Below, piece after piece: positions 1 to 64,000 of a DNA stretch of 64,000 nucleotides (the stretch's first letter is position 1; the number at the start of each line of letters is the position of its first letter). The DNA is from a virus. The DNA lies in the IMG/VR virus record IMGVR_UViG_3300042446_001168; one strand, written 5' to 3'. The position numbers were made by a program, and so were the translations under genes. Below the pieces are notes generated by a model, which saw only the letters and a list, made by a program, of their open reading frames with translations, was not told the DNA's origin and made no database searches.

Positions 1-8
1 GGAATATT

Positions 9-1412
9 ATGAAAAAAATTACTATTATATCACTCTTAGCACTATGCTTTGCGTCACCTGCAATGGCAGATGATTACACAGACACCTTGGATATTCTTTT
101 GCAAAAAGGAATATTAACCAAGGAAGAACATTATAGAAAAGTTACCGCGCACGAGGACAAAGCAGAAAATGTACAGTTTAATTCTTCTCGCGTGGACAAA
201 GACCTGCGAGACAACAACAACTACAGACTAAGTAAAGCCAGTGATGGTGCTGTAATGGAAAACGGACTAGGAATCAAATCCAAGGACGGAAATACCACTG
301 CACAATTCACAGGTAGAATTCATATGGATTATAGAAGTTATAGTCCAGTCTACGGTGCAGGTCAAACCACAGATTCATATCAAGATGCATTAGAAGTTAG
401 ACGTGGTCGCTTTGGAGTCAGAGGACAGATTGCCAAAGACTTCAAATACCAATTGTTAGCAAACTTTGGAAATGATGTTGGTGCAAGTTCCACTACATCC
501 ACAATTGATGAGTTCTGGGTCAATTATGCAGCCAATCCTGTAATGCAACTTCAGTTTGGTACTTTCAAAATGCCGTTTAGTCTAGAACAATTGACTAGCT
601 CCAACAACATTGACTTTATGGAGCGTAGCCTAATTGGACAAACTGAAGGTGAGTTTATTCCAGCTAAAGAAACAGGCATTATGTTGCATGGTGTGCCTAG
701 GGCAGGTATAACATATGCCCTGGCTGCAAGTCGTGGTCGTGCCAACAAGACTGCCACTGTAGATGGTGTAGATATCATTGGACGTGTGACCACAAACTTT
801 GCTGAGTTGATTCAGAACAAAGACTTTGTGGCTCATTTGGGTGCAGCATACAGTACTGGTGATGTAAAGACTGGAGTAACTCCTTCCAGTGGTCGTACTG
901 AAGCTCGTCAACAAAGTGCTTGGTTCACAGGGCCAGCTCTAAGTGGCGATACTGCAAGAACACGCCAAGGTATTGAGGCAGCGTTTGCTTGGAAAGGATT
1001 GAAAGTACAGGGAGAACAATTTAATTACAAATATGACCTGGCTACAGGATCCAATCAAGAAGTAAAAGGTAACTATGTTCAGTTGGTATACAATTTAACT
1101 GGAGAAAGTCACGTTTACAAAGATGGTACATTTGGTTGGATTAAACCAAACAACGCATTTACCAGTGGTGGTCCCGGAGCATGGCAAGTAGGTATCAGAT
1201 CCAGTGAGTTTGATGCTGAAAGCATTGCTGTAGTAGCAGGTAAAGCGAATCAAGCCACAGCAATGACATACGGTATTACTTGGTTCTTGAATGACAATGT
1301 TCGATTCATGGTCAATTATGTAGATACTAAATTCAATGCCCCAGTGGGTGCGTCAGGCAGTAGAGTAACTGGTGAAAAAGCAGTTATGTTAAGAAGTCAA
1401 ATAAGCTTCTAA
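9..1412 (+). CDS. oprP: Phosphate-selective porin, OprO/OprP family (auxiliary metabolic gene)
   Basis: Signal peptide; GRIHMDY, RRGRFGVRG, GTFKMPFSLEQLTSSNNIDFMERS and GAWQVGIRSS motifs typical of Porin_O_P; C-terminal Phe of an outer-membrane beta-barrel. Confidence 0.88.
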   Translation: MKKITIISLLALCFASPAMADDYTDTLDILLQKGILTKEEHYRKVTAHEDKAENVQFNSSRVDKDLRDNNNYRLSKASDGAVMENGLGIKSKDGNTTAQFTGRIHMDYRSYSPVYGAGQTTDSYQDALEVRRGRFGVRGQIAKDFKYQLLANFGNDVGASSTTSTIDEFWVNYAANPVMQLQFGTFKMPFSLEQLTSSNNIDFMERSLIGQTEGEFIPAKETGIMLHGVPRAGITYALAASRGRANKTATVDGVDIIGRVTTNFAELIQNKDFVAHLGAAYSTGDVKTGVTPSSGRTEARQQSAWFTGPALSGDTARTRQGIEAAFAWKGLKVQGEQFNYKYDLATGSNQEVKGNYVQLVYNLTGESHVYKDGTFGWIKPNNAFTSGGPGAWQVGIRSSEFDAESIAVVAGKANQATAMTYGITWFLNDNVRFMVNYVDTKFNAPVGASGSRVTGEKAVMLRSQISF

Positions 1413-1499
1413 TTAAAGTCAAGTAATATGAAAATCGGTCACAATGATAAGGTGACTCTGGATCCGTAACCAGACCTACAATGAAAAAAAATACCGTAG

Positions 1500-1640
1500 C
1501 ATCATCATTTTGGACAAGATTCACGTAGGTTTAAGAAAATGGGTTATCTGGGCATGGCCACCTACCTAATCAAGAATTTTATTAATCGTAACAACAAAGG
1601 GTATTGGGATAGATTAGATTACTCTAGGTATTGGAAATAA
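1500..1640 (+). pseudogene. C-terminal remnant of a probable GT2 glycosyltransferase
   Basis: Frame reads HHHFGQDSRRFKKMGYLGMATYLIKNFINRNNKGYWDRLDYSRYWK*; the SxRRF..G stretch resembles GT2 C-termini; in-frame TAG at 1497-1499 and no N-terminal domain. Confidence 0.5.
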
Positions 1641-1642
1641 CT

Positions 1643-1667
1643 AGCCACCTTCGGGTGGCTTTTTTTT
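1643..1667 (+). terminator. Rho-independent terminator with C(UUCG)G tetraloop
   Basis: AGCCACC-TTCG-GGTGGCT followed by a T run. Confidence 0.9.
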
Positions 1668-1712
1668 GCTTTAGTGTAAAATATATATACTAAATCTTGA
1701 CAGGAGGCTACC

Positions 1713-2180
1713 ATGAAAAAGCTAGTAATGTTATTTCTATTACTGATAAGTATGAACGGTGTGGCAGAAAGTACTTTCCAATTAAAGTCTGTACCTAACG
1801 AAGTTGGCAATCAACTAATGGATTTTGACCAGTCTGAGTGGCAACTTGTGTCTGATGAACCAACCTATACCTTTTGGGTAAATAAAACCGCTCATGTTAG
1901 CAAGGATAAAGATGAGCTATTTGAAGTGTACACTATGACGTGGTACAAAGAGTACGGAATATTCCCAGCTATTCAACGACCAGTAAAGAAGATATATACC
2001 CGCGGTGTTATTGGTTGCTCTGATCAAAAGATATCATTACTTGCAAACGTGTATGCAATGGATACAGAGGAGATAGTATTCATTCAGCAAATGCAATTTG
2101 AGGAATATGTGATTGAGGTGGCAACGCCCGGTACCGCAAGAAACAAGCTATACTTACGAGTATGCAATGATTCAATTTAA
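1713..2180 (+). CDS. Hypothetical exported protein
   Basis: AGGAGG RBS, N-terminal signal peptide, 155 aa. Confidence 0.75.
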   Translation: MKKLVMLFLLLISMNGVAESTFQLKSVPNEVGNQLMDFDQSEWQLVSDEPTYTFWVNKTAHVSKDKDELFEVYTMTWYKEYGIFPAIQRPVKKIYTRGVIGCSDQKISLLANVYAMDTEEIVFIQQMQFEEYVIEVATPGTARNKLYLRVCNDSI

Positions 2181-2189
2181 GGAGAGGTT

Positions 2190-2360
2190 ATGAGAGAAGA
2201 AGTTGATCCCCAGCTGTGTAGAATGTGTGACGCAGAGTTTTCTGTGGATGGATATAATATTGATGAAGAGATATCTTTCTGCCCATATTGTGGCTCTGTA
2301 ATTGATTCTGATCATGATGATGAATTAGAAGAAGAGTTTTTTGACGAAGACAATAGTTAA
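2190..2360 (+). CDS. Small zinc-ribbon protein with acidic tail (not in ORF track)
   Basis: GGAGAGG RBS; MREEVDPQLCRMCDAEF...FCPYCGS...DEDNS*, two CxxC pairs. Confidence 0.8.
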   Translation: MREEVDPQLCRMCDAEFSVDGYNIDEEISFCPYCGSVIDSDHDDELEEEFFDEDNS

Positions 2361-2767
2361 TGTGGACCTTTAATAATGAACCATGTATAATTATTCCTGA
2401 AGGATCCTATGGCTTTGTATACAGGATAACTAACACAGAGTCTGGCAGAGAGTACATAGGTAAGAAGTTATTCTATAGCATGAAGCAGAGACAGGTTAAG
2501 GGTAAGAAGAAGAAGTTTAAGGCAGAGTCAGACTGGCAGGAATACTATGGGTCAAGTGATGAACTTTTAAACGATGTTGAATCAATTGGTAAGGATAGAT
2601 TCACAAGAGAAGTTCTGAAGATGTGTAAGAACAAAGGTGAGTGCTCCTATTACGAGGCCAAGTATCAATATGAATTTGATGTTCTTTTGAACCCTACTAA
2701 ATACTACAACTCATGGATCATGTGCAAAGTGCACAGGAAACATTTACAACTACCAATCGCGGGGTAG
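2360..2767 (+). CDS. GIY-YIG family endonuclease (T4 endonuclease II-like)
   Basis: GFVYRITN...YIGKK, YYGSS, E..YQ, YYN motifs; 135 aa catalytic domain only. Confidence 0.85.
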   Translation: MWTFNNEPCIIIPEGSYGFVYRITNTESGREYIGKKLFYSMKQRQVKGKKKKFKAESDWQEYYGSSDELLNDVESIGKDRFTREVLKMCKNKGECSYYEAKYQYEFDVLLNPTKYYNSWIMCKVHRKHLQLPIAG

Positions 2768-2832
2768 TTCAGCAGTAGAACACGGGACTCATAATCCCGG
2801 GGTCGGTGGTGCGAGTCCACCCCCCGCAACCA
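2758..2832 (+). tRNA. tRNA-Met (CAT), initiator-like acceptor stem, CCA encoded
   Basis: Cloverleaf: CGCGGGG/CCCCGCA with C1:A72 mismatch, D-stem GTTC/GAAC, anticodon arm CGGGA-CTCATAA-TCCCG, T-arm GGTGG-TGCGAGT-CCACC, 3' ACCA. Confidence 0.92.
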
Positions 2833-2843
2833 ACACATATATC

Positions 2844-3707
2844 ATGAACAATCCAAACAACCTTCTGGCATCAGCTCAAGCAAAATACGGTCAGTTCTTG
2901 TTCTTTCGCAACGACGATCCTATTGGAGCCTGTCTTCACTACTATGGTGAGTGGGCACAGCAAGAGTTTGATCTATTTGACCACCTCCTTACACCAACTT
3001 CAAACGTCATTGATATTGGTGCAAATATAGGAACCCACTCAGTATACTTTTCTAAAAAGTGTAACCAAGGACGAGTGGTATCTGTAGAACCCCAAATATT
3101 CATCTTTGAGATCTTGGCCACTAATATACTGCTCAATGGATGCTTTAACGCAATTCCAATGCATGCTGCTTGTAGTTCCGAGACTAAGCAGCTGAGTATG
3201 ACTAACATTAACCCCTTTCATGGTGAAAAAATTAACTATGGGGAGTTCAAGATTAATTCCGACATCAACAACGGCATCCTCACTAATTGTATTATGTTAG
3301 ATTCGTTGATAGATTATGGTAAATTTGATTTTATTAAACTTGATGTTGAGGGGCATGAGGAAGAGGTTCTTAGCGGTGGAAAGAAGCTCTTAGACAAACA
3401 CCGACCTATGATGTATGTTGAGTTTAACAACAAGAAAGGGAATGACTCTCTTCTGGAAAAACTCTCATCGCTGGACTATGAAATGTACTGGCATGTATAT
3501 CCTAAGCACAACCCTAATAACTTTAACAAACAGTCTAAGAATGTGTGGGAAGAAGAAAATTATCAACTTAACGACTCCAATCTTGATATTAGATTTGAGT
3601 CTAATGTGCTATGCGTTCACAAAAAAGAAGAGCAGCCACAAGGGCTGCTCAAGGTGATAAAGGGATCAAATATTACCAACGTCCTGTTTGATCTTGGTTA
3701 TTTGTAA
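2844..3707 (+). CDS. FkbM family SAM-dependent methyltransferase
   Basis: VIDIGANIGTHS, VSVEP, FIKLDVEGHE, RPMMYVE motifs. Confidence 0.9.
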   Translation: MNNPNNLLASAQAKYGQFLFFRNDDPIGACLHYYGEWAQQEFDLFDHLLTPTSNVIDIGANIGTHSVYFSKKCNQGRVVSVEPQIFIFEILATNILLNGCFNAIPMHAACSSETKQLSMTNINPFHGEKINYGEFKINSDINNGILTNCIMLDSLIDYGKFDFIKLDVEGHEEEVLSGGKKLLDKHRPMMYVEFNNKKGNDSLLEKLSSLDYEMYWHVYPKHNPNNFNKQSKNVWEEENYQLNDSNLDIRFESNVLCVHKKEEQPQGLLKVIKGSNITNVLFDLGYL

Positions 3708-4364
3708 TTAATTGACTTCACAGCTTACCCATCTCAAGGTACTCCAGGTACTATATCCTGGAGATCCTCGAGGTATAAAGCAGCTACCTAATTCTGGATG
3801 TTGTTCAATTCTATCCTGAACAATTAAGAACATACTACCCAGATACATCAGAATTATAACAGCTATTGTAACAGTCCAATGAGCATCGTGCCACATCCGC
3901 TTCATCTGCTCTCTGCGTAATGCTGCTTTTTTTGCAGCTTGGTGACGTGCCTGTTCTGCAGCTCGCTCTTCTCTTTCTCTGTGAGCTTTTTGTATTTCAA
4001 ATAATCTATTTCTTTCCTCTTCAAATCTAGACCATACAGCACCCAGACCTGGAGTTTGGTACACTAGCATCTCACGCAATTCCTTCTCTGCGTTTTCGAG
4101 CTGCATCTGCATCATAACATTGTTAAGAGCTTGGGAGTTTATGTTCCCAGCATTGCTAGGGTCTTCACTATCTTTTTTGGCCTTGATAGCTGCATCTTGA
4201 ACCACTGTCTTAGCATCTAAAAACTTGCCGATGTTACCAGAGATTTCCGAAGTTATCTCTGATACATCTGCTGCTGCTGACTGACATTCTTTATAAAATT
4301 CTACACCTGAACGTATTGCTTTCAAAGCCCCTTGCGCTAGCGCAAAGGCTGTGATTGGATCCAT
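3708..4364 (-). CDS. Hypothetical coiled-coil protein with C-terminal transmembrane helix
   Basis: MDPIT.. start, helical charged core, TM segment TVTIAVIILMYLGSMFLIV. Confidence 0.75.
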   Translation of the reverse strand: MDPITAFALAQGALKAIRSGVEFYKECQSAAADVSEITSEISGNIGKFLDAKTVVQDAAIKAKKDSEDPSNAGNINSQALNNVMMQMQLENAEKELREMLVYQTPGLGAVWSRFEEERNRLFEIQKAHREREERAAEQARHQAAKKAALRREQMKRMWHDAHWTVTIAVIILMYLGSMFLIVQDRIEQHPELGSCFIPRGSPGYSTWSTLRWVSCEVN

Positions 4365-4367
4365 TTA

Positions 4368-4907
4368 CTACCTCATAAAGGGTACCCATAACCATAGTGC
4401 TTGGGTCATGAGAAGGATAGCTGTACTACCCACACCAATACTTGCCCAGAATAAAACCATATTAACAGCGAGGATACTGGCAGTCAACAGAACAATTGCA
4501 ATCTGTAATAACGAACCAGAATACGTGAACCACGGGGAACGAGCTTTTGCATCTGTTCGCTCTGCTTCCAACTTTCTAGCTTTCTCCATCAACTCCTTCT
4601 TACCTTCCCCAGTCTTAGGGTCAGATTCGTAAGAGTCAGCTTTTTCTTTCCACTTCTTGGAAAGTTCTTTGTTGCTAGTTTGCTGAGATGCTAGATCGTA
4701 AGCAGTTTGTTTGATACTCTTTGCTTGATAGAAAGACCAAGTATCGTTAGCTGCAATAGTGTTGTTGAGAATCTTACTACTATTGCCTCCACCAACAAGA
4801 GTGTTAATTGCCAGTAGAGCAGCCAGGACGGTGATAACCCACCCAGCTTTATCCTTAATAGTAGCTTCTCGTTCTGATCGGGAAGGGAGTTTCTTTTCTT
4901 CTGCCAT
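4368..4907 (-). CDS. DUF4337-like membrane protein
   Basis: AALLAI TM helix, NDTWSFYQAKSIKQ, LLQIAIVL motifs; AGGAGA RBS. Confidence 0.75.
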   Translation of the reverse strand: MAEEKKLPSRSEREATIKDKAGWVITVLAALLAINTLVGGGNSSKILNNTIAANDTWSFYQAKSIKQTAYDLASQQTSNKELSKKWKEKADSYESDPKTGEGKKELMEKARKLEAERTDAKARSPWFTYSGSLLQIAIVLLTASILAVNMVLFWASIGVGSTAILLMTQALWLWVPFMR

Positions 4908-4917
4908 GCATTGTCTC

Positions 4918-5145
4918 CTATTTAAGTCGAATTGTTAATTTCATACTATCAGCAAGATCGGATATTTGTTTATCAGATTGATCTAGCATTGGCTTCCAAA
5001 AGCCACCAGTCATATTGTTCAATGCCTTGGTATAGTGATGAAACCCATTTCTCTTGAGATCAACAAACTCGCAGCAGAACTGTTGACCTTTTGCTATAAC
5101 ATCAGTTATAGTAGGCATTGGTGGATAGTTGTACATATTTAACAT
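4918..5145 (-). CDS. Hypothetical protein
   Basis: ATG at 5145 with AAGGA RBS; avoids overlap with the PMM gene. Confidence 0.6.
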   Translation of the reverse strand: MLNMYNYPPMPTITDVIAKGQQFCCEFVDLKRNGFHHYTKALNNMTGGFWKPMLDQSDKQISDLADSMKLTIRLK

Positions 5146-5176
5146 GGTGATCCTTTTAATATTATAATTGACTGAT

Positions 5177-5920
5177 ATGAAAAACGTATTTATTTTTGAT
5201 GTAGATGGAACATTAACGGATAGTCGAGCTCCAATGGATACTGCATTCCGCAAGTGGTTCAAAGACTGGTTAAAACGAGGTAGCAAGGAAGTATATCTTG
5301 CATCTGGTAGCGACTACTCAAAAACTCAAGAACAAGTTAATAACGATATTCTTAACAGTGTAGATGCCGTGTTTTCCTGCGCAGGCAATGCTATTTATGT
5401 GAAGGGACAACTCAAGTACAAGAGTGATTGGACCCTCAAAGAGCCTCAAATATCATGGCTCAACGAGCAGTTGTTCAAAAGTCTTTTTACTGGCAAGGTT
5501 GGCAGACACATTGAGATTCGAACTGGACTTGTTAACTTCAGTGTAGTTGGTAGAGCTGCTGATAAAGATCAACGAGCTAAGTATGTTGAATTTGATAAAA
5601 AGAATAGCGAGCGAAAGCGGATTGCTGACTTGTTCAATAAGAAGTTTGAAGGCATTGCTGTTGCTCAAGTGGCTGGAGAGACTGGTATTGATCTTATGGA
5701 GCCAAAGAAGGATAAGGGTCAGATTGCTCAGTACTTTGTTGAACCCGGTACTAATGTGTACTTCTTTGGAGATCAGATGAAATCAGGGGGCAATGACTAT
5801 CCTCTTGGAGAAGCTTTGAAGCGCAACTATATAGATAGCAGTAAGGGTAGATCTACCGTGATTGAGGTGAGAGGTTGGAAAGATACTTGGAATTATTTAC
5901 AGAAAATGGAGAATAGATAA
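5177..5920 (+). CDS. HAD-IIB phosphomannomutase, eukaryote (PMM/SEC53) type
   Basis: FDVDGTLT motif I, SGSD, HIEIRTGLVNFSVVGR, FFGD...GGNDYP motifs. Confidence 0.85.
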   Translation: MKNVFIFDVDGTLTDSRAPMDTAFRKWFKDWLKRGSKEVYLASGSDYSKTQEQVNNDILNSVDAVFSCAGNAIYVKGQLKYKSDWTLKEPQISWLNEQLFKSLFTGKVGRHIEIRTGLVNFSVVGRAADKDQRAKYVEFDKKNSERKRIADLFNKKFEGIAVAQVAGETGIDLMEPKKDKGQIAQYFVEPGTNVYFFGDQMKSGGNDYPLGEALKRNYIDSSKGRSTVIEVRGWKDTWNYLQKMENR

Positions 5921-6099
5921 TGGTTAAAACACGAGATAGCTTTAATCTCAAAAAGGAAGTTAAACGGTCGCTGGCATTGTTTACTGATGCTCAGAAGCGA
6001 GCTGATTATAAGCGATTAATGATTGACGCTCAGGTATCTTTTGAGAATGCCAAGAAGCAATCTATTAAGTCTAAACGTGATTCTGATAGTGGTGAGTAA
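5920..6099 (+). CDS. Small basic hypothetical protein (not in ORF track)
   Basis: MVKTRDSFNLKKEVKRSLALFTDAQKRADYKRLMIDAQ...; coupled by TAATG overlap. Confidence 0.7.
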   Translation: MVKTRDSFNLKKEVKRSLALFTDAQKRADYKRLMIDAQVSFENAKKQSIKSKRDSDSGE

Positions 6100-6101
6100 T
6101 A

Positions 6102-7049
6102 ATGGAAACTAATGAGTTGTCTGTGAATGCGAAGGGTGGTACTGAGCTAATGCTTGAGGCTCTCCATAGTAACATTCCTAAAGACCTAATGCAGTATTTT
6201 CAAATCATTCCTTCCAGAGTTCGCGAAGTGGATGACACGAAGATTAAGATTTACTATCTACATGACTTACCTGGCGATCCCGAATCGGAACACCTTCGCA
6301 ACGGAGGATGGAATCGTTTTGATAAGTTAGTATTTGTATCTAATTGGCAGATGCAAGCATATCAAAAGCACTACGGTCTTCCGTGGTACAAGTGTATTGT
6401 GCTACATAATGCTATTGAGCCTATTCCGTATATTCAGAAACCTACGGACAAGATCAAATTCATCTACCACACTACTCCTCATAGAGGACTAAATCTCCTC
6501 CTTCCTGCGTTTGATATGCTATCCAAGAAGTATGATAATATTGAACTGGATGTATACTCCAGCTTCAAGATCTATGGATGGGAACAAAGAGATGAACCAT
6601 ACAAAGAACTGTTTGAGTTCTGCAAGAACCACCCAAAGATTACCTATCACGGATCAGTTCCTAATGATGAGGTTCGATCTGCTCTACAGCAAGCTCACTT
6701 CTACTTGTATCCTAATACCTGGCTTGAGACATCTTGTATCAGTCTAATTGAGGCTATGTCGGCTGGAGTATTTTGTATTCATCCTAACTATGGAGCTCTG
6801 TATGAGACTGCATCCAACTGGACGTGGATGTATCAGTGGCAGGATAATGAACGTGATCACATTAGAAGTATAGTAGAGTTGACTTCCAGCGCCATTGAGA
6901 TGTATACTGAGAATGATGTACAAAAAACGTTGCTTGCTCAGAAAGCGTACACGGATGCTTTTTATGGATGGCCTAACAGGAAGAATCAGTGGATCAATCT
7001 CCTGACATCTATGCTAAAAGACATCAAACGTATTGACTATAACGGGTGA
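6102..7049 (+). CDS. Glycosyltransferase, GT-B fold (GT4 / Glycos_transf_1)
   Basis: GGTE start, LHD, FVSNWQ, YHTTPHRGL, YP..ETSCISLIEAMSAG (ExxxxxxxEA) motifs. Confidence 0.9.
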   Translation: METNELSVNAKGGTELMLEALHSNIPKDLMQYFQIIPSRVREVDDTKIKIYYLHDLPGDPESEHLRNGGWNRFDKLVFVSNWQMQAYQKHYGLPWYKCIVLHNAIEPIPYIQKPTDKIKFIYHTTPHRGLNLLLPAFDMLSKKYDNIELDVYSSFKIYGWEQRDEPYKELFEFCKNHPKITYHGSVPNDEVRSALQQAHFYLYPNTWLETSCISLIEAMSAGVFCIHPNYGALYETASNWTWMYQWQDNERDHIRSIVELTSSAIEMYTENDVQKTLLAQKAYTDAFYGWPNRKNQWINLLTSMLKDIKRIDYNG

Positions 7050-7896
7050 TAAAATTATTCTAGTGGACTTCAATCAGATCTGTATATCAAATCTAATGAT
7101 GCAGGTTGGTAACCACACTGATCTAGTTGTGGAGGAGGGGTTGGTACGTCATATGATCCTCAACTCGTTACGCCTCTACAACCAGAAGTTTGGTAGCGTA
7201 TACGGTCCCATGATTATTGCCTGTGATGATAAGAATTACTGGCGTAAGCAAGAATTTCCATACTACAAAGCTAATCGGAAGAAGTCGAGAGATCAGAGTG
7301 ATATTGATTGGCCGGCTGTATTTGATATCCTTAACAGAATCCGTGAAGAGATCAAGGAGCACCTACCATACCTTGTGATACAGGTTGAGTCGTGTGAGGC
7401 TGATGATATTATTGCTACCTTCTGCTTAGATGCCACAGAAGACACATTAATCTTATCGGCTGATAAAGACTTCATTCAGCTACACAATGATAAGATCATT
7501 CAATTTGATCCTATTCGCAAAAGAAATGTCAAGGTAGAGAATCCTCAGATGTATCTCAAGGAGTTAGTAATTACTGGGGATTCAGGAGATGGAGTTCCTA
7601 ATGCTCTGTCTCCTGACAACTCCTTTGTGGATGGTGTGAGACAGAAGCCAGTATCAAAAACTAAACTACAAGAATGGATTAAAATGTCATGGGACGAGAT
7701 ACATCAGGTTCCAGAATTCCAATACATATCTAGAAATAGAAAGATGATTGACCTTCATCAAATTCCTGAACCTATCACCAATAGAATTCAAGAAGAGATT
7801 GCAAGACAACGAGCAATACCTAAAAAGGTAAATATTATTGGGTACTTGCAGCAACACAAACTGAAAACACTTATGGAACACGCTGGGGAATTTTAA
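7033..7896 (+). CDS. rnh: T4-type RNase H (5'-3' exonuclease)
   Basis: LVDFNQ, WRKQEFPYYKANRK, EADDII, SADKDFIQL, GDSGDGVPN motifs. Confidence 0.93.
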   Translation: MTITGDKIILVDFNQICISNLMMQVGNHTDLVVEEGLVRHMILNSLRLYNQKFGSVYGPMIIACDDKNYWRKQEFPYYKANRKKSRDQSDIDWPAVFDILNRIREEIKEHLPYLVIQVESCEADDIIATFCLDATEDTLILSADKDFIQLHNDKIIQFDPIRKRNVKVENPQMYLKELVITGDSGDGVPNALSPDNSFVDGVRQKPVSKTKLQEWIKMSWDEIHQVPEFQYISRNRKMIDLHQIPEPITNRIQEEIARQRAIPKKVNIIGYLQQHKLKTLMEHAGEF

Positions 7897-8312
7897 TGAA
7901 ACTAAGTTTATCTGAAATACTTAAAAAGGCTTCTGAGTATGAGAAGAAGCAAGATAAGTTGGCCTATCTGAGAGCAAACGACTCACCTGCAATCAGAGCG
8001 CTGTTTAAATATGCGTATGATGAGAAGGTTAAATTCCTCTTGCCAGAAGGGGAACCTCCTTATAAACCTAACGAGCTTCCGGACCAAGAGGGTGTACTGT
8101 ATAGTGAGCTAAGACGCATGTATTTGTTTATTGAGGGTGGTAACGACAATCTCAAGCCAGTACGGAGAGAGTACTTGTTTGTTCAGCTTCTCGAGAATGT
8201 CAATAAAGAGGATGCTCGACTGCTAATATCCGTAAAGGATAAGACTATTCCTTATAAGGGAATTACTAAGAAGCTAGTCGAAGAATTGTATCCAGGGTTA
8301 TTAGAGGGTTGA
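7896..8312 (+). CDS. Conserved T4-like phage protein downstream of rnh
   Basis: LPEGEPPYKPN, L..E.RR.Y.F, RRE.LF.QLLE motifs; translational coupling. Confidence 0.75.
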   Translation: MKLSLSEILKKASEYEKKQDKLAYLRANDSPAIRALFKYAYDEKVKFLLPEGEPPYKPNELPDQEGVLYSELRRMYLFIEGGNDNLKPVRREYLFVQLLENVNKEDARLLISVKDKTIPYKGITKKLVEELYPGLLEG

Positions 8313-8313
8313 G

Positions 8314-8502
8314 ATGGGAAAGACTAATAAAAGTTATCGTTCATCTGACGAGAAACAGCATCACGTATCAAAAGTAATTAAAAAAGAAGTAGCCGAGAGG
8401 TCTGTCAAACATATTGATAGGGCTTTGAAAAATAAAAAATACGATCAGTTCTATGATGAACTAGATATTGATAAACATCAGGAGAGTTGGAATGAACAAT
8501 AA
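8314..8502 (+). CDS. Hypothetical protein
   Basis: Operon-spaced 62-aa ORF. Confidence 0.6.
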   Translation: MGKTNKSYRSSDEKQHHVSKVIKKEVAERSVKHIDRALKNKKYDQFYDELDIDKHQESWNEQ

Positions 8503-8722
8503 CTGGTTTTGGAATAATAAATTAATGGGCTGGATAGAAGGCAAGCTACTAGTGTTTACTAACTGGTTCTGGAATAAACGTCATGCTCCTGCTAAAGAGG
8601 TTGTAGCAAGGATTACACCAACTCTAACAGCAGAGGCTACTCCTGCTCCACAGAAAAAGCCTGCTCGTAAACCTGCCGCGAAGAAGCCAGCAGTCAAGCA
8701 AACTAAGTGGACGGCAAAGTAA
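8492..8722 (+). CDS. Hypothetical protein with Lys/Pro/Ala-rich tail
   Basis: AGGAGAG RBS before ATG 8492; KKPARKPAAKKPA tail. Confidence 0.65.
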   Translation: MNNNWFWNNKLMGWIEGKLLVFTNWFWNKRHAPAKEVVARITPTLTAEATPAPQKKPARKPAAKKPAVKQTKWTAK

Positions 8723-8750
8723 ATATAATGAAGTATAATGTGAGAGATAT

Positions 8751-9326
8751 ATGGCTGATACTACATGGCAGTTAGATACACACGAAGTTAATACCTATTG
8801 TTACTATGATGAGGTGTTCAGTGAGGAGGATCTTACCAAGATTGAAGATCTAGGGGCAAGTACGACATTTGAGGATGCGCGTGTTGCAACTAAAATATTG
8901 TCAGCCAGGAAAACTACTGTTGGGTGGGTACGTGCTAGTGAGGAAAGTAGTTGGCTATTTCGATCACTGACTGATGCAATTGCTCACGCAAACAACAAAT
9001 GGTTTAACTTTGATTTGAATTATATAGAGTCGTTGCAGTTCTCAGTATACAATGAAGGGGACTTTTACGAACCTCATATTGATACTGCCTATCAAGGACT
9101 TGGTCAGTACCCCAGGAAATTAAGTTTCACTTTACAACTCACCGACCCATCTGAATACGAAGGTGGAGATGTTGAGCTGATCACATCTGGTATTCCATTT
9201 CCAATTTCAAAGCAACGAGGAACCATTACCTTCTTCCCATCATACATATTGCATGAGGTCAAGCCAATAACCAAAGGCACCCGCAAGGCTCTGGTTGGTT
9301 GGGTTCATGGTCCTAAATGGAAATAA
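8751..9326 (+). CDS. 2OG-Fe(II) oxygenase (PKHD / prolyl-hydroxylase-like)
   Basis: FYEPHID (HxD), RKLS, YEGG, FPSYILHEVKP, RKALVGW motifs. Confidence 0.92.
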   Translation: MADTTWQLDTHEVNTYCYYDEVFSEEDLTKIEDLGASTTFEDARVATKILSARKTTVGWVRASEESSWLFRSLTDAIAHANNKWFNFDLNYIESLQFSVYNEGDFYEPHIDTAYQGLGQYPRKLSFTLQLTDPSEYEGGDVELITSGIPFPISKQRGTITFFPSYILHEVKPITKGTRKALVGWVHGPKWK

Positions 9327-9329
9327 ATT

Positions 9330-9632
9330 ATGCCAAGTTATAAGTTTCGTGATTGTACAACAGGGGATGTGTTTGAGCACACTATGCGTATTTCAGAATA
9401 TGATTCATACATCCTAAGTAATCCTGGTGTTGAGAGATATTTTGAGCCTAGTGATGGTCTTAACATTGTTAGTGGAGTTGGAGGAATCAGAAACGATAGT
9501 GGATGGAGAGACACTCTTGCTAAAATATCAGAGGCTCATCCATCTAGTACGCTAGCAGATAGACATGGAGCATCAAAGTCTATCAAACAAGCTCAGACAG
9601 AGAATGTAATTAATAAACACTTTGGTAAATAG
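9330..9632 (+). CDS. FmdB-like small protein conserved in T4-like phages
   Basis: MPSYKFRDCTTGDVFE start, GWRDTLAKI. Confidence 0.65.
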   Translation: MPSYKFRDCTTGDVFEHTMRISEYDSYILSNPGVERYFEPSDGLNIVSGVGGIRNDSGWRDTLAKISEAHPSSTLADRHGASKSIKQAQTENVINKHFGK

Positions 9633-9638
9633 GATTCC

Positions 9639-10295
9639 GTGAGAAACAAATACTTTGACCATAAACCACTCCCTAAGCTTGAAATCCCCCGGCAGGAAAT
9701 TGATGGTAAGAGATACTATGTTACTCCCAACGGAGACAAGTATAGATCTGTTACAACTATCCTTTCGGAGCTTAGTAAAGAAGGCATTGCCAAGTGGAGA
9801 AAAAGTATTGGTGAAGAAAAGGCAAACGAGATATCTGGAAAGGCATCCAGGCGTGGTACTAAGCTCCACACCATGATGGAGGATTACGTTGCCAATGTTG
9901 AGGACTTTGCTCTCGACAAGATGCCAACAACTACATCATTATTCCTCGACATTCAACCTTTTGTTGACAAAAATGTTGAAACTGTGTATGGTATTGAGTA
10001 TCCACTATACTCTGATAGGTTGCGTGCTGCGGGAACTTCTGATCTCATATGCATGTACAACGGTATACCAACAATCTTAGACTATAAGACATCTGGTAAG
10101 CCAAAGAAAGAGCAGTGGATTGACAACTATTTTATTCAGTCCACAGCATATGCTTTGATGGTCAAGGAAAGATATGATCTGGACATTGAACAGATAGTCA
10201 TTTTGATTGCTGTTGATGGTGACCTGCCTCAGGTCTTTGTGAAAGATCCAAAAGATTATGTCAAACGGACTATTGAAGTTTTTGATACCTATTAG
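9639..10295 (+). CDS. PD-(D/E)XK exonuclease (RecB/Cas4-like fold)
   Basis: YRSVTTIL, RGTKLH, AGTSD, ILDYKTS, YFIQSTAY motifs; GTG start. Confidence 0.88.
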   Translation: MRNKYFDHKPLPKLEIPRQEIDGKRYYVTPNGDKYRSVTTILSELSKEGIAKWRKSIGEEKANEISGKASRRGTKLHTMMEDYVANVEDFALDKMPTTTSLFLDIQPFVDKNVETVYGIEYPLYSDRLRAAGTSDLICMYNGIPTILDYKTSGKPKKEQWIDNYFIQSTAYALMVKERYDLDIEQIVILIAVDGDLPQVFVKDPKDYVKRTIEVFDTY

Positions 10296-10644
10296 CATCG
10301 TTGTAACAGGGTGTGCATCCGTTAAGAAGGATGAACAAGGGGCTATCCTCATGGAGGACGTGATCGTTGAAAGAACCACGGTTAGATCCACAACTCAGAA
10401 CCCTAAACCAAAGTCCGGTGGTGGAGTTATCATTGAAGGAGACAATGTACACATCGGAGCAATTATCATCAACTCCCCTAACTCCAAGGTCGATAACTCT
10501 GTTAAGATATCTCAAGTCTCCCAGCAGAATCAACAAAACAACGGTCGCAGCGACAACTACGACAACGACCGTGATTTCTTCAAAGACATCCACAAGATGT
10601 TTCCCACCCTCATTCCTAACCTAATCATGTTTGGCGTTAGGTAA
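10258..10644 (+). CDS. Hypothetical lipoprotein
   Basis: Lipobox-like VVTGC after a hydrophobic stretch. Confidence 0.6.
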   Translation: MSNGLLKFLIPISIVVTGCASVKKDEQGAILMEDVIVERTTVRSTTQNPKPKSGGGVIIEGDNVHIGAIIINSPNSKVDNSVKISQVSQQNQQNNGRSDNYDNDRDFFKDIHKMFPTLIPNLIMFGVR

Positions 10645-10673
10645 TTACTAACTTATTACTAAAAAACAAACAG

Positions 10674-10702
10674 TTGACTTAATTTCCGTAATTGTTTATG
10701 AT
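10674..10702 (+). promoter_or_regulatory. Early sigma70-type promoter
   Basis: TTGACT-17 bp-TATGAT, with the conserved TAAT after the -35. Confidence 0.85.
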
Positions 10703-10748
10703 GGACTTTGTAGTGAGTTGAGTTCAATTATATATTATGGAGAAATAC

Positions 10749-11267
10749 ATGAATACTATCGTCAATGCAAAGCAGATCCTTACTTCCTATGGCATCAAGT
10801 CTGACTCGGTTGTAAAGGCTATTCAGCAAGTTGGTGAGGATATTGGGTTATCGTCTGATCCTCTTGGATATGCTAATTCAATCATCTCTGATCTAGGTGG
10901 TTCTGATCAGTATGATCTTGCTTCTGCTCGAATCATGGCTAAGGCAATGGTTGAGCAAGCTATTGTTCAAGATGAGTACAATACGGGTAATGCTACTATG
11001 ATTGCTGAGGCTAAGTTAGAGAAGATCCGTACCAATATGCCTTATGTGTTTGTTGAAACGGAATCAACGTCTGGTGAGAGCTCATCCTCGACATCGTTCA
11101 AGCCTGTTAAGCCCGCTCGTTCGAATGATAAGAAGCAGGTAGCTAAGGGTATCTTTGATGCTAACAAGGATAAGACTAACGGTGAGATTGCTCAGCTGAT
11201 TCAGAAAGAGTTGAAGATTACGTATGCTAATGCATACTACTATGTGTCACGAGTATTTAAGCGTTAA
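10749..11267 (+). CDS. Early protein with C-terminal HTH-like domain
   Basis: GGAGA RBS; lies between a promoter and a terminator; C-terminal EIAQLIQKELKITYANAYYY. Confidence 0.75.
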   Translation: MNTIVNAKQILTSYGIKSDSVVKAIQQVGEDIGLSSDPLGYANSIISDLGGSDQYDLASARIMAKAMVEQAIVQDEYNTGNATMIAEAKLEKIRTNMPYVFVETESTSGESSSSTSFKPVKPARSNDKKQVAKGIFDANKDKTNGEIAQLIQKELKITYANAYYYVSRVFKR

Positions 11268-11278
11268 GTTGATGTTTT

Positions 11279-11305
11279 GGCCCGACTTCGGTCGGGTCTT
11301 TTTTT
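11279..11305 (+). terminator. Rho-independent terminator with UUCG tetraloop
   Basis: GGCCCGAC-TTCG-GTCGGGTC followed by T7. Confidence 0.9.
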
Positions 11306-11317
11306 ATTGGAGATCAC

Positions 11318-11515
11318 ATGAAATTTATCACTCTACTGAGAGCTGATGGAGTGTACGTAACCTTTAACATTGATCATATCAGATATGTTGAGGCGTCAAT
11401 CGATGAAAAGTATGAGATGTGCTATGTTTATATCGACAGCAGCATCCCTTTCTGCATCAAACAATCTTACCTTGAAGTTGTTGGTGAGTTAAAGGGAATG
11501 TCCAGTGGCCATTGA
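11318..11515 (+). CDS. Hypothetical protein
   Basis: GGAGA RBS, 65 aa. Confidence 0.65.
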   Translation: MKFITLLRADGVYVTFNIDHIRYVEASIDEKYEMCYVYIDSSIPFCIKQSYLEVVGELKGMSSGH

Positions 11516-11720
11516 CGCAAATCTTGAGCAAATTCTAAATAGGATGAAGAACCTCCAGAAATGGAAGATAGTTGTTCCTATTCCAGAAGATTTTCAATTT
11601 GATGGAGTTGTACCATACAGCATGACCATAACAAATGGTACTGCAGTTGTTGAAGTGTATGCTATGACTATTGACGAGGCAAAGACTAAAGCCAAAGCAT
11701 ATTTCAATGGGCCGCCATAA
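11505..11720 (+). CDS. Hypothetical protein
   Basis: GTG start, overlapping operon arrangement. Confidence 0.6.
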   Translation: MAIDANLEQILNRMKNLQKWKIVVPIPEDFQFDGVVPYSMTITNGTAVVEVYAMTIDEAKTKAKAYFNGPP

Positions 11721-12057
11721 GAAAATTAGACCTGAAAAAGAGTGTCCTCGCTGTGGTACCAAACACATCAAGCGAGGCACTTTTTGCAGCTATAGCTGTG
11801 CCAATGTTAGAGAGCATTCCGAGTTAGACAAACTTAACAAGGGATTAGCCGTCTCTGCATATCATAAGACAGATGCATCTGAAGAGCACAAATGGAAGTT
11901 ATCCAACGTAATGAGAGCTGCTCAGCGATCTATAACTGATGCAACCGTTGTAATTCCAACAATAGAAGATATGGGTATCCCTCTCCCCCCGAGCGAAGAG
12001 GAGGAATACCTTCGCGGCAGAGTCTCCGGCAGAGATTTGTGGTTTGATGTCGACTAA
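11707..12057 (+). CDS. Zinc-finger protein
   Basis: CPRCG...FCSYSCAN. Confidence 0.7.
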   Translation: MGRHKKIRPEKECPRCGTKHIKRGTFCSYSCANVREHSELDKLNKGLAVSAYHKTDASEEHKWKLSNVMRAAQRSITDATVVIPTIEDMGIPLPPSEEEEYLRGRVSGRDLWFDVD

Positions 12058-12086
12058 CTCCTTGATTATCCAGAAGAACTTTTATG

Positions 12087-12115
12087 TTGACTTAATTTCG
12101 TTTGAGGCCGATAAT
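12087..12115 (+). promoter_or_regulatory. Early promoter cassette
   Basis: TTGACT-TAATTTCGTTTGAGGCC-GATAAT. Confidence 0.85.
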
Positions 12116-12145
12116 AGCTATATTGACTGATGAATTGGAGTTTAC

Positions 12146-12316
12146 ATGATTGCTAGTGCAAATACGGTGTTACAGATCCTGGCTCAGGAAGTAGTTGAGT
12201 CGACTGTGGATATCATGTATAATGAGTACGTTGACGAGATGTGTGCAGGTGGTGAAATGCTTATGTACTCATCCCAGTCGTACGATAATGATTGCTACGC
12301 ATATGGAGGTAAGTAA
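12146..12316 (+). CDS. Small acidic hypothetical protein (not in ORF track)
   Basis: GGAG RBS; MIASANTVLQ...YGGK*; first gene after the promoter. Confidence 0.65.
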   Translation: MIASANTVLQILAQEVVESTVDIMYNEYVDEMCAGGEMLMYSSQSYDNDCYAYGGK

Positions 12317-12317
12317 T

Positions 12318-13196
12318 ATGGATATCCGCAACGTGGGTGGTACGTTTATTGCTTTCAATGATGCTGGTAAGGAGATTGCACGCTCCAAGAACAAGTACTA
12401 TCTAAAGCAGAAAATTCAGGGGTATGAAGAAGAGCCAGTTGCTGATAGTAAGGCTGTTGAGTTTCCTATTAACCAACGATTCGAGTTCGTAGAGAAGATT
12501 GTTGGTATGATTGCTAATCGTGTTACTCCTTCTGTTGTTGTTACTGGTGAAGGTGGATTGGGTAAGACTCACACCGTTATTGAATCGCTGACTAAGGCTG
12601 GTTTACGGAATGTGACTGACATCGTAGCTGAGAGTGAAGTTGGTGAGGTGGTTACGTCCAGTAAGATGTTCGTGGTGATCAAAGGATTCTCGACAGCTAA
12701 AGGGCTGTTCAAAGTTCTGTATGAGAACCGTGACTCGATTGTTGTGTTTGATGATTGTGATTCTATTTTGAAAGATGCTGATGCTCTCAACTTGCTTAAG
12801 GGTGCTCTTGACTCGTATGATAACCGCTATATTACCTGGAATTCAAACATCAATGATGAGAATCTGCCACGCACATTCAAGTTCACTGGTGGAGTAGTGT
12901 TCATCTCTAATCTGACTCAGGATAAGATTAGTCAGGCCTTGCGTAGTCGTTCGATGTGTGTTGATTTGTCTATGACTGTTGATCAGAAGATTGATCGTAT
13001 GGAACACATCATGAACCAGCCTAACTTCCTCTCATCTGTTCCTACGATACAGAAGATCGAAGCGTTTGAGTTCTTGAAGCAGAATAAGAATGAGGCTCGT
13101 GAGATTAACTTGCGTACCTTGATTACAATTGCAAAGATTCGTCAGGCTGGTGGTTCTGATTGGAATCAACTTGCAAAATATATGTTGGTCAACTAA
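12318..13196 (+). CDS. AAA+ / P-loop ATPase
   Basis: Walker A GEGGLGKT, Walker B VVFDDCD, LLKGALDS, ALRSR; GGAGG RBS before ATG 12318. Confidence 0.85.
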   Translation: MDIRNVGGTFIAFNDAGKEIARSKNKYYLKQKIQGYEEEPVADSKAVEFPINQRFEFVEKIVGMIANRVTPSVVVTGEGGLGKTHTVIESLTKAGLRNVTDIVAESEVGEVVTSSKMFVVIKGFSTAKGLFKVLYENRDSIVVFDDCDSILKDADALNLLKGALDSYDNRYITWNSNINDENLPRTFKFTGGVVFISNLTQDKISQALRSRSMCVDLSMTVDQKIDRMEHIMNQPNFLSSVPTIQKIEAFEFLKQNKNEAREINLRTLITIAKIRQAGGSDWNQLAKYMLVN

Positions 13197-13206
13197 GGAG
13201 GATTGA

Positions 13207-13449
13207 ATGGATAAACAAGATAGAGATAACCTTGACTTCTTGCTTAACTCTGACCCCGAAACCTTGTTTGTGTGGTATAAAACAGTATCACAGGAGGACA
13301 TTGAATATGCAGAGGAGTTACTGGGGAAGTACTCGAAAGAGCTTGATGAAAGACAGGTAGCCGTTGATACGGAGCTTGCATTGATGGGGTTGACAGAATA
13401 TCCAGATGCAGAGCAGGTACTTCGTAAATTTACTAGTAAGAAAACCTGA
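13207..13449 (+). CDS. Hypothetical protein
   Basis: AGGAGG RBS. Confidence 0.7.
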   Translation: MDKQDRDNLDFLLNSDPETLFVWYKTVSQEDIEYAEELLGKYSKELDERQVAVDTELALMGLTEYPDAEQVLRKFTSKKT

Positions 13450-13489
13450 TAAGGGCTAGAATACCGCATAGAATGTGGGGATTAGACTG

Positions 13490-13518
13490 TTGACTTAATT
13501 TCGTTTGAGGCCTATAAT
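13490..13518 (+). promoter_or_regulatory. Early promoter cassette
   Basis: TTGACT-TAATTTCGTTTGAGGCC-TATAAT. Confidence 0.88.
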
Positions 13519-13549
13519 AGCTATATGGTTAATTGATAGGAGAAATAAA

Positions 13550-13798
13550 ATGATTAAAGAATTCATTCCAGCAACACGAATTGTTCGTGCCGTGCTTCGT
13601 AAACACGGAGTTATTTCCGAGTTTGTCTTTACAAACGACTACAAAAAATGCAAGACTGTTAAAACCTACGTAAGAGCAGTTCCTAATATAGATGATGTAT
13701 ATCGTGACATTCGTAGCTGCTTGATTGATGCTGGTATAACTGGTTATACTATTAAGGATGATGGCTGGTCGTTAATTGTTCGTTTACCTAAGGAGTAG
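13550..13798 (+). CDS. Hypothetical early protein
   Basis: AGGAGA RBS before ATG 13550. Confidence 0.7.
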   Translation: MIKEFIPATRIVRAVLRKHGVISEFVFTNDYKKCKTVKTYVRAVPNIDDVYRDIRSCLIDAGITGYTIKDDGWSLIVRLPKE

Positions 13799-13872
13799 AT
13801 CGTGGGATATTGGATATATGTCGAAGACGAAGAAGACTACGTTTACATTCCATCTGCAGAGGAGTTAGCACA

Positions 13873-14184
13873 ATGAAATTAATTATTCAGACGCAAGTGT
13901 ATGAGAACTACGGTGCTCACGATTGGGATGGCACCGGTCAGTGTCCGCAGTACTGGAAAGCTAAGGGTGGCATGGACTACGTGGTCAAGAAGATCAATGT
14001 CAACAACGTCACGGAGACTGTTATGGCCCTGCGCTCGCAGATTGAATGTGACAATGAAGGTTTCCAGGAGAGTATCGTCAACTGGGAAGTAGTGGCTGAC
14101 AACTACCTTACCGAGTTTGAGAAGGATCAGCTGGATTACGAAGGTAAGATCCGTTTCCCTGTTCAAGAACTGGAGTACGTATGA
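13873..14184 (+). CDS. Conserved phage hypothetical protein
   Basis: AGGAG RBS; TQVYENYGAHDWDG..CPQYWKAKGG. Confidence 0.75.
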   Translation: MKLIIQTQVYENYGAHDWDGTGQCPQYWKAKGGMDYVVKKINVNNVTETVMALRSQIECDNEGFQESIVNWEVVADNYLTEFEKDQLDYEGKIRFPVQELEYV

Positions 14185-14716
14185 GTATGATACCGCCAGT
14201 GATACACGTAATAGAAAATAAGCTAATGGCTCTGGGTAGATTATCAAAAGAGGATCACGACAAGGGGATCGTTGATATAGCCAAGACATTCAGTATTACA
14301 GAAGCTCAGGTTCAAAAGATATATTCGGACCTATCTAAAAAGATGACGGGAGGATATTGAATATGTTAGGAAAATATAGAAAAATATTGGGGTATGTTGT
14401 TGGTGCAGTTGCCGGTATTACTGGTGTGTTGGAACTGAGTCAATATCATACATGGACAGGAATCTTGTTTGTTCTTATGAGTGTGGTAATCATTATTGAT
14501 GCTGTGACCATGGAAATAGTAAATCTAGATTAAGGAGTGATGATGGATATCACATATACGTTACATTATTCCGAGAAGACGAGGCAGTATTCAATTGCCG
14601 AGTGGATAGTGGCTGACAATGGTGAGTTTGGGTTGGGAGATATAGTAGAGGAGCTGGGTGGTGAGTTTGGAAAGGCTCTGCGTAAGTTCAATCGATTGAT
14701 GAGGGATCAGGTATGA
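14181..14716 (+). CDS. Three small ORFs below the track cutoff (14181-14360, 14363-14533 membrane protein, 14542-14716)
   Basis: Consecutive ATG starts with RBSs or ATGA overlaps filling the gap. Confidence 0.55.
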
Positions 14717-15087
14717 GTGGATGGAGGAAGCGTCAGGTTAGCAATCAGATCTTGTTAGAGGAAGTGTACGAGGTTATTCGATCTAGTCAGCATGGTATGG
14801 AGGGGTTCTTGTACACACCACCAGTAGATCAGATTATACATGATTTGAAACATCACTTTGGAGATAGTATGGGAAATAAGATTATTGAGGGCAGTACTAA
14901 GGTTGAGGTATCAGGGAGTACGTTGGATGAACTTGTTATAGCGCAGCTTATGGAACATCGTGATTTTTTGCGTGAGGAGTTGTTGGCCGAGGAGGGAGGG
15001 AGCTGGTTGCATCCAGACGATATTACTAATCACAAGAAGTTAATTAAATCGATGAGTCGGATCATTGAGTACTTTGGTGGAGAGTAG
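14713..15087 (+). CDS. Hypothetical protein (possible two-module fusion)
   Basis: ATGA overlap with the preceding ORF. Confidence 0.65.
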   Translation: MSGWRKRQVSNQILLEEVYEVIRSSQHGMEGFLYTPPVDQIIHDLKHHFGDSMGNKIIEGSTKVEVSGSTLDELVIAQLMEHRDFLREELLAEEGGSWLHPDDITNHKKLIKSMSRIIEYFGGE

Positions 15088-15089
15088 TT

Positions 15090-15380
15090 GTGACTGCAGA
15101 TCAGATCAAGAGTCTTATTAAGCGTCGACGTCATCAGATGTTGATTCATTCATGTCTCTACTACGAGCTTGATGAGTCAATTATATCTGATGATGTGTGG
15201 CAGACGTGGGCAGATGAGTTGGAGGTATTGCAGACGCAGTATCCTGATCATTGCAAGGTTGGATTCTATGATTTTGATTTCAAAGATTGGACTGGGGCTA
15301 CTGGGAACCATCTTCCGTTGAGGGATCCTTGGATAGTGAACAAGGCCAAATATGTTCTTGAGGTTCACAGTAAGCAATGA
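15090..15380 (+). CDS. Stand-alone NAD-dependent DNA ligase subdomain Ia-like protein
   Basis: HSCLYYELDESIISDDVWQTWADELEVLQ matches the LigA Ia pattern H...YY..D.P.ISD..YD....EL..LE. Confidence 0.7.
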   Translation: MTADQIKSLIKRRRHQMLIHSCLYYELDESIISDDVWQTWADELEVLQTQYPDHCKVGFYDFDFKDWTGATGNHLPLRDPWIVNKAKYVLEVHSKQ

Positions 15381-15583
15381 ATGACAATATTAGACAGTTA
15401 GCAGAGAGTGCTGGGTTCATTTTATCTGAGGATGACTTGCTAGACCAGGATCCTGCTATTGAAAAGTTCTCAGAACTGATTGTACTTGAGTGTCTGAACT
15501 TTATCTACTGTGCTGACCTACTGGGTCAACCACATAGCACTGTTGACAGGCATATTAGAGACTACTTTGGAGTGAGTGAATGA
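15377..15583 (+). CDS. Small phage protein (MN..IR.LA / EKF.ELIV.EC / FGV.E family)
   Basis: Motifs shared with 16185-16469 and 20865-21164. Confidence 0.65.
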   Translation: MNDNIRQLAESAGFILSEDDLLDQDPAIEKFSELIVLECLNFIYCADLLGQPHSTVDRHIRDYFGVSE

Positions 15584-15804
15584 CACCGCATATTTTATTA
15601 TTATGGACAATGGCAACGTCTCCTATCACAGAGACTGATCATGGTGGGTGGAGGTATCTTGGGACGTATCAGTCTGAGACCTTTTGTGCTCAGGCAGCGC
15701 AGGAGTTATCCAACTACACGTATCACATCTTTGGAACATTCCGGTGTATTGCATCGGGAGTCCCGCAGCAGGATATTCCTCCAAAGGCTGTTGTGAGGTA
15801 CTAA
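15580..15804 (+). CDS. Hypothetical protein
   Basis: ATGA overlap; two Cys. Confidence 0.6.
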   Translation: MTPHILLLWTMATSPITETDHGGWRYLGTYQSETFCAQAAQELSNYTYHIFGTFRCIASGVPQQDIPPKAVVRY

Positions 15805-15813
15805 TTTAGCAAC

Positions 15814-15842
15814 ATCATATAGTATTATTTCAATTAAGTCAA
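15814..15842 (-). promoter_or_regulatory. Leftward (antisense) copy of the early promoter
   Basis: Minus strand reads TGTTGACT-TAATTGAAATAATACTA-TATGAT, 17-bp spacer. Confidence 0.7.
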
Positions 15843-15864
15843 CACTCCCCTGCAAGGTGGTCTG

Positions 15865-15893
15865 TTGACTTAATTTTGTTTGGGGGGGATAAT
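15865..15893 (+). promoter_or_regulatory. Early promoter
   Basis: TTGACT-17 bp-GATAAT. Confidence 0.8.
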
Positions 15894-15960
15894 GGGGTAT
15901 GTTAAATGAGACCAGGGAGAGTATCATGTCAGGTGAGATCACAATTCCTATTAGTGAGAG

Positions 15961-16188
15961 ATGAGATTGAATAGTTTAGTTATATTTAAGTGGGCTGGGA
16001 CTGTATTCACTTTAGTTGGTGCAATTGCCACTGCGTTGGCATTAGATCCGTTGAATGTTGTGATGTTCAACTTAGGGGCTTTTGCTTGGTTGGTTGCTAG
16101 TATCAAGATGAAGGATACGAGTCTGATTGCTGTCAACTCTGGTTTGTTGGCCATTTACTTTGTAGGATTCTTGATGAGGCAGGTATGA
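15961..16188 (+). CDS. Small multi-pass membrane protein
   Basis: KWAGT, three hydrophobic helices. Confidence 0.7.
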   Translation: MRLNSLVIFKWAGTVFTLVGAIATALALDPLNVVMFNLGAFAWLVASIKMKDTSLIAVNSGLLAIYFVGFLMRQV

Positions 16189-16469
16189 GTACTGACAATG
16201 ATGGGCCACCGGTACCTAAGATCAACAGTAAGATATTAAGGTTGTTGCAGCAATCCAAGTTAGTGTATCCAGCCAAGGATGGTAAGATATACTGTCATTT
16301 TGGAATATACCAGGATGTGACGTTGTATGCAGAGGTGTTGGCTCACTTGTTATTGTTAGAGGCGTGTATAGTGATCAGGAAGAACAAGACTGCCAGGACT
16401 GGTCATGAGTATGCTGATGTGATCAAGAAGCATTTTGGGATTAACATTCGGGTAGAAGAGAAGAAATGA
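16185..16469 (+). CDS. Hypothetical protein (IKKHFG family)
   Basis: ATGA overlap; C-terminal IKKHFGI. Confidence 0.65.
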   Translation: MSTDNDGPPVPKINSKILRLLQQSKLVYPAKDGKIYCHFGIYQDVTLYAEVLAHLLLLEACIVIRKNKTARTGHEYADVIKKHFGINIRVEEKK

Positions 16470-16633
16470 ATGAAGACGACATAGTATACCGATTGCGTAA
16501 GAGGGCTGAGATTCGTAGGCAGATTGCGGATCGTAAGTCTGTGCAGGAAGGTCGACCAGATCGTATTGCGGATTTATTAGAAGAAGCAGCAATTGAGATA
16601 GAGAGGTTACGTAATGAACGAACAAGATCATAA
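16466..16633 (+). CDS. Small conserved phage protein (not in ORF track)
   Basis: MNEDDIVYRLRKRAEIRRQI..RKSVQEG.PDRIADLLEEAA.EIERLR. Confidence 0.7.
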   Translation: MNEDDIVYRLRKRAEIRRQIADRKSVQEGRPDRIADLLEEAAIEIERLRNERTRS

Positions 16634-16955
16634 AGAGAGAGCAGAGAAATATAAGCAGCTTTACAATTCAGAATTGGCACTGAGGCTAGATCTGGAGAAG
16701 GAAGTGGAACATCTTAATAATACAATATGGAACCAGGAATATTCTACTCCGGAAAAGATTGCTGATGATTGCATGAAGCATACAGCAGAACGAAAGAAGC
16801 TGCATACAGTCTGTCATAGGGATGTTCAGGAAGCAATTGATAAGACAGTCAAGTACCTTGGTGAGATCAGGCCTGATGCATTGAAGGTATCTGCTGTTGA
16901 GCATTTAAAGCAGCTGTACAAGATTCAGATTGCGATCTTGGGTAGGATTGAATGA
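16614..16955 (+). CDS. Hypothetical protein
   Basis: GAGG RBS, 113 aa. Confidence 0.6.
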   Translation: MNEQDHKERAEKYKQLYNSELALRLDLEKEVEHLNNTIWNQEYSTPEKIADDCMKHTAERKKLHTVCHRDVQEAIDKTVKYLGEIRPDALKVSAVEHLKQLYKIQIAILGRIE

Positions 16956-17025
16956 ACTAACATATAACGATGCTGTCAGTGATTGTGCCAATGGTCTATT
17001 ACAACATTTTGGAGTTGAAGAATGA
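16952..17025 (+). pseudogene. Deletion remnant of an HFGVEE-family gene
   Basis: ATG AAC TAA followed in another frame by YNDAVSDCANGLLQHFGVEE*. Confidence 0.5.
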
Positions 17026-17222
17026 AACATCTTTTCATGCAAACCAAAGTCATATATGATGCTCATATGGAAGAGTATGATGTGTATTACAAAAACTTTC
17101 TGTTTTGGAAATTTGATAGAACGTATAAAGTATCTCAGTATATGCGAGATGATGTTGCTTCACAAACCGCTATTAATTATGCCAAGAATATATTGAATAC
17201 TGTTGAAGTGTATAGGAGTTAA
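17022..17222 (+). CDS. Hypothetical protein
   Basis: GGAG RBS, ATGA overlap. Confidence 0.65.
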   Translation: MKHLFMQTKVIYDAHMEEYDVYYKNFLFWKFDRTYKVSQYMRDDVASQTAINYAKNILNTVEVYRS

Positions 17223-17331
17223 TGATGACAGAACATGAAATGCAACAATGGTGGGTAGTCATATTTGCAATCGGTAAAGGTCTAACCTATTTGCTGGCTA
17301 TAGCCTCAATGATAAAATATCTGGTAAGTTA

Positions 17332-17724
17332 ATGATGAGTGATTACGATACGAGTATACACCCCAATCCTGTAGCGTGGGTATGGACTGTAAATAACGGC
17401 GCAGGATATACAAGCAGAGGGATAGGGTTTGAGCAGACAGATATTCCATTCGCAAAACACGTTCCGCTTTACACTGCCCCACCGCAGTCTAATAAGTTTA
17501 ATATCAAGAAAGAACTAGAACAATTGCGTGAGATGGTAAAGGTCCAGGGATACAATGGCAATTGGAACTTTGATCCATACAAGCTTGGAATGTATAATGG
17601 AATGGAGTTCATGCTATCAATGCTGGAAAATAGAGGTCCTGTATTTAAGACTAGACCAGACGTATGGTTATGTGATCTCCCGAAAGATAAAGTGATTGGT
17701 AATTCCGTAGGAGTAAAAGAATGA
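17332..17724 (+). CDS. Hypothetical mosaic protein
   Basis: PVAW...PLYTAPP module followed by GNWNFDPY.LGMYNGMEF module. Confidence 0.65.
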   Translation: MMSDYDTSIHPNPVAWVWTVNNGAGYTSRGIGFEQTDIPFAKHVPLYTAPPQSNKFNIKKELEQLREMVKVQGYNGNWNFDPYKLGMYNGMEFMLSMLENRGPVFKTRPDVWLCDLPKDKVIGNSVGVKE

Positions 17725-17954
17725 AGAGATGGCAAGAGAAGGAATTCCATCAATCCGTATTCTACGATGATATTGATGGTAAGATCATTGGGATGGTGTA
17801 TAGGATAGGAACACAGAATACAATTTGGGGTGCAAAGGTATGCGCTGATATGGATACCATCCTTGGACAATACATTGATTCTGACTATGCCAAGAAGGCA
17901 ATTGAATTGTATTGGGATGTACAGAGTAGAACAGTACTAGAACATAATGTATAA
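17721..17954 (+). CDS. Hypothetical protein
   Basis: AGGAG RBS, ATGA overlap. Confidence 0.65.
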   Translation: MKRWQEKEFHQSVFYDDIDGKIIGMVYRIGTQNTIWGAKVCADMDTILGQYIDSDYAKKAIELYWDVQSRTVLEHNV

Positions 17955-17965
17955 TGGACTAGAGA

Positions 17966-18250
17966 ATGATAATACACAAGATCCCAATGGCACTACTGAA
18001 TAACGTGGCACAGGCAGGCGAACAAACAAGTCGCATCAACTCTCATAAACGCGAGGATGACCTGGTAAAGTATAGTAATGAAGCATCTAGCCTACAAGCC
18101 CTGCAAGAATCCCATCGCATTCATCGGAATTATATGTTCATGAAAGACACAGAACTAATCAACTTATACTGGCATACATCAAACCAATACGAGAATGGTC
18201 TGCTAAAGTATGCTGCATACTCTGGCCTGCATATAGATCGATATATCTAG
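17966..18250 (+). CDS. Hypothetical protein
   Basis: 94-aa ORF in operon orientation. Confidence 0.55.
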   Translation: MIIHKIPMALLNNVAQAGEQTSRINSHKREDDLVKYSNEASSLQALQESHRIHRNYMFMKDTELINLYWHTSNQYENGLLKYAAYSGLHIDRYI

Positions 18251-18335
18251 GCACAAAAGACAAGTTTAAAGATATATTATAGCGTTAGTTAGAGTATAAC
18301 AATATTCCGCACCTATATTACACCCTGGAGAATAG

Positions 18336-18680
18336 ATGAGGCTTTATAAAGAAACAACAGTTTGGGATACTCTGAATCATACCTATTTGCTGGATGAGAA
18401 TAAACGGTACATGCACGGATATATTAAGTTTGGGTGCAGTGAGATCGAGATGTTCAAGAATCCTATTGCATTCTCTGCGAGAGGACGAAGCTTCCTGGAA
18501 ATGGATAGTAATGTCAACGCTCCTGCTGCAGATAAGGTGATAATATCGGTAAAGGGGAGTAAGGGGAAATATTATAGTGTAGAACTAAGTGATGACGCTA
18601 TATTCTGTCCCTGCGAGGGATTCAAGTATAGGAACCAATGTAAGCATGCAGAGTCTGCCCGAGAAGAACTTTATTTGTGA
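18336..18680 (+). CDS. SWIM zinc-finger protein
   Basis: VKGSKGKYYSV...CPCEGFKYRNQCKH (CxCxnCxH). Confidence 0.8.
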   Translation: MRLYKETTVWDTLNHTYLLDENKRYMHGYIKFGCSEIEMFKNPIAFSARGRSFLEMDSNVNAPAADKVIISVKGSKGKYYSVELSDDAIFCPCEGFKYRNQCKHAESAREELYL

Positions 18681-18707
18681 TCCCGCAGATTCAGTGGGGT
18701 ATACTTG

Positions 18708-18736
18708 TTGACTTAATTTCGTTTGAGGCCGATAAT
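18708..18736 (+). promoter_or_regulatory. Early promoter cassette
   Basis: TTGACT-TAATTTCGTTTGAGGCC-GATAAT, identical to 12087-12115. Confidence 0.88.
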
Positions 18737-18766
18737 AGCCTTATGTTAACTAGTAAAGGAAACGAA

Positions 18767-19000
18767 ATGACTGAAAACGAAAAGAGCGTGTTTGGCATGT
18801 CTAAGGACGATATCCGCAGCGAGTACATGGATTCACTCACTGCCCGCTGCAGCGGTCTGGAGATGGTTGTTGCTGGGATCTTGAGTGACTGCCAGGAGTT
18901 GGTAAATGGATGCGATACGACGTCTGATAGTGTCCGCAAGCAGTTGAATGTTGCGAAGTTCATTCTGTTTGAGATGATGGATAAAAAGGAGACTGTATAA
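18767..19000 (+). CDS. Hypothetical early protein
   Basis: AAGGA RBS before ATG 18767. Confidence 0.7.
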   Translation: MTENEKSVFGMSKDDIRSEYMDSLTARCSGLEMVVAGILSDCQELVNGCDTTSDSVRKQLNVAKFILFEMMDKKETV

Positions 19001-19203
19001 TGTTCGATAATCTAATGGCAGAAGTCGAGTATGTCAAGCAGGCTCGGGGGTACGGGATTCTGGAGTCAATCGTATTCATTCAGGAGTATGAGGAGGAGTA
19101 TCCATCTGAAGTGCGTCGTGAGCTGAGGGAATTCATGCGGCAGGGGGCAAAGATGTTTGTTGGGTCGCCTGCAAAGCTGGCTGCTGCCCGGGCAATGGAA
19201 TAA
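19000..19203 (+). CDS. Hypothetical protein
   Basis: AGGAGA RBS, TAATG coupling. Confidence 0.7.
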   Translation: MFDNLMAEVEYVKQARGYGILESIVFIQEYEEEYPSEVRRELREFMRQGAKMFVGSPAKLAAARAME

Positions 19204-19206
19204 CTG

Positions 19207-19235
19207 TTGACTTAATAGCCCCCCTGGGGGATAAT
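19207..19235 (+). promoter_or_regulatory. Early promoter
   Basis: TTGACT-17 bp-GATAAT; spacer contains the CCCCC-T-GGGGG inverted repeat. Confidence 0.8.
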
Positions 19236-19267
19236 ATCTTTGTTGCAATGAGAAAAGGAGTAATACA

Positions 19268-19498
19268 ATGAATACACAAATTACAGTACCGGTAGATGCA
19301 GATACGAGACAGATAGTATCCAAGTTCATCGACAGTATCAAGGCCAAGCGTATATCGGCCGGTGCTACTGACCTAGGAGTGTTTGCGTACACTCTGGGGT
19401 ATATTGAGTCAGAGCTCTGTTATGTCCTGGATGATTCTCCAGTAGAGCTGCGCAGCAAGTACCTTGGCCGTATGATATCAGAACTAACAAAGGCATAA
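19268..19498 (+). CDS. Hypothetical protein
   Basis: AAGGAG RBS. Confidence 0.7.
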   Translation: MNTQITVPVDADTRQIVSKFIDSIKAKRISAGATDLGVFAYTLGYIESELCYVLDDSPVELRSKYLGRMISELTKA

Positions 19499-19592
19499 TA
19501 TGATCCCAATGATCGCAGCAGTAATCGGAGTAGTAGTGTTCTGTATCCTGGCATACGTAATTGAAACCAATATTAGCTACTAGGAGGAAGTA

Positions 19593-19868
19593 ATGATGAC
19601 TACCACTATGAGTACACCAGCTACCAATAGTTCTCCTGTCCTACGTGCACCTGACCAGTCTGTATTCAATTCTCGTCACGGGGGTCCTTGGGATCGGGGG
19701 ACAGCGGACAGTTGGTATAGTCGTCCTCGGAAGCCTCATTATTATACAGGAGGTACAGGAGTAGGTCAAGCAATCCTGGCAGCAGAGATGACCCCAGCAG
19801 AGATCATGGCGTATAATGCCGGGTACGATTGGAATGAAGACTTTGGAGATAAGAAAAGCTATGACTAA
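19593..19868 (+). CDS. Conserved phage hypothetical protein
   Basis: AGGAGG RBS; RHGGPWDRGTADSWYSRP..PHYY, Y.AGY motifs. Confidence 0.75.
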   Translation: MMTTTMSTPATNSSPVLRAPDQSVFNSRHGGPWDRGTADSWYSRPRKPHYYTGGTGVGQAILAAEMTPAEIMAYNAGYDWNEDFGDKKSYD

Positions 19869-19948
19869 ATCAGTGTGGGAATGGACCGTGTTCAATCTTA
19901 TGACGGACACAGCAGTGCTAGCCGAACAACAACCAGAGGAGAGCAACG

Positions 19949-20134
19949 ATGAGTAAGATGGCAATGCTGGCGCAAGACATTGAAGACATGACCCTAGAAG
20001 GCATGACCGTGCGGCAGATAGCAAGAGCAACAGGCCTTAAGCTGGTCGACGTTGCTGCCTATGTGTCCCTGGTGATGCCAGATGAGATCGACTTCCTGGA
20101 GCAGGAAGAGGCACAGCTAGCGTACGCAGCGTAG
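19949..20134 (+). CDS. Small HTH-like protein
   Basis: AGGAGAG RBS; GMTVRQIARATGL. Confidence 0.7.
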   Translation: MSKMAMLAQDIEDMTLEGMTVRQIARATGLKLVDVAAYVSLVMPDEIDFLEQEEAQLAYAA

Positions 20135-20335
20135 CAGGGGCAGTCCTGCCCGGGGCAAAACGCCCCCGGGGGGCCAAACGAAACCGGTGGCCCTAGAATC
20201 AACTACGCCTTAGTAGCCGGCCCCTCTTCTACACCCCTCTACCCTCCTCAAAATATCTTGCCGGGGGGCCTTTTCAACCGAGCTGGTTTATAATTCCATC
20301 TCACGCTAAATTTTTTTTAGGAATTTTTACTGTAA
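20135..20335. other. GC-rich structured non-coding region with pyrimidine tract and AT-rich element (candidate replication origin or other cis element)
   Basis: Hairpins CCCGGGGC/GCCCCCGGG and GGGCCA/TGGCCC, a C/T tract, then CTAAATTTTTTTTAG; among the largest intergenic gaps in the early region. Confidence 0.4.
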
Positions 20336-20362
20336 TATGCGCGTTACTAAAAAGATAATATT

Positions 20363-20536
20363 ATGAGATACTGGCTTTATGATGATGAGGGGGTATTGCT
20401 GCGTAAGTTCTGGAGTATGGATGCGGCAGAGAAGTTTCTCCAAGAGGGGTACAAAATCACAGTAGTCAAGAGAGAGAAGAAGAAGGCTCTTTCGGTTGCT
20501 GATTTGATTGCTGTCTGTGGAGAGGCTCCTTACTAG
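20363..20536 (+). CDS. Small hypothetical protein (not in ORF track)
   Basis: MRYWLYDDEGVLLRKF...CGEAPY*. Confidence 0.6.
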   Translation: MRYWLYDDEGVLLRKFWSMDAAEKFLQEGYKITVVKREKKKALSVADLIAVCGEAPY

Positions 20537-20582
20537 GATCCAAGGTATACCTATTTTACAACTGTATAGAGGAGAAGAGTAC

Positions 20583-20846
20583 ATGACAACACCAGCCCCG
20601 GAAGAAACCTTGGCTACCACTGAAGCAGAGGAGGAGCATCTTACCATGTTATACCAGAAGATGTTAGAGTATACGGTAGAGCTTTCAGAGAACTATCATC
20701 CCTTTGAGGTAGCCGGGGTAATGATGGCAGTATCGTTAGCATTATACCGGACCGGTCTAAATAATGATGAGTATGAGTCTATGTTAGAGACTATATTTGT
20801 CAAGAGGGGGGACATCTCTGTCTTCAAGCCGCAGTATTCGCATTAG
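20583..20846 (+). CDS. Hypothetical protein
   Basis: AGGAGA RBS before ATG 20583. Confidence 0.65.
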   Translation: MTTPAPEETLATTEAEEEHLTMLYQKMLEYTVELSENYHPFEVAGVMMAVSLALYRTGLNNDEYESMLETIFVKRGDISVFKPQYSH

Positions 20847-20864
20847 ACTTAATTAAGGGAGCAG

Positions 20865-21164
20865 ATGAATAATAAGATCAAGAGTATATCCGATCAATGT
20901 TTGAATGAGGCCGGATATGTTGATCATGAGTTATTTGCTATTCGTTTAATTGAAGACTGTATCAACTCTCTAGGTAGTCAGACCGACCAGGCTACTCTGA
21001 GAAGGAAGTATGGAATTGAAGAGCCAGTATTAGAAGGGATTGGACAGTACTACCCTCCCCCAGAACAAAGTGGCCCCAAGTCCCAATATACCACAAAGGC
21101 ATCGTTTGATGAGCTGAGGATCAATATGGTCGTTGTTGCTCATATCCCAGGTATGGGTGACTAG
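20865..21164 (+). CDS. Hypothetical protein (MN.KI / FA.RLIEDC family)
   Basis: GGGAG RBS. Confidence 0.65.
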   Translation: MNNKIKSISDQCLNEAGYVDHELFAIRLIEDCINSLGSQTDQATLRRKYGIEEPVLEGIGQYYPPPEQSGPKSQYTTKASFDELRINMVVVAHIPGMGD

Positions 21165-21243
21165 ATGTTGGTATTCTGGATACTATGTTTGATCATTATT
21201 ATGGTATGTTACATATAGACGTATTCATCTTAGGAGATATAAA

Positions 21244-21369
21244 ATGCTAGAGACACTATTCTGGATGGCAGTCGGAGCCTTTATTGGCTGGAACTTCCCA
21301 CAACCCGGATTTGCTAAAAATATTCAAGCAAGACTATTGGGAGCATTTAAAAAGCCATCCGGTGAGTAG
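21244..21369 (+). CDS. Small membrane protein (not in ORF track)
   Basis: AGGAGA RBS; MLETLFWMAVGAFIGWNFPQP. Confidence 0.7.
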   Translation: MLETLFWMAVGAFIGWNFPQPGFAKNIQARLLGAFKKPSGE

Positions 21370-21538
21370 TACTAACTTTGAATGCACCAGCTGCGGGAAG
21401 CAATCTGTTGATCTCTCGTTGTGGCTAGGTAATAACCCCCACAAGAGATGCTTCTGGTGCATTAAATATCCCCCCGCAAAGAAAAGAGTGGCTAATACCA
21501 ACGCTAATACTAGCAACCAAGGGAATACACTATCATGA
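21362..21538 (+). CDS. Small zinc-binding protein
   Basis: GTG start; CTSC...CFWC. Confidence 0.55.
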   Translation: MSSTNFECTSCGKQSVDLSLWLGNNPHKRCFWCIKYPPAKKRVANTNANTSNQGNTLS

Positions 21539-21699
21539 ATACCTGCTGCAACGGAGACTGTAACCAAGGACGAGACTGCGTTATTAGACTACGCAAAGAT
21601 GCAGAACCGGATCCGGCGGGAATCAATCTTGTTACCAGACTCCTGATCGTGGGCGCTCTAGGTATAATTCTATACTCTATCGTACAGGTGATTATATGA
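21535..21699 (+). CDS. Small Cys-rich membrane protein (not in ORF track)
   Basis: MNTCCNGDCNQGRDC plus a C-terminal TM helix. Confidence 0.65.
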   Translation: MNTCCNGDCNQGRDCVIRLRKDAEPDPAGINLVTRLLIVGALGIILYSIVQVII

Positions 21700-21968
21700 C
21701 CAGCCTAAAAAAAGTAACTGTCCAGTTTGATTATGTTATCTACTGCACAGAACATGATGATTCCTATGATATTGCCCGAAAGTACTTTCGCGAGGCTCTG
21801 AATGATATGACTACCCTTGACCCCCAGTATACCGTCGAAGACTATAATCCAGCAGATGGAACTATTACTGGATGGGATGAAATGTGCTTTACCTACGGCG
21901 GACCCAATAAACGCATTCGAGAAATACTCGAGAGCGAAAAAAGAACTACCCTCAAACTAGTCACCTAA
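21696..21968 (+). CDS. Hypothetical protein
   Basis: AGGTGA RBS, ATGA overlap. Confidence 0.65.
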   Translation: MTSLKKVTVQFDYVIYCTEHDDSYDIARKYFREALNDMTTLDPQYTVEDYNPADGTITGWDEMCFTYGGPNKRIREILESEKRTTLKLVT

Positions 21969-21976
21969 AGGTACTA

Positions 21977-22306
21977 ATGATTACCCTTACTAAAGCAGCA
22001 CAGGATATGGTGGCTAACATCCTGGCCAAAGAATCCGATGGAAGCGCAGCCCTTCGCCTCTCCGTCCAAGGAGGCGGATGCTCTGGATTCTCCTACTCCT
22101 TTGCACTCGACGATACCCAAGAAGAGGACGACTTCGTGGTACCCAATGACCAATTTAAATTCTGGGTCGACGCCATATCAATGCAATACCTAACCGGATC
22201 TGTGGTAGAGTACGAAAGTACCCTTACTGGCGGACAGTTTAAAGTGAGCAACCCCAACGTCACCGCTACCTGCGGATGCGGAAGCAGCTTTACTATGAAG
22301 GAATAA
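21977..22306 (+). CDS. erpA: A-type Fe-S carrier, IscA/ErpA (HesB family) (auxiliary metabolic gene)
   Basis: LRLSVQGGGCSGFSY, VDAISMQYLTG, NPNVTATCGCGSSF; three conserved Cys. Confidence 0.92.
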   Translation: MITLTKAAQDMVANILAKESDGSAALRLSVQGGGCSGFSYSFALDDTQEEDDFVVPNDQFKFWVDAISMQYLTGSVVEYESTLTGGQFKVSNPNVTATCGCGSSFTMKE

Positions 22307-22328
22307 CCACCCCCGGCAGAAATATCTG

Positions 22329-22357
22329 TTGACTTAATATCGTTTTATGTTGAGAAT
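22329..22357 (+). promoter_or_regulatory. Early promoter
   Basis: TTGACT-17 bp-GAGAAT; downstream GACTTTGTAGTGAG shared with the 10674 promoter. Confidence 0.75.
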
Positions 22358-22407
22358 AGACTTTGTAGTGAGGTTGATATTAATGAATTCTACTTGGAGA
22401 TTATATT

Positions 22408-23367
22408 ATGGCACATTTAGTTGAAACAATGGCGTACGCAGGCGAAACCCCTTGGCACGGTCTTGGCAAAGAAGTCCCAGCAGACCTGTCCCCAGCACAA
22501 ATGCTCGAATCAGCAGGCCTTGACTGGTCAGTAGATAAGATTCAAACCTTTGCAAACATCCAAGGACAACAAGTGTATACCGGCAAAGATGCCCTGGTAC
22601 GCTCGTCTGATGGCCGTATCCTGGATGTAGTGTCGCAAGATTGGAACCCCCTGCAGAATGAAGAAGCATTCGAGTTCTTCAATGACTTCGTTTGCTCGGG
22701 TGATATGGCCATGCATACGGCAGGATCCCTTAAAAACGGCCAGATTGTATGGGCTCTTGCTAAGATTAATGAGTCTTTTGAGGTTTTTGGTGGGGATCAG
22801 GTCGATTCCTACCTTCTTTTTACACTCCCCCACAAGTTTGGTCAGTCAATCGACGTGCGATTCACTCCAATTCGCGTGGTTTGCAATAATACCCTCACGC
22901 TGTCACTCTCTTCTAAAGAAGATAACATGGTAAAAGTGTCCCATCGCCGCCAGTTTGATGGCGATCAGGTGAAGCAGATGCTGGGTGTTGCCTCTGATAA
23001 GCTGGCACAGTACAAGGAAATGGCTAAATTCTTGGGTTCTAAGAAATATAAGAGCGAGACAGTCAAGGAATACTTCAATCGTATCTTCCCTGTCAATGCA
23101 TATGGCCGCTCTAAGAACGAAGAAACTAAGCAAAAGAAGGAATTGTCCCAGTCAGCTACTCTTGCAATGCAAGCACTGCAACAGCAACCTGGTGCATCGT
23201 TTGCTGAAGGTTCGTGGTGGTCAGCATTCAACGCTGTAACCTACCTAACTGACCACGTTATTGGCCGTACACAGGAAGGTCGCCTTACATCAGCCTGGTA
23301 TGGTCCTAATAAAGGCCTCAAAGTAAAAGCTCTTGAGACAGCCGTTGCAATGGCAGAGATGGCATAA
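22408..23367 (+). CDS. DUF932 family (phage/plasmid-like protein)
   Basis: MAHLVETMAY..ETPWHGLG, PLQNEEAF, TAGSL, TPIRVVCNNTL, WSAFNAVT motifs. Confidence 0.9.
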   Translation: MAHLVETMAYAGETPWHGLGKEVPADLSPAQMLESAGLDWSVDKIQTFANIQGQQVYTGKDALVRSSDGRILDVVSQDWNPLQNEEAFEFFNDFVCSGDMAMHTAGSLKNGQIVWALAKINESFEVFGGDQVDSYLLFTLPHKFGQSIDVRFTPIRVVCNNTLTLSLSSKEDNMVKVSHRRQFDGDQVKQMLGVASDKLAQYKEMAKFLGSKKYKSETVKEYFNRIFPVNAYGRSKNEETKQKKELSQSATLAMQALQQQPGASFAEGSWWSAFNAVTYLTDHVIGRTQEGRLTSAWYGPNKGLKVKALETAVAMAEMA

Positions 23368-23368
23368 T

Positions 23369-23647
23369 ATGAGCAAAGTTACTTGTCAAGTGTGCAAACA
23401 ACTCATCCCTGACGGTACTTTGCTGTGTACCAACTGCCAAGGCAGTCCTCCACCTTGGCAGTGGCCTACCAGCCCCCCAGAACCTGAATCAGATGATGAT
23501 AGCCTGGGATTATTTGGATGGTTCGTATGCATCGTGGTAGGAATGTTCTTACTTGGTTCATTACTTGGATGTGGTACAGTCGGTGGCACCGTATCTGGTG
23601 CCGGTAAGGATCTCTCTAAACTTGGTGAATGGATTACACAAAAATGA
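23369..23647 (+). CDS. Zinc-ribbon plus TM plus entericidin-like lipoprotein segment
   Basis: CQVC..CTNC, TM helix, LLGCGTVGGTVSGAGKDL. Confidence 0.6.
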   Translation: MSKVTCQVCKQLIPDGTLLCTNCQGSPPPWQWPTSPPEPESDDDSLGLFGWFVCIVVGMFLLGSLLGCGTVGGTVSGAGKDLSKLGEWITQK

Positions 23648-23811
23648 AACAACCTGACGCTAAACGACACTTTCAAGTTAGCCTAGCCAAAAGCTTTATG
23701 AGATTAGCAGCAGCTACCTGTCTTATGCTAACTAGTGATGTATTCTTGCTGTCGGCCGGCTTTGCTCTGGCCGTAGCAGAAGTGCTTGGAGTAATTGAAG
23801 AACTGGTGTAG
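23644..23811 (+). CDS. Small membrane protein
   Basis: HFQVSLAKSFMR...AEVLGVIEELV. Confidence 0.7.
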   Translation: MKQPDAKRHFQVSLAKSFMRLAAATCLMLTSDVFLLSAGFALAVAEVLGVIEELV

Positions 23812-23918
23812 AATATGGTAATACAACGTACATGGGTTTGAGGATTATCACTACACAGAACACCACGTATATGGTATACATATAACAGGCAATAGTGCCT
23901 CTACTCTAGGAGATTTAA

Positions 23919-23993
23919 ATGAATTGGACTACACCAGCAGCAACAGATCTGCGTTTTGGCTTTGAAATCACAATGTACATTGCTAATCGCTAA
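23919..23993 (+). CDS. pqqA: Pyrroloquinoline quinone precursor peptide PqqA
   Basis: MNWTTPAATDLRFGFEITMYIANR*: W..P...D.RFGFE.TMY with the ExxxY core; AGGAGA RBS at 23908-23913. Confidence 0.95.
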   Translation: MNWTTPAATDLRFGFEITMYIANR

Positions 23994-24010
23994 ATAGTAA
24001 TTGTAGTAAA

Positions 24011-24300
24011 GAATTGTTGTAATCCCTTCAAAGCGAAGGCATGTTGGACGAGGGTTCGATTCCCTCCATCTCCACCAGAAACATATTGCGATGCTGTTCC
24101 GCGGCAGCGACCATAAAGAGAGTAGTGTGTTTCTGATGGGGATGACCTGGTTTCGACAGCGTGAGATAGTAGAGACGGCAACACAGTAGGCGATGACTGT
24201 AAATCAAGCAAAAACCATAAACGCAAACGATAATAAGTACGCGCTGGCAGCTTAAACACTGACCGGAGTCTGACCTGCACTTGGCAACAGAAGCAGGTCC
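24011..24300 (+). ncRNA. ssrA: Circularly permuted (two-piece) tmRNA
   Basis: Acceptor piece ends T-arm GAGGG-TTCGATT-CCCTC, CATCTCC-A-CCA (24077); intervening hairpin; coding piece starts GGGGATG (24138) giving G3:U70; tag ANDNKYALAA* at 24223-24255; terminal hairpin 24272-24299. Outer ends approximate. Confidence 0.93.
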
Positions 24301-24313
24301 CAAATTCCTCAGA

Positions 24314-24321
24314 CATAAATA
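24314..24321 (+). promoter_or_regulatory. Putative T4-type late promoter
   Basis: CATAAATA (T4 consensus TATAAATA); genome encodes gp33. Confidence 0.5.
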
Positions 24322-24463
24322 CTACTATCTACAATAGGGTCTACGGCCCAGTTCGCAATTGGCAGCACTTGATAAGGATGACATTGTGACCATCAATATT
24401 CAGTATACTGAAAGTTGTATTCCTACGTATCAAAATAATAAAATAAACAAAGAGGTAGTCAAC

Positions 24464-24991
24464 ATGAAAAAGCTAGTGCTTACTACACTTCTTGGTCTGT
24501 GCTCACTCGCATTCGCCTGCAATAACGTAGAAGACAATGTCTCTGCGGAAACGCCTCATACGGTGGCCCGTATATCGGAAAAGCAGCTAGAGTGCCTTGC
24601 CAAGAATATGTACTTCGAAGCCAAGAACGAACCCGATATGGGTATCAAGGCTGTTGGGTTTGTAACTATGAATAGAGTTGCGGATGCAGCCTTTCCTAAA
24701 ACTATTTGCGGTGTTGTGTATCAGCGAGAGGGTAGTGTATGCCAGTTCTCCTGGGTCTGCCAGAAGGGCAGGGGTCCTGCCATTAACAACCAAGACCAAT
24801 ATCAGCACATTAAAAATATGGCTAGAGAAATAGCCGAGCATCATAACACCAGTAAGAGATACGACCCAACTAAGGGATCTTTGTTCTTTCATGCTGCGTA
24901 TATTAATCCCCGTTGGAAGCTACATAGAAATATAAAGATCGGGCAGCACATTTTTTACTCTAGGAAAAAAAAGCATGATCACAGACCTTAA
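24464..24991 (+). CDS. SleB/CwlJ-like cell wall hydrolase (Hydrolase_2)
   Basis: CLAKNMYFEA, V.MNRV...FPKTICGVVYQ, CQFSW, FFHA.YINPRW, IGQHIFY motifs; signal peptide. Confidence 0.9.
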   Translation: MKKLVLTTLLGLCSLAFACNNVEDNVSAETPHTVARISEKQLECLAKNMYFEAKNEPDMGIKAVGFVTMNRVADAAFPKTICGVVYQREGSVCQFSWVCQKGRGPAINNQDQYQHIKNMAREIAEHHNTSKRYDPTKGSLFFHAAYINPRWKLHRNIKIGQHIFYSRKKKHDHRP

Positions 24992-25211
24992 TTTTAGTAG
25001 TATAGTTGAATTCTCGAAAGAGATTGAAACACTTGTCTTAGAAAAGAAAATGGAGTATATTGATGCGGTAGTATATTTTTGTGAGAAGAATGGGGTAGAT
25101 ATTGAAACTGCGGCATCTCTTATTAAAAATAATTCCAAACTCAAAGCATCTATTCAGGATGAAGCAGAGCATCTCAACTATCTACCTAAAACCCAGAAAC
25201 TACCTATATGA
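24975..25211 (+). CDS. 33: Late transcription co-activator gp33
   Basis: FSKEIE, YIDAVVYFCE..G.DIE, LK..IQ.EA..LNYL; synteny 33-59-32. Confidence 0.88.
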   Translation: MITDLNFSSIVEFSKEIETLVLEKKMEYIDAVVYFCEKNGVDIETAASLIKNNSKLKASIQDEAEHLNYLPKTQKLPI

Positions 25212-25783
25212 CAGACTACGAAGCGTATAAGATGTACTGTGCTCTGAAAAGGCACTTCCAATCAGATACGTACGACTACTTTAAATACAACGGCAAGGTC
25301 AGAGCAAGCTATGCATCGTTTGAGAAGAGGTCTGATAGATACTTTTTTACTAAGTTATCAAAACATAAAGATATTGAAGGGTTCCTAGTAGCTAACCTCT
25401 GCGGAGGAGACAAATGGGTCGGAGACCTTGTCAACGAGCAGGCAGCAGAGAAGCAATACACCGAGTGGCTGAAACGTAAGCAATCCCTGTCATACACGTT
25501 CAAAAACGATATTGACAAGGTAGAGGAAGTAAAGGAGATGTCCGTAGTAGATGGTCAACATCCAAAGTTGTTTAAACGATATCTATCCAAAGATATCTGT
25601 GCAGAGACCATTATCATTGTGAACAAGATCCAAAAAGGGTTCATGTTCAAGTATTGGGATTCAAAGTTGTCGGATCCTGTGTGGCGGCAGGAAAAGGTAA
25701 AATTGGAGAAGTTAACTCCATTTCTTCAGTACGAGGAAGATAAATACCGCAGTATACTTGTGGAACGAAAGTTGGCAGTTTAA
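25208..25783 (+). CDS. 59: Helicase loader gp59
   Basis: YKMYCALKRHF..DTYDYFKYNGK, FEKRSDRYFFTKL. Confidence 0.92.
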   Translation: MTDYEAYKMYCALKRHFQSDTYDYFKYNGKVRASYASFEKRSDRYFFTKLSKHKDIEGFLVANLCGGDKWVGDLVNEQAAEKQYTEWLKRKQSLSYTFKNDIDKVEEVKEMSVVDGQHPKLFKRYLSKDICAETIIIVNKIQKGFMFKYWDSKLSDPVWRQEKVKLEKLTPFLQYEEDKYRSILVERKLAV

Positions 25784-25786
25784 CTG

Positions 25787-25815
25787 TTGCCTTAATTAGC
25801 TACACAGGGTATACT
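25787..25815 (+). promoter_or_regulatory. sigma70-type promoter for gene 32
   Basis: TTGCCT-17 bp-TATACT, same TGTTG.CTTAAT context as the early promoters. Confidence 0.75.
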
Positions 25816-25882
25816 ATCTTTATTATTGGTTAGGTGGACAAACTAATATACTATCATACGTTTACACATAAAGGAAAATACG

Positions 25883-26818
25883 ATGTCAAGTTTTGCAAAT
25901 CTCAAAATGTCTACTAAGACAAGTCTCGATAAGATCACCCAACAAGTATCCAAGTTAGCAAATCCGGAGGGCAATCCCCGCGAGCCAGACACACGCTTCT
26001 GGCAGCCTGCTGTTGATAAGTCAGGTAACGGATATGCTGTTATTCGCTTCCTCCCTGCTCCAGATGGAGAAGATGTCCCATTCGTACGTATCTTTAACCA
26101 TGGCTTCAAAGGTCCTGGTGGTCAATGGTATATTGAGAACTCTCTCACTACTGTTGGCAAAGCTGATCCCGTATCAGAGTATAATAGTCAACTGTGGGCC
26201 ACCGGTATTGAAGCAAACAAAGCTCAAGTACGCGCACAGAAGCGTAAGCTCAACTTTATCAGCAACATCTATGTTGTTAGCGATAAAGCTAATCCTCAGA
26301 ACGAAGGTAAGGTGTTCTTGTTTAAGTATGGCAAGAAAATCTTTGATATTCTGAACGCATCAATGAACCCTGAGTTTGAAGATGAGAAGCCAGTCAATCC
26401 TTTTGACTTTTGGGCTGGTGCCAACTTCAAGCTGAAGATTCGTAATGTGGAAGGATATCGTAACTACGATAAGTCTGAGTTTGATGCTCCAGCCCCGCTG
26501 TTGGATGACGACAGTGAACTTGAAAGTATCTGGAAGCAAGAGAATTCACTCAAAGAATTCTTGGATGACAAGCACTTCAAGAGCTATGATGAGTTGAAGC
26601 AGAAGCTCTATCGTGTGCTGGCTTTGGATGGTGGAGCTCCGCGTCAATCACAGAACATTGCTGATCGTACGATTGATGATGGTGAGACGTTTGAGCAGGT
26701 AGCCAAGCCTGCTAAGGTAGCTAGTGTGGCTGCTAAACCACAGGCTAAAGCGCCTTGGGATGCAGACGAGGATGATGACGATATTGCAGCATTCAAGTCG
26801 CTAATCAACGACGACTAA
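25883..26818 (+). CDS. 32: Single-stranded DNA-binding protein gp32
   Basis: DKSGNGYAVIRFLP, WYIENSLTT, FKYGKKIFD, NPFDFWAGANFKLKIR, YDKSEF, acidic tail. Confidence 0.96.
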   Translation: MSSFANLKMSTKTSLDKITQQVSKLANPEGNPREPDTRFWQPAVDKSGNGYAVIRFLPAPDGEDVPFVRIFNHGFKGPGGQWYIENSLTTVGKADPVSEYNSQLWATGIEANKAQVRAQKRKLNFISNIYVVSDKANPQNEGKVFLFKYGKKIFDILNASMNPEFEDEKPVNPFDFWAGANFKLKIRNVEGYRNYDKSEFDAPAPLLDDDSELESIWKQENSLKEFLDDKHFKSYDELKQKLYRVLALDGGAPRQSQNIADRTIDDGETFEQVAKPAKVASVAAKPQAKAPWDADEDDDDIAAFKSLINDD

Positions 26819-26821
26819 ATT

Positions 26822-26845
26822 AAAGGGGCCTAGGCCCCTTTTTTT
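26822..26845. terminator. Bidirectional terminator between convergent genes
   Basis: Perfect palindrome AAAGGGGCCTAGGCCCCTTT plus a T run. Confidence 0.85.
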
Positions 26846-26846
26846 A

Positions 26847-29537
26847 TTATCCTACTCCTGCAAGAGATTTGAACCGAGAGTCATATCCAGCCGACATACC
26901 TATGGGAGCGAAGCTTGAGGAAGCCCCACCCCCACCTCCCCCACTGGAACTACTTACTATAGTGTCCCCACCTTTGTTGTTAATAACCATAGGAGTAGAC
27001 ACATTCTTTTGGATATCAAACTGCTGTATTTCATTAAGACCTTCTAGTATCTGAGCTGTGATATCGCTTTGACTGGTATGTAGAAACCCCATCAAACTTG
27101 TTCCAAGACCAATCTTTTTATCTTCGACAGCGGCAGGCTTTTTCATCTCTGCTGTAGTGTCAAAAGAAGACTCAATATCTTTTCTTTCTTGACGAGCTTT
27201 ACTCTTGGCAGCCACCCGATCAGCAAAACTCATGGTGTTGTCAGCAGGTGAGGTATCCTCTGAGGATATATTGCTTGACTGACTACCATTAGCTGCAACC
27301 ATGGCCGTATCTGGGTATGGTTTGCTTGGCCGACTATTGTTAGCTGTATCTGTTGCAGATGCCTGTGGTTTTGTAGTTACTGCATTTGTCGCCATCTGAG
27401 TATCAGCTCCTGCAGTAATACCCATCAGGGCTAATGCATTGGCCTGTCTCTTTGTTGTAGCCTTGCGATCAGATCGCTCATAGTACCAGTCGACCACAAG
27501 TGCCGCTTGATCGGCTGTTGTTGCCTGCTGTAGTAATCCTCCTGCAGATCTCTCATCGTGGGTCAATTCCCATTGAACAAAATCTAGCTGCTCTTCAAAT
27601 GAGGCATCCTTAACATCTTTACCATACATTTCCTTAAACTTGGCTAACCGTTCTGTACGCCACTGAGCAATTCCCCATGCAGATCCTTTCTTGTTATTTT
27701 TATCACCCTCTATGTTGGTCTTCATGTTTGATTCATGCTGTAAATTACCAACAATGCCAGCAGCCTGCTCTCTAGTCCATCCCTTGGACATGAAGTACTT
27801 CATTGCTTTATCAGTACTACCTGTAGCACCGGCGCCACTTGATGTACCAGCTCCCGTAGGTTTAACAGAAGATGCACTGCTAGCTGCTTGTTTCTTACCC
27901 TTCTCTTGCCTCTTATTAGTAATCTTACCTGGAGACGTAACTGACATTGCCGAAGGTTTATCAGCTTCTACCTGAGTGATCTCAGTAGTTAAACTACTAG
28001 GAAGAGTTGAAGTCATCTCAACTGCTTTCTGAGCAAGGGTTGATCCTGCAATACCGCCAGCAATGGCAAGAGGAACAGAAAACCAACCTCCCCCAGCAGC
28101 AGCACCAAGAGTACCAACAACTAGTCCTCCAGCAACTGATGCTCCAGCCATTTTTATGGAATATTGCCACAGAGCAGCTGCTTCTTCATCATTAAGCTCA
28201 CCTAACTCCTTCATGGCATCTATCTCAACGCTCAGATATGCAAGTTGACCACCTTCAAGTAAAAGGCCCAGTACTCCACCAAACTTAGTTAACTTGTACT
28301 TCATCACAGCATCAAGTAAAGTTGCTGCGCCCTTAAAAGACCCCTTGACTAATTTATTAACAGTCCTGGCAATAGCAACTCCTTGTTTAGTGAGAGGGAT
28401 ACCTGCCTTCTTTAAAGTCTCCTGCGCAGCTTTGCTTTCAGCTGATAATACTCCTCCGCTGACTTTTCTCATCAGATCAAGTCTAGAGGACTTAGTACTT
28501 GTTGCTGCTGGGGGAGCCGCGGCCTTTGCTGCTGGTGCTGGTGCTGGTGCTGGTGCTGGTGGTGCTGCTGGTGATCCTGCCTTAGGTTTATAAAGTTTTC
28601 TTGCACCTGCGGCCGCGGCTACGACACCAGTACCTACTATAGCAGTCTCTGTTATTCCTGCAGGACCCTCTGGTATTTGTCGTGATATATCCCTGCCTAT
28701 CTCAACCCCTTGCATGATAGTATTACCAGCACTCTGTAATTGTTCTCCAGTTATTCTGGTCATAACAGCCGCTCTTTTGATGTCAGGCTTAGCTGCTTCA
28801 ATTCTTTTTTCAACGGTGTTCTTTATATCTGTGGCTTTTTCTTTCACCTCATTCATAGATGGCATTGGTGGAACTACTTTACTAATTGATTGCACCATCT
28901 TACTAATCTTGGTTGACAGCTTATCAAAGCTCTCTCCCAGCACTTCTAAATGATCTCCAAGCTTTTCAGTGAGGGGATCAATCTGCTTACCAATATCAGT
29001 GCCTTTGACACCAATCATCATCTTTTCCATCAACCCACTGAAGGCAGTCTGAAGTTTGCCCTTGGTGGCATCCTCCATATTATCCCACAACATAGTTTTT
29101 CCAAGATACCCAATTATTGCTGTTGGCAATACTTTAGCCAACCCGGTCAAAATACCCGATGATATTGCAGACACCCCACCAACAGCTGCCCCACCAACTG
29201 CAGACACTCCTCTACCAGCCGACCCAACAGCTCCAGCAGCTCCTCTTCCAATAGACATGCTCAAACTACCAATAGACTTAGCCATAGATTTTGAGAGGTT
29301 ATTGAGACTGGTGTTAGTAGCCGCCGTCTGTCTAATTGTTATCTTTTGGTTACTATCAAGTCTATTGGATACAGCTAACTGCCTTCCAAGTATATTATAA
29401 ACATTAGACATTACAGCTGTCTGTCTGTTTAAAAGTGTTGCTTGCTGATTACTTTGACGTAGCTGTTGCATCCGTGAGGTTCTCATCTCACGGAGTTGTT
29501 CCATGTAGGATCTCTTATCTTGGTTAGCTTCGGGCAT
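26847..29537 (-). CDS. Tape measure / baseplate hub (gp29-like) with phage tail lysozyme domain
   Basis: Long Ala/Gly-rich helical protein; GWTREQAAGIVGNLQHES...GIAQW...R..EEQLDFV..EL...YERS (Phage_lysozyme2); position after gp26/gp51. Confidence 0.78.
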   Translation of the reverse strand: MPEANQDKRSYMEQLREMRTSRMQQLRQSNQQATLLNRQTAVMSNVYNILGRQLAVSNRLDSNQKITIRQTAATNTSLNNLSKSMAKSIGSLSMSIGRGAAGAVGSAGRGVSAVGGAAVGGVSAISSGILTGLAKVLPTAIIGYLGKTMLWDNMEDATKGKLQTAFSGLMEKMMIGVKGTDIGKQIDPLTEKLGDHLEVLGESFDKLSTKISKMVQSISKVVPPMPSMNEVKEKATDIKNTVEKRIEAAKPDIKRAAVMTRITGEQLQSAGNTIMQGVEIGRDISRQIPEGPAGITETAIVGTGVVAAAAGARKLYKPKAGSPAAPPAPAPAPAPAAKAAAPPAATSTKSSRLDLMRKVSGGVLSAESKAAQETLKKAGIPLTKQGVAIARTVNKLVKGSFKGAATLLDAVMKYKLTKFGGVLGLLLEGGQLAYLSVEIDAMKELGELNDEEAAALWQYSIKMAGASVAGGLVVGTLGAAAGGGWFSVPLAIAGGIAGSTLAQKAVEMTSTLPSSLTTEITQVEADKPSAMSVTSPGKITNKRQEKGKKQAASSASSVKPTGAGTSSGAGATGSTDKAMKYFMSKGWTREQAAGIVGNLQHESNMKTNIEGDKNNKKGSAWGIAQWRTERLAKFKEMYGKDVKDASFEEQLDFVQWELTHDERSAGGLLQQATTADQAALVVDWYYERSDRKATTKRQANALALMGITAGADTQMATNAVTTKPQASATDTANNSRPSKPYPDTAMVAANGSQSSNISSEDTSPADNTMSFADRVAAKSKARQERKDIESSFDTTAEMKKPAAVEDKKIGLGTSLMGFLHTSQSDITAQILEGLNEIQQFDIQKNVSTPMVINNKGGDTIVSSSSGGGGGGASSSFAPIGMSAGYDSRFKSLAGVG
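28531..28560. repeat. (GCTGGT)x5 microsatellite encoding a PAPAPA linker
   Basis: Direct reading of the sequence. Confidence 0.85.
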
Positions 29538-29709
29538 TCTTTATGGATTCCTCTTGCTTTTTAATATGATCGGATAACAATTGCAAATATAGATCCCTCT
29601 CAAAAACAATCATATTCTCTACTTCTGTGATTGAATAGTTGTGGTGCTGAGCCAGTATAAAAACTACTTGGTAGTAGTTCTCTAATGAGTTATGGCTCAG
29701 CGAAACGTA
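29524..29709 (-). CDS. 51: gp51 baseplate hub assembly frame lacking its own start; probably reached by -1 frameshift from gp26
   Basis: YVSLSHNSLENYYQVVFILAQHHNYSITEVENMIVFERDLYLQLL...*; typical gp51 NYY..QHH.YS..E.ENM..ERD.Y motif. Confidence 0.8.
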   Translation of the reverse strand, partial: YVSLSHNSLENYYQVVFILAQHHNYSITEVENMIVFERDLYLQLLSDHIKKQEESIKNARS

Positions 29710-30407
29710 AAAAAATCTTCAAGCGTCTTCAGCTCAATAACCCTATCTGTTCCCTTTTTGTTCTTATACTCAAGTTTATGATACATCTTAGGCATGGTAT
29801 CAAAGAACAACTCAAAGTCCTTAATGACTGATGTTGGTAAGTTATCTACAAACTCATCCACCTCTTCAGGCTTACAATCTTTAAAGTTCGTAATCTTATC
29901 ACCATCATAATACTCCTGCATGCATCCCTTGATCATAGTAAACAAAATATCAACCACAGGTTCGCCTCCAAGCATATCACTCATTAGATTCATACTTGGG
30001 TACTTCATAACAATACCAGTCTGATCAGATAGTTTGACAATATTAGTATGAGTCGGATCGTACGTTATTTCAATTTCATCTACATTAACTTTAAAGTCAT
30101 ACCGCTCTTCGTCCTCATAGTCAGTGTATGACAAATCAATTAAATTATTTACTGATTTAGCTCTTAATTTGAGAAACAAATACTCCACATCAAACGATGC
30201 TAATGAGTCTACATCCAGCTGCGAACCAACATCACAGTTGGTAATTATTTGTTTAAGAACATTTACTATGTCACTCTGTTCTGTGCTCTGCTTAGCCATC
30301 AGCAGAAGCTTTTCTTCTTTGACCACAAAGGGTCTGAATTTACATTTTTGTTTTGTCGATGGTACTGTCAATTCAAAAGTTGGGTGCATCAATTTTGGTA
30401 AAGCCAT
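29697..30407 (-). CDS. 26: Baseplate hub assembly protein gp26
   Basis: MALPKL..P.FEL, FRPFVVKEEKLLLMA, FDVEYLFLKLRAKSV, MKYPS, MPK motifs. Confidence 0.92.
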   Translation of the reverse strand: MALPKLMHPTFELTVPSTKQKCKFRPFVVKEEKLLLMAKQSTEQSDIVNVLKQIITNCDVGSQLDVDSLASFDVEYLFLKLRAKSVNNLIDLSYTDYEDEERYDFKVNVDEIEITYDPTHTNIVKLSDQTGIVMKYPSMNLMSDMLGGEPVVDILFTMIKGCMQEYYDGDKITNFKDCKPEEVDEFVDNLPTSVIKDFELFFDTMPKMYHKLEYKNKKGTDRVIELKTLEDFFTFR

Positions 30408-30422
30408 AATAACTCCTAATAG

Positions 30423-31238
30423 TTAAATTGTAAATCCTCGTATTTTGTTTGTAATATCTGATACAGCTGCGCGACCGGCCGCAAGGAGATCTCCTGCAGC
30501 TGGAGCTTCACTTCCACCTGATGCTACTGGATATCTCTTCATCGACCAATTATAAAAGGTAAACCCGACTGTAAACTCCGCAATTTGATCAGAGTCTGTG
30601 CTTGACACACTCATATCACTAATGCTTGTCGGATATGCTTTGTACATAGTTACTTCGCGGGACTTCTCTAGAGTGTGTTGAGGTAAATTTCTACCACCCA
30701 ACAACGCCCCAACAAAAGGTACCCCAGCTGCTGCTGATATCACACTAGCAGCTGCTTGTACCAGACCAGCCCCCGCAAACTTACCCTGTACTCCTCGGTA
30801 CATCTCAATAGTTATATCGCTCTCATAGTTCTTCTTAAACTCTAGCTGAAAGCTTCTACCGTTACCAGGTGCCTGAGTACCATCAGAGAATGGCATTATC
30901 GTATTCAACCATTGATAGAATACATTATACGTTACTCCACTTGCATCGCATAGAAAAGTCATGCTAACATCAGTAAACCCAACTCCTACTGGCATCTTAT
31001 GGGTAGGTCCTACGCTATATCTTTTAGTATCGACTGTCCCGAGGGCTATTCCTGGTAGTGTAGCTGTTTTGCAGAATAAGGTTAATATCCTACCTTTTTC
31101 GGACTCGTCAAATGCTTCCAACAACCCCCCTTCTCCTCCGGGAGCAGTTCTTGGGAGTCCAATCTTAACAGCATAGAGATTAGGTCTCTCTAGGTCGTGT
31201 TTATGTACAGCCGATTTGAATTGATTTATGTCTATCAT
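30423..31238 (-). CDS. 54: Tail-tube-like baseplate protein (gp54 / gp19 fold)
   Basis: RPNLYAV, LFCKTATLPG, MTFLCD, AYPTSIS, EFTVGFTF motifs. Confidence 0.75.
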   Translation of the reverse strand: MIDINQFKSAVHKHDLERPNLYAVKIGLPRTAPGGEGGLLEAFDESEKGRILTLFCKTATLPGIALGTVDTKRYSVGPTHKMPVGVGFTDVSMTFLCDASGVTYNVFYQWLNTIMPFSDGTQAPGNGRSFQLEFKKNYESDITIEMYRGVQGKFAGAGLVQAAASVISAAAGVPFVGALLGGRNLPQHTLEKSREVTMYKAYPTSISDMSVSSTDSDQIAEFTVGFTFYNWSMKRYPVASGGSEAPAAGDLLAAGRAAVSDITNKIRGFTI

Positions 31239-31777
31239 TTGTTCTTATATACAAACTGATCTAGAGGGAGTAGAATAGCCTTAGACCATTCTTCGGGTTT
31301 AACATAGAAGAACCTAGATCTAACATGACTATTTAGGTACTTTTTCACACCGTCCTTGAACCCTGAAAACTTAGAGGTTCCTTTCAGTAACCGGTAATTC
31401 AGGTTAATACGCATGCTGTCTGTAAAGGTTTTACTTGTGGATAGCGACATCAGGTTATCTAACAACGCTGCTCTGGCACCATAAGGCAGGTAATGGAAGT
31501 TCAACCCCATGAAGCCGCCCTCTACCCGTTCAAACGGAAATATAAGAGGATACCTGTCATACATAGGCAAAGTGTCTTTGTACTTTGGATCATAATTGAA
31601 CAAATACATTTTACCAATTACCAGATTTTTTGTTAGCCTATCATCTCCCTTGTTTATTACACTGGATGGAGTTTTGGATGATAGCGACTGGTACGATGTA
31701 TCAAACCAGGACTGTGCGTCTACTACCATTCCTTTTGATATGGCTTGGTTGAGCATTTGTTGATAGGTTTGAGCCAT
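31235..31777 (-). CDS. 2: DNA end protector protein gp2
   Basis: GKMYLFNYDPKYKDTLPMYDRYPL, GLNFHYLP, KKYL..HVRS, W..A..LP. Confidence 0.92.
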   Translation of the reverse strand: MAQTYQQMLNQAISKGMVVDAQSWFDTSYQSLSSKTPSSVINKGDDRLTKNLVIGKMYLFNYDPKYKDTLPMYDRYPLIFPFERVEGGFMGLNFHYLPYGARAALLDNLMSLSTSKTFTDSMRINLNYRLLKGTSKFSGFKDGVKKYLNSHVRSRFFYVKPEEWSKAILLPLDQFVYKNK

Positions 31778-32214
31778 TATTTAATACCTAAATCGTATTC
31801 TGTTAGTATCTGGAATTTCCATTTGCGGTCCTCACAAAATTTAGTAGCAAACTTCCACTTTGCACTATTTATCCCCCAAGTTTTAACCTCGTTAATATAA
31901 GTTCGAGTTGCTTTGGTTTTAGTTTTTGGTGGCTGAGTTTGTTTTTTAGGCTTTATTTCTACAACAACCACCTCAACTAGTCCATCAGCTGATTTCTTTT
32001 TTAACCAGAAATCTGGAAAATATCTATGTACCCGGTTGTCAATGGGTGATAAATATGGAATAGAAAACTCTTCACTGGCCCATTCAAGGATTTGGGGATG
32101 GGAATCCAAGTAGCTCATAAATTTACACTCCCATAGAGAGCGATAAATAATATTAGTTGGATTTCCTCTATACTTCGAGGGATTTTTTGGTTTAAAGGTT
32201 CCGCTATAACTCAT
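31777..32214 (-). CDS. 4: Head completion nuclease gp4
   Basis: PKNPSKYRG, YRSLWE, HRYFPDF, VEIKP, NSAKW..A motifs. Confidence 0.93.
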   Translation of the reverse strand: MSYSGTFKPKNPSKYRGNPTNIIYRSLWECKFMSYLDSHPQILEWASEEFSIPYLSPIDNRVHRYFPDFWLKKKSADGLVEVVVVEIKPKKQTQPPKTKTKATRTYINEVKTWGINSAKWKFATKFCEDRKWKFQILTEYDLGIK

Positions 32215-32225
32215 AGGATATTTTA

Positions 32226-33386
32226 ATGAATGTTCCACCATCTACTGGACAGTCTAGCTCAGGACTCCAAGGGTATACCGTAAATAGTTCTGGGGGTACC
32301 AATGATGAAAGGTTATCCAATCATCTCAGTCAGAAAAAAGGATCTCCAGCAACCAGTGGTAGCCCATCTACGTCCAGCACAACTTTGCCGGAAAAAGAGA
32401 TTGATGAAAAAAGATCTAGTACCCTACTGGGAAACAAGTCTCCATTTATTTTTCCAAGTGATTTGTCTACTGATTATTATATATCTTTGAACGCATTTAA
32501 ATTCTCTCAAGATAGAGCTACTGAGGTCAAAAGACAGTTTAGTTATGAACAATCAGTGTATCTTCCTCTACCTGGTAATATATCAGATAGTTTTGGAGCA
32601 TCCTACGAAAAAGAAAATCTATTCTTCTTTGGTAACGCTGCAAAAGAGGGAATGAACTCCATGATGCAAGAAGGAGGTACTGTCAGTATTCAGAATGCTT
32701 TAAGCCAGAATCTTGGAAATTTAGCTGGCAAGGGAGCCACTAACCTCGTTAACACTATCAAGAATGATCCAATGGGTGCTGGTAAAAATGCTCTGGCTGG
32801 AGCATTGACGTATCTAGTGTCTGGAGTAGGTGGTCCACTAGCGGCCGCTGCAAAAAGCTCAATGCAAGTGACCACAAACCCTTTTCCTGTAATGATCTTC
32901 CAGGGAACAGGTTTCAAACCTCCCTTTTCTTTTGACTGGACTTTTTATCCAGAATCGTTGGAAGAGTCTAAAACTATACGTAAAATTATTGGATATTTTA
33001 GAAGAGAGATGCTACCAGAGATGATGGCTGAAAATAAATCTATCCTAAAAGCTCCTGCAATATTTGAAATAAAGATGGTTCCTGACGCATATATGAGACA
33101 ATTCAAGCGATGTGTACTGACTAACATGAATGTAAACTATACTCCTAACGGAGCTACATTCTTATCCTCTTCCTCTGAAGACGCTAAAGTTCCTGCTGCT
33201 ATTACTATGTCGCTGACATTCGAAGAAATTGAAGTGTGGCTTGCAGATGATTATTACGCTAGCGAATACAATTCGTTTGGAGTCAAGGACAGAAACTACA
33301 CTCCACCAACCTCAATGACCGGTACTCAAGGAGTAGTTGCTAATAACGAAACAAGAGGCGTTGCCAAAGGAACCCCGTTTGGGTAA
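32226..33386 (+). CDS. 48: Baseplate tail tube cap gp48
   Basis: VYLPLP, NPF..IFQG, FSFDW.FYP.S..ES, FKRCVLTNMNVNYTP, LTFEEIE. Confidence 0.85.
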   Translation: MNVPPSTGQSSSGLQGYTVNSSGGTNDERLSNHLSQKKGSPATSGSPSTSSTTLPEKEIDEKRSSTLLGNKSPFIFPSDLSTDYYISLNAFKFSQDRATEVKRQFSYEQSVYLPLPGNISDSFGASYEKENLFFFGNAAKEGMNSMMQEGGTVSIQNALSQNLGNLAGKGATNLVNTIKNDPMGAGKNALAGALTYLVSGVGGPLAAAAKSSMQVTTNPFPVMIFQGTGFKPPFSFDWTFYPESLEESKTIRKIIGYFRREMLPEMMAENKSILKAPAIFEIKMVPDAYMRQFKRCVLTNMNVNYTPNGATFLSSSSEDAKVPAAITMSLTFEEIEVWLADDYYASEYNSFGVKDRNYTPPTSMTGTQGVVANNETRGVAKGTPFG

Positions 33387-33391
33387 TACAC

Positions 33392-34264
33392 ATGGATAAT
33401 TATTTTAAGCACTATCCGTTAGTACTATACGGAAATACATCTTCAAATACCGTATCGGTTAATCTGCTTTCCAAGATAGCATTTCGTAAAAATTTACAAG
33501 CTAATTACGAGGTGTTTCATCCCTATACAATTCAAGAGGGAGACCGTCCCGATACCATAGCCTACTTGTATTATGGTGATCCTGGGTATGACTGGTTAGT
33601 GTACTACAGCAATAATGCACTAGACCCGTATTTTGATTGGTACTTGGACTCCAACACCTTTAGATCATATATTGTGGATAAGTACGGGTCGGTTGCTGAT
33701 TCTCAGAAGAAGATAAAGTTCTTTAGATCTAACTACCGCGAAGATGACTCCTTAATTCCTGCAGGAGCATATACAATGCTTTCAGAAAAACAAAAGAGGT
33801 TTTGGAGCCCAGTTTTAAACTTGAGTGGCACCCCATACAACTACGATCGGAAAAAAGAAGATGTCACCTTTGAAACCAATCAAGTAAAAAATCTCAGTAT
33901 ATCTATTGTAGGGAACACATCCTTTACTCAGGATGAATATGTTTTTCAACAGAGTGGAGGACTTACAGTAGCCAGTGCTACACTTGGATTTTCAAACTCG
34001 TCAACAGCTGTTATTAGCAGGGTTATTGGAAACTGGTCAACATCCCTCAACATAAAAGGATCTTCTAGCGGGTCTAATGCCGTGGTGTCAGCTATCAACA
34101 CCATTTCAACCAGTATAGGTACTGATATACAAAACTATTTCTCAGCTGTGTCATACTATGATTATGAAAACGAAATAAACGAAGAAAGAAAAAATATTAA
34201 ACTCATTGATGCAGCATACGCGCAGTCCATAGAAAAAGAATTTAAACAACTACTATCGTCATGA
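33392..34264 (+). CDS. 53: Baseplate wedge protein gp53 (LysM-like)
   Basis: YF...P, YTIQEGDRPDTIAYLYYGDP.YDW, YDYENEINEERKNIKLI. Confidence 0.9.
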   Translation: MDNYFKHYPLVLYGNTSSNTVSVNLLSKIAFRKNLQANYEVFHPYTIQEGDRPDTIAYLYYGDPGYDWLVYYSNNALDPYFDWYLDSNTFRSYIVDKYGSVADSQKKIKFFRSNYREDDSLIPAGAYTMLSEKQKRFWSPVLNLSGTPYNYDRKKEDVTFETNQVKNLSISIVGNTSFTQDEYVFQQSGGLTVASATLGFSNSSTAVISRVIGNWSTSLNIKGSSSGSNAVVSAINTISTSIGTDIQNYFSAVSYYDYENEINEERKNIKLIDAAYAQSIEKEFKQLLSS

Positions 34265-35559
34265 AACTAAGACCAAGTCAGTGTGAAATAAAAAATATAT
34301 CAATTACAAACCACGACAAATCTGTGCGGGTTGATCAGGACCATAACGAGTTCAGATTGCTAGAATTTATTGACACCATTGACATTCACGAAAGTATATT
34401 CACACCATATATTACGGCTGATGTATCATTCATTGATGGGGCTAACCTTCTAGAGCACCTCAACATATCTGGAAATGAGGATTTCGAGATAGATATATTA
34501 GGATACGGTAATGATACCTCTCTCAAACACTCATTGAGGGTTGTTGAGTGTACTTCTGTTCTACCTAACAGCACGTTAAGATCAAAATCTTTTAACCTTC
34601 GATTATCAAGCAAAGAGTTGTTGATAGATAGTGCTAGCACAATGTCAAAAAGCTATGCAGCTGGAACCAAGGCAATTGTTACTGATATCCTTCAAGGGGT
34701 TCTTGGTACCAGTAAACCAATATTTGTAGAGGATACCAAAGATCCTCCTGTGTTGGTTATACCTTACTTGAGTCCGTTTCAGGCCATTGACTATGTACGT
34801 CAAAGGTCTGTATCCTCAAAGTACAAGTCGTCGTCCTTCTTGTTCTTTGAAACAAAAGGACAATATATGTTTGCTACTGTAGAGGGACTAGCAGAACGTA
34901 ATGCTAGCAGTTCCGAGAGGTTCTTTCAGCAAGAGAGTATATCAAGGAACGTAAAAGGTAACCAAGGTACTATTACAGATCTTGAAGCGTATAGATTGTT
35001 TACTAACCTCACGGTATCAACCCCATTCAATGTAAGCAACTATTTCAAACGAGGGGGGCTGCAATCCACAATAACTCAGTTTGACTTCACTACTAAGAAG
35101 TATAAGTCTAGATTATTTCAAAATACACCTGGTGCTGGATTGTTTAATGACTTTGCAGCAGGAAAAAACCCTGATATTACACCCACGTTGTTTAACGACT
35201 ACTCAAAGTATCAGAACAAGGCTTATATGCTTCCCTTTGCTTTGTATAAAGATTCGAATAATAAGGCTGATAATTTCATATACGATACCCTTGCAGAGAG
35301 GTTGTGTTACTCCAGTATTTTTACCCAAAGAAGAGTGTATATTGATGTTCCAGGTAATACTAAAATTGGAGCCGGATCAATAGTGAATTTAGAGGTTCCA
35401 AGGTACGCTGCTATTGGATCTAAAAAGAATGATAACGAAGTCGATAGTGGTAGTTATATGGTAGCATCGGTAAGGCACAGTATTAAAAACGCTGACACCG
35501 CCAAGTATGATACACACTTAGAATTGTTGAGATATGGAAAAGGAGTGTTTGAGAAATGA
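34261..35559 (+). CDS. Baseplate hub protein (gp27-like)
   Basis: IHESIF, IP.LSPFQAI, FLFFET, VPGN, SGSYMVASVRH; position before gp5. Confidence 0.72.
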   Translation: MKLRPSQCEIKNISITNHDKSVRVDQDHNEFRLLEFIDTIDIHESIFTPYITADVSFIDGANLLEHLNISGNEDFEIDILGYGNDTSLKHSLRVVECTSVLPNSTLRSKSFNLRLSSKELLIDSASTMSKSYAAGTKAIVTDILQGVLGTSKPIFVEDTKDPPVLVIPYLSPFQAIDYVRQRSVSSKYKSSSFLFFETKGQYMFATVEGLAERNASSSERFFQQESISRNVKGNQGTITDLEAYRLFTNLTVSTPFNVSNYFKRGGLQSTITQFDFTTKKYKSRLFQNTPGAGLFNDFAAGKNPDITPTLFNDYSKYQNKAYMLPFALYKDSNNKADNFIYDTLAERLCYSSIFTQRRVYIDVPGNTKIGAGSIVNLEVPRYAAIGSKKNDNEVDSGSYMVASVRHSIKNADTAKYDTHLELLRYGKGVFEK

Positions 35560-36356
35560 CTACAGGGGTAATTGGCGAAGAGGGATTTCGATGGTTTGTG
35601 GGCGTGGTCGAGGATAGAGATGATCCTAAGAAAATGGGTAGACTCCGTGTAAGAATATACAACGTGCATCCATTCAGCACCAGTGGTGAACCAGATAAAG
35701 TAAAAGTTCCTACCGAGCACCTGCCATGGGCAAGTTGTGTAAATTCTATATTCAGCGCAGGAATCATAAAAGATTATGGTAACGATCTTGGCAAAGACGG
35801 GGTAGGCATTACACCACTAGGAACAATGGTTGGTTCTACAGTATTTGGCTTTTTTGTGGATGGTAATGAGTGTCAAATTCCTGTAGTATTAGGATCGTTA
35901 GCTGCGCTTGTAGGGGAAGCAGAAGATAATGAGATCCCCAAAGCTGGATACGAACAAAACCCTGTGGAGTCGTTTAAGAGAGGCAAAGAGGTTAAAGCAA
36001 ATGCACCATTTATTGGTGAACCTCCTTCTCCGTATGGAGCTAAATATCCATATAATAAAAGTATCAGAACAGAATCAGGTCACCTGATTGAGATTGATGA
36101 TACTACTGCTAACGAGCGAATTCATATAATGCATCGCTCTGGCACGTATGTTGAGATAGACAAGGATGGGCGCACAGTTATTAAGACCGTCGATAAACGA
36201 TGCGATATTACTGTGAAGGATAATCAAGTGTACATTGGTGGAAACATGGATGTAAGAGTAATAGGCAATGTTAATATGATGGTTGATGGTACATACACTG
36301 TGGAATCAAAAGGAAATATGTTGTTCAAAGCTCCTAGAATAGATTTTAATCCATAA
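35556..36356 (+). CDS. 5: Baseplate spike gp5 (OB fold and beta-helix, no lysozyme domain)
   Basis: WFVGVVEDRDDP...GRLRVR, LPWA, VFGFFVDG, YPYN...TESGH..EIDDT...ERIH.MHRSGT. Confidence 0.93.
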   Translation: MTTGVIGEEGFRWFVGVVEDRDDPKKMGRLRVRIYNVHPFSTSGEPDKVKVPTEHLPWASCVNSIFSAGIIKDYGNDLGKDGVGITPLGTMVGSTVFGFFVDGNECQIPVVLGSLAALVGEAEDNEIPKAGYEQNPVESFKRGKEVKANAPFIGEPPSPYGAKYPYNKSIRTESGHLIEIDDTTANERIHIMHRSGTYVEIDKDGRTVIKTVDKRCDITVKDNQVYIGGNMDVRVIGNVNMMVDGTYTVESKGNMLFKAPRIDFNP

Positions 36357-36646
36357 TGCCATCAGTTCATAGAGATACTGACTCCAGGTCGTGCGGTGCT
36401 GCTACGGTATCCGCTCAAGGTAAAAGCGTGTTTGTAAATGGTCTCTTGTGGTCAGTAAATGGGGATCCAAACTCCCACGGTGGAGGGGCATTATCAGCTG
36501 CAACCAATGCTGTGTATATTGGTGGAATTGCTGTTTGTAATAATAACGACTCAGCCGCCCCTGACGCACTGTGTCCAGATCCAGGTGGAGCTCATTGCAG
36601 TCCATCTGCTGTTGGTGGGTCAGGTAATGTTTTTGTAGGGGATTAA
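36356..36646 (+). CDS. PAAR-like spike tip protein (gp5.4-like)
   Basis: D..SCG, VFVNG, GD...H, V.IGG, GS.NVFVG; follows gp5. Confidence 0.85.
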   Translation: MPSVHRDTDSRSCGAATVSAQGKSVFVNGLLWSVNGDPNSHGGGALSAATNAVYIGGIAVCNNNDSAAPDALCPDPGGAHCSPSAVGGSGNVFVGD

Positions 36647-37075
36647 ATGGCAAGTGTATCTTATGCAGATAAATTTACAGCTACCCAGCTTCGCTCGGAG
36701 CGGTATAGTGATTTCTATTTAAATTTTAATCGGAATTATGGTTCTGGGGATCTGGCTCGGTTAACTGACGAGGATGCCATTATATCCTCACTAAAGAATA
36801 TCATCTTCACCAGAAAAGGAGAACGTCCTTTTTTTCCTGAGTTTGGGTGCAATGTTCAAGGTCTACTTTTTGAAAACTTTTCTCAATTTACCTCTGATAC
36901 CCTTCAAACTGAAATTCGTACTGCTGTGGAGAATTTTGAACCCCGAATAAAAACCATTAATATAACAGTTAATGAATCTCAGGATGCTCACTCTGTTGAG
37001 CTCTTTATATTTTTCACCACAATAAATAATCCAGAAACTCTCTCTATTAGTTTCCTCCTTACAAAGCTAAGATAA
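36647..37075 (+). CDS. 25: Baseplate wedge protein gp25
   Basis: YSDF, SLKNII.T.KGERPF.PEFG, NFEPR. Confidence 0.92.
   Translation: MASVSYADKFTATQLRSERYSDFYLNFNRNYGSGDLARLTDEDAIISSLKNIIFTRKGERPFFPEFGCNVQGLLFENFSQFTSDTLQTEIRTAVENFEPRIKTINITVNESQDAHSVELFIFFTTINNPETLSISFLLTKLR
37021..37028 (+). promoter_or_regulatory. Putative late promoter upstream of gene 6
   Basis: AATAAATA about 50 nt before the ATG. Confidence 0.45.
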
Positions 37076-37076
37076 A

Positions 37077-38864
37077 ATGGCAAATTCTTCAATTAATCTG
37101 GTAGATCTGGATTTTAACGCGTTTAAAGAATCACTCAAAACATATCTAAGTTCTCAGACAAAGTTCCGAGACTATGATTTTGAGGGATCTAATCTAAATG
37201 TGTTGCTAGATGTTTTATCGTACAACACATACCTGAATTCCTTCTACCTCAATATGGTAGCTAGTGAGATGTTCTTAGACACAGCTCAACTTAGGGACAG
37301 TATAGTATCTCATGCTAAAGAATTAAATTATATGCCTCGATCGTTCAGATCGGCCTTTGCTAATGTCAACATTACTATAACACCATCTACTTCTACAAGC
37401 ACTGTAATAATCCCATCAAAAACTAGTTTTACTGCCCGGATTGGAGCTAACAACTTTAATTTTGTAACGGATGGAGCAATTGCAGTTACTACTAGTAACA
37501 ACGGGGTGTTCCATGCAAATAACGTAACAATTTATGAAGGTAGCTATGTTACTGACACTTTCGTAAAAAATACTATCATTGACAACCAAAGATTTGTGTT
37601 GACAAATCCTAATATTGATACCACCAGTATTGAAGTGGTGGTTACTGAAAATAGCGGCGCTAACGTGTACAGTTATATGCAAGCCTACTCTTTGTTTGGT
37701 GCTACCTCAAACAGCCAAATATTCTTTATGCAGCCCGCAGAAAACAATCAATACGAGCTGGTTTTTGGAAACGATGTGTATGGTAGAGATGTACGTAATG
37801 GAGCAGTTGTAGATGTTACGTACAGAAGCTGTAACGGAGAGTTGCCTAATGGAGCTGACACTTTTGTGAACAACAGCGCTATTGATGGTCATTCGAATGT
37901 GGCAGTCAATATAAACACTGGAGCCATATCGGGTGCGGTATCAGAAACTGACGCATCCATAAAGTTTAACGCTCCAAGGAGCTTTCAAACTCAAGAACGT
38001 GCCATAACGGAAAACGACTATAAAACTTTACTGCTTAGAGAGTTTCCAGAAATTGTAGCTATGTCAGTGTATGGAGGGGAGAAGGTCGACCCTCCACAGT
38101 ATGGTAGAGTTATAATTGCATTAGATACAAGCGATACTGATGGAGTTCCAGATATTAAAAAGCAAATATACAAGAGGTATCTGAGTGATAAAACTCCACT
38201 AGGATTCTCTGTAGAAATAGTGAACCCAATCTTCGTGTACCTACTTGTAGATAGCTCTGTAGTATATAACTACAACTCTACCAATTTATCAGAGGACGAG
38301 ATCAAGACCAAAGTTCGTGTAGCAATCAATACCTATAATGATACCTATTTGAATGACTTTAACAGTGAGATTAAGTTCAGCAAGTTCCTCAAAGAGATTG
38401 ACGATAGTGATCCTTCCATACTGAATAACGATACAGTTATTCGCCCGTACTTTAAACTTGTACCTTCCATAGGATCAAATACTAGTTTTGAATTTAGCTT
38501 CAACACCGAGGTGCTGAATACCACCCCAACATCAATATCTCACCCTATAGCATCTGATAGAGGCGTTTACTCCACTTCCTTTATTTCGGATGGTTTATCC
38601 TGCCAACTAGAGGATGATGGTAATGGTAATATCAGAGTAGTAAAAGTGACTACTACTGAGCATATTGAACTTAAAAAAGTTGGGACTATAGATTACACTA
38701 CTGGATCAGTTGTTATATCCAACCTCAAGGTATCCAGTTATGACGGAAGTGGTATTAAGTTTATAATTAAACCTATTAAGCAAGATTATAGTGTTGATCT
38801 AGATAAGATACTGGTTATTAACCCTTTTGATGTATCAGTCAATATGGTAGCAAGTACTAAATGA
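37077..38864 (+). CDS. 6: Baseplate wedge protein gp6
   Basis: LDF...K.SLK.YL, DYDFEGSNL..LLDVLSYNT, EMFLDTAQLRDSIVSHAK, QERAITENDY, YGGE...PPQYG. Confidence 0.95.
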   Translation: MANSSINLVDLDFNAFKESLKTYLSSQTKFRDYDFEGSNLNVLLDVLSYNTYLNSFYLNMVASEMFLDTAQLRDSIVSHAKELNYMPRSFRSAFANVNITITPSTSTSTVIIPSKTSFTARIGANNFNFVTDGAIAVTTSNNGVFHANNVTIYEGSYVTDTFVKNTIIDNQRFVLTNPNIDTTSIEVVVTENSGANVYSYMQAYSLFGATSNSQIFFMQPAENNQYELVFGNDVYGRDVRNGAVVDVTYRSCNGELPNGADTFVNNSAIDGHSNVAVNINTGAISGAVSETDASIKFNAPRSFQTQERAITENDYKTLLLREFPEIVAMSVYGGEKVDPPQYGRVIIALDTSDTDGVPDIKKQIYKRYLSDKTPLGFSVEIVNPIFVYLLVDSSVVYNYNSTNLSEDEIKTKVRVAINTYNDTYLNDFNSEIKFSKFLKEIDDSDPSILNNDTVIRPYFKLVPSIGSNTSFEFSFNTEVLNTTPTSISHPIASDRGVYSTSFISDGLSCQLEDDGNGNIRVVKVTTTEHIELKKVGTIDYTTGSVVISNLKVSSYDGSGIKFIIKPIKQDYSVDLDKILVINPFDVSVNMVASTK

Positions 38865-41800
38865 AAAAAATAGAAGACAATATCACATTATTTGTTAAAA
38901 ACCAGTTCCCGGAATTTTACAGGGAGCAGGGGAACAACTTCATAGACTTTGTGGCAGAATACTATGACTGGACACTGCAGACCAACAATGTAGGTCACTT
39001 CACCAGAAACTTGCTAAATTACGGCGATATTGACACCACAATAGAAGAGTTTCTTGAATACTACAAAACCAAATATTTAAATGGATCTGTTATCAACCTG
39101 GCCCAAACCAGGTTTGAAGTAAAGCATGCCAGCGATCTATACACATCAAAGGGGTCAGAAAGAGGGTTAAAACTATTCTTAAACAATCTGTACAACGTAT
39201 CTGATGTGGACGTGTATCGCCCGTCAGAAGATGTTTTAAAGGCATCTGACGGGGAGTGGTATGTTCCTGTGTATCTTGAGGTAGCTATATCTTCAAAGAC
39301 TAGCTCTTTTGTGGGTAAGCAAATAGTTGGATCGGCTTCGGGAGCAACCGCTTTTGTTGAAGGAGTCAATAGAAAATCTTTAAACGGAAAGTATTTTGAC
39401 GTAGTATATCTTTCCAACGTGAGTGGTAATTTTCAGCTTGACGAAATTATAACTAATGATGGTAGTCTTGCGCAATGTCCACGAATTATTGGTTCACTGA
39501 CCAACGTAACCATTATAGATTCTAGCAGGGGGTTTGAAGTTGGGGATGTGGTTGATATTAGTTCTGATGCAAGAGGTAAGAATGCTAAGGGACTAATCAG
39601 TAATACTGCGCAATCTACTGGAAAGGTATTCTTTACTCTAGCCAACGGTGGTACTGGATACAGACTTTTGACGCAGCCTATTGTCTCGGAGAAAACGGTT
39701 TTAGTACGCAATATAACATCCGCAAATCCTCTGATCACAGACTTCTTAATTGACGAGTATGTTTATCAACCACTTGCTAACATAGCCTTTGATTCTTCTA
39801 ACACTGAATTTTCGTATGGACAGTTGATAACTGGCGCCAATTCAACAGCTAATGTTGCTACAGGAAATATTGTTGGTAAGACTCAGACTCCAATTACTGG
39901 TACTGCTACAGCAAATTCATCATCAGCAGTTGTTGTTGGGTCCAATACCAGTTTTCTCAATCAACTAGCCAATAACGATTATATCAAGTTTCAAGCGTGT
40001 ACTGCCTCCTTTCAAGTTTTATCAATAACCAATGGCACACATTTGACACTCACATCATCAGGTCCAAATGTGGACGCCAATACAGTGGTTGTGGCCAATG
40101 GTAGTCTATTAGTTACAGTTGATACAGGTAGTTTTGCAGATGCTGATCGAATTGCAGGGTCCGCTGCTCTTATCAGCGGATACACTAACAAGACAGCTTA
40201 CGGAGTTGTTGTCGGGGCTAATGGTGGTGCTATTGGATTTAGCAATGTTGTTAATGAGTTCACTCCTAATGGCCACAACTTCATATACGGTGAAACTTCT
40301 AATGTGTATGCCAATGTCTCATTTGTAAGTACCGGTACTGGCGCAGCTTTTAGTATTGGTAGTTTGACTGATGAAGAAACGGTTTACCTCAATACTGATA
40401 GGGTTGGTGGTAACAACTCTATTGCTACTGTTACACTGACAGGAACAATATCAGCCAATACTACTAGCCCGCAAGTGAACGGAGTTAGCACATTATTTAC
40501 TACTGAGTTGTATCCTGGTGCACATATTAAATTCCTTGGTAACACTCAAGTTTTCCAAGTTAATACTATAAGCAATAACACTATATTAAATCTTACAACA
40601 AATGGTATACTACGTGTTGCTAATCAGTATGCTGTTACTAATGGAGCCTATCTATCAATTCCATTATCCGTTTTGAAATACGGATTTCCAAAACTACTAA
40701 CTGGTAACGTAAGCACTATCCTGAATCTAGCGCTCACTAGAGATAGCTATGAAATTGGTACAATTGCGTCATTAGCAAATGTCAATCCCGGATCCAGCTA
40801 CAATATAGATCCAATTGTTCAAGTGCGAGATGCTCCAATTGCTAGCTTTGGAAGAAAAGATCTGCACGTGGAAACCTCTAATCAGGTTGGAGTTTTTATT
40901 GAGGGGGAAGAGATTGTGCAATCTCTCTCATCCAATTCATACACCCTAAGTGTATATGGTTCTGTTAGTAGTTTAGTTGTTGGTGAGACTGCTACCCAAG
41001 TAATAAACTCAACTTCAAATGCTTACGGAGAGGTTATTACTTCAAACAGTAGTTTATTACTAATAAAAACAGAAAATGGGTTTGTCAACTCGGCTATAGG
41101 ATCTGCGTTATCTGGCACAGTATCATGTAACTCTACAAGTCCCCAAGTCAATGGAGCTGGTACTCTGTTCACTTCCGAACTAGCAAGTGGGGATTTCATT
41201 AAGTTTTCAAGTAATACTTTAGTATTTAAAGTGGACTCTATATCTAATAATACCAGAATGAGTCTTACATCTAACGGTGTTGCAATTTCATCTAACGCTT
41301 ATTCGCTGGTGTCCAACGTGGTTGTTGGAATGTCTAGCGGTACCCGGTTCATTGTAAACACGGCAGTATCTAATACTCAGCTTGCAATCTCAAGAGGAAG
41401 TGTTATCAATACAGGTTTGGATTTCATTAATCTCAAACGTAAGACATTTAATCAGTCATTTACTGCTAATGTAGTAATCTCAGGAACAACATCCGGTGCA
41501 ACGGCAAACGTGACTGGTGTGACACAAATTGAAAGTACCCAGTCAATGGGTAATAATGCAGTTGTATATGCTGATACTAGCAGTGTTAATGGATCAATCA
41601 TATCCATGGCAGTGATAGATTCTGGATATGCTTATGAGAATGGGGAGACTATAACAATATCAAAACCATCTAGTGAGTATATTGCTACTGGGTATGCCAA
41701 TTTAATCAATCAGGGAGTTGGTGAAGGGTATTTTAAATCAACAAGAGGATTCTTGAACGATGATAAATACATTCACGATGGGGATTTTTATCAATCGTAT

Positions 41801-41956
41801 TCATATCAAGTGAAAACAAGTATTCCTCTAGAAGTGTACGGAGAAACACTCAAACAACTTTGTCACGTAGCTGGAACAAAGCTTTTTGGCAATATTATTA
41901 AAGTGTCAACCGCAACCGTCACAGTAACATCTGCAACCTTAGACATAATCATATGA
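38861..41956 (+). CDS. 7: Baseplate wedge initiator gp7-like, with inserted beta modules
   Basis: QFPEFYRE, LYTSKGSE, LKASDGEW, C-terminal IHDGDFYQSYSY...HVAGTKLFG; synteny 6-7-8. Confidence 0.82.
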   Translation: MKKIEDNITLFVKNQFPEFYREQGNNFIDFVAEYYDWTLQTNNVGHFTRNLLNYGDIDTTIEEFLEYYKTKYLNGSVINLAQTRFEVKHASDLYTSKGSERGLKLFLNNLYNVSDVDVYRPSEDVLKASDGEWYVPVYLEVAISSKTSSFVGKQIVGSASGATAFVEGVNRKSLNGKYFDVVYLSNVSGNFQLDEIITNDGSLAQCPRIIGSLTNVTIIDSSRGFEVGDVVDISSDARGKNAKGLISNTAQSTGKVFFTLANGGTGYRLLTQPIVSEKTVLVRNITSANPLITDFLIDEYVYQPLANIAFDSSNTEFSYGQLITGANSTANVATGNIVGKTQTPITGTATANSSSAVVVGSNTSFLNQLANNDYIKFQACTASFQVLSITNGTHLTLTSSGPNVDANTVVVANGSLLVTVDTGSFADADRIAGSAALISGYTNKTAYGVVVGANGGAIGFSNVVNEFTPNGHNFIYGETSNVYANVSFVSTGTGAAFSIGSLTDEETVYLNTDRVGGNNSIATVTLTGTISANTTSPQVNGVSTLFTTELYPGAHIKFLGNTQVFQVNTISNNTILNLTTNGILRVANQYAVTNGAYLSIPLSVLKYGFPKLLTGNVSTILNLALTRDSYEIGTIASLANVNPGSSYNIDPIVQVRDAPIASFGRKDLHVETSNQVGVFIEGEEIVQSLSSNSYTLSVYGSVSSLVVGETATQVINSTSNAYGEVITSNSSLLLIKTENGFVNSAIGSALSGTVSCNSTSPQVNGAGTLFTSELASGDFIKFSSNTLVFKVDSISNNTRMSLTSNGVAISSNAYSLVSNVVVGMSSGTRFIVNTAVSNTQLAISRGSVINTGLDFINLKRKTFNQSFTANVVISGTTSGATANVTGVTQIESTQSMGNNAVVYADTSSVNGSIISMAVIDSGYAYENGETITISKPSSEYIATGYANLINQGVGEGYFKSTRGFLNDDKYIHDGDFYQSYSYQVKTSIPLEVYGETLKQLCHVAGTKLFGNIIKVSTATVTVTSATLDIII

Positions 41957-44253
41957 GCAAACTTATAACAAACAACCTTAAACTGTTTAACGTTGAGAAC
42001 TTTATCGAGTCATTTACAGAACCTGGGTTCAACATATACTATTTTTTTGTAGGCAATCCTCGACCGTTTACCAGCGACTCAACTCCCCCAGTGTTGTATG
42101 ATAATGTGCAGACCACTAGCATGGATGCACACGATAATATGATATATGGTAAGAGAATAACTGCTAACGATGTAGTTGCTATGTGTCCAAGACATGATTG
42201 GGAGAGTGGGTCAATCTATACAAAATATTCTCACGATAGCAACTCTCTCTTTGAGTCAGCTTTCTATGTGATGTCTGATGAGGGGTCAAGCTACGGTGTG
42301 TTTAAGTGTCTAGATAATGCGGGAGGAATTGCTTCTACCGACCAACCACTATCCACTGCTACAGAAGCGGATGATGATTTCTACTTCACCTCTGATGGGT
42401 ACCAGTGGAAGTATATGTACTCGGTTACCCCAACCCAGTATAGTAAATTTGCAACTCAAAGTCATCTACCAGTTTTTGTTAATGCTAATGTGGTAGGTAA
42501 CTCGGCTAGTGGATCTATAGATAATATTCAAGTAGTTTCACCAGGAAGTTCTTACGCATCCTACACTAATGGATCGTTTCAAGAAGTAAGAGTAGGTGGT
42601 AATCCACTAGTGTATGCTATTGAATCAACCGCATCATCTAACTCAAATTTTTACGTTAATAGTGCATTGAAAATTACTAGTGGAGCTGGAAGTGGGCAAC
42701 AAAGATTAATAACCGGATATACTGTTGCGGGTTCGGCAAGAAGAGTATACGTTGATAGTGAATTTGATGCATCAGGACTTCCTACTACGGCATCCACATA
42801 TGAAATTACTCCTTTAGTTACAATAACAGGAGATGGTTCTGGCGCTAAAGCTCGGGCTATTGTAAATGCTTCCAGCAATACCATACACAAAGTTGAGATT
42901 GTAAACAGAGGAGTTAATTATACATATGCCACAGTAACTATTACAGGCAATACTGGCATAGTCAATGTAGCTACAGCTACAGCTATAACGGCAAATACTG
43001 CAACAGCAAAAGTCATTATCAGTCCCAAGGGTGGACATGGTAGTAACGCCGCTGCTGAGCTTGGTGGTAAATATGCTGGAATTAGTGTTGAGTTTGATAG
43101 TGCGTTGTCAGGTAATAAGGTAATTGATGAGAATGATTTTAGAAGTGTTGGAATTATTAAAGATCCAGCTTTTGCAAACGTTGTATTATCAATAACTGGG
43201 TCGACCGGTACTTTTTCGGATGATGAGGAGGTCACTCAGGGTTCGGGAGCAGCAATTGCTGGTATTGTGGTTACTAGTCCGGGATCTGGATATACGGCTA
43301 ATGCAGTGGTGACCATAACTGGTACCAGCTCTAATTCCGCAACCGCAGTAGCTGTTGCAAATTCATCGGGAAGAATATCAACCATAAGTCTAACCAATGG
43401 TGGTGCCGGATACGTTATCCCATCAGTCACCGTATCAGCTCCAGCAGCATACTCGTTCAACTCATACAGTGGTACATCCACCCCTGATGATTTTATTATA
43501 GTATCCAATAATAAGTTTCAAAACAACGATTATGTGAAATATCTTGTAGCCACTGGTAATACTGTCATATCGGGGTTAGCAAATAATACTAGCTACTATG
43601 TGGTGTCTGCAAACTCTACGGGTGTAAAACTCTCTTCAACTCTTAACGGATCAGCTATTGATATAACGGCTGGATCTTCACCTGGAGAAACCGGACATTC
43701 GTTGACGGGGCAAACGGCAATAGCTACAGCTGTGCTGAGCACCGAAAGAACAATTACTGCACGTGGTACTGTGTACGCAGCAAACGATTCTGTAGTTAAG
43801 CTGACAAATGCGTATGGCTTTTTTGTAGTTGGTAACTCGTCCGTAAGTTTGCTGTATGGCAACACAACATCGTATGTTGCTGAGTGTACGTCAGTTACAC
43901 AACCTACCACATACTTTGACCAAACTTATAAGGTTGTTGCTGCCCTTCAGACAGCCCAAAACTTTGTTGAGGATGAACTTGTAACTCAATCTGAGAATGC
44001 AACTGGATATTTCTATTCATCTAATAATACAGTTGTTCGGTTAGTGGATAAACGAGGAACTATAAACCAAAGTGACATATCAACAAATTATTACATTGAT
44101 GGAAGTACGTCAACAGCCAAATCCCTAGTATCCGGGATTATTCCTGCAGACCTGATACATGGTTCAGGGGACGTTATATATATTGAGAACTTCACACCAA
44201 TTACAAAAACTGGCGGCCAAACAGAAACGGTCAAGCTCGTACTGGAATTTTAA
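41953..44253 (+). CDS. 8: Baseplate wedge protein gp8-like, with inserted domains
   Basis: MIYGKRI, R.DW.SG, VFKCLDN, DGYQWKYMY, P.GGHG, NDFRSVGIIKDP, SGDVIYIEN, QTETVKLVLEF. Confidence 0.88.
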   Translation: MSKLITNNLKLFNVENFIESFTEPGFNIYYFFVGNPRPFTSDSTPPVLYDNVQTTSMDAHDNMIYGKRITANDVVAMCPRHDWESGSIYTKYSHDSNSLFESAFYVMSDEGSSYGVFKCLDNAGGIASTDQPLSTATEADDDFYFTSDGYQWKYMYSVTPTQYSKFATQSHLPVFVNANVVGNSASGSIDNIQVVSPGSSYASYTNGSFQEVRVGGNPLVYAIESTASSNSNFYVNSALKITSGAGSGQQRLITGYTVAGSARRVYVDSEFDASGLPTTASTYEITPLVTITGDGSGAKARAIVNASSNTIHKVEIVNRGVNYTYATVTITGNTGIVNVATATAITANTATAKVIISPKGGHGSNAAAELGGKYAGISVEFDSALSGNKVIDENDFRSVGIIKDPAFANVVLSITGSTGTFSDDEEVTQGSGAAIAGIVVTSPGSGYTANAVVTITGTSSNSATAVAVANSSGRISTISLTNGGAGYVIPSVTVSAPAAYSFNSYSGTSTPDDFIIVSNNKFQNNDYVKYLVATGNTVISGLANNTSYYVVSANSTGVKLSSTLNGSAIDITAGSSPGETGHSLTGQTAIATAVLSTERTITARGTVYAANDSVVKLTNAYGFFVVGNSSVSLLYGNTTSYVAECTSVTQPTTYFDQTYKVVAALQTAQNFVEDELVTQSENATGYFYSSNNTVVRLVDKRGTINQSDISTNYYIDGSTSTAKSLVSGIIPADLIHGSGDVIYIENFTPITKTGGQTETVKLVLEF

Positions 44254-44264
44254 CAGAGGAATAA

Positions 44265-47200
44265 ATGTCACTTGAAACTAATTTTAACGCATCACCATTC
44301 TATGATGACTTTGACGAAGAGAAGAACTTTCATCGGGTTCTTTTCAGACCAGCTGTACCAGTTCAGGCAAGAGAGTTAACTCAGCTTCAGACTATTCTTC
44401 AGAACCAGGTTGAGCGTTTTGGTGACAATATCTACAAACAAGGTACTGTTATTAAAGGGTGTAATTTCACCTACGACTACAACTATCAGTACATCAAGAT
44501 TAGGGATTTACAAGTAGATGGCCAGAATGTAACGCTACCTAATTACATGGGGTTATATGCAACAGATACCACATCTAATTTAAATGCTGTGGTGGTAAAC
44601 TACGTTACTGGTCTTGAGACTCAAGATCCTGAAACTAATATATTATACATCAAGTATCTTAACACTGGCGATAGCGAGAAGAAGACCTTTGCAAACAACG
44701 AGACAATTACTCTTTTTAATAGTGATTATAGATTAGATGACGTTCTGATAACGGTTTCTGGTACTGGATATAGCAATACAGAATATCTAACTTTTACTGG
44801 AGGAGGTGGGTCGGGCGCAGCTGCTAATCTAGTAACTTACTCTAACGGCTCTATTAGATCTATTATAATTAGCAATTTTGGATCTGGATATGTTACCGCT
44901 CCAACTGTAGCCATAGTAAATTCAACAGGTGGTGCCACCGTTTCTGGATCTGGTGCAGGCCTTACAGCAATTAATTATTATGCACAGATAACTGTATGTG
45001 ATAGTACTTTTTCAGCTAACTCAACTACTCCTGTGGGAACAGGCACAGCTGCTACTATTGGCGATGGTATAATATACCAAAAAGGACATTTTGTCAGGGT
45101 AGAAGAGCAGACAGTCATTCTGGATAAGTACACTACGTCTCCTAACAATGTAGTTGTTGGATTCTATACCCAAGAATCAATTGTCAATTCCTATTTTGAT
45201 TCCACATTGCTGGATAATGCTCAGGGATATTCTAATTACACTGCTCCTGGTGCTCACAGATTAAAACTTACACCAACTTTACAGGTACTAACTACTCAAG
45301 CTGCATCGGGTAATTCAGAATTCTTTAAGTTAGTTGAATTTGAAAATGGTAGAGTAATTAAACTAAAAACTGAAACTGAATTTAACTCGGTAGATAAAAA
45401 ACTTGCTTTGAGGACGTCTGAGGAGAGTGGCGATTATGTTGTCAGTCCGTTTACCATTAGCACCGAAGATATTACTGGTAACACTACTCACCTAAATGCA
45501 GTAGTTAGTTCTGGTATAGGATATGTTGATGGTACTCGTGTAGAGTTGAATGATTCGGTGAGAATTGCCATCAGGCAAGGTACTGATACTAACACTTCTA
45601 TAAATCAGTCCATATCTACTAACTATGGTAATTATGTACTAGTGGATCAAATATTAGGAGTGTTTGATTTTACCGCTGCAGCTTCAGTTAATTTAAGAAA
45701 TACAGCTGCTACAGACAACTCGGATAATTTTGGAGGAGGACCATCCTCACCAGGATCAGTCATAGGCACATCAAAGATAAGATCTTTAGTATATGATTCA
45801 GGTGTACCGGGGTCACCAACTGCCAGGTATAGACTGTATCTATTTGATATTGTCATGTCACCTGGAAATACTTTTAAAGATGTAAGATCCATTCAAGCTA
45901 CTGGGGTTGTTGCCGACACGGTTCTTGAGAACAGTGTTTCTGTATTAAAAGATACGGATTATGATACACTATCATTTACAAGTGGGTATGCCTCAGTTAA
46001 GTCAGTTGCAAATGTAGATTTTATATACAGAACTGTTACTGCTAATACATTTACAACTTCGGGAAATGTGAATATTCAAGTGACAGGGACGTATGATTAT
46101 TTCCCATATACTCCAGCATCGACCCTGAATAGTATCCAAGAGCAGGATTTTATTGTTGTTCCCACTGCCAATGCTACAGGAGCCACAGCCCTATCTGGTA
46201 CTGTTGCTACTACCGGCAATGTTGTCACAGGTACCGGCACAGAGTTTGCTGGTCAGTTGCAGGTTGGAGATCATATTAAATTCCAAGCCAACGACACGTT
46301 CTTCAAAGTCACTGCTATCACTAACACCACTTCAATGACCGTGAACAGCGTTGGTCCACAGTCGTTAACTGGTAATACGTTGTTTTTAGCTTTCCCAAAA
46401 AATATTCCTATCAGACTTGACAGGGAGACTGCTAACGTTGCTATTGATGCTACCGGTAAATTTGCATCTATCTACGTCGGCAATACCATTTCAGGTACAA
46501 CTGATGTTAAAGTATTTCACAATGTAAAGGTGTCACCCGGTGTTAATACGGTGTACAAAGCAAAGACAGTTACTAAGCAGGTTTACGTAAAGTTATCTAC
46601 TGATAGATTGAGTACAACTACAATAGGACCTTGGTGCTTAGGTATCCCTGATGCCTATAAATTAAATGCAGTGTATGTTGGAACTTCTAATACATACTCA
46701 AATACTACAACCAATTATGCAAGTAGCTTCGAGTTAGTTACTGGCCAATCTGATAATGCGTATGGATTATCATATCTTAGATATAAGCCAGGCAGTATTT
46801 TGTCCTTATCAGCAACCAGTTGTTTGTTGGTGTCAGTTGACTTATTCACTCACAGTGCCGGTTATTTTTTAGCAGCTCCATCATATCCAATAGATGACTC
46901 AACAGTATCTCTACCAGCTAACAAAATAAGAACCTCTGATATACCAACATTTAGATCCCCAAAAACTGGTAGACTTTATAATATTAGAAGTATTGTTGAT
47001 TTTAGGCCAATAGTAGCTCCAACCGCTAACGTTGCTGCAACAACTGTTGCTAGTGCAACAGTGGATCCCGTAACTACAGAAACTCTAACTGGTACCTTAT
47101 ACTTTCCAACTCCCAACGAGATTTTTGAAGGGGATGTTGAATATTACATGCCTAGAGCAGATAGAATTGTTATTGATAAGAACAATAACATTAATGTTAT

Positions 47201-50200
47201 TGAGGGAGTACCTGGTATCAGTCCAGTACCACCCAGACCGTACGATAAGACGATGTCGTTAGCTACGGTGTTGGTTCCATCCTATCCATCCCTATCACCA
47301 CAGTTGGCGTTTGAATCACTGAGACCAGACTACGCTACGTTTGTGGTTACTGATCAGGTAAAACGATATACCATGAAGGATATCAAGAGAATTGAGCAAC
47401 GTATTCAGAGTCTTGAATACTATTCACTTCTCAACACTCTCGAGAAGAACACAAAGGATTTAATTATTCCAAGTGAAGCTAACTCAGCGGTGTCAAGATT
47501 TAAGAATGGTTTCTTTGTGGATCCACTAAACTCATATGATATTGCTAATGTTAATGACTTGGAATTTAATATAACTATTGATACTGCTAAATCAGTTGCT
47601 CGCCCACCACTTGATCAAAATGTAATCAATCTCAAAGCAAATACATCACTATCATCAGGATATGCTATAAAAGGGGATCTAGCTCTTCTCAATTACGCTC
47701 AAGCAGTTGCATTGGAGCAGCCACTAGCTACTAGATTTCGAAATCTTGCTGGGTTGGCCTGGTCGTATGATGGCCGAGCAAGACTTTTTCCTGAGTATGA
47801 TAATTACTATGATACTACACGAGATGCTGTTAAATTCACTATTGATTTATCTGCTCCCTTAGATGGACTGGTGAAATCTATAAATGATAGTGTGGTATTC
47901 AAAAAAGATTCAAAGACTGTCACTACTACTCAATCGGATTGGGTTAACGCTAATGAAAAATGGGGATTCACGTGGGGAGCTGGACTAGTAGACATTGAGG
48001 AACAAACAACCAAGACTATTACAAACACCAGCAAGTCATCTATAACCGCCGGTAAGACCACTCAATCAGAACAGCAGATTGGCGACTTTTTAACCGACTT
48101 TGACTTTAATCCTTTCGTGAGAGAGCAGGAAGTTTATTTTGTGGTGACTGGTCTAAGACCTGGAGCAAGACACTATGTTTTCTTCGATAAGAAAACTATT
48201 GATGCTCGACCAGGGGAAGTAGCAGATCTTGCTAGTATTGTCAGCAGTGAATCACTATCTAAGAACGATACCTTTAAATTTACCGGATCAAAGAGTGCTA
48301 ATCTAGTAGCCAACAGTACAGGTGGATTAGCTGGATGTATATTTATTCCAGGAAACACTTTTAACGTTGGTCAGAAGGAAGTCCTGATTGCTGATGTTGA
48401 TAGTATTAGTAGCCTCGATACTTCTGTGTCTAAAGCAATGGTATATTTTAATGCTTACAACTTTAACAAGCAAATTAAATCATTGACGATGGTAACAAAG
48501 GCGCCATCATCGTTCCAAACTACCGAAAAGGTTACCCGGACTGTTAATACTGCGGTAGTGTCTAGAGTATCAGTACATACTGTTGATCCGCTAGCCCAGA
48601 CTTTCAATATTAACTTTAATGAGGGTACTGATGGAGTGTTTTTGACCAAGGTGGATTTATATTTCCGTAGTAAAGATCCTTCGTCTGGAATAACAGTTCA
48701 AATTAGAGAGACAGATAATGGATATCCAGCTCCAGCCATATTAGCCCAAAAACAAATCTCGTCATCAGGGGCTCAAACAAGTAATGTGGGATCTGTAGCT
48801 ACTACTGTAACCTTTGATACTCCTATATTTGTAAGAAATAATAAAGATTATTGTATAACTCTAATTCCTGATGGAAATTCTCCTAACTGGTTAGCATGGA
48901 CATCAGTTCCTGGACAACCGGATGTAGATACCAATCAAGTTGATAATGGTGATTTTGGTGCTGGGGTGTTGTTTGTATCGTCCAATGATAAGGTGTGGAC
49001 ACCAATACAAAATGAGGATCTGAAATTCACAATATACTATGCTAACTTCACATCTCATACTGCTAACATAGTGTTAGAAAATGAGCCTTACGAATTTCTG
49101 ACCTTGACAGGTGTCGAAGGATCTTTTCAAGGGGGAGAAAGAGTAGCTCAAAAAGCTAGTGCCTACATTGCGAATAGTGCAGTGTTCACTGGTAACACAA
49201 GTAGTAGTGTGTTGAGTACGTCTACCAGTCTAACTAGTAATGTATCCGTAGGGGATTACTTGTTGATGGTGAATGCTAATAATATAACAACGTCGCTGAC
49301 AGGAACAGTTACAGCAAATGGTACGCACACTAACGTATCCGGATCTGGAACATCTTTCTCTACCCAGCTAACGGTTGGTGATTATATATACATTAACAAC
49401 AACATAAGAGAGGTAAGAAGTATTTCTAATACCACTCACATGAACCTTGACGCTCCTTTGCAATCCAATGTAGCAGCTAATTTGTTTTACGGTGTAACGG
49501 AGTCGTTCCAAGTAAGCAAGGTGTTGTCTGTAAATTCTACAAGTATATCGCTGAAAGATAACCTAGAGAAAAATATTAACAACACTACCGCATGGGTAGG
49601 AGTTCAAAGAGTTGTTAGTGCTGTTGTTGATAAAGTGGATACCAATGATACCGTTGTATTAAGAGATTCTAATGCAGCAAATACTACATTTTTGTTTGCT
49701 GCTACTGGGCGCTTAGTGGGATCAACGTCTGATGCGGTGGCTAGTATTTCTAGTGTAGATGACTTTACGGTTAATTATTGTGAGCCTCATATATCTACCA
49801 TTGTTCCTTTACCCGCAACAATCAGTTTGACTCAGACTATTGCAGGAACAACAGCTGCGTCTCAGTCGCAACCAATTAATTTTGGTGTGTCCAATAAAAC
49901 CATATATGAAGCAGAAATAAGATCAAGAAGCAATGAAATACTTTCGTATTCCGGAGCAAAATCACTTCAGGTCAGTGTTGGTCTCAGTAAACCTTCTACT
50001 GTAAGTAAGATTAGTCCTGTTGTAGATTTAATTCCTGCTAGTATGGTTGTATTGCAAAACAAGATCAATAATCTCTACGATAATGAAACTACTCGATATG
50101 GCAATGCCAAGGTAAAGTATATTTCCAAAAAGGTAGTATTAGCTGATGGGTTAGATGCAGAAGATCTCAAGGTGTATTTGACATCCTACAGACCTTCAGG

Positions 50201-50789
50201 AACCGATGTCAAGGTTTATTGTAAGGTGTTAAGCAACGATGACAATGAGTCTTTTGATACTAAAGAGTGGTCGGTAATGAATCTTGAGACAACATCTAAT
50301 CTATTCAGTGATTCAGCAAATGAAGATGATTATCTAGAGTATGAGTACTCCATTGCAAGAACTCCAACATCAACAAAACTTGCTGGACTTGTTAAAACTA
50401 ATAGTAATACCACTTTGACAGGATCAGGTACTACATTTACATCTAGTCTTGTTGCAAACGACATTATTAAGATTGTTAATTCAAGCACAACTACGGACTA
50501 TGAAATAAATGTGGTCGATAGTGTGACTAACAATACATCATTAGTTTTAAAAACTGCAATTGGCCCATATTCAGATACCGGTACCAGTGGTCTGAGTATT
50601 GAAAAGGTAACTCAACCAAAGGCTACGTTTAAATATGCTGACGATGGTAATTTTGCTAGATACTACGATGCTTCTTTATCGGCACATACATCGTTTAAAA
50701 TCTTTGCGATAAAGGTGGTGCTGTTGTCAACTTCAACACAGAATGTGCCAACTGTCAAAGATATTAGGGCGCTGGCGGTTTCTGTATGA
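44265..50789 (+). CDS. Large virion structural protein, DUF4815/VrlC-like
   Basis: PFYDDFDEEKNFHRVLFRP..VQARELTQLQTILQNQ, APGAHRLK, RT.EESGDY, LEYYSLLN.LE, RFKNGFFVD, DPLAQTF, EDLKF motifs. Confidence 0.88.
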   Translation: MSLETNFNASPFYDDFDEEKNFHRVLFRPAVPVQARELTQLQTILQNQVERFGDNIYKQGTVIKGCNFTYDYNYQYIKIRDLQVDGQNVTLPNYMGLYATDTTSNLNAVVVNYVTGLETQDPETNILYIKYLNTGDSEKKTFANNETITLFNSDYRLDDVLITVSGTGYSNTEYLTFTGGGGSGAAANLVTYSNGSIRSIIISNFGSGYVTAPTVAIVNSTGGATVSGSGAGLTAINYYAQITVCDSTFSANSTTPVGTGTAATIGDGIIYQKGHFVRVEEQTVILDKYTTSPNNVVVGFYTQESIVNSYFDSTLLDNAQGYSNYTAPGAHRLKLTPTLQVLTTQAASGNSEFFKLVEFENGRVIKLKTETEFNSVDKKLALRTSEESGDYVVSPFTISTEDITGNTTHLNAVVSSGIGYVDGTRVELNDSVRIAIRQGTDTNTSINQSISTNYGNYVLVDQILGVFDFTAAASVNLRNTAATDNSDNFGGGPSSPGSVIGTSKIRSLVYDSGVPGSPTARYRLYLFDIVMSPGNTFKDVRSIQATGVVADTVLENSVSVLKDTDYDTLSFTSGYASVKSVANVDFIYRTVTANTFTTSGNVNIQVTGTYDYFPYTPASTLNSIQEQDFIVVPTANATGATALSGTVATTGNVVTGTGTEFAGQLQVGDHIKFQANDTFFKVTAITNTTSMTVNSVGPQSLTGNTLFLAFPKNIPIRLDRETANVAIDATGKFASIYVGNTISGTTDVKVFHNVKVSPGVNTVYKAKTVTKQVYVKLSTDRLSTTTIGPWCLGIPDAYKLNAVYVGTSNTYSNTTTNYASSFELVTGQSDNAYGLSYLRYKPGSILSLSATSCLLVSVDLFTHSAGYFLAAPSYPIDDSTVSLPANKIRTSDIPTFRSPKTGRLYNIRSIVDFRPIVAPTANVAATTVASATVDPVTTETLTGTLYFPTPNEIFEGDVEYYMPRADRIVIDKNNNINVIEGVPGISPVPPRPYDKTMSLATVLVPSYPSLSPQLAFESLRPDYATFVVTDQVKRYTMKDIKRIEQRIQSLEYYSLLNTLEKNTKDLIIPSEANSAVSRFKNGFFVDPLNSYDIANVNDLEFNITIDTAKSVARPPLDQNVINLKANTSLSSGYAIKGDLALLNYAQAVALEQPLATRFRNLAGLAWSYDGRARLFPEYDNYYDTTRDAVKFTIDLSAPLDGLVKSINDSVVFKKDSKTVTTTQSDWVNANEKWGFTWGAGLVDIEEQTTKTITNTSKSSITAGKTTQSEQQIGDFLTDFDFNPFVREQEVYFVVTGLRPGARHYVFFDKKTIDARPGEVADLASIVSSESLSKNDTFKFTGSKSANLVANSTGGLAGCIFIPGNTFNVGQKEVLIADVDSISSLDTSVSKAMVYFNAYNFNKQIKSLTMVTKAPSSFQTTEKVTRTVNTAVVSRVSVHTVDPLAQTFNINFNEGTDGVFLTKVDLYFRSKDPSSGITVQIRETDNGYPAPAILAQKQISSSGAQTSNVGSVATTVTFDTPIFVRNNKDYCITLIPDGNSPNWLAWTSVPGQPDVDTNQVDNGDFGAGVLFVSSNDKVWTPIQNEDLKFTIYYANFTSHTANIVLENEPYEFLTLTGVEGSFQGGERVAQKASAYIANSAVFTGNTSSSVLSTSTSLTSNVSVGDYLLMVNANNITTSLTGTVTANGTHTNVSGSGTSFSTQLTVGDYIYINNNIREVRSISNTTHMNLDAPLQSNVAANLFYGVTESFQVSKVLSVNSTSISLKDNLEKNINNTTAWVGVQRVVSAVVDKVDTNDTVVLRDSNAANTTFLFAATGRLVGSTSDAVASISSVDDFTVNYCEPHISTIVPLPATISLTQTIAGTTAASQSQPINFGVSNKTIYEAEIRSRSNEILSYSGAKSLQVSVGLSKPSTVSKISPVVDLIPASMVVLQNKINNLYDNETTRYGNAKVKYISKKVVLADGLDAEDLKVYLTSYRPSGTDVKVYCKVLSNDDNESFDTKEWSVMNLETTSNLFSDSANEDDYLEYEYSIARTPTSTKLAGLVKTNSNTTLTGSGTTFTSSLVANDIIKIVNSSTTTDYEINVVDSVTNNTSLVLKTAIGPYSDTGTSGLSIEKVTQPKATFKYADDGNFARYYDASLSAHTSFKIFAIKVVLLSTSTQNVPTVKDIRALAVSV

Positions 50790-51013
50790 TAGTGAAGACA
50801 GAAGATTCTGATTTTCTAAGAGATCAGTCAAATTACGCATTAATAAATAGTAATATTAATGCGTATAATCTTTACAAGCAGCAGCGGAAACAGCAGTATG
50901 ACTTCAGTAATGTGCAGCAGGAGATAGATATGCTGAAAACTGATATAAGTGATATTAAGAATATGCTGGGTATTTTAATTCAAAGGGAAAATAATGGCAG
51001 TACCAACAAGTAA
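50786..51013 (+). CDS. Small coiled-coil protein following the VrlC-like gene
   Basis: RD..NYALIN, EID.LK.DISDIK.ML. Confidence 0.75.
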   Translation: MIVKTEDSDFLRDQSNYALINSNINAYNLYKQQRKQQYDFSNVQQEIDMLKTDISDIKNMLGILIQRENNGSTNK

Positions 51014-52595
51014 TGTAAACACAATCACTGATTCGTTTCAGAACTGGATTGACAAGACTAATGTATTGTTAGATGCTTATTCGACAAAGATTGTTACGGT
51101 TGCTGCCAACTCAGCTGGAGATGTTACAACAGGCAATGGCACTGTAAATGGATTTTTTGCTGCTAATACTCTTGTAGCAATCAACGGTCTTCGAGGTGGT
51201 ACACTGACTACAAGTGGATTACTGTCAATATCAAGCAATGTAAGCATTGGTAATAGTACAGTCAATACAGTCATCAACGCAACCACTTTGGACACCGATT
51301 TAGCATTAACTGTGTTAGGGGCAACTACATTGTCTAACACACTAAGTGTGACTGGTACTACTACGCTAACTGGCAATGCAGCGCTGAACGGAACCCTTCA
51401 GACATTCGCTGGTAATTCAAACTTTGATTCAGGTACCTTTTTTGTTGATGCTACCAACAATAGAGTGGGCATTGGTAATACAGCACCGGGCGTCGCGCTA
51501 AGAGTCACTGGGGCTGTTGATATTAGCTTGGGAGCCAATATACAATCAAGTGCTAATGTTGGCGGATCGTTGGGGGTTGTAGGGGCAATTACGGGAAGCA
51601 ACACACTTGCAATAACCGGGGCTGCAACTTTCTCAAACACACTATCAACTGTTGATAGTTCATTTTTAGCATCTAACACATTATCTGTAACTACCTCTGC
51701 AATAACCCTCAATGCAGCGGCATCATTTACCAATACCGTAAGTATTGGTAATAGTACTGTAAACACTGTTATAACATCATCAACAATAGATACTGATTTG
51801 GCATTAACTGTTCTTGGCGCTACTACCTTATCAAACACCTTGGGAGTGACCGGCGTTACCACTTTATCGGGTAACGCTAATTTGAATGGAACTCTTCAGG
51901 TAATATCAGGTAATTCTAATTTTGACTCGGGTGTACTATTTGTTGATGCCACTAATAATAGAGTGGGTATTAATAATACTGCTCCTGGAGTAGCTCTAAG
52001 AGTAACAGGGGCAACTGACATTAGTCTCACCGCTAACATACAAGGTAATGCTAATGTTGGGGGTACTTTAGGTGTGGTTGGAGCAATTACTGGTAGTAAT
52101 ACATTTACTGTAACTGGTAATGCTACATTCTCTAACGTAATCAATACTACTGGTAGCGTATTCCTAACATCTAACACGTTAGCAGTAACATCCAGTGCTA
52201 TAACCCTAAAGGCTAATACTACATTCACCGGTAATGTCATTATAACCTCAAACACACTTGTAGTCAACGCTGCAACGTTTATTGTAAATGCTGTTGGGGA
52301 TCTTGGATCCAATACTACAGCAGCAAACCTTGTATTCAGCTTTGATAAGACGCTGTACAAGGGAGCAAGAATGACTATAAACATGACTAAGTTAAATAGT
52401 AGTCAGGTATCAGATTTAATTTTAACACACGATTCGTCTGCTGTAGATGTAACAATTTTTGGTACGGTAAAGTCACCTACTGCCACGGCAGATCTTGGGA
52501 TAATGTCCACAGCTGTTGTAGCTGGAAATGTAGAAATCTACATAAGACAGACTGCCATAAATACAGGCGTAAAGGTTATTGCAACGTTATTTTGA
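50994..52595 (+). CDS. Tail fibre-like structural protein with internal duplication
   Basis: TDSFQNWIDKTN N-terminus; two FVDATNNRVGI repeats. Confidence 0.72.
   Translation: MAVPTSNVNTITDSFQNWIDKTNVLLDAYSTKIVTVAANSAGDVTTGNGTVNGFFAANTLVAINGLRGGTLTTSGLLSISSNVSIGNSTVNTVINATTLDTDLALTVLGATTLSNTLSVTGTTTLTGNAALNGTLQTFAGNSNFDSGTFFVDATNNRVGIGNTAPGVALRVTGAVDISLGANIQSSANVGGSLGVVGAITGSNTLAITGAATFSNTLSTVDSSFLASNTLSVTTSAITLNAAASFTNTVSIGNSTVNTVITSSTIDTDLALTVLGATTLSNTLGVTGVTTLSGNANLNGTLQVISGNSNFDSGVLFVDATNNRVGINNTAPGVALRVTGATDISLTANIQGNANVGGTLGVVGAITGSNTFTVTGNATFSNVINTTGSVFLTSNTLAVTSSAITLKANTTFTGNVIITSNTLVVNAATFIVNAVGDLGSNTTAANLVFSFDKTLYKGARMTINMTKLNSSQVSDLILTHDSSAVDVTIFGTVKSPTATADLGIMSTAVVAGNVEIYIRQTAINTGVKVIATLF
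52556..52563 (+). promoter_or_regulatory. Putative late promoter
   Basis: CATAAATA about 45 nt upstream of 52606. Confidence 0.5.
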
Positions 52596-52605
52596 CAGGT
52601 TATAA

Positions 52606-55600
52606 ATGGCAAATTCGAAGTTCGTAGCTCACTATGGAATAGACTCACAAGCCAATACCAATGTTACTGGAGACCTATATGTCTCTGGTAACGCTGCTAT
52701 TGGAGGTACTCTTTCATATAGTGGAGTGGCATTGGGTGATTTTCTTCCATCAGCTGATGGGGATAATTTAGGTAACACTACGCTGAGATGGGATATTTTT
52801 GGAGGTACTGCTAATATAGCAAGTACTTTAGTTGTAGGTGGTGCTACTACTATTAGCAACACTATACAGGTGTCGGGTGCAGCTACATTCCAAAATACAC
52901 TAACTACCACTGGTCAGGCAAACGTTGGAGCTAACCTCAATGTGGTTGGATTGGCAAACATAGCTGGGAACACATATATTGGTGGGTTTGTTAACGTATC
53001 CACAAGTGTAACTGCTGGAGGCCTTGCTAATATAGCCGGCAACGTGTCATTTACAAATACAATAGTGACAGCGACAACCAACTCCACATCCAATGTTGTG
53101 ACTGTTGGAGCTGCTAACGTATCAGTTGATTCTGGTGTGTTGTTTGTTGATTCTATCAATAACAGAGTAGGTATCAATAATACTGCTCCTGGAGTTGCTC
53201 TGCGTGTAACTGGTGATGTTGATATCAGCGCTACTGCCAATGTTCAGGGCAGCGCTACGGTAACAGGAAACCTAACTGCTAACGGTAATACTTCGCTTAC
53301 CAACTCATTGCTGGCATTAACTACCAACTCAACAGCTAGTGTATTGACAATTGGCTCTGCTAACACCAATATAGATTCGGGCACTTTCTTTGTAGATGCT
53401 ACTAATAATAGAGTGGGTATCAATAATACAGCTCCAGGTGTTGCTTTGTCTGTGACCGGCGCAGCTAATATATCCACCAGTGTTAACAGTGCCTTGCTGA
53501 CTGTAGGGGATGCATTTATAGCTAACACTACCGGGGTGTTTCATACTGGATTACTTACTGCTAATGGTAACACCTCACTTACAAATGCCATTTTTGGACT
53601 AACAACCAACTCAACAGCTAACGTACTAACAATTGGAGCAGCCAACACCAATATTGACTCTGGTGTGCTTTTTGTTGATTCGGTCAATAATAGAGTAGGT
53701 ATTAATAATACTGCTCCTGGAGTTGCTTTAAGAGTAACTGGGGATACAGATATTAGTGGTACAGCTAATATTCAAGGGAATGCAAACATTGGAGGTAATC
53801 TAGGGATAGCTGGACTGGTTACTCTTAGTGGTAATACAACTCTCAGCGGTAGCCTTCAAACAATTGCTGGTAATTCTAATTTTGATTCTGGTGTACTTTT
53901 TGTTGATTCTGTCAATAATAGAGTAGGTATCAACAATACTGCTCCAACAGTTGCTTTAGAAGTGTCTGGTGCAGCTAACGTATCGACTAGTGTTAATTCA
54001 GCACTACTAACAGTTGGTACGGCGTTCATAGCAAATACAACCGGAGTATATTCTACTGGAGTTGCCAATGCAGCATCCTTTACTACTTCTGGCATTAGTG
54101 CTAATGCAACAGCACTAGTACCTATTTCAAATACAGTTGGTCAGATACTGGGCAATACAATATCTCGTTGGGTATTGACTGCAAACAGTGGTAATTTCTC
54201 CGGCAATGTCCTATTAGGTAACACAACAACCAACACACTGATTGCACCGCAGTCGTATGCTTCAAACACTTCTGGCGCAGTGACCGGAACAGTAACCACT
54301 ATTGGTACAACCGTGGTATCTGGAACTGGTTCCGTATTCACCAATGATCTAGTGGCCGGGGATATAGTCAAGTTCTCAAGCTGCACAGCGTATTTTACTG
54401 TACAAGCAATCAGCAACTCTACTCAAATTGTTCTCACTACTAACTCCCCATCTGTATCGGGCGACACATTAGAAAAGAAAAATATTCAGACTGTAAATAA
54501 CAGTGGAGTATTTTTGTATGGGGCTAACCAAACAGTAACACCGTTCTCTAATGTAACCGCTTCGACGCTTGGAAATAGTACAGCAAGATGGATTATTAGC
54601 GCTAACACAATCCACGCTTCGGGATTAATTACTGCTGCAGGTGGGATGGATCTTACAGGATCTATTAATGCCTCATCATACCAAATTGCGTCAATCAACT
54701 CAACGTCCAATGGATTGATTGCTAACTCGACAGTGATTGCTGTTGGTAATAGCACTGTTAATACAGTAATAGATTCTACAGGTATTCGCACTAGTGGAAC
54801 TACCGGAGTTAGCCCGTATGCCAATGGGACTGATCTAGGCACACTAACTGCTCGGTGGGATGTGTACGCTGCAAACGCTGATGTTATTGGAACCCTAGCA
54901 GTTGGTAATAATGCTACGTTCTCTGGGAACGTATCTATTACCAGTGGCTCAAATCCAACGTTGTTTGTTGGTACAAGTGTAACAGTCAATACGTCTGGGG
55001 TGTATCCAGCTAGTAATACCTTAGGTAGCGCGTTAGGTACAGGAACCCAACGATTTGACATATTTGGTGATACTGCAAGTTTTGGAGGAGTATTGACTGC
55101 CAATGGTGGATTAACTATTGAATCCAATCCAATGACGGCTAATGGAACTACAGGAACATCTGGTCAGGTATTAACATCTAACGGCACTATTGGAGCTCCT
55201 TACTGGTCAACTATTAGTGCTGGTGGTGGTACTCCTGGTGGCTCCAATACCCAGGTACAGTTTAACGATTCAGGAGTGTTTAATGGGGATACTGGATTCA
55301 CCTACATTAAAACCTCAAATACACTGACTGTCGTAGGTCCAATAAACGGTGGTGATATAACTGCAACCGGAATATTAGATGGAGCATCAGCGACCATTGC
55401 AGGATCCATTGCTGGTAACTCTTTAGCAATTGCTGGAACCGCCAACGCCAACATTTTTAATGCGGCATCTACTCTAGTTGGTGGATCAAGTACCTACGGT
55501 AGCTCTGCTAGCGTTAGTACCAGCTTGTCTACAGGCACAACTCTCACAGTTGGTACCAGACTAAGTGTAAACGGTTCGTTTGGAACAGCCGGCCAGATGT

Positions 55601-56052
55601 TATATAGTGGCGGTACTGCTAATACATATTGGGCCGCTGCTCCCGCTTCTGGTGGGGTTCCTGGTGGTTCTAGTACTCATGTGCAGTATAACAATGCAGG
55701 AGCATTTGCAGGTTCAGCAAGTTTTACCTTTGCTGTTGGATCCGGTACTCTCAGTGCTACTATCATGACGACAACGTCAGATGAGAGACTAAAAACCAAT
55801 ATACAAACAATTAATGGTGGATTGGATATGGTATCTCGAATGAGAGGGGTATCGTATGAATTTAAAGATAGTGGTCATAAAGGATATGGTGTTATAGCTC
55901 AGGAGATCCAAGATATCCTACCTAACGTGGTACACACCAACGAAGACGGCTTTATGAAGGTTTCCTATAATGACATTATAGGTGTGCTAATCGAAGCCAT
56001 TAAAGACTTAAAACAAGAAATCAACGAGATGAAAAATGGCAACCAAAGCTAA
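52606..56052 (+). CDS. Tail fibre with C-terminal intramolecular chaperone (Peptidase S74)
   Basis: TSDERLKTNI...GVIAQEIQ..LP.VV...V.Y..II.VLIEAIKDL; NNRVGINNTAP repeats; QVQFND collar motifs. Confidence 0.88.
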   Translation: MANSKFVAHYGIDSQANTNVTGDLYVSGNAAIGGTLSYSGVALGDFLPSADGDNLGNTTLRWDIFGGTANIASTLVVGGATTISNTIQVSGAATFQNTLTTTGQANVGANLNVVGLANIAGNTYIGGFVNVSTSVTAGGLANIAGNVSFTNTIVTATTNSTSNVVTVGAANVSVDSGVLFVDSINNRVGINNTAPGVALRVTGDVDISATANVQGSATVTGNLTANGNTSLTNSLLALTTNSTASVLTIGSANTNIDSGTFFVDATNNRVGINNTAPGVALSVTGAANISTSVNSALLTVGDAFIANTTGVFHTGLLTANGNTSLTNAIFGLTTNSTANVLTIGAANTNIDSGVLFVDSVNNRVGINNTAPGVALRVTGDTDISGTANIQGNANIGGNLGIAGLVTLSGNTTLSGSLQTIAGNSNFDSGVLFVDSVNNRVGINNTAPTVALEVSGAANVSTSVNSALLTVGTAFIANTTGVYSTGVANAASFTTSGISANATALVPISNTVGQILGNTISRWVLTANSGNFSGNVLLGNTTTNTLIAPQSYASNTSGAVTGTVTTIGTTVVSGTGSVFTNDLVAGDIVKFSSCTAYFTVQAISNSTQIVLTTNSPSVSGDTLEKKNIQTVNNSGVFLYGANQTVTPFSNVTASTLGNSTARWIISANTIHASGLITAAGGMDLTGSINASSYQIASINSTSNGLIANSTVIAVGNSTVNTVIDSTGIRTSGTTGVSPYANGTDLGTLTARWDVYAANADVIGTLAVGNNATFSGNVSITSGSNPTLFVGTSVTVNTSGVYPASNTLGSALGTGTQRFDIFGDTASFGGVLTANGGLTIESNPMTANGTTGTSGQVLTSNGTIGAPYWSTISAGGGTPGGSNTQVQFNDSGVFNGDTGFTYIKTSNTLTVVGPINGGDITATGILDGASATIAGSIAGNSLAIAGTANANIFNAASTLVGGSSTYGSSASVSTSLSTGTTLTVGTRLSVNGSFGTAGQMLYSGGTANTYWAAAPASGGVPGGSSTHVQYNNAGAFAGSASFTFAVGSGTLSATIMTTTSDERLKTNIQTINGGLDMVSRMRGVSYEFKDSGHKGYGVIAQEIQDILPNVVHTNEDGFMKVSYNDIIGVLIEAIKDLKQEINEMKNGNQS

Positions 56053-56365
56053 TATAGTAGTTGATCAGGGAACCACATTCACCACATCCATTTATTTGAC
56101 TGATGATGACGGAGTCGCTATAGACTTGTCTGGATACACTGGTAGATCTCAGATCAGAAAGCACTATACATCATCTAACTCAATCAGTTTTACAGTGACG
56201 CTTACAGCCATTCAGGGAATAGTTACTCTTGATTTGACATCTACTCAGACGTCTGCCTTGACGGCAGGTAGGTATGTGTATGATGTAGAGGTTGTGAGTA
56301 GTTCAAATGTTGTTGCAAGGATCATAGAAGGAAATGTAACAGTCACTCCGGAAGTAACTCGATAA
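56036..56365 (+). CDS. Small virion structural/adaptor protein
   Basis: VDQGTTF, DLSGYT..SQIRK, GRYVYDVEV, IIEG.VTVTPEVT. Confidence 0.75.
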   Translation: MATKANIVVDQGTTFTTSIYLTDDDGVAIDLSGYTGRSQIRKHYTSSNSISFTVTLTAIQGIVTLDLTSTQTSALTAGRYVYDVEVVSSSNVVARIIEGNVTVTPEVTR

Positions 56366-56366
56366 A

Positions 56367-56630
56367 ATGGCTCTGAGCTCCCCAAAAGTCAAGCTGGTAA
56401 CAGGTTCTACACTAAAGGCAACGGTTAGTGGGACATCTCAGCTACAGACGACAAGCCCTATTACGTTGAAAACCTCAGTAGTTAGATTTGATCAACTAGC
56501 TGATGTTGTAGAAGGCACCCCTAATGATGGAGACTTTGTCGTGTACAGAGCGTATGATGATAAATATGTATTGAAGTCCGTTGGTGAAATAGAACTTCCT
56601 GCTGTCGACGTTGATGGCGGAACTTTTTAA
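56367..56630 (+). CDS. Small structural protein ending in DGGTF
   Basis: L.DV repeat and DGGTF terminus shared with 56696-59014. Confidence 0.7.
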   Translation: MALSSPKVKLVTGSTLKATVSGTSQLQTTSPITLKTSVVRFDQLADVVEGTPNDGDFVVYRAYDDKYVLKSVGEIELPAVDVDGGTF

Positions 56631-56638
56631 CATAAATA
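56631..56638 (+). promoter_or_regulatory. Putative late promoter
   Basis: CATAAATA in the AT-rich intergenic gap. Confidence 0.55.
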
Positions 56639-56695
56639 ATAATACCAGAATTTTAAAATAATAACAAAACCTCTATTTACCTTTAAGGACTGCCA

Positions 56696-59014
56696 ATGGC
56701 AAATAATCTGATTCAAATTAAAAAGTCGCTCACTACAGCGCTACCAACGTCATTAGCTAATGGTGAAATGGCCTATACGGCCAATGGTGATGTACTCTAT
56801 ATTGGTAGTAACAATCTAGTTGAGGCAATCGGAGGAAGACGTAACCCCGGTGTACTCACAGCAAATCAAGCTCTGGTTACTAACTCTACCAGTTATATTG
56901 ATAGCGTAAAGACTGCAAATCTAGTAACTACTAAAATTTATGCCAATGGTGCTCATGGTACTACTGGACAAATAATTGTAGCCAATAGCACTGGAGGATT
57001 ATTCTGGACAGATCCTACTTCAGGAATAGCTGGATCAGATACTCAAGTTCAATTTAATAATGCTGGCACTCTTGCAGGATCAGCTGGGTTTACGTTCACC
57101 ACTGGATCAAACACACTTAACGTATCAAACACCATAACTGTTGGTGCAAATGTAAGTCTGAATACATCGGTCTTGAACATTGGTAATAGTACAGTCAATA
57201 CTGTAATCAACTCATCGTCAGTATCAACAAACTCTGTTTCAGGCTTTACGGTAACAGCTGCCAATGCTGTAATTACTAAAATTTATGCTAACAGTGCTCA
57301 TGGTACTACGGGCCAGCTGCTAACTGCAAACTCCACTGGAGGAATTCATTGGGCATCACCAGCAACAGAAATAACAGCTCTCAATGATCTTACAGACGTA
57401 GCAGTATCGTCAGCAACTACTGGCCAAATTCTAGTTGCTAACTCAACAGGATTTTTTAGAAACGTCTCATTGTCTGGTGATGTGACGATTGATTCGGCCG
57501 GTGTTGCTACTATTTCAGCAGATGCAACGGTGCTTGGAACAGATACCACTGGAGACTACGTCGCAACAATTACTGCTGGTGATGGTATTTCAGGATCAGG
57601 TACTGGTGAAGGTTCGGCTCCAACAATAGCAGTTGTTGCTGGTACTGGTGTTGTTTCTAACGCGACTGGCGTACACATTGGTCAAGCAGTAGGAACAACA
57701 AGTGATGTACAGTTTGGTATTGTCAATGCAGCTAGTCACACAGTAGGTTCTGCATTCATAGCCAACAGCACTGCTATTGTTAGTACCGGTTTTGCTAATA
57801 TAGCAACAAGTGTTAATTCTGCTATGCTAACAGTTGGTACAGCATTTATTGCTAATAGTACTGCAATAGTAGGTACTGGTTACGCTAATATTACTGGCAG
57901 TGTCAATGCATCTAGTCACACGGTTGGTACTGACTTTATAGCCAATAGTACTGGAGCATATCATACAGGGCTTGTAAATGCCGCGTCGTTCAGGGTTGGT
58001 ACTGACTTTATAGCCAACTCAACGGTAGTAACGATGAACAACGATGTGACTGTTGGTAGTAGTTCTGCCGACAGTGTGACGGTTAATGCTGGAGTAGCAT
58101 CAAGCCTTGTTCCTTCTGCCAATGTTACCTATGACCTTGGTACCAGTGCTAAGCGTTGGAAAGATTTATATCTAGCTGGATCGACTATCACAATTGGTAC
58201 TACAAGTATATCAGCTACTGATGGTACATTGTCTATTGGTAATACGTCTGCAGCAGAATTTTCAGCCACTGGTAATACTATCATTGGATCTGATTCTAGT
58301 GATGTTGTATCAATTAAGGCTACAGTTAATACTGATATTATACCAAATGCTAATGTTACATATAGTCTAGGTAATAATGCAAATCGATACCTCAAGGTTT
58401 TTGCTCAGAATGTACATTCCGAGTATTTGTATATTGATAAAGATGTAAATATTGTAGGTAACTTGGTTGTTTCCGGTTCGCTAGTGACAATCAATGTGGC
58501 AACCTTAGCGGTAACTGACTCATTAATTCAATTAGCTTCGAACAACCTCATTTCTGATACATTGGATATTGGATTCTTTGGTAGTTACCAAAGCGGGGCA
58601 GATCCTACCGAACACACTGGTTTCTTCAGAGATGCTACTGACGGTAAGTTCAGATTGTTTGATGGCCTCCAAACAGCACCAACTACTACTGTTGATATTG
58701 GCGCTGGTACATATAATAAAGCAACGTTAGTATCATTTATTGAAGCTCATGCACTGGTATCTAACTCTACTGCTGTTACGCTAACTGCCAACAGTACTGT
58801 TGCTGTTAATATTACAGCCAACTCAATATCTTTGGGTACCGCACTACCAGGAACAAGTGGTGGTACCGGGTTGTCTACAATTGGAGTTAATGAGATACTG
58901 GTTGGTAATGCAACAAACACGTATTCTAAATTGAGTCTGGGATCCGAAGGATTTGTTCTTCAATCTAACGGAACAGCTCTGGTGTATGCAACTCTTGATG
59001 GGGGAACTTTCTAA
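56696..59014 (+). CDS. Tail fibre / major-tropism-type structural protein
   Basis: IQIKKS...L.NGE.AY N-terminal module, QVQFNN, FIANST repeats, DGGTF end. Confidence 0.78.
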   Translation: MANNLIQIKKSLTTALPTSLANGEMAYTANGDVLYIGSNNLVEAIGGRRNPGVLTANQALVTNSTSYIDSVKTANLVTTKIYANGAHGTTGQIIVANSTGGLFWTDPTSGIAGSDTQVQFNNAGTLAGSAGFTFTTGSNTLNVSNTITVGANVSLNTSVLNIGNSTVNTVINSSSVSTNSVSGFTVTAANAVITKIYANSAHGTTGQLLTANSTGGIHWASPATEITALNDLTDVAVSSATTGQILVANSTGFFRNVSLSGDVTIDSAGVATISADATVLGTDTTGDYVATITAGDGISGSGTGEGSAPTIAVVAGTGVVSNATGVHIGQAVGTTSDVQFGIVNAASHTVGSAFIANSTAIVSTGFANIATSVNSAMLTVGTAFIANSTAIVGTGYANITGSVNASSHTVGTDFIANSTGAYHTGLVNAASFRVGTDFIANSTVVTMNNDVTVGSSSADSVTVNAGVASSLVPSANVTYDLGTSAKRWKDLYLAGSTITIGTTSISATDGTLSIGNTSAAEFSATGNTIIGSDSSDVVSIKATVNTDIIPNANVTYSLGNNANRYLKVFAQNVHSEYLYIDKDVNIVGNLVVSGSLVTINVATLAVTDSLIQLASNNLISDTLDIGFFGSYQSGADPTEHTGFFRDATDGKFRLFDGLQTAPTTTVDIGAGTYNKATLVSFIEAHALVSNSTAVTLTANSTVAVNITANSISLGTALPGTSGGTGLSTIGVNEILVGNATNTYSKLSLGSEGFVLQSNGTALVYATLDGGTF

Positions 59015-59218
59015 GTGGACGCTGAATTTATTAATGTATATATTGCAAAACAAAAATCCTGGATTGAAGATCTAACAGCAAAAATTATAATGATGGAAGT
59101 GCGTCTTCAGCTAGCCGAGGCCAGGTCGGCCAAGCTAGCTGAAGAATTAACCACCATAAGTAGTAAGCTGGAAAAGAATTCAAAGAAAAAATTAGATACA
59201 CCTGATTCAAGTTTTTAA
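59015..59218 (+). CDS. Small coiled-coil protein
   Basis: GTG start directly after the preceding stop. Confidence 0.65.
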   Translation: MDAEFINVYIAKQKSWIEDLTAKIIMMEVRLQLAEARSAKLAEELTTISSKLEKNSKKKLDTPDSSF

Positions 59219-59245
59219 CTCTATATAGAGTTTTTGAGGGGCCAC

Positions 59246-62200
59246 ATGGCTAATAAATTTCAAGTCAAACGTACGACGGTATCCGGCCGTACTCCAAATA
59301 CAACCAACTCTAGTAATTCTCGGTATATTGATACCGGAGAGCTGGCTCTCAATGTGCCAGATGGTAAACTGTATTCCTCTAACGGAACAGGCTACTTTGA
59401 GATTGGGGCTAACCTTCAGAATCTATCGGTAGCAGCAAACACCGTAATCAATAAGTTAGTAGCTAACGGGTCTTTGGGACAAAACACCCAGGTACTGGCT
59501 TCTAATGGAACATCTACTTACTGGGCCGATGCAGTGGTTGGCGAATTAGTGCTAACCGGTACGGATCTTGTTACAGATGTTTTTACTGGTAACGGAACCA
59601 ACACACAATTTACACTAAGCACAACTCCGTACGACGAATCAGCAGTAGCTGTAATTATTGACGGTGTAAGTCAACATAAATCAGCTTATAGTGTATCTGG
59701 TAATTTAATTATTTTTAGTAGTGCTCCATCACTTGATGCTGAAGTCGATGTTACTTGCTACACCACAACCTCAAATCGTCTCATGGGCATCGATGTCACT
59801 GTCGATACCTTTGTTGGTAATGGATCTAATACTAATTATAGCCTGAGTGTGACTCCTGATAGTGAGAGTCAGATACTAGTGGTTATTGATGGTGTAAGTC
59901 AACATAAATCAGCTTATAGTGTATCAGGATACATTCTAACCTTCAGTAGTGCACCATCAGTTGACGCTGAAATTGATGTTACAATATTTGCAACAGGTCC
60001 TGTTGGCGCAGGATCAAACACTAATGTGATGTTCAACGACGCTGGTACGTTTGAAGGATCAAATAATTTTGTATTCAATAAACTAAACAATACTCTGAGT
60101 GTAGACTCTCTACTCTTGAGTGATCGTGCTAACGCAACGTCATTTACAATTGGTTCATCGTTCGTAGCTAACTCTACTGGGGCCTTCCACACCGGTACAG
60201 TTAATGCAGCTAGTATTACTACTGCGGGAGTTGTCGCTAACGCTACATCGATTGCTCCAACGTCTAACACAATTCTACTAGGAAATACAATTGGTAGATT
60301 TGTAGTATATGCAAACACAGTCACTGCCTCTGGGTTAATCACGGGTGTGGATGGTGCAAATATTAGTGGCACTGCTAACCTAGTTGATGTTAATATATCT
60401 GGCAATCTAACCGTATCCGGTACAACTACCTACATCAATACCACAACACTCAATGTTGGGGATAACATAGTAACTCTGAATGCTGATTTGGGGCTGATAA
60501 GTCCATCAGAGAATGCTGGATTAGAAGTCAACAGAGGCACACTATCAAACGTAAGTTTCCTGTGGAACGAGACTTCCGACTCATGGACATCAGGTAACAC
60601 TGATATTACTGGATATGCAAATGCAACCATCAGTGTCAATTCCGCAGCACTTACTGTTGGGTCTGCTTTTATTGCTAATGCCTCTGCTCTTGTTATTACC
60701 ACTCCAGTAACTGCCAATGGTGGTACTGGTACATCGGGACAGGTGTTGAAGTCTAACGGATCTACCGGATCTCCTTACTGGGACGTTCCTGGTGCAACTG
60801 CAGGTGGATCTGATACACAGATTCAATTCAATGATGGTGGAACATCGTTAAACGCAACTGCTGGATTTACGTTTAATAAAGCTAGTAACACTGTATCTAT
60901 CAGCAATACCTTGTCAGTCAGTTCTGGCTTTTCTGTCAACTCATCCCAACTAACTGTTGGCACTCCTTTGTCTGCAAACGGAGTCACTGGTACTTCTGGG
61001 CATGCGCTCATATCTAACGGTTCTACCGGATCTCCTTACTGGGCAGCAGTCACTACTGGTACCGTAACCTCAGTTGCTACTGGCAACGGACTGACAGGTG
61101 GTCCAATCACATCTACTGGCACCATTGATGTGGTTGCTAACAACGGTATAATATCAAATTCAAGCGGGGTTTTTGCCAATGCTGGAACTGGTATTGTATC
61201 CAACGCAACAGGTATTCATGTTAATACCTCATATGTGGCCACACTAGACGCCAACAACGCTGGATACCTTGGAGGAACTGCTGCAGCATCATATGTTCAG
61301 AATACTGATTCTAGAACTCTTTCAGGCAATCTGGTAATATCAGGCACGCAGTTTACTCCATCATCAAACACTACTCTGCTTGGAAACTCTACTGCAAGAT
61401 GGGTGTTGTCTGCTAATAGCGGAGACTTTACAGGTACAGTATCTGGCACAGTAGCTAATATGTCTACTAGTGTTAACTCGGCAGCGTTATCAGTAGGCAC
61501 CGACTTTATTGCCAACTCTTCCCAGCTAACTGTCACTACTCCATTATCTGCTAACGCTACTGTAGGTACATCGGGACAGGTACTAAAGTCCAACGGATCT
61601 ACAGGATCTCCTTATTGGGGCAGTGTTACTACTGGTACAGTGACGTCTATTACTACCGGTAATGGGCTTAGTGGAGGACCAATCACATCCACTGGAACTG
61701 TTGATGTTGTAGCTGGCACCGGTATAATATCTAACACTACTGGTGTCCATGTTAATACCTCATACATCGCTACCCTTGACGCTAATAATGCTGGATATCT
61801 TGGAGGAACAGTAGCCGCATCTTATGTTCAGAATACAGATTCAAGAACATTATCTGGTAATCTGGTAATATCAGGTACACGGTTTACTCCAGCGTCAAAC
61901 ACTATACTACTTGGAAATTCAGTATCACGTTGGATATTGAGTGCTAATACGGGAGACTTTAGTGGTACGGTGTCTGGTACAGTTGCCGATATGACAACCA
62001 GTGTTAACTCGGCACTTTTGACGGTAGGTACCTCGTTTGTTGCTAATACTACTGGGGCCTATCACACTGGCACAGTCAATGCCGCATCGTACACAATTAA
62101 TACTAGTTACAGAGCAAATACTACTGGAATATACCATACTGGCACAGTCAATGCCGCATCGTACACAATTAATACTATTTACAGAGCAAATACTACTGGA

Positions 62201-64000
62201 ATATACCATACTGGCACAGTCAATGCGTCATCGTTCACCACATCTGGGTTAGTTGCTAATTCAACAGGTATAATTCCAACTTCAAACTCAGTTGGATCGT
62301 CACTAGGATCTTCAACTCAGCGTTGGAATCTTGATGCCAATGGTGCTACGTTCTCCGCTAACATTGCAATGGGCAACAATTATATTACTGGGCTCAGCGC
62401 GCCAATTAATAATCAGGATGCAGCTACTAAGGCGTATGTTGATGCTTTCCAGCAAGGTTTGCATGTTCACGAGGCATGCCATGTGGCAACAACAGATACT
62501 CTGGCAGTGATAACTGGTGGTAGTGTCACATACAATAATGGTACGTCTGGAGTAGGAGCTACTCTGACTCTTGGTACAGCTCTGACCTCACTAGATAGTC
62601 ACTCTCTTGTGAATGGTGATAGAGTGCTGGTCAAGAATCAATCCAACACTGCTCACAACGGAATATACACATGGGCCACCGGAGGAACTGTTCTCACCAG
62701 AGCCACTGATTTTGATACTGCTATTGAGATTGCAGGTGGTGATTTTACATTTGTCACAAACGGAACATTATACAATAGCACCGGATGGGTGCAGACTGAT
62801 GAAGTAACTACTATAGGAACAGATCCAGTTGCATTTGTACAGTTCTCTGGTCAAGGCCTCTATACGGCTGGTAGCTATCTGTACCTGAATGGATCTCAAT
62901 TCAATGTTAACGCAGCAAGTACGTCAACTGCATCTGTTGTGGTTGCTAGGGATACAGATAGTAACTTTAGTGCCAATACGATAACCGCTAACCTTGTGGG
63001 TGGTGCAGCTAATCTAACAACCAGTGTGAATAGTGCTTTGTTAACTGTTGGTACGTCGTTCATAGCCAATACTACTGGGGTGTATCATACAGGAACAATC
63101 AACGCTGCCTCGTATACCATCAGTACTAATTACAGAGCAAATACTACTGGGCTGTATCATACTGGCACAGTGAATGCAGCATCATTCACCACCACTGCCC
63201 TGAATGCTAATACTACTGCGTTGACAGTTACAGGATATGCTAATGTATCCACTAGTGTCAATAGTGCCTTACTAACTGTGGGAACAACATTCATTGCGAA
63301 TAGCACAGCTATTGTTGGTACTGGTTACGCCAATGTTACTGGTAGCGTTAATGCATCTAGCCACACTGTTGGGACAGCTTTCATTGCGAATAGCACAGCT
63401 ATTGTTGGTACTGGTTACGCCAATGTTACTGGTAGCGTTAATGCATCTAGCCACACTGTTGGGACAGCTTTCATTGCGAATAGCACAGCTATTGTTGGTA
63501 CTGGATATGCTAATGTAACAACCAGTGTTAACTCTGCTCTTTTAACTGTAGGAAGTGCATTTATTGCTAACAGTACTGCAATAGTAGGTACTGGATATGC
63601 TAATGTAACAACCAGTGTTAACTCTGCTCTTTTAACTGTAGGAACAGCGTTCATAGCCAACACCACTGGTGCATATCATACAGGCGTTGTCAATGCGGCT
63701 AGTTATACGGTAGGTGCTGCATTCATTGCTAACAGTACTGCAATAGTAGGTACTGGATATGCTAATGTTACTGGTAGTGTTAATGCATCTAGCCTTACAG
63801 TGGGAACTGCATTCATTGCTAACAGTAATCAATTAACACTGACAGGAATCCCATTATCTGGAAACGGTACTACGGGAACATCTGGTCAGGTATTAACATC
63901 TAACGGTACAACTGGATCACCATACTGGTCAACTGCAGCAGGTACACCTGCTGCTAGCTACGTTCAGAATACAGATTCAAGAACATTATCGGGCAACCTG
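59246..64000 (+). CDS. Long tail fibre protein, partial (runs off the window end; missing from the ORF track)
   Basis: ATG 59246 with GAGG RBS: MANKFQVKRTTVSGRTPNTT...GELALN..DGKLY; the same frame reads YVQNTDSRTLSGNL at 64000; contains DAATKAYVD and GDRVLVKNQ..NGIY modules. Confidence 0.85.
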   Translation, partial: MANKFQVKRTTVSGRTPNTTNSSNSRYIDTGELALNVPDGKLYSSNGTGYFEIGANLQNLSVAANTVINKLVANGSLGQNTQVLASNGTSTYWADAVVGELVLTGTDLVTDVFTGNGTNTQFTLSTTPYDESAVAVIIDGVSQHKSAYSVSGNLIIFSSAPSLDAEVDVTCYTTTSNRLMGIDVTVDTFVGNGSNTNYSLSVTPDSESQILVVIDGVSQHKSAYSVSGYILTFSSAPSVDAEIDVTIFATGPVGAGSNTNVMFNDAGTFEGSNNFVFNKLNNTLSVDSLLLSDRANATSFTIGSSFVANSTGAFHTGTVNAASITTAGVVANATSIAPTSNTILLGNTIGRFVVYANTVTASGLITGVDGANISGTANLVDVNISGNLTVSGTTTYINTTTLNVGDNIVTLNADLGLISPSENAGLEVNRGTLSNVSFLWNETSDSWTSGNTDITGYANATISVNSAALTVGSAFIANASALVITTPVTANGGTGTSGQVLKSNGSTGSPYWDVPGATAGGSDTQIQFNDGGTSLNATAGFTFNKASNTVSISNTLSVSSGFSVNSSQLTVGTPLSANGVTGTSGHALISNGSTGSPYWAAVTTGTVTSVATGNGLTGGPITSTGTIDVVANNGIISNSSGVFANAGTGIVSNATGIHVNTSYVATLDANNAGYLGGTAAASYVQNTDSRTLSGNLVISGTQFTPSSNTTLLGNSTARWVLSANSGDFTGTVSGTVANMSTSVNSAALSVGTDFIANSSQLTVTTPLSANATVGTSGQVLKSNGSTGSPYWGSVTTGTVTSITTGNGLSGGPITSTGTVDVVAGTGIISNTTGVHVNTSYIATLDANNAGYLGGTVAASYVQNTDSRTLSGNLVISGTRFTPASNTILLGNSVSRWILSANTGDFSGTVSGTVADMTTSVNSALLTVGTSFVANTTGAYHTGTVNAASYTINTSYRANTTGIYHTGTVNAASYTINTIYRANTTGIYHTGTVNASSFTTSGLVANSTGIIPTSNSVGSSLGSSTQRWNLDANGATFSANIAMGNNYITGLSAPINNQDAATKAYVDAFQQGLHVHEACHVATTDTLAVITGGSVTYNNGTSGVGATLTLGTALTSLDSHSLVNGDRVLVKNQSNTAHNGIYTWATGGTVLTRATDFDTAIEIAGGDFTFVTNGTLYNSTGWVQTDEVTTIGTDPVAFVQFSGQGLYTAGSYLYLNGSQFNVNAASTSTASVVVARDTDSNFSANTITANLVGGAANLTTSVNSALLTVGTSFIANTTGVYHTGTINAASYTISTNYRANTTGLYHTGTVNAASFTTTALNANTTALTVTGYANVSTSVNSALLTVGTTFIANSTAIVGTGYANVTGSVNASSHTVGTAFIANSTAIVGTGYANVTGSVNASSHTVGTAFIANSTAIVGTGYANVTTSVNSALLTVGSAFIANSTAIVGTGYANVTTSVNSALLTVGTAFIANTTGAYHTGVVNAASYTVGAAFIANSTAIVGTGYANVTGSVNASSLTVGTAFIANSNQLTLTGIPLSGNGTTGTSGQVLTSNGTTGSPYWSTAAGTPAASYVQNTDSRTLSGNL
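62066..62226 (+). repeat. 72-bp in-frame tandem repeat (about 2.2 copies)
   Basis: ACTGGCACAGTCAATGC recurs at 62066, 62138 and 62210. Confidence 0.9.
63290..63504 (+). repeat. Perfect 90-bp in-frame tandem repeat (about 2.4 copies), continuing as degenerate units to about 63830
   Basis: TTCATTGCGAATAGCACAGC... at 63290, 63380 and 63470; unit FIANSTAIVGTGYANVTGSVNASSHTVGTA. Confidence 0.92.

What the first reader, a model, noticed from the sequence alone, without database searches (positions are those of the whole stretch)
23887..23993. Phage-encoded PqqA, the peptide precursor of the redox cofactor PQQ
Seen: a 24-aa ORF missed by the ORF track, MNWTTPAATDLRFGFEITMYIANR, with a strong RBS and a small upstream hairpin (AGGCA-ATAG-TGCCT); no pqqB-E in the window. 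Established: PQQ is made from the Glu and Tyr of the ExxxY motif, one PqqA per PQQ, and serves periplasmic methanol/alcohol/sugar dehydrogenases. Inference: the phage supplies the stoichiometric substrate of a host RiPP-type pathway to keep periplasmic oxidation and energy supply running; this points to a PQQ-using (possibly methylotrophic) Betaproteobacterial host. PQQ genes may already have been seen in aquatic viromes, so novelty needs checking.
Basis: partly seen in the sequence, partly recalled or inferred. Interest (0 to 1): 0.82.

Follow-up and report, generated by a model that had tools for sequence, protein, structure and literature searches.

The report
Phage copy of PQQ precursor gene
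A lake-water T4-like phage carries an intact 24-codon copy of pqqA, the peptide that bacteria use up to make the cofactor PQQ. The gene is real and conserved, but phage pqqA was published in 2020, so what is new here is only that this copy points to a non-methylotrophic Burkholderiales host.

Summary
The ORF at 23919-23993 (+) is present as described. It is a genuine PqqA: Pfam PF08042 scores 40.1 bits (cut-off 21.1) and TIGR02107 scores 39.6 bits (cut-off 20). The ExxxY motif is intact and an AGGAG sits 6 nt before the ATG. The "upstream hairpin" exists but folds no better than shuffled sequence.

The gene stands alone among T4-like genes (gp59, gp32, gp5, gp6). No pqqB-E or quinoprotein gene was found in the window. 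It lies about 20 nt upstream of a permuted tmRNA.

Standalone pqqA is widespread in viruses. At least 587 IMG/VR loci carry one, and so does every Methylophilales-phage record that the GenBank phage search returned, mostly unannotated. Viral copies are under purifying selection (dN/dS about 0.1).

Viral PqqA was already reported from T4-like Methylophilaceae phages of Lake Baikal (Coutinho 2020). This scan has also flagged phage pqqA many times on other DNA.

This allele is not the Methylophilaceae type (0 of 201 genomes). It is identical in protein to the single orphan pqqA of a small clade of freshwater Burkholderiales MAGs. That clade also gives the best match to the phage's porin gene, and its sampled quinoproteins resemble ethanol dehydrogenases most.

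Most likely this is an auxiliary gene that resupplies the consumed PQQ precursor. Expression and processing are untested.

The parts
23919..23993 (+). pqqA coding sequence: 24 codons plus TAA. Glu16 is at 23964-23966 and Tyr20 at 23976-23978 (the ExxxY cross-link pair).
   Evidence: Identical in protein, and 86-89% in DNA, to orphan pqqA genes of Burkholderiales MAGs.
23908..23912 (+). Shine-Dalgarno AGGAG, 6 nt before the ATG. The 'ctaggagat' context is shared with the bacterial orphan copies.
   Evidence: The DNA similarity to L088/L090 starts at 23904.
23887..23900 (+). It is not significant and probably not a functional part.
   Evidence: z = -0.34.
22327..22357 (+). Nearest upstream promoter-like site: an exact copy of the repeated TGTTGACTTAAT motif, a 17-nt spacer, then GAGAAT. 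It is a candidate early promoter for the + strand run DUF932, two small ORFs, pqqA.
   Evidence: 7 exact copies in the window. No + strand terminator-like site in 23300-24500. That it drives pqqA is inference.
23990..23996 (+). CTAAATA, a late-promoter-like motif overlapping the pqqA stop codon, about 20 nt before the tmRNA. The same motif precedes the tmRNA of relative L031 (2827-2833).
   Evidence: read. Function not tested.
24015..24311 (+). Neighbouring permuted (two-piece) tmRNA with tag ANDNKYALAA. It is a separate gene that shares this intergenic hub with pqqA.
   Evidence: ARAGORN 23985-24346. RF01850 at 158.2 bits and RF04321 at 151.6 bits.

Best explanation
The ORF is a functional phage-borne pqqA, an auxiliary metabolic gene. 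It was captured, with its ribosome-binding site, from the chromosome of a freshwater Burkholderiales host in which pqqA is a single orphan gene unlinked to pqqBCDE. During infection the phage makes the 24-aa peptide. The host's PqqD/PqqE then cross-link Glu16 to Tyr20, and the later Pqq enzymes turn it into PQQ, consuming one peptide per cofactor. PqqA is the only stoichiometric, rapidly consumed input of the pathway, and a T4-like phage is expected to shut down host transcription. A phage copy would therefore keep PQQ, and with it the periplasmic PQQ-dependent alcohol dehydrogenases and respiratory energy supply, going until lysis. This is the same logic as cyanophage psbA. Shown here: identity as PqqA, phage context, absence of pqqB-E from the window, wide conservation and purifying selection in viruses, and presence of pqqC, pqqE and quinoproteins in the candidate host clade. 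Inferred: expression (probably by read-through from the early-type promoter at 22327), processing by host enzymes, benefit to the phage, and host identity.
For: - HMM membership is above the curated cut-offs.
- All residues invariant across phage and bacterial copies are present: W3, T4, P6, R12, G14, F15, E16, T18, M19, Y20.
- The gene has a canonical SD and ATG.
- It lies among T4-like genes.
- The hub pqqA / tmRNA / cell-wall hydrolase / 78-aa ORF / gp59 / gp32 recurs in 13 IMG/VR loci. The closest, L031, has DUF932 at 81% and gp59 at 74% identity.
- At least 587 IMG/VR loci encode a PqqA relative. All 80 kept loci have an intact ORF and none has pqqB-E within 6 kb.
- Among 81 viral copies pS is 0.65, pN is 0.14 and dN/dS is about 0.1. 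E, Y, P, R, G and T are invariant while all their synonymous codons are used.
- Intact pqqA ORFs, mostly unannotated, are in Melnitz (4 isolates), Venkman, MEP301, MEP401/402, P19250A and a spring podovirus.
- The window allele is 100% identical in protein, and 86-89% in DNA including the SD, to orphan pqqA of Burkholderiales MAGs.
- The candidate hosts have pqqC and pqqE elsewhere in the genome and 3-4 PQQ alcohol-dehydrogenase family matches each.
- Every one of 201 sampled Methylophilaceae genomes carries pqqA-type cores, mostly in 2-12 copies. This suggests that precursor dosage matters where PQQ demand is high.
- The same reading was published for Baikal phages (PMC7678222).
Against: - There is no direct evidence that this copy is transcribed or translated. 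Metatranscriptome contigs overlapping the ORF are only 90-95% alike and run on into unlike sequence, so they are other organisms' pqqA.
- No promoter of its own was found.
- The selection estimate is biased, because the 80 loci were chosen by peptide similarity.
- The rest of the phage genome could not be searched, so 'no pqqB-E' holds for this window only.
- Whether PqqA is limiting in an infected cell is unknown.
- The host assignment rests on two genes: a 24-aa peptide and a porin at about 50% identity.
Confidence: 0.7

Rival explanations
1. Neutral passenger. A 90-nt piece of host DNA (SD plus pqqA) was recently picked up in a recombination-prone hub of small genes and RNA genes, and it does nothing for the phage.
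For: The similarity to host DNA is confined to about 90 nt and is high, at 86-89%. The position of pqqA relative to the tmRNA differs between the window and its relatives, which suggests turnover at this hub. 24 of 80 viral copies lie within 6 kb of tRNA or tmRNA genes, regions known for gene flux.
Against: All 80 sampled viral copies are intact and dN/dS is about 0.1. The gene recurs in several unrelated phage lineages and in at least 587 viral loci. The window copy has diverged 11-14% from the host DNA without a single amino-acid change.
Confidence: 0.13
2. Decoy or other peptide role. The phage peptide ties up PqqD/PqqE or another host factor, lowering rather than raising PQQ, or it has a PQQ-independent role.
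For: Nothing specific. Processing was not tested, so the direction of the effect is unproven.
Against: The peptide is identical to the host's own substrate, including Glu16 and Tyr20. It should therefore be processed normally, whereas a decoy would be expected to lose the cross-linking residues. These residues are invariant in all 66 distinct viral sequences.
Confidence: 0.05
3. Cis-acting role for the tmRNA gene. The ORF is only the carrier of the tmRNA promoter or leader, or a leader ORF that couples translation to tmRNA precursor processing.
For: The pqqA stop codon overlaps a CTAAATA late-promoter-like motif about 20 nt before the tmRNA. Three relatives also have pqqA and tmRNA within 70 nt of each other.
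Against: In all 11 related loci with a same-strand tmRNA, the tmRNA is upstream of pqqA by 52-4359 nt. L031 keeps CTAAATA before its tmRNA without pqqA there. Most viral pqqA copies have no tmRNA nearby. Conservation is at the protein level.
Confidence: 0.05
4. Assembly chimera or host contamination. The pqqA piece is not really part of the phage genome.
For: The protein is identical to a bacterial gene. The source record was not found in IMG/VR or in JGI metagenome contigs.
Against: Only about 90 nt resemble host DNA, and at 86-89%, not 100%. Both flanks are phage DNA. Related phage contigs carry pqqA in the same hub.
Confidence: 0.02

Closest known systems
Virus-encoded PqqA of T4-like Methylophilaceae phages from Lake Baikal (population VP_266; Coutinho et al. 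2020, Microbiome 8:163, PMC7678222)
   Same: A freshwater T4-like phage carries the PqqA precursor peptide without the rest of the pathway, read as an auxiliary gene that boosts PQQ-dependent alcohol oxidation.
   Different: The Baikal phages were assigned to Methylophilaceae and also carry a methanol dehydrogenase, with about 35% GC. This window has 41% GC and no dehydrogenase gene, and its allele type was not found in 201 Methylophilaceae genomes. I could not compare the sequences directly.
Mostly unannotated pqqA ORFs of cultured Methylophilales phages (Melnitz, Venkman, MEP301, MEP401/402, P19250A)
   Same: A standalone 23-24 codon pqqA with SD and ATG and an intact ExxxY. In Melnitz, also a T4-like (Kyanoviridae) phage, it lies next to a tRNA gene.
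   Different: They are 59-73% identical to the window peptide and of the 'EVTMYV' Methylophilaceae type. The Melnitz and MEP401/402 papers do not mention pqqA.
Orphan chromosomal pqqA of freshwater Burkholderiales MAGs (e.g. 'Oxalobacteraceae bacterium MsE-6', handle G001)
   Same: 100% protein identity and 86-89% DNA identity including the SD. It is a single copy unlinked to pqqBCDE.
   Different: It is chromosomal, at 49% GC, flanked by a MoxY-like sensor kinase, a LuxR-type regulator, a P450 and RmuC, not by phage genes.
Cyanophage psbA (D1 protein): works alike, not a family member
   Same: The phage carries only the fast-turnover component of a host energy system, so that the system outlasts host shut-off. 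This comparison rests on my own knowledge, not on a tool result.
   Different: A different protein and pathway. For pqqA the turnover argument is inferred, not measured.

Membership tests
PqqA (PF08042 / TIGR02107) | Profile match above the curated cut-off | tested here: met
   40.1 bits against 21.1; 39.6 bits against 20, an equivalog model.
PqqA (PF08042 / TIGR02107) | Glu-X-X-X-Tyr pair that becomes PQQ | tested here: met
   E16-I-T-M-Y20, read. Invariant in alignment A1 and in 66 distinct viral sequences.
PqqA (PF08042 / TIGR02107) | Short ribosomal peptide (about 20-40 aa) with its own start codon and RBS | tested here: met
   24 aa, ATG, AGGAG at -11 to -7.
PqqA (PF08042 / TIGR02107) | Genomic link to pqqBCDE | tested here: not met
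   None in the window. This is also true of the identical bacterial copy, which sits on a different contig from pqqC/pqqE. Orphan copies are therefore a normal state of the family.
PqqA (PF08042 / TIGR02107) | Bound by PqqD, cross-linked by PqqE and converted to PQQ | not testable with these tools
   No assay is possible. The peptide is below the 30-residue minimum of complex prediction, so no job was sent.
Phage auxiliary metabolic gene | Encoded inside a bona fide phage genome, not at a host junction | tested here: met
   T4-like genes lie on both sides. The synteny is shared with viral contigs.
Phage auxiliary metabolic gene | Host-derived metabolic gene kept under selection in phages | tested here: met
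   Identical host allele. dN/dS is about 0.1 among viral copies, with an ascertainment caveat.
Phage auxiliary metabolic gene | Expressed during infection and altering host metabolism | tested here: inconclusive
   RNA-library contigs over the ORF belong to other organisms. Low-depth near-identical pieces of neighbouring genes could be DNA carry-over.

The most novel reading that the evidence does not exclude
Phage pqqA is not a speciality of methylotroph phages. Related T4-like lake phages carry whichever pqqA allele their own host uses. This phage took the single orphan allele of a non-methylotrophic Burkholderiales clade that runs PedH/ExaA-like alcohol dehydrogenases. Resupplying the PQQ precursor would then be a general phage strategy against any PQQ-dependent host, and the allele could serve as a host marker. 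pqqA may also be expressed together with the permuted tmRNA from one small hub.
Probability: 0.4. Interest if true: 0.45.

Novelty: new member of a known kind. Interest (0 to 1): 0.3.

Why it matters
A phage copy shows which step of a cofactor pathway runs short in an infected cell. It is also a simple, testable case of a virus feeding a RiPP-type pathway of its host. Because gene callers skip 24-codon ORFs, the gene is mostly unannotated in cultured phage genomes. Annotation pipelines and surveys of auxiliary metabolic genes therefore undercount it. The allele type may help to assign hosts to uncultured lake phages. As a discovery it is incremental: the kind has been published since 2020.

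Tried and rejected
- **Expression.** Four metatranscriptome runs were laid on 22400-26800. Contigs touching the ORF are 90-95% alike and continue into unlike sequence, so they are other organisms' pqqA. Contigs cannot show starts, ends or levels, so this gives no verdict on expression.
- **Hairpin at 23887-23900.** At chance level.
- **Source contig.** The exact 75-nt ORF was not found in IMG/VR or in JGI metagenome contigs. No whole genome is held for the window, so the rest of the phage could not be searched for pqqB-E or dehydrogenases. Earlier scan notes on the other three windows mention none, which is not evidence of absence.
- **Host markers.** DUF4337 (27-32% identity) and the IscA-like protein (43-45% in all five genomes) do not discriminate between candidate hosts.
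- **tmRNA as host marker.** RF01850 does not reach its gathering score in G001-G004. The permuted tmRNA therefore looks like a feature of the phage lineage rather than a copy of a host gene.
- **Phosphate-solubilisation reading (pqq plus gcd, as in PMC13188868).** No membrane glucose dehydrogenase scores above the cut-off in five genomes of the candidate host clade. This reading was rejected for this phage, although the window does carry a phosphate-selective porin.
- **'Acinetobacter phage MD-2021a' hits.** These are a bacterial ppk-pqqABCDE region, not a phage pqqA.
- **Complex prediction.** Not used, because the peptide is shorter than the 30 residues the tool asks for.

Full report
**Observation**

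The + strand of the window carries an ATG-to-TAA ORF of 24 codons at 23919-23993. AGGAG lies at 23908-23912, six bases before the start codon.

The peptide matches both curated PqqA models well above their cut-offs:
- Pfam PF08042: 40.1 bits against 21.1, E 3.4e-10.
- NCBIfam equivalog TIGR02107: 39.6 bits against 20.

Glu16 and Tyr20, the pair that becomes PQQ, are present.

The small hairpin at 23887-23900 exists, but the region folds no better than shuffled sequence (z = -0.34; 70 of 200 shuffles fold as well). I do not count it as a feature.

**Context**

The window is a T4-like myophage. Identified genes are:
- gp59 (25208-25783) and gp32 (25883-26818);
- a gp5-type tail lysozyme, T4 baseplate proteins, gp6, gp53 and gp8;
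- RNase H and a segE-type endonuclease.

GC content is 41%.

No pqqB, pqqC, pqqD, pqqE or PQQ-dependent dehydrogenase was found in the window. This rests on tblastn and on Pfam scans of 30 of the larger ORFs. No whole genome is held for the window, so this statement covers the 64 kb only.

About 20 nt downstream of pqqA lies a circularly permuted tmRNA with tag ANDNKYALAA:
- ARAGORN.
- RF01850 at 158.2 bits and RF04321 at 151.6 bits.

A CTAAATA motif overlaps the pqqA stop codon. The same motif precedes the tmRNA of the closest relative, L031.

I found no promoter directly in front of pqqA. The nearest promoter-like site upstream on the same strand is an exact copy of the repeated TGTTGACTTAAT element at 22327. 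No + strand terminator-like site lies in 23300-24500, so read-through from that early-type promoter is plausible. It is not shown.

**Is it a real gene in phages?**

tblastn against GenBank phages found intact PqqA ORFs, each with ATG and an SD-like motif, in:
- four Melnitz isolates;
- Venkman, MEP301, MEP401, MEP402 and P19250A;
- a spring-water podovirus.

In the five records whose annotation I inspected, no PqqA-strand gene is annotated there. Three have no feature at that place (P19250A, Venkman, MEP402). In Melnitz and the spring podovirus the only overlapping feature is a hypothetical CDS on the opposite strand.

The two 'Acinetobacter phage MD-2021a' hits are a bacterial ppk-pqqABCDE region.

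Of the 80 kept:
- all have an intact ORF;
- none has pqqB-E within 6 kb;
- 13 share with the window at least part of the hub pqqA / cell-wall hydrolase / 78-aa ORF / gp59 / gp32.

Across 81 viral copies (66 distinct DNA sequences) synonymous sites are near saturation (pS 0.65) while pN is 0.14, giving dN/dS of about 0.1. E, Y, P, R, G and T are invariant although all their synonymous codons are used. The loci were chosen by peptide similarity, so this overstates constraint somewhat. Even so, it is hard to reconcile with a dead passenger.

**Position relative to RNA genes**

- 24 of the 80 viral loci have tRNA or tmRNA genes within the flanks, and 10 have one within 300 nt.
- In 11 loci a permuted tmRNA lies on the same strand upstream of pqqA, by 52-4359 nt.
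- The window is the only case seen with pqqA upstream of the tmRNA.

The two genes therefore share a hub, but their order is not fixed. This argues against a cis role of the ORF for the tmRNA.

**Whose allele is it?**

A scan of one genome per prokaryote species found three records whose PqqA is 100% identical to the window peptide:
- L089, an 'Oxalobacteraceae bacterium' MAG (handle G001);
- L090, a 'Burkholderiaceae bacterium' MAG;
- L088, a contig filed under Bifidobacterium that is probably misbinned.

DNA identity is 86-89% over about 90 nt, and it begins in the SD region.

G001 has one pqqA. It lies on a different contig from pqqC and pqqE, beside a MoxY-like sensor kinase, a LuxR-type regulator, a P450 and RmuC.

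A second host-like gene points to the same clade. This is the phosphate-selective porin at 9-1412:
- G001 scores 51% identity and 459 bits, against 40% and 279 bits for the next best of 301 genomes sampled from the order.
- Within G001's family only 6 of 201 sampled genomes reach 48-52%.
- All six carry a PqqA identical to, or one to two residues from, the window peptide.

The allele types separate the families cleanly:
- The back-translated window-type core GFEITMYIANR occurs in 0 of 201 sampled Methylophilaceae genomes.
- The GFEVTMYV core occurs in all 201 of those genomes, mostly in 2-12 copies.
- In G001's family the window-type core occurs once each in 18 of 101 sampled genomes. One of these, G379, is unpublished; without it the count is 17 of 100.

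**What uses PQQ in that clade?**

- G001-G003 have three to four matches each to the methanol/ethanol family of PQQ dehydrogenases.
- By sequence against solved structures, G002's enzyme next to pqqE matches PedH-type ethanol dehydrogenase at 828 bits, against 371 bits for XoxF.
- G001's best enzyme scores 421 bits against PedH and 404 bits against XoxF-type.
- No membrane glucose dehydrogenase scores above the cut-off.

The host is therefore a PQQ maker and user. Methylotrophy is not indicated.

**Mechanism**

The best-supported reading is an auxiliary gene that resupplies the one stoichiometric input of PQQ synthesis while host gene expression is shut off.
- Shown: identity, phage context, standalone state, conservation and selection in viruses, an identical host allele, and host possession of pqqC, pqqE and quinoproteins.
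- Inferred: transcription, translation, processing, benefit and host identity.

The multi-copy state of pqqA in every sampled Methylophilaceae genome fits the idea that precursor dosage limits PQQ where demand is high.

The attempt to see expression failed. Metatranscriptome contigs over the ORF belong to other organisms.

**Comparison with what is known**

- Coutinho et al. 2020 (PMC7678222) described PqqA in a T4-like phage population of Lake Baikal assigned to Methylophilaceae, together with viral methanol dehydrogenase. They gave the same functional reading.
- A 2026 paper lists viral pqqA, pqqD and pqqE among phosphorus-cycling auxiliary genes (PMC13188868).
- The Melnitz and MEP401/402 papers do not mention pqqA.
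- This scan has flagged phage pqqA on many other genomes: 164 notes in at least 109 genomes.

The kind is therefore known. The addition from this window is an allele and a porin that point to a non-Methylophilaceae, probably non-methylotrophic, Burkholderiales host, plus the reversed pqqA-tmRNA order.

**Verdict**

This is a new member of a known kind, with interest 0.3.

Noticed in passing
window 23985-24346 (core 24015-24311): A permuted two-piece tmRNA with tag ANDNKYALAA (RF01850 158 bits, RF04321 152 bits). Candidate host genomes G001-G004 have no RF01850 match above the gathering score, so it looks like a feature of the phage lineage. CTAAATA precedes it here and in L031. It is already a separate finding of this scan.
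   Followed up: partly
window 9-1412 (+): A phosphate-selective porin O/P gene (PF07396, 149 bits) in the phage. Its best bacterial matches, at about 50% identity, are in the same small Burkholderiales clade that has the identical PqqA.
   Followed up: partly
window 21977-22306 (+): An A-type iron-sulphur carrier (PF01521, IscA/ErpA-like) 1.6 kb upstream of pqqA. PqqE is an Fe-S radical-SAM enzyme, but any link is speculation. Identity to the bacterial copies in the five genomes searched is 43-45%.
   Followed up: partly
window 22327-22338 and six other sites: Seven exact copies of TGTTGACTTAAT in the window, each looking like an extended -35 of an early promoter.
   Followed up: partly
Methylophilaceae genomes (family of G004): All 201 sampled genomes carry the GFEVTMYV PqqA core, mostly in 2-12 copies per genome and often as tandem pairs about 200 nt apart.
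   Followed up: partly
L001 3967-4075 (Melnitz MZ577097.1): The annotated hypothetical CDS MelnitzEXVC044M_152 lies on the opposite strand over the unannotated pqqA ORF. It is probably a miscall. pqqA is followed directly by tRNA-Leu.
   Followed up: no
L002 (CAKLQF020000010.1, 'Acinetobacter phage MD-2021a'): This record in the phage collection carries ppk and a full pqqABCDE operon. It looks like bacterial chromosome filed as phage.
   Followed up: no
L088 (CAYUDI010000075.1): An 11.9-kb contig binned as 'uncultured Bifidobacterium sp.' carries the Burkholderiales-type orphan pqqA at 49% GC. It is probably misbinned.
   Followed up: no
G483:C27 1425-3888: In one genome of the candidate host clade an orphan pqqA lies about 1.4 kb from a PQQ alcohol-dehydrogenase family gene.
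   Followed up: no

Follow-up and report, generated by a model that had tools for sequence, protein, structure and literature searches.

A single tail-assembly gene of a T4-like phage from lake water very probably makes both a short and a long protein, by way of a slip on a run of seven T residues close to its 3′ end. We consider it highly likely that this slip is a programmed −1 ribosomal frameshift, located at the 3′ end of what is probably, to judge from complete genomes of relatives, the only gene of the gp26/gp51 family in the phage. A first-pass annotation of the same DNA had taken gp26 and a gp26–gp51 fusion of about 295 amino acid residues (aa) to be the equivalents of the lambda tail proteins G and GT; the length predicted here is 294 aa, and the reading is supported by the conservation of the slippery heptamer, a downstream stem-loop, the gp51 architecture of the fusion, and a chaperone-like fold. 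In the openly accessible literature, we found no paper on a gp26/gp51 frameshift, and the PRFect paper makes no mention of baseplate, T4, or cyanophages.

The window, by which we mean the whole 64,000-nucleotide stretch of DNA analysed, carries the genes concerned on its minus strand. A tube-fold gene of gp54/gp19-like type (30423–31238; PF23849, Phage_TTP_2), the product of which matches phrog_45 (tail tube) at E 1.3e-38, lies directly upstream of the gp26-like gene (29697–30407). The latter encodes 236 aa followed by TGA in the zero frame, and its product belongs to PF12322 (T4_baseplate; E 4.4e-52), scoring 177.4 bits against a cut-off of 24.5 with residues 9–233 spanned; it also matches phrog_150 (E 2.5e-58). 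The −1 frame extension (29524–29709) comprises 61 codons, beginning with TAC (29707–29709) and ending with AGC before the stop codon TAA (29524–29526). It is a gp51-type C-terminal module, covering positions 56–115 of the 121 of phrog_634 (‘baseplate hub assembly catalyst’; E 1.1e-21), and additionally matches the tail of phrog_150. The predicted frameshift product (29524–30407) would join residues 1–233 of gp26 to these 61 aa, and is collinear with phrog_150 positions 5–281, as T4 gp51 is with positions 13–280. The tape-measure-like gene (26847–29537; 896 aa; phrog_9570 tape measure, E 1.2e-27), the product of which contains a PF18013 lysozyme domain at residues 577–701, has its ATG inside the extension, which it overlaps over the last 14 nt. 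Profile matches thus bear out the gene order that had been read from the letters alone (tube-like gp54, gp26, gp51, and tape measure). This order is kept in 48 relatives, in which the homologous long open reading frame (ORF) starts between −11 and +29 nt from the stop of the extension. Pfam gave no match for the extension taken alone, and NCBIfam none for the gp26-like, extension, tape-measure-like, or tube-like proteins; a nucleotide-level search of the phage collection returned just two short matches, both to uncultured marine viruses.

On the minus strand, the gp26-like ORF ends GAA GAT TTT TTT ACG TTT CGC TGA and, as had been reported, contains the slippery heptamer T TTT TTT at 29709–29715, in the X XXY YYZ phase (GA-T TTT TTT) and 13 nt ahead of the stop of the gene. 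The −1 frame across this site reads ..FFYVSLSHNSLENYY.. and stays open, again as reported, until the stop at 29524–29526. Upstream, it is closed by a TGA at 29719–29721, which stands one codon before the heptamer and not two codons before the T run, as originally stated; among the relatives, the corresponding closure lies 6–60 nt upstream of the heptamer.

The extension has no initiation signal of its own, and selection acts on it as on a coding sequence, starting at the shift site. Within its first 42 codons, the only ATG, GTG, or TTG is the ATG at 29611–29613 (codon about 34–35; codon 34 when counted after the first TTT), and the nearly invariant residues, at positions 11–27, are upstream of it. 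The claim that this segment has no adequate start, its sole ATG following the conserved part, therefore stands. The methionine of this internal ATG is replaced by leucine in six relatives (L004, L014, L015, L019, L022, and L024). Across extension codons 7–33, the first, second, and third −1 codon positions vary in 13, 8, and 24 of 27 columns, respectively, and the extension aligns with 33 relatives without a gap. Because variation concentrates at third positions, and because the alignment is gapless with nearly invariant residues ahead of the sole start codon, we conclude that the extension is coding. A scan for sigma-70 promoters and terminators detected nothing specific ahead of the extension; the T4 late-promoter core TATAAATA is absent from the whole window and is therefore uninformative, either way, on an internal promoter.

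The first-pass annotation had proposed that gene 26/51 junctions of T4-like phages be compared for a conserved heptamer and −1 phase. All 74 evaluable relatives have an in-phase T TTT TT(T/C/A) followed, in the −1 frame, by the counterpart of the extension, a constancy well beyond chance. These comprise 66 evaluable loci out of 67 from IMG/VR and eight named phages, namely cyanophages S-CAM4 and Syn1, Pelagibacter phage Mosig, Sinorhizobium phage phiM12, Stenotrophomonas phage Moby, Aeromonas phage AS-zj, Pseudomonas phage Milchi, and Cronobacter phage LPCS28; they are 32–75% identical and represent several phage families. The A-site codon is TTT, TTC, or TTA (Phe or Leu), while the T6 run is constant and the wobble base preceding the heptamer is T in every evaluable relative. 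The run itself is six to eight T long, mostly six followed by C or A, with eight in some clades. Five of the 74 relatives have an ATG or GTG 3–8 codons past the heptamer, and Kuja, a relative from the Ackermannviridae, has CTT TTT C, which is not a canonical heptamer; some lineages may therefore use independent initiation or another mode of shifting.

Downstream of the heptamer, after a predicted spacer of 7 nt (29702–29708), the RNA is predicted to fold into a stem-loop (29646–29701) with a minimum free energy (MFE) of −24 kcal/mol and a z-score of −5.2, matched by none of 200 shuffled sequences. Its outer stem of 9 bp pairs GCUGAGCCA (29693–29701), the arm within which the UGA stop of gp26 is located, with UGGCUCAGC (29646–29654), and its inner stem of 10 bp pairs 29673–29682 with 29659–29668 and includes two covarying pairs. 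Each of the 18 relatives compared retains the outer stem, the sole change being a C/U exchange that preserves pairing as G-U. Third codon positions are invariant at five of six stem sites versus one of 22 elsewhere (Fisher p 3.5e-4). Assessed by single-sequence MFE against mononucleotide shuffles, several other clades have hairpins of their own 3–7 nt past the heptamer (z −2.7 to −4.1), and many marine relatives show no significant downstream structure; the stimulator is therefore not universal.

Three other explanations of this arrangement have to be weighed. That one in-frame gene was split by a sequencing error in the homopolymer, or by a frameshift mutation of recent date, has an extremely small probability. 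Homopolymer runs are error-prone, and rare database ORFs (P0147 and P0160) read from the end of gp26 into the extension without a change of frame. Against this, two independent DNA contigs from lake metagenomes, which go back to separate samples and years, agree letter for letter over the site, and two RNA-library contigs of a variant about 93% identical align across it with 0 gaps; these Logan contigs, which hide minority forms, show seven T and not the eight of a plain fused ORF that had been named as a point to check. Moreover, the phase is identical in all 74 relatives, which come from many studies, and the 120 closest protein clusters all end at 230–241 aa. Transcriptional slippage, in which RNA polymerase would add one U on the T7 run and ordinary translation would then give the same 294-aa fusion, is improbable. 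In its favour, the protein made would look no different, and slippage is known from U/A homopolymers; UUUUUUU is noted to be under-represented in Escherichia coli genes, possibly owing to slippage (PMC4066793). The run, moreover, counts seven T in the window and eight in some clades. Sites of this kind typically have nine or more homopolymer bases and act independently of phase and of downstream RNA structure, whereas here the run has seven T, is always in X XXY YYZ phase, and is followed at 7 nt by a conserved stem-loop, which is the geometry of ribosomal −1 frameshifting; the six T of most relatives, followed by C or A, are short for efficient polymerase slippage, and the RNA-library contigs contain no extra base, although contigs would conceal a minority of such transcripts.

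Highly improbable, too, are two separate genes, with a small ‘gp51’ initiated at ATG 29611–29613 (30 aa) or at a non-canonical start such as CTG 29698–29700. This is how the segment appears in GenBank, where ORFs of 43–54 aa are annotated as ‘baseplate hub assembly catalyst’ in Syn1, Mosig, phiM12, and Milchi; gene callers yield proteins of 40–99 aa for the extension segment, and position 6 of the extension is Met in a few lineages. Both the signature of coding and the residues that are conserved, however, lie upstream of the internal ATG, the Met of which varies within the window's own clade, and 72 of the 74 loci have no start codon between the −1 stop and the heptamer (two do). The CTG, raised as an alternative start in the first-pass annotation, is not retained as a start codon by other clades; it is part of the invariant RNA stem and is not preceded by a Shine–Dalgarno-like purine run. 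Furthermore, T4 gp51 has the homologous tail covalently attached to a gp26-like body, as a −1 frameshift would have it here.

Both T4 proteins, gp26 and gp51, are chaperones of hub assembly, and gp51 is required for assembly yet absent from the virion (Leiman et al. 2010, PMC3004832). PF12322 is the family in both systems: T4 gp26 (208 aa) consists of it alone, and T4 gp51 (249 aa) of PF12322 at residues 1–201 plus a C-terminal tail matching phrog_634, i.e. gp51 is a gp26 paralogue with a tail homologous to the extension. In BLASTP, T4 gp51 residues 191–244 align straight across the shift junction of the window, and the extension corresponds to residues about 200–246. A PF12322 body and a gp51 tail are thus both present and collinear in the window, joined only via the −1 shift. 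The short product is the counterpart of T4 gp26, the ..L(K/E)(E/D)FF.. C-terminus included, and the predicted fusion is collinear with T4 gp51 throughout, its C-terminal tail included. The ‘complete gp51’ that had been placed downstream of the T run is hence right as to family and too generous as to extent: judged from these alignments, the whole fusion is the equivalent of gp51, and the downstream ORF is just its tail.

In T4, unlike in the window, gp26 and gp51 are encoded by separate, divergently transcribed genes that have neither overlap nor T run. Complete genomes of frameshift-type relatives have one PF12322 gene each, versus two in T4. The two-gene phages T4, Octan, KFS-EC, and 44RR have the homologous FF without a T6 run (in T4, GAG TTC TTT GAG). 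In an unrooted tree, all two-gene paralogues are on one side of a branch with 99/97 support and all 19 frameshift-type genes are on the opposite side, a split that fits one duplication in the lineage of T4, RB49, 44RR, RB16, and Acinetobacter phages. We lean towards the view that the −1 frameshift is ancestral for the tape-measure/hub chaperone pair of the whole T4-like superfamily (Kyanoviridae, Pelagibacter and Methylophilales myophages, phiM12-like and Moby-like phages, and part of Straboviridae), and that T4 and its close kin swapped it for gene duplication.

The −1 frameshift of lambda gpG/gpGT is conserved in the tail assembly chaperone genes of long-tailed phages (Atkins et al. 2016, PMC5009743, summarising Levin 1993 and Xu, Hendrix, and Duda 2004, 2013, 2014). 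The arrangement described here shares with it the order of tube gene, chaperone gene, −1 extension, and tape measure gene, a slippery heptamer few codons ahead of the stop of the upstream ORF, an extension without a start of its own, and a layout conserved despite low sequence identity. It shares with it also a chaperone-like fold of the N-terminal domain, insofar as the AF2 model of gp26 (pLDDT 87) can be relied upon. Residues 1–95 of this model resemble tail assembly chaperones: the best of 48,161 PDB chains is 3fgx (Z 8.1), followed by the HK97 tail assembly chaperone 2ob9 (Z 6.8; rank 2) and YqbN of a Bacillus subtilis prophage (3klu; Z 6.7; rank 3), which we take to belong to the XkdN-like chaperone family, before values drop to Z 4.9, although Z-scores of 6.7–8.1 are modest and can reflect a common arrangement. 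The superpositions on 2ob9 and 3klu include 85–86 residues, nearly the whole of the target chains, but at a sequence identity of only 8–11% and an rmsd of 4.6–4.7 Å. Foldseek against the PDB gave no match to the gp26 model at E ≤ 0.001, and a profile search of PDB sequences returned nothing relevant; the model thus suggests a resemblance in fold to these chaperones, which is not proof of homology. Prediction of a complex between gp26 and residues 1–200 of the tape-measure-like protein gave ‘no answer’ (score 0.00) and is neutral.

Several features set the window apart from lambda. The protein belongs to another family (PF12322), and its short form, at 236 aa, exceeds that of lambda in size and has a second domain (residues 96–236). 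The shift site is U UUU UUU instead of G GGA AAG. The extension is short, its 61 aa being modelled as four helices (pLDDT 80), in contrast to the roughly 140 aa of the lambda T domain. The likely point of action would be the central hub of T4 type.

We infer the following course of events, including the ribosomal nature of the slip, how often it occurs, and the part that the products play as chaperones and with which partners. Most ribosomes would read GAT TTT TTT ACG TTT CGC and terminate at TGA, with the gp26-like protein of 236 aa as their product. Some would pause at the stem-loop that begins 7 nt downstream, whereupon both tRNA-Phe would move back by one base on U UUU UUU, and translation would continue with TAC GTT TCG… through the four-helix tail to give the 294-aa protein, which would have the architecture of T4 gp51 (a gp26-like body and a C-terminal tail). 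Most likely, the pair would play the part of lambda G/GT towards the tape measure and the central hub at tail initiation, a role suggested by the position of the gene, the chaperone-like N-terminal fold, and the known roles of T4 gp26 and gp51. In systems of the lambda G/GT kind, the short and the long protein are produced in a set ratio, the tape measure is bound by the short domain and a tube-fold protein by the extension, and the virion contains neither.

Among long-tailed phages, the G/GT frameshift counts as near-universal, being conserved ‘except T4’ in the words of a review (PMC5009743), and it is on this exception that the finding bears. Outside the T4/RB49/RB16 lineage, T4-like phages would obtain their gp51-type protein through a slip near the stop of a single gp26-type gene that immediately precedes the tape measure gene; T4 makes the same pair from two genes (26 and 51), and its relatives would therefore have the frameshift that T4 is thought to lack. 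If the frameshift is indeed ancestral, gp26 and gp51 would be T4's missing G and GT, which would account for gp51 being ‘catalytic’ in hub assembly and leave the tail-chaperone frameshift without its one reported exception. Annotation would be corrected for hundreds of genomes of cyanophages and other marine and freshwater myophages, in which a ‘gp51’ of 43–54 aa has been called from an internal ATG or none has been called at all. Finally, gp26 and gp51 would gain a testable model as a chaperone pair for tape measure and hub, and the T4 lineage would provide a natural example of a recoding event replaced by gene duplication.

The gp26-like gene of the window, a minus-strand open reading frame (ORF) of 236 codons (29697-30407), encodes a full-length member of PF12322 (T4_baseplate; E 4.4e-52) that is also a member of phrog_150. 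Its 3′ end reads GAA GAT TTT TTT ACG TTT CGC TGA, and the run of seven T (29709-29715, minus strand) places the slippery heptamer T TTT TTT in the gp26-like frame, as the first-pass annotation had stated. That annotation was also correct that the −1 frame (TTT TTT TAC GTT TCG...) stays open past the run, to a TAA at 29524-29526 (minus strand), and that a TGA precedes the run in this frame; the TGA (29719-29721, minus strand) lies one codon away, however, and not two. A slip on the heptamer would yield a predicted product of 294 aa with the junction ..LEDFF/YVSLSH... The −1 frame segment (the extension) had been described as a complete gp51: it does match phrog_634 ‘baseplate hub assembly catalyst’ (gp51; E 1.1e-21), but only over the C-terminal half of the profile, and a further match covers the final 50 positions of phrog_150.

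The neighbours are of T4 type (gp32, a tape-measure-like protein, a tube-fold gp54/gp19-like protein, gp2, gp4, and gp48). Family matches bear out the gene order read earlier from the sequence, i.e. tube-like gene, gp26-like gene, −1 extension, and tape measure; from its ATG, the last shares 14 nt with the 3′ end of the extension. At residues 577-701, the tape-measure-like protein (896 aa; 26847-29537, minus strand) has a phage tail lysozyme domain (PF18013); among relatives, its first 445 residues are well conserved only in the N-terminal 30 (..SYxEQLxEMR..). A second match of the gp4-type head completion protein (31777-32241, minus strand) is to the TnsA-like endonuclease N-terminal domain (PF08722; E 2e-21). 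In the structural region, a very long plus-strand ORF (2174 aa; 44265-50789) precedes three others of 533, 1148, and 772 aa.

The arrangement was compared with that of 67 relative loci from IMG/VR (protein identity 32-75%) and of annotated phages of several families: cyanophages S-CAM4 and Syn1, Pelagibacter phage Mosig, Sinorhizobium phage phiM12, Stenotrophomonas phage Moby, Aeromonas phage AS-zj, Pseudomonas phage Milchi, Cronobacter phage LPCS28, and Vibrio phage Kuja. All 74 loci evaluable by the heptamer criterion have an in-phase T TTT TT(T/C/A) 7-31 nt 5′ of the gp26-type stop codon, a homologous extension in the −1 frame after it, and a −1 frame closed 6-60 nt 5′ of it; the conservation of heptamer and phase that the first-pass annotation had proposed to look for is thus present throughout. 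The six T are invariant, and because the last heptamer base varies, the zero-frame residue is Phe or Leu. The preceding codon (Asp, Asn, Ser, Gly, or Thr) has T at the wobble position in every one of the 74. The sole outlier is Kuja (Ackermannviridae), which has CTT TTT C at the shift position and may use a different mode of shifting. Its gp26-type gene is followed by a homologous −1 segment (PFSITLSDHSLEEFF..; locus positions 2700-2940) in the same arrangement as in the window, the site (AAC CTT TTT CAA) being non-canonical and the −1 frame being open for 97 nt upstream. GenBank records of relatives leave the extension unannotated or call a ‘gp51’ of 43-54 aa from an internal ATG, and none of the nine annotated records examined of phages with the −1 arrangement (frameshift-type phages) marks a frameshift.

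Judged by its pattern of variation, the extension codes for protein right from the point of the shift. Across the window's clade (18 distinct sequences), the variable columns in extension codons 7-33, all 5′ of the window's ATG, number 13, 8, and 24 of 27 at −1 frame codon positions 1, 2, and 3, respectively. Thirty-four extension proteins align without gaps, with nearly invariant residues at positions 11, 15, 19, 23, 25, and 27, and an AF2 model of the extension has four helices (pLDDT 80). In two metagenome gene calls (P0147 and P0160), a gp26-type C-terminus continues into the extension without a change of frame; such cases are rare and represent either homopolymer errors or natural hard-wired fusions.

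Downstream of the heptamer, the RNA can fold into a stem-loop. A 9-bp outer stem starts 7 nt 3′ of the heptamer, where GCUGAGCCA, which includes the gp26 stop codon, pairs with UGGCUCAGC about 40 nt further on; an inner 10-bp stem completes the hairpin of the window (−24 kcal/mol, z −5.2; none of 200 shuffles as stable). The outer stem is preserved in 18 of 18 relatives, the single type of change being C to U opposite G, and the inner stem has two covarying pairs. Third codon positions are invariant at five of six sites within the stem versus one of 22 outside (Fisher p 3.5e-4). Loci L026, L027, L029, and L036, phiM12, and Milchi have hairpins of their own, beginning 3-7 nt downstream (z −2.7 to −4.1); in many marine clades, the same simple folding test found no significant downstream hairpin.

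Given that phase, spacer, and stem all fit, we consider it very probable from the sequence that a ribosomal −1 slip at the heptamer makes the long product. Transcriptional slippage on the T run, possible on seven T, would make the same protein, but it leaves the strict phase, the runs of only six T in most relatives, and the downstream stem all unexplained, and we regard it as unlikely. Slightly less likely still is independent initiation of a small peptide from the extension. The only ATG, GTG, or TTG within the first 42 codons of the window's extension is an ATG at codon 34 (29611-29613, minus strand), and the conserved residues lie 5′ of it, in agreement with the earlier view that the gp51 segment has no adequate start of its own. 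No start codon is conserved: one occurs between the upstream −1 stop codon and the heptamer in only two of 74 loci and 3-8 codons 3′ of the heptamer in five, and Met at extension position 35 is replaced by Leu in several close relatives. T4 gp51 itself also argues against such initiation.

An artefact or gene decay can be practically dismissed, independent assemblies ruling out the former. The site region is present in at least 20 lake-water metagenome runs; contigs from two DNA runs other than the likely source are identical at the site, and two RNA-library contigs of a variant (~93% identical) have substitutions across it and no gaps. A homopolymer error, raised as a concern in the first-pass annotation, thus finds no counterpart in the assembled contigs compared, which show no gap at the T run. 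The protein clusters closest to the gp26-like protein (best 120) are all 230-241 aa long.

T4 keeps 26 and 51 as separate genes with divergent transcription. T4 gp26 (208 aa) consists of PF12322 alone, whereas gp51 (249 aa) has PF12322 at residues 1-201 and then a tail matching phrog_634; the two align with each other (E 2e-6), and gp51 residues 191-244 align to the predicted fusion, spanning the shift junction unbroken. Frameshift-type relatives have one PF12322 gene per complete genome, versus two in T4; the complete genomes include a contig of 162 kb that belongs to the clade of the window and has terminal repeats. Phage records with a stand-alone gp51 of ~249 aa number 1380 (hosts Escherichia, Klebsiella, Acinetobacter, Aeromonas, and similar). 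Five phages with separate genes 26 and 51 encode the homologous ..FF.. of gp26 and gp51 without a T6 run (T4: GAG TTC TTT GAG), a natural control indicating that the slippery sequence is not kept where the slip is unneeded. In a maximum-likelihood tree, unrooted, with several long branches, and compatible with gain or loss alike, a 99/97 branch separates all 10 two-gene paralogues from all 19 frameshift-type genes. This split fits a single duplication. In Escherichia phage RB16 (locus positions 1501-2794), gene 54 is directly followed by genes 51 and 26, which share one strand in tandem and overlap by 8 nt; this order resembles an intermediate between the frameshift type and the divergent pair of T4.

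The AF2 model of the window's gp26-like protein is of high confidence (pLDDT 87, pTM 0.82) and had no Foldseek match in the PDB at E ≤ 0.001. Exhaustive structural alignment against 48,161 PDB representatives ranked, for model residues 1-95, the uncharacterised protein 3fgx first (Z 8.1), the HK97 tail assembly chaperone 2ob9 second (Z 6.8), the Bacillus subtilis prophage protein YqbN (3klu) third (Z 6.7), and ORF19 of a Vibrio cholerae PICI-like element (5ir0) fourth (Z 4.9). The first three align over 85-86 residues each, and although their Z scores are modest, phage tail chaperones at two of the three top ranks are hard to put down to chance. The window also shares with lambda the order of tube gene, chaperone gene, extension, and tape measure. 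T4 gp26 and gp51 are listed as hub assembly chaperones, gp51 being needed but not found in the particle (Leiman et al. 2010; PMC3004832), and in the GenBank record of Acinetobacter phage Octan (locus positions 789-2256) both are named ‘tape measure protein assembly chaperone’, so that at least one annotation already makes this assignment for the two-gene form. Based on fold ranks, gene order, T4 literature, and the Octan annotation, the short and long products most likely act as lambda G and GT. The pair would hold the tape measure and couple it, through predicted binding, to tube-fold hub proteins at the start of the tail.

A tmRNA gene (23966-24311, plus strand) scores 158 bits (E 7e-49) with Rfam RF01850 (betaproteobacterial tmRNA) and 152 bits with RF04321, the model of permuted tmRNA, and its tag peptide according to ARAGORN is ANDNKYALAA; the tmRNA type and lake-water source hint at a betaproteobacterial host. 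There is one tRNA gene, tRNA-Met (CAT; 2758-2832, plus strand). The T4 late-promoter core TATAAATA is absent from both strands of the window (1-64000), where shuffles lead one to expect ~5.4 occurrences, and the late-promoter consensus of this phage probably differs from that of T4.

The mechanism and role proposed here are of an already known kind; what would be new is the use of the slip by gp26/gp51-type genes, for which full-text searches returned no report. T4 would thereby cease to be an exception to the tail-chaperone frameshift, and gp51 would gain a concrete model.
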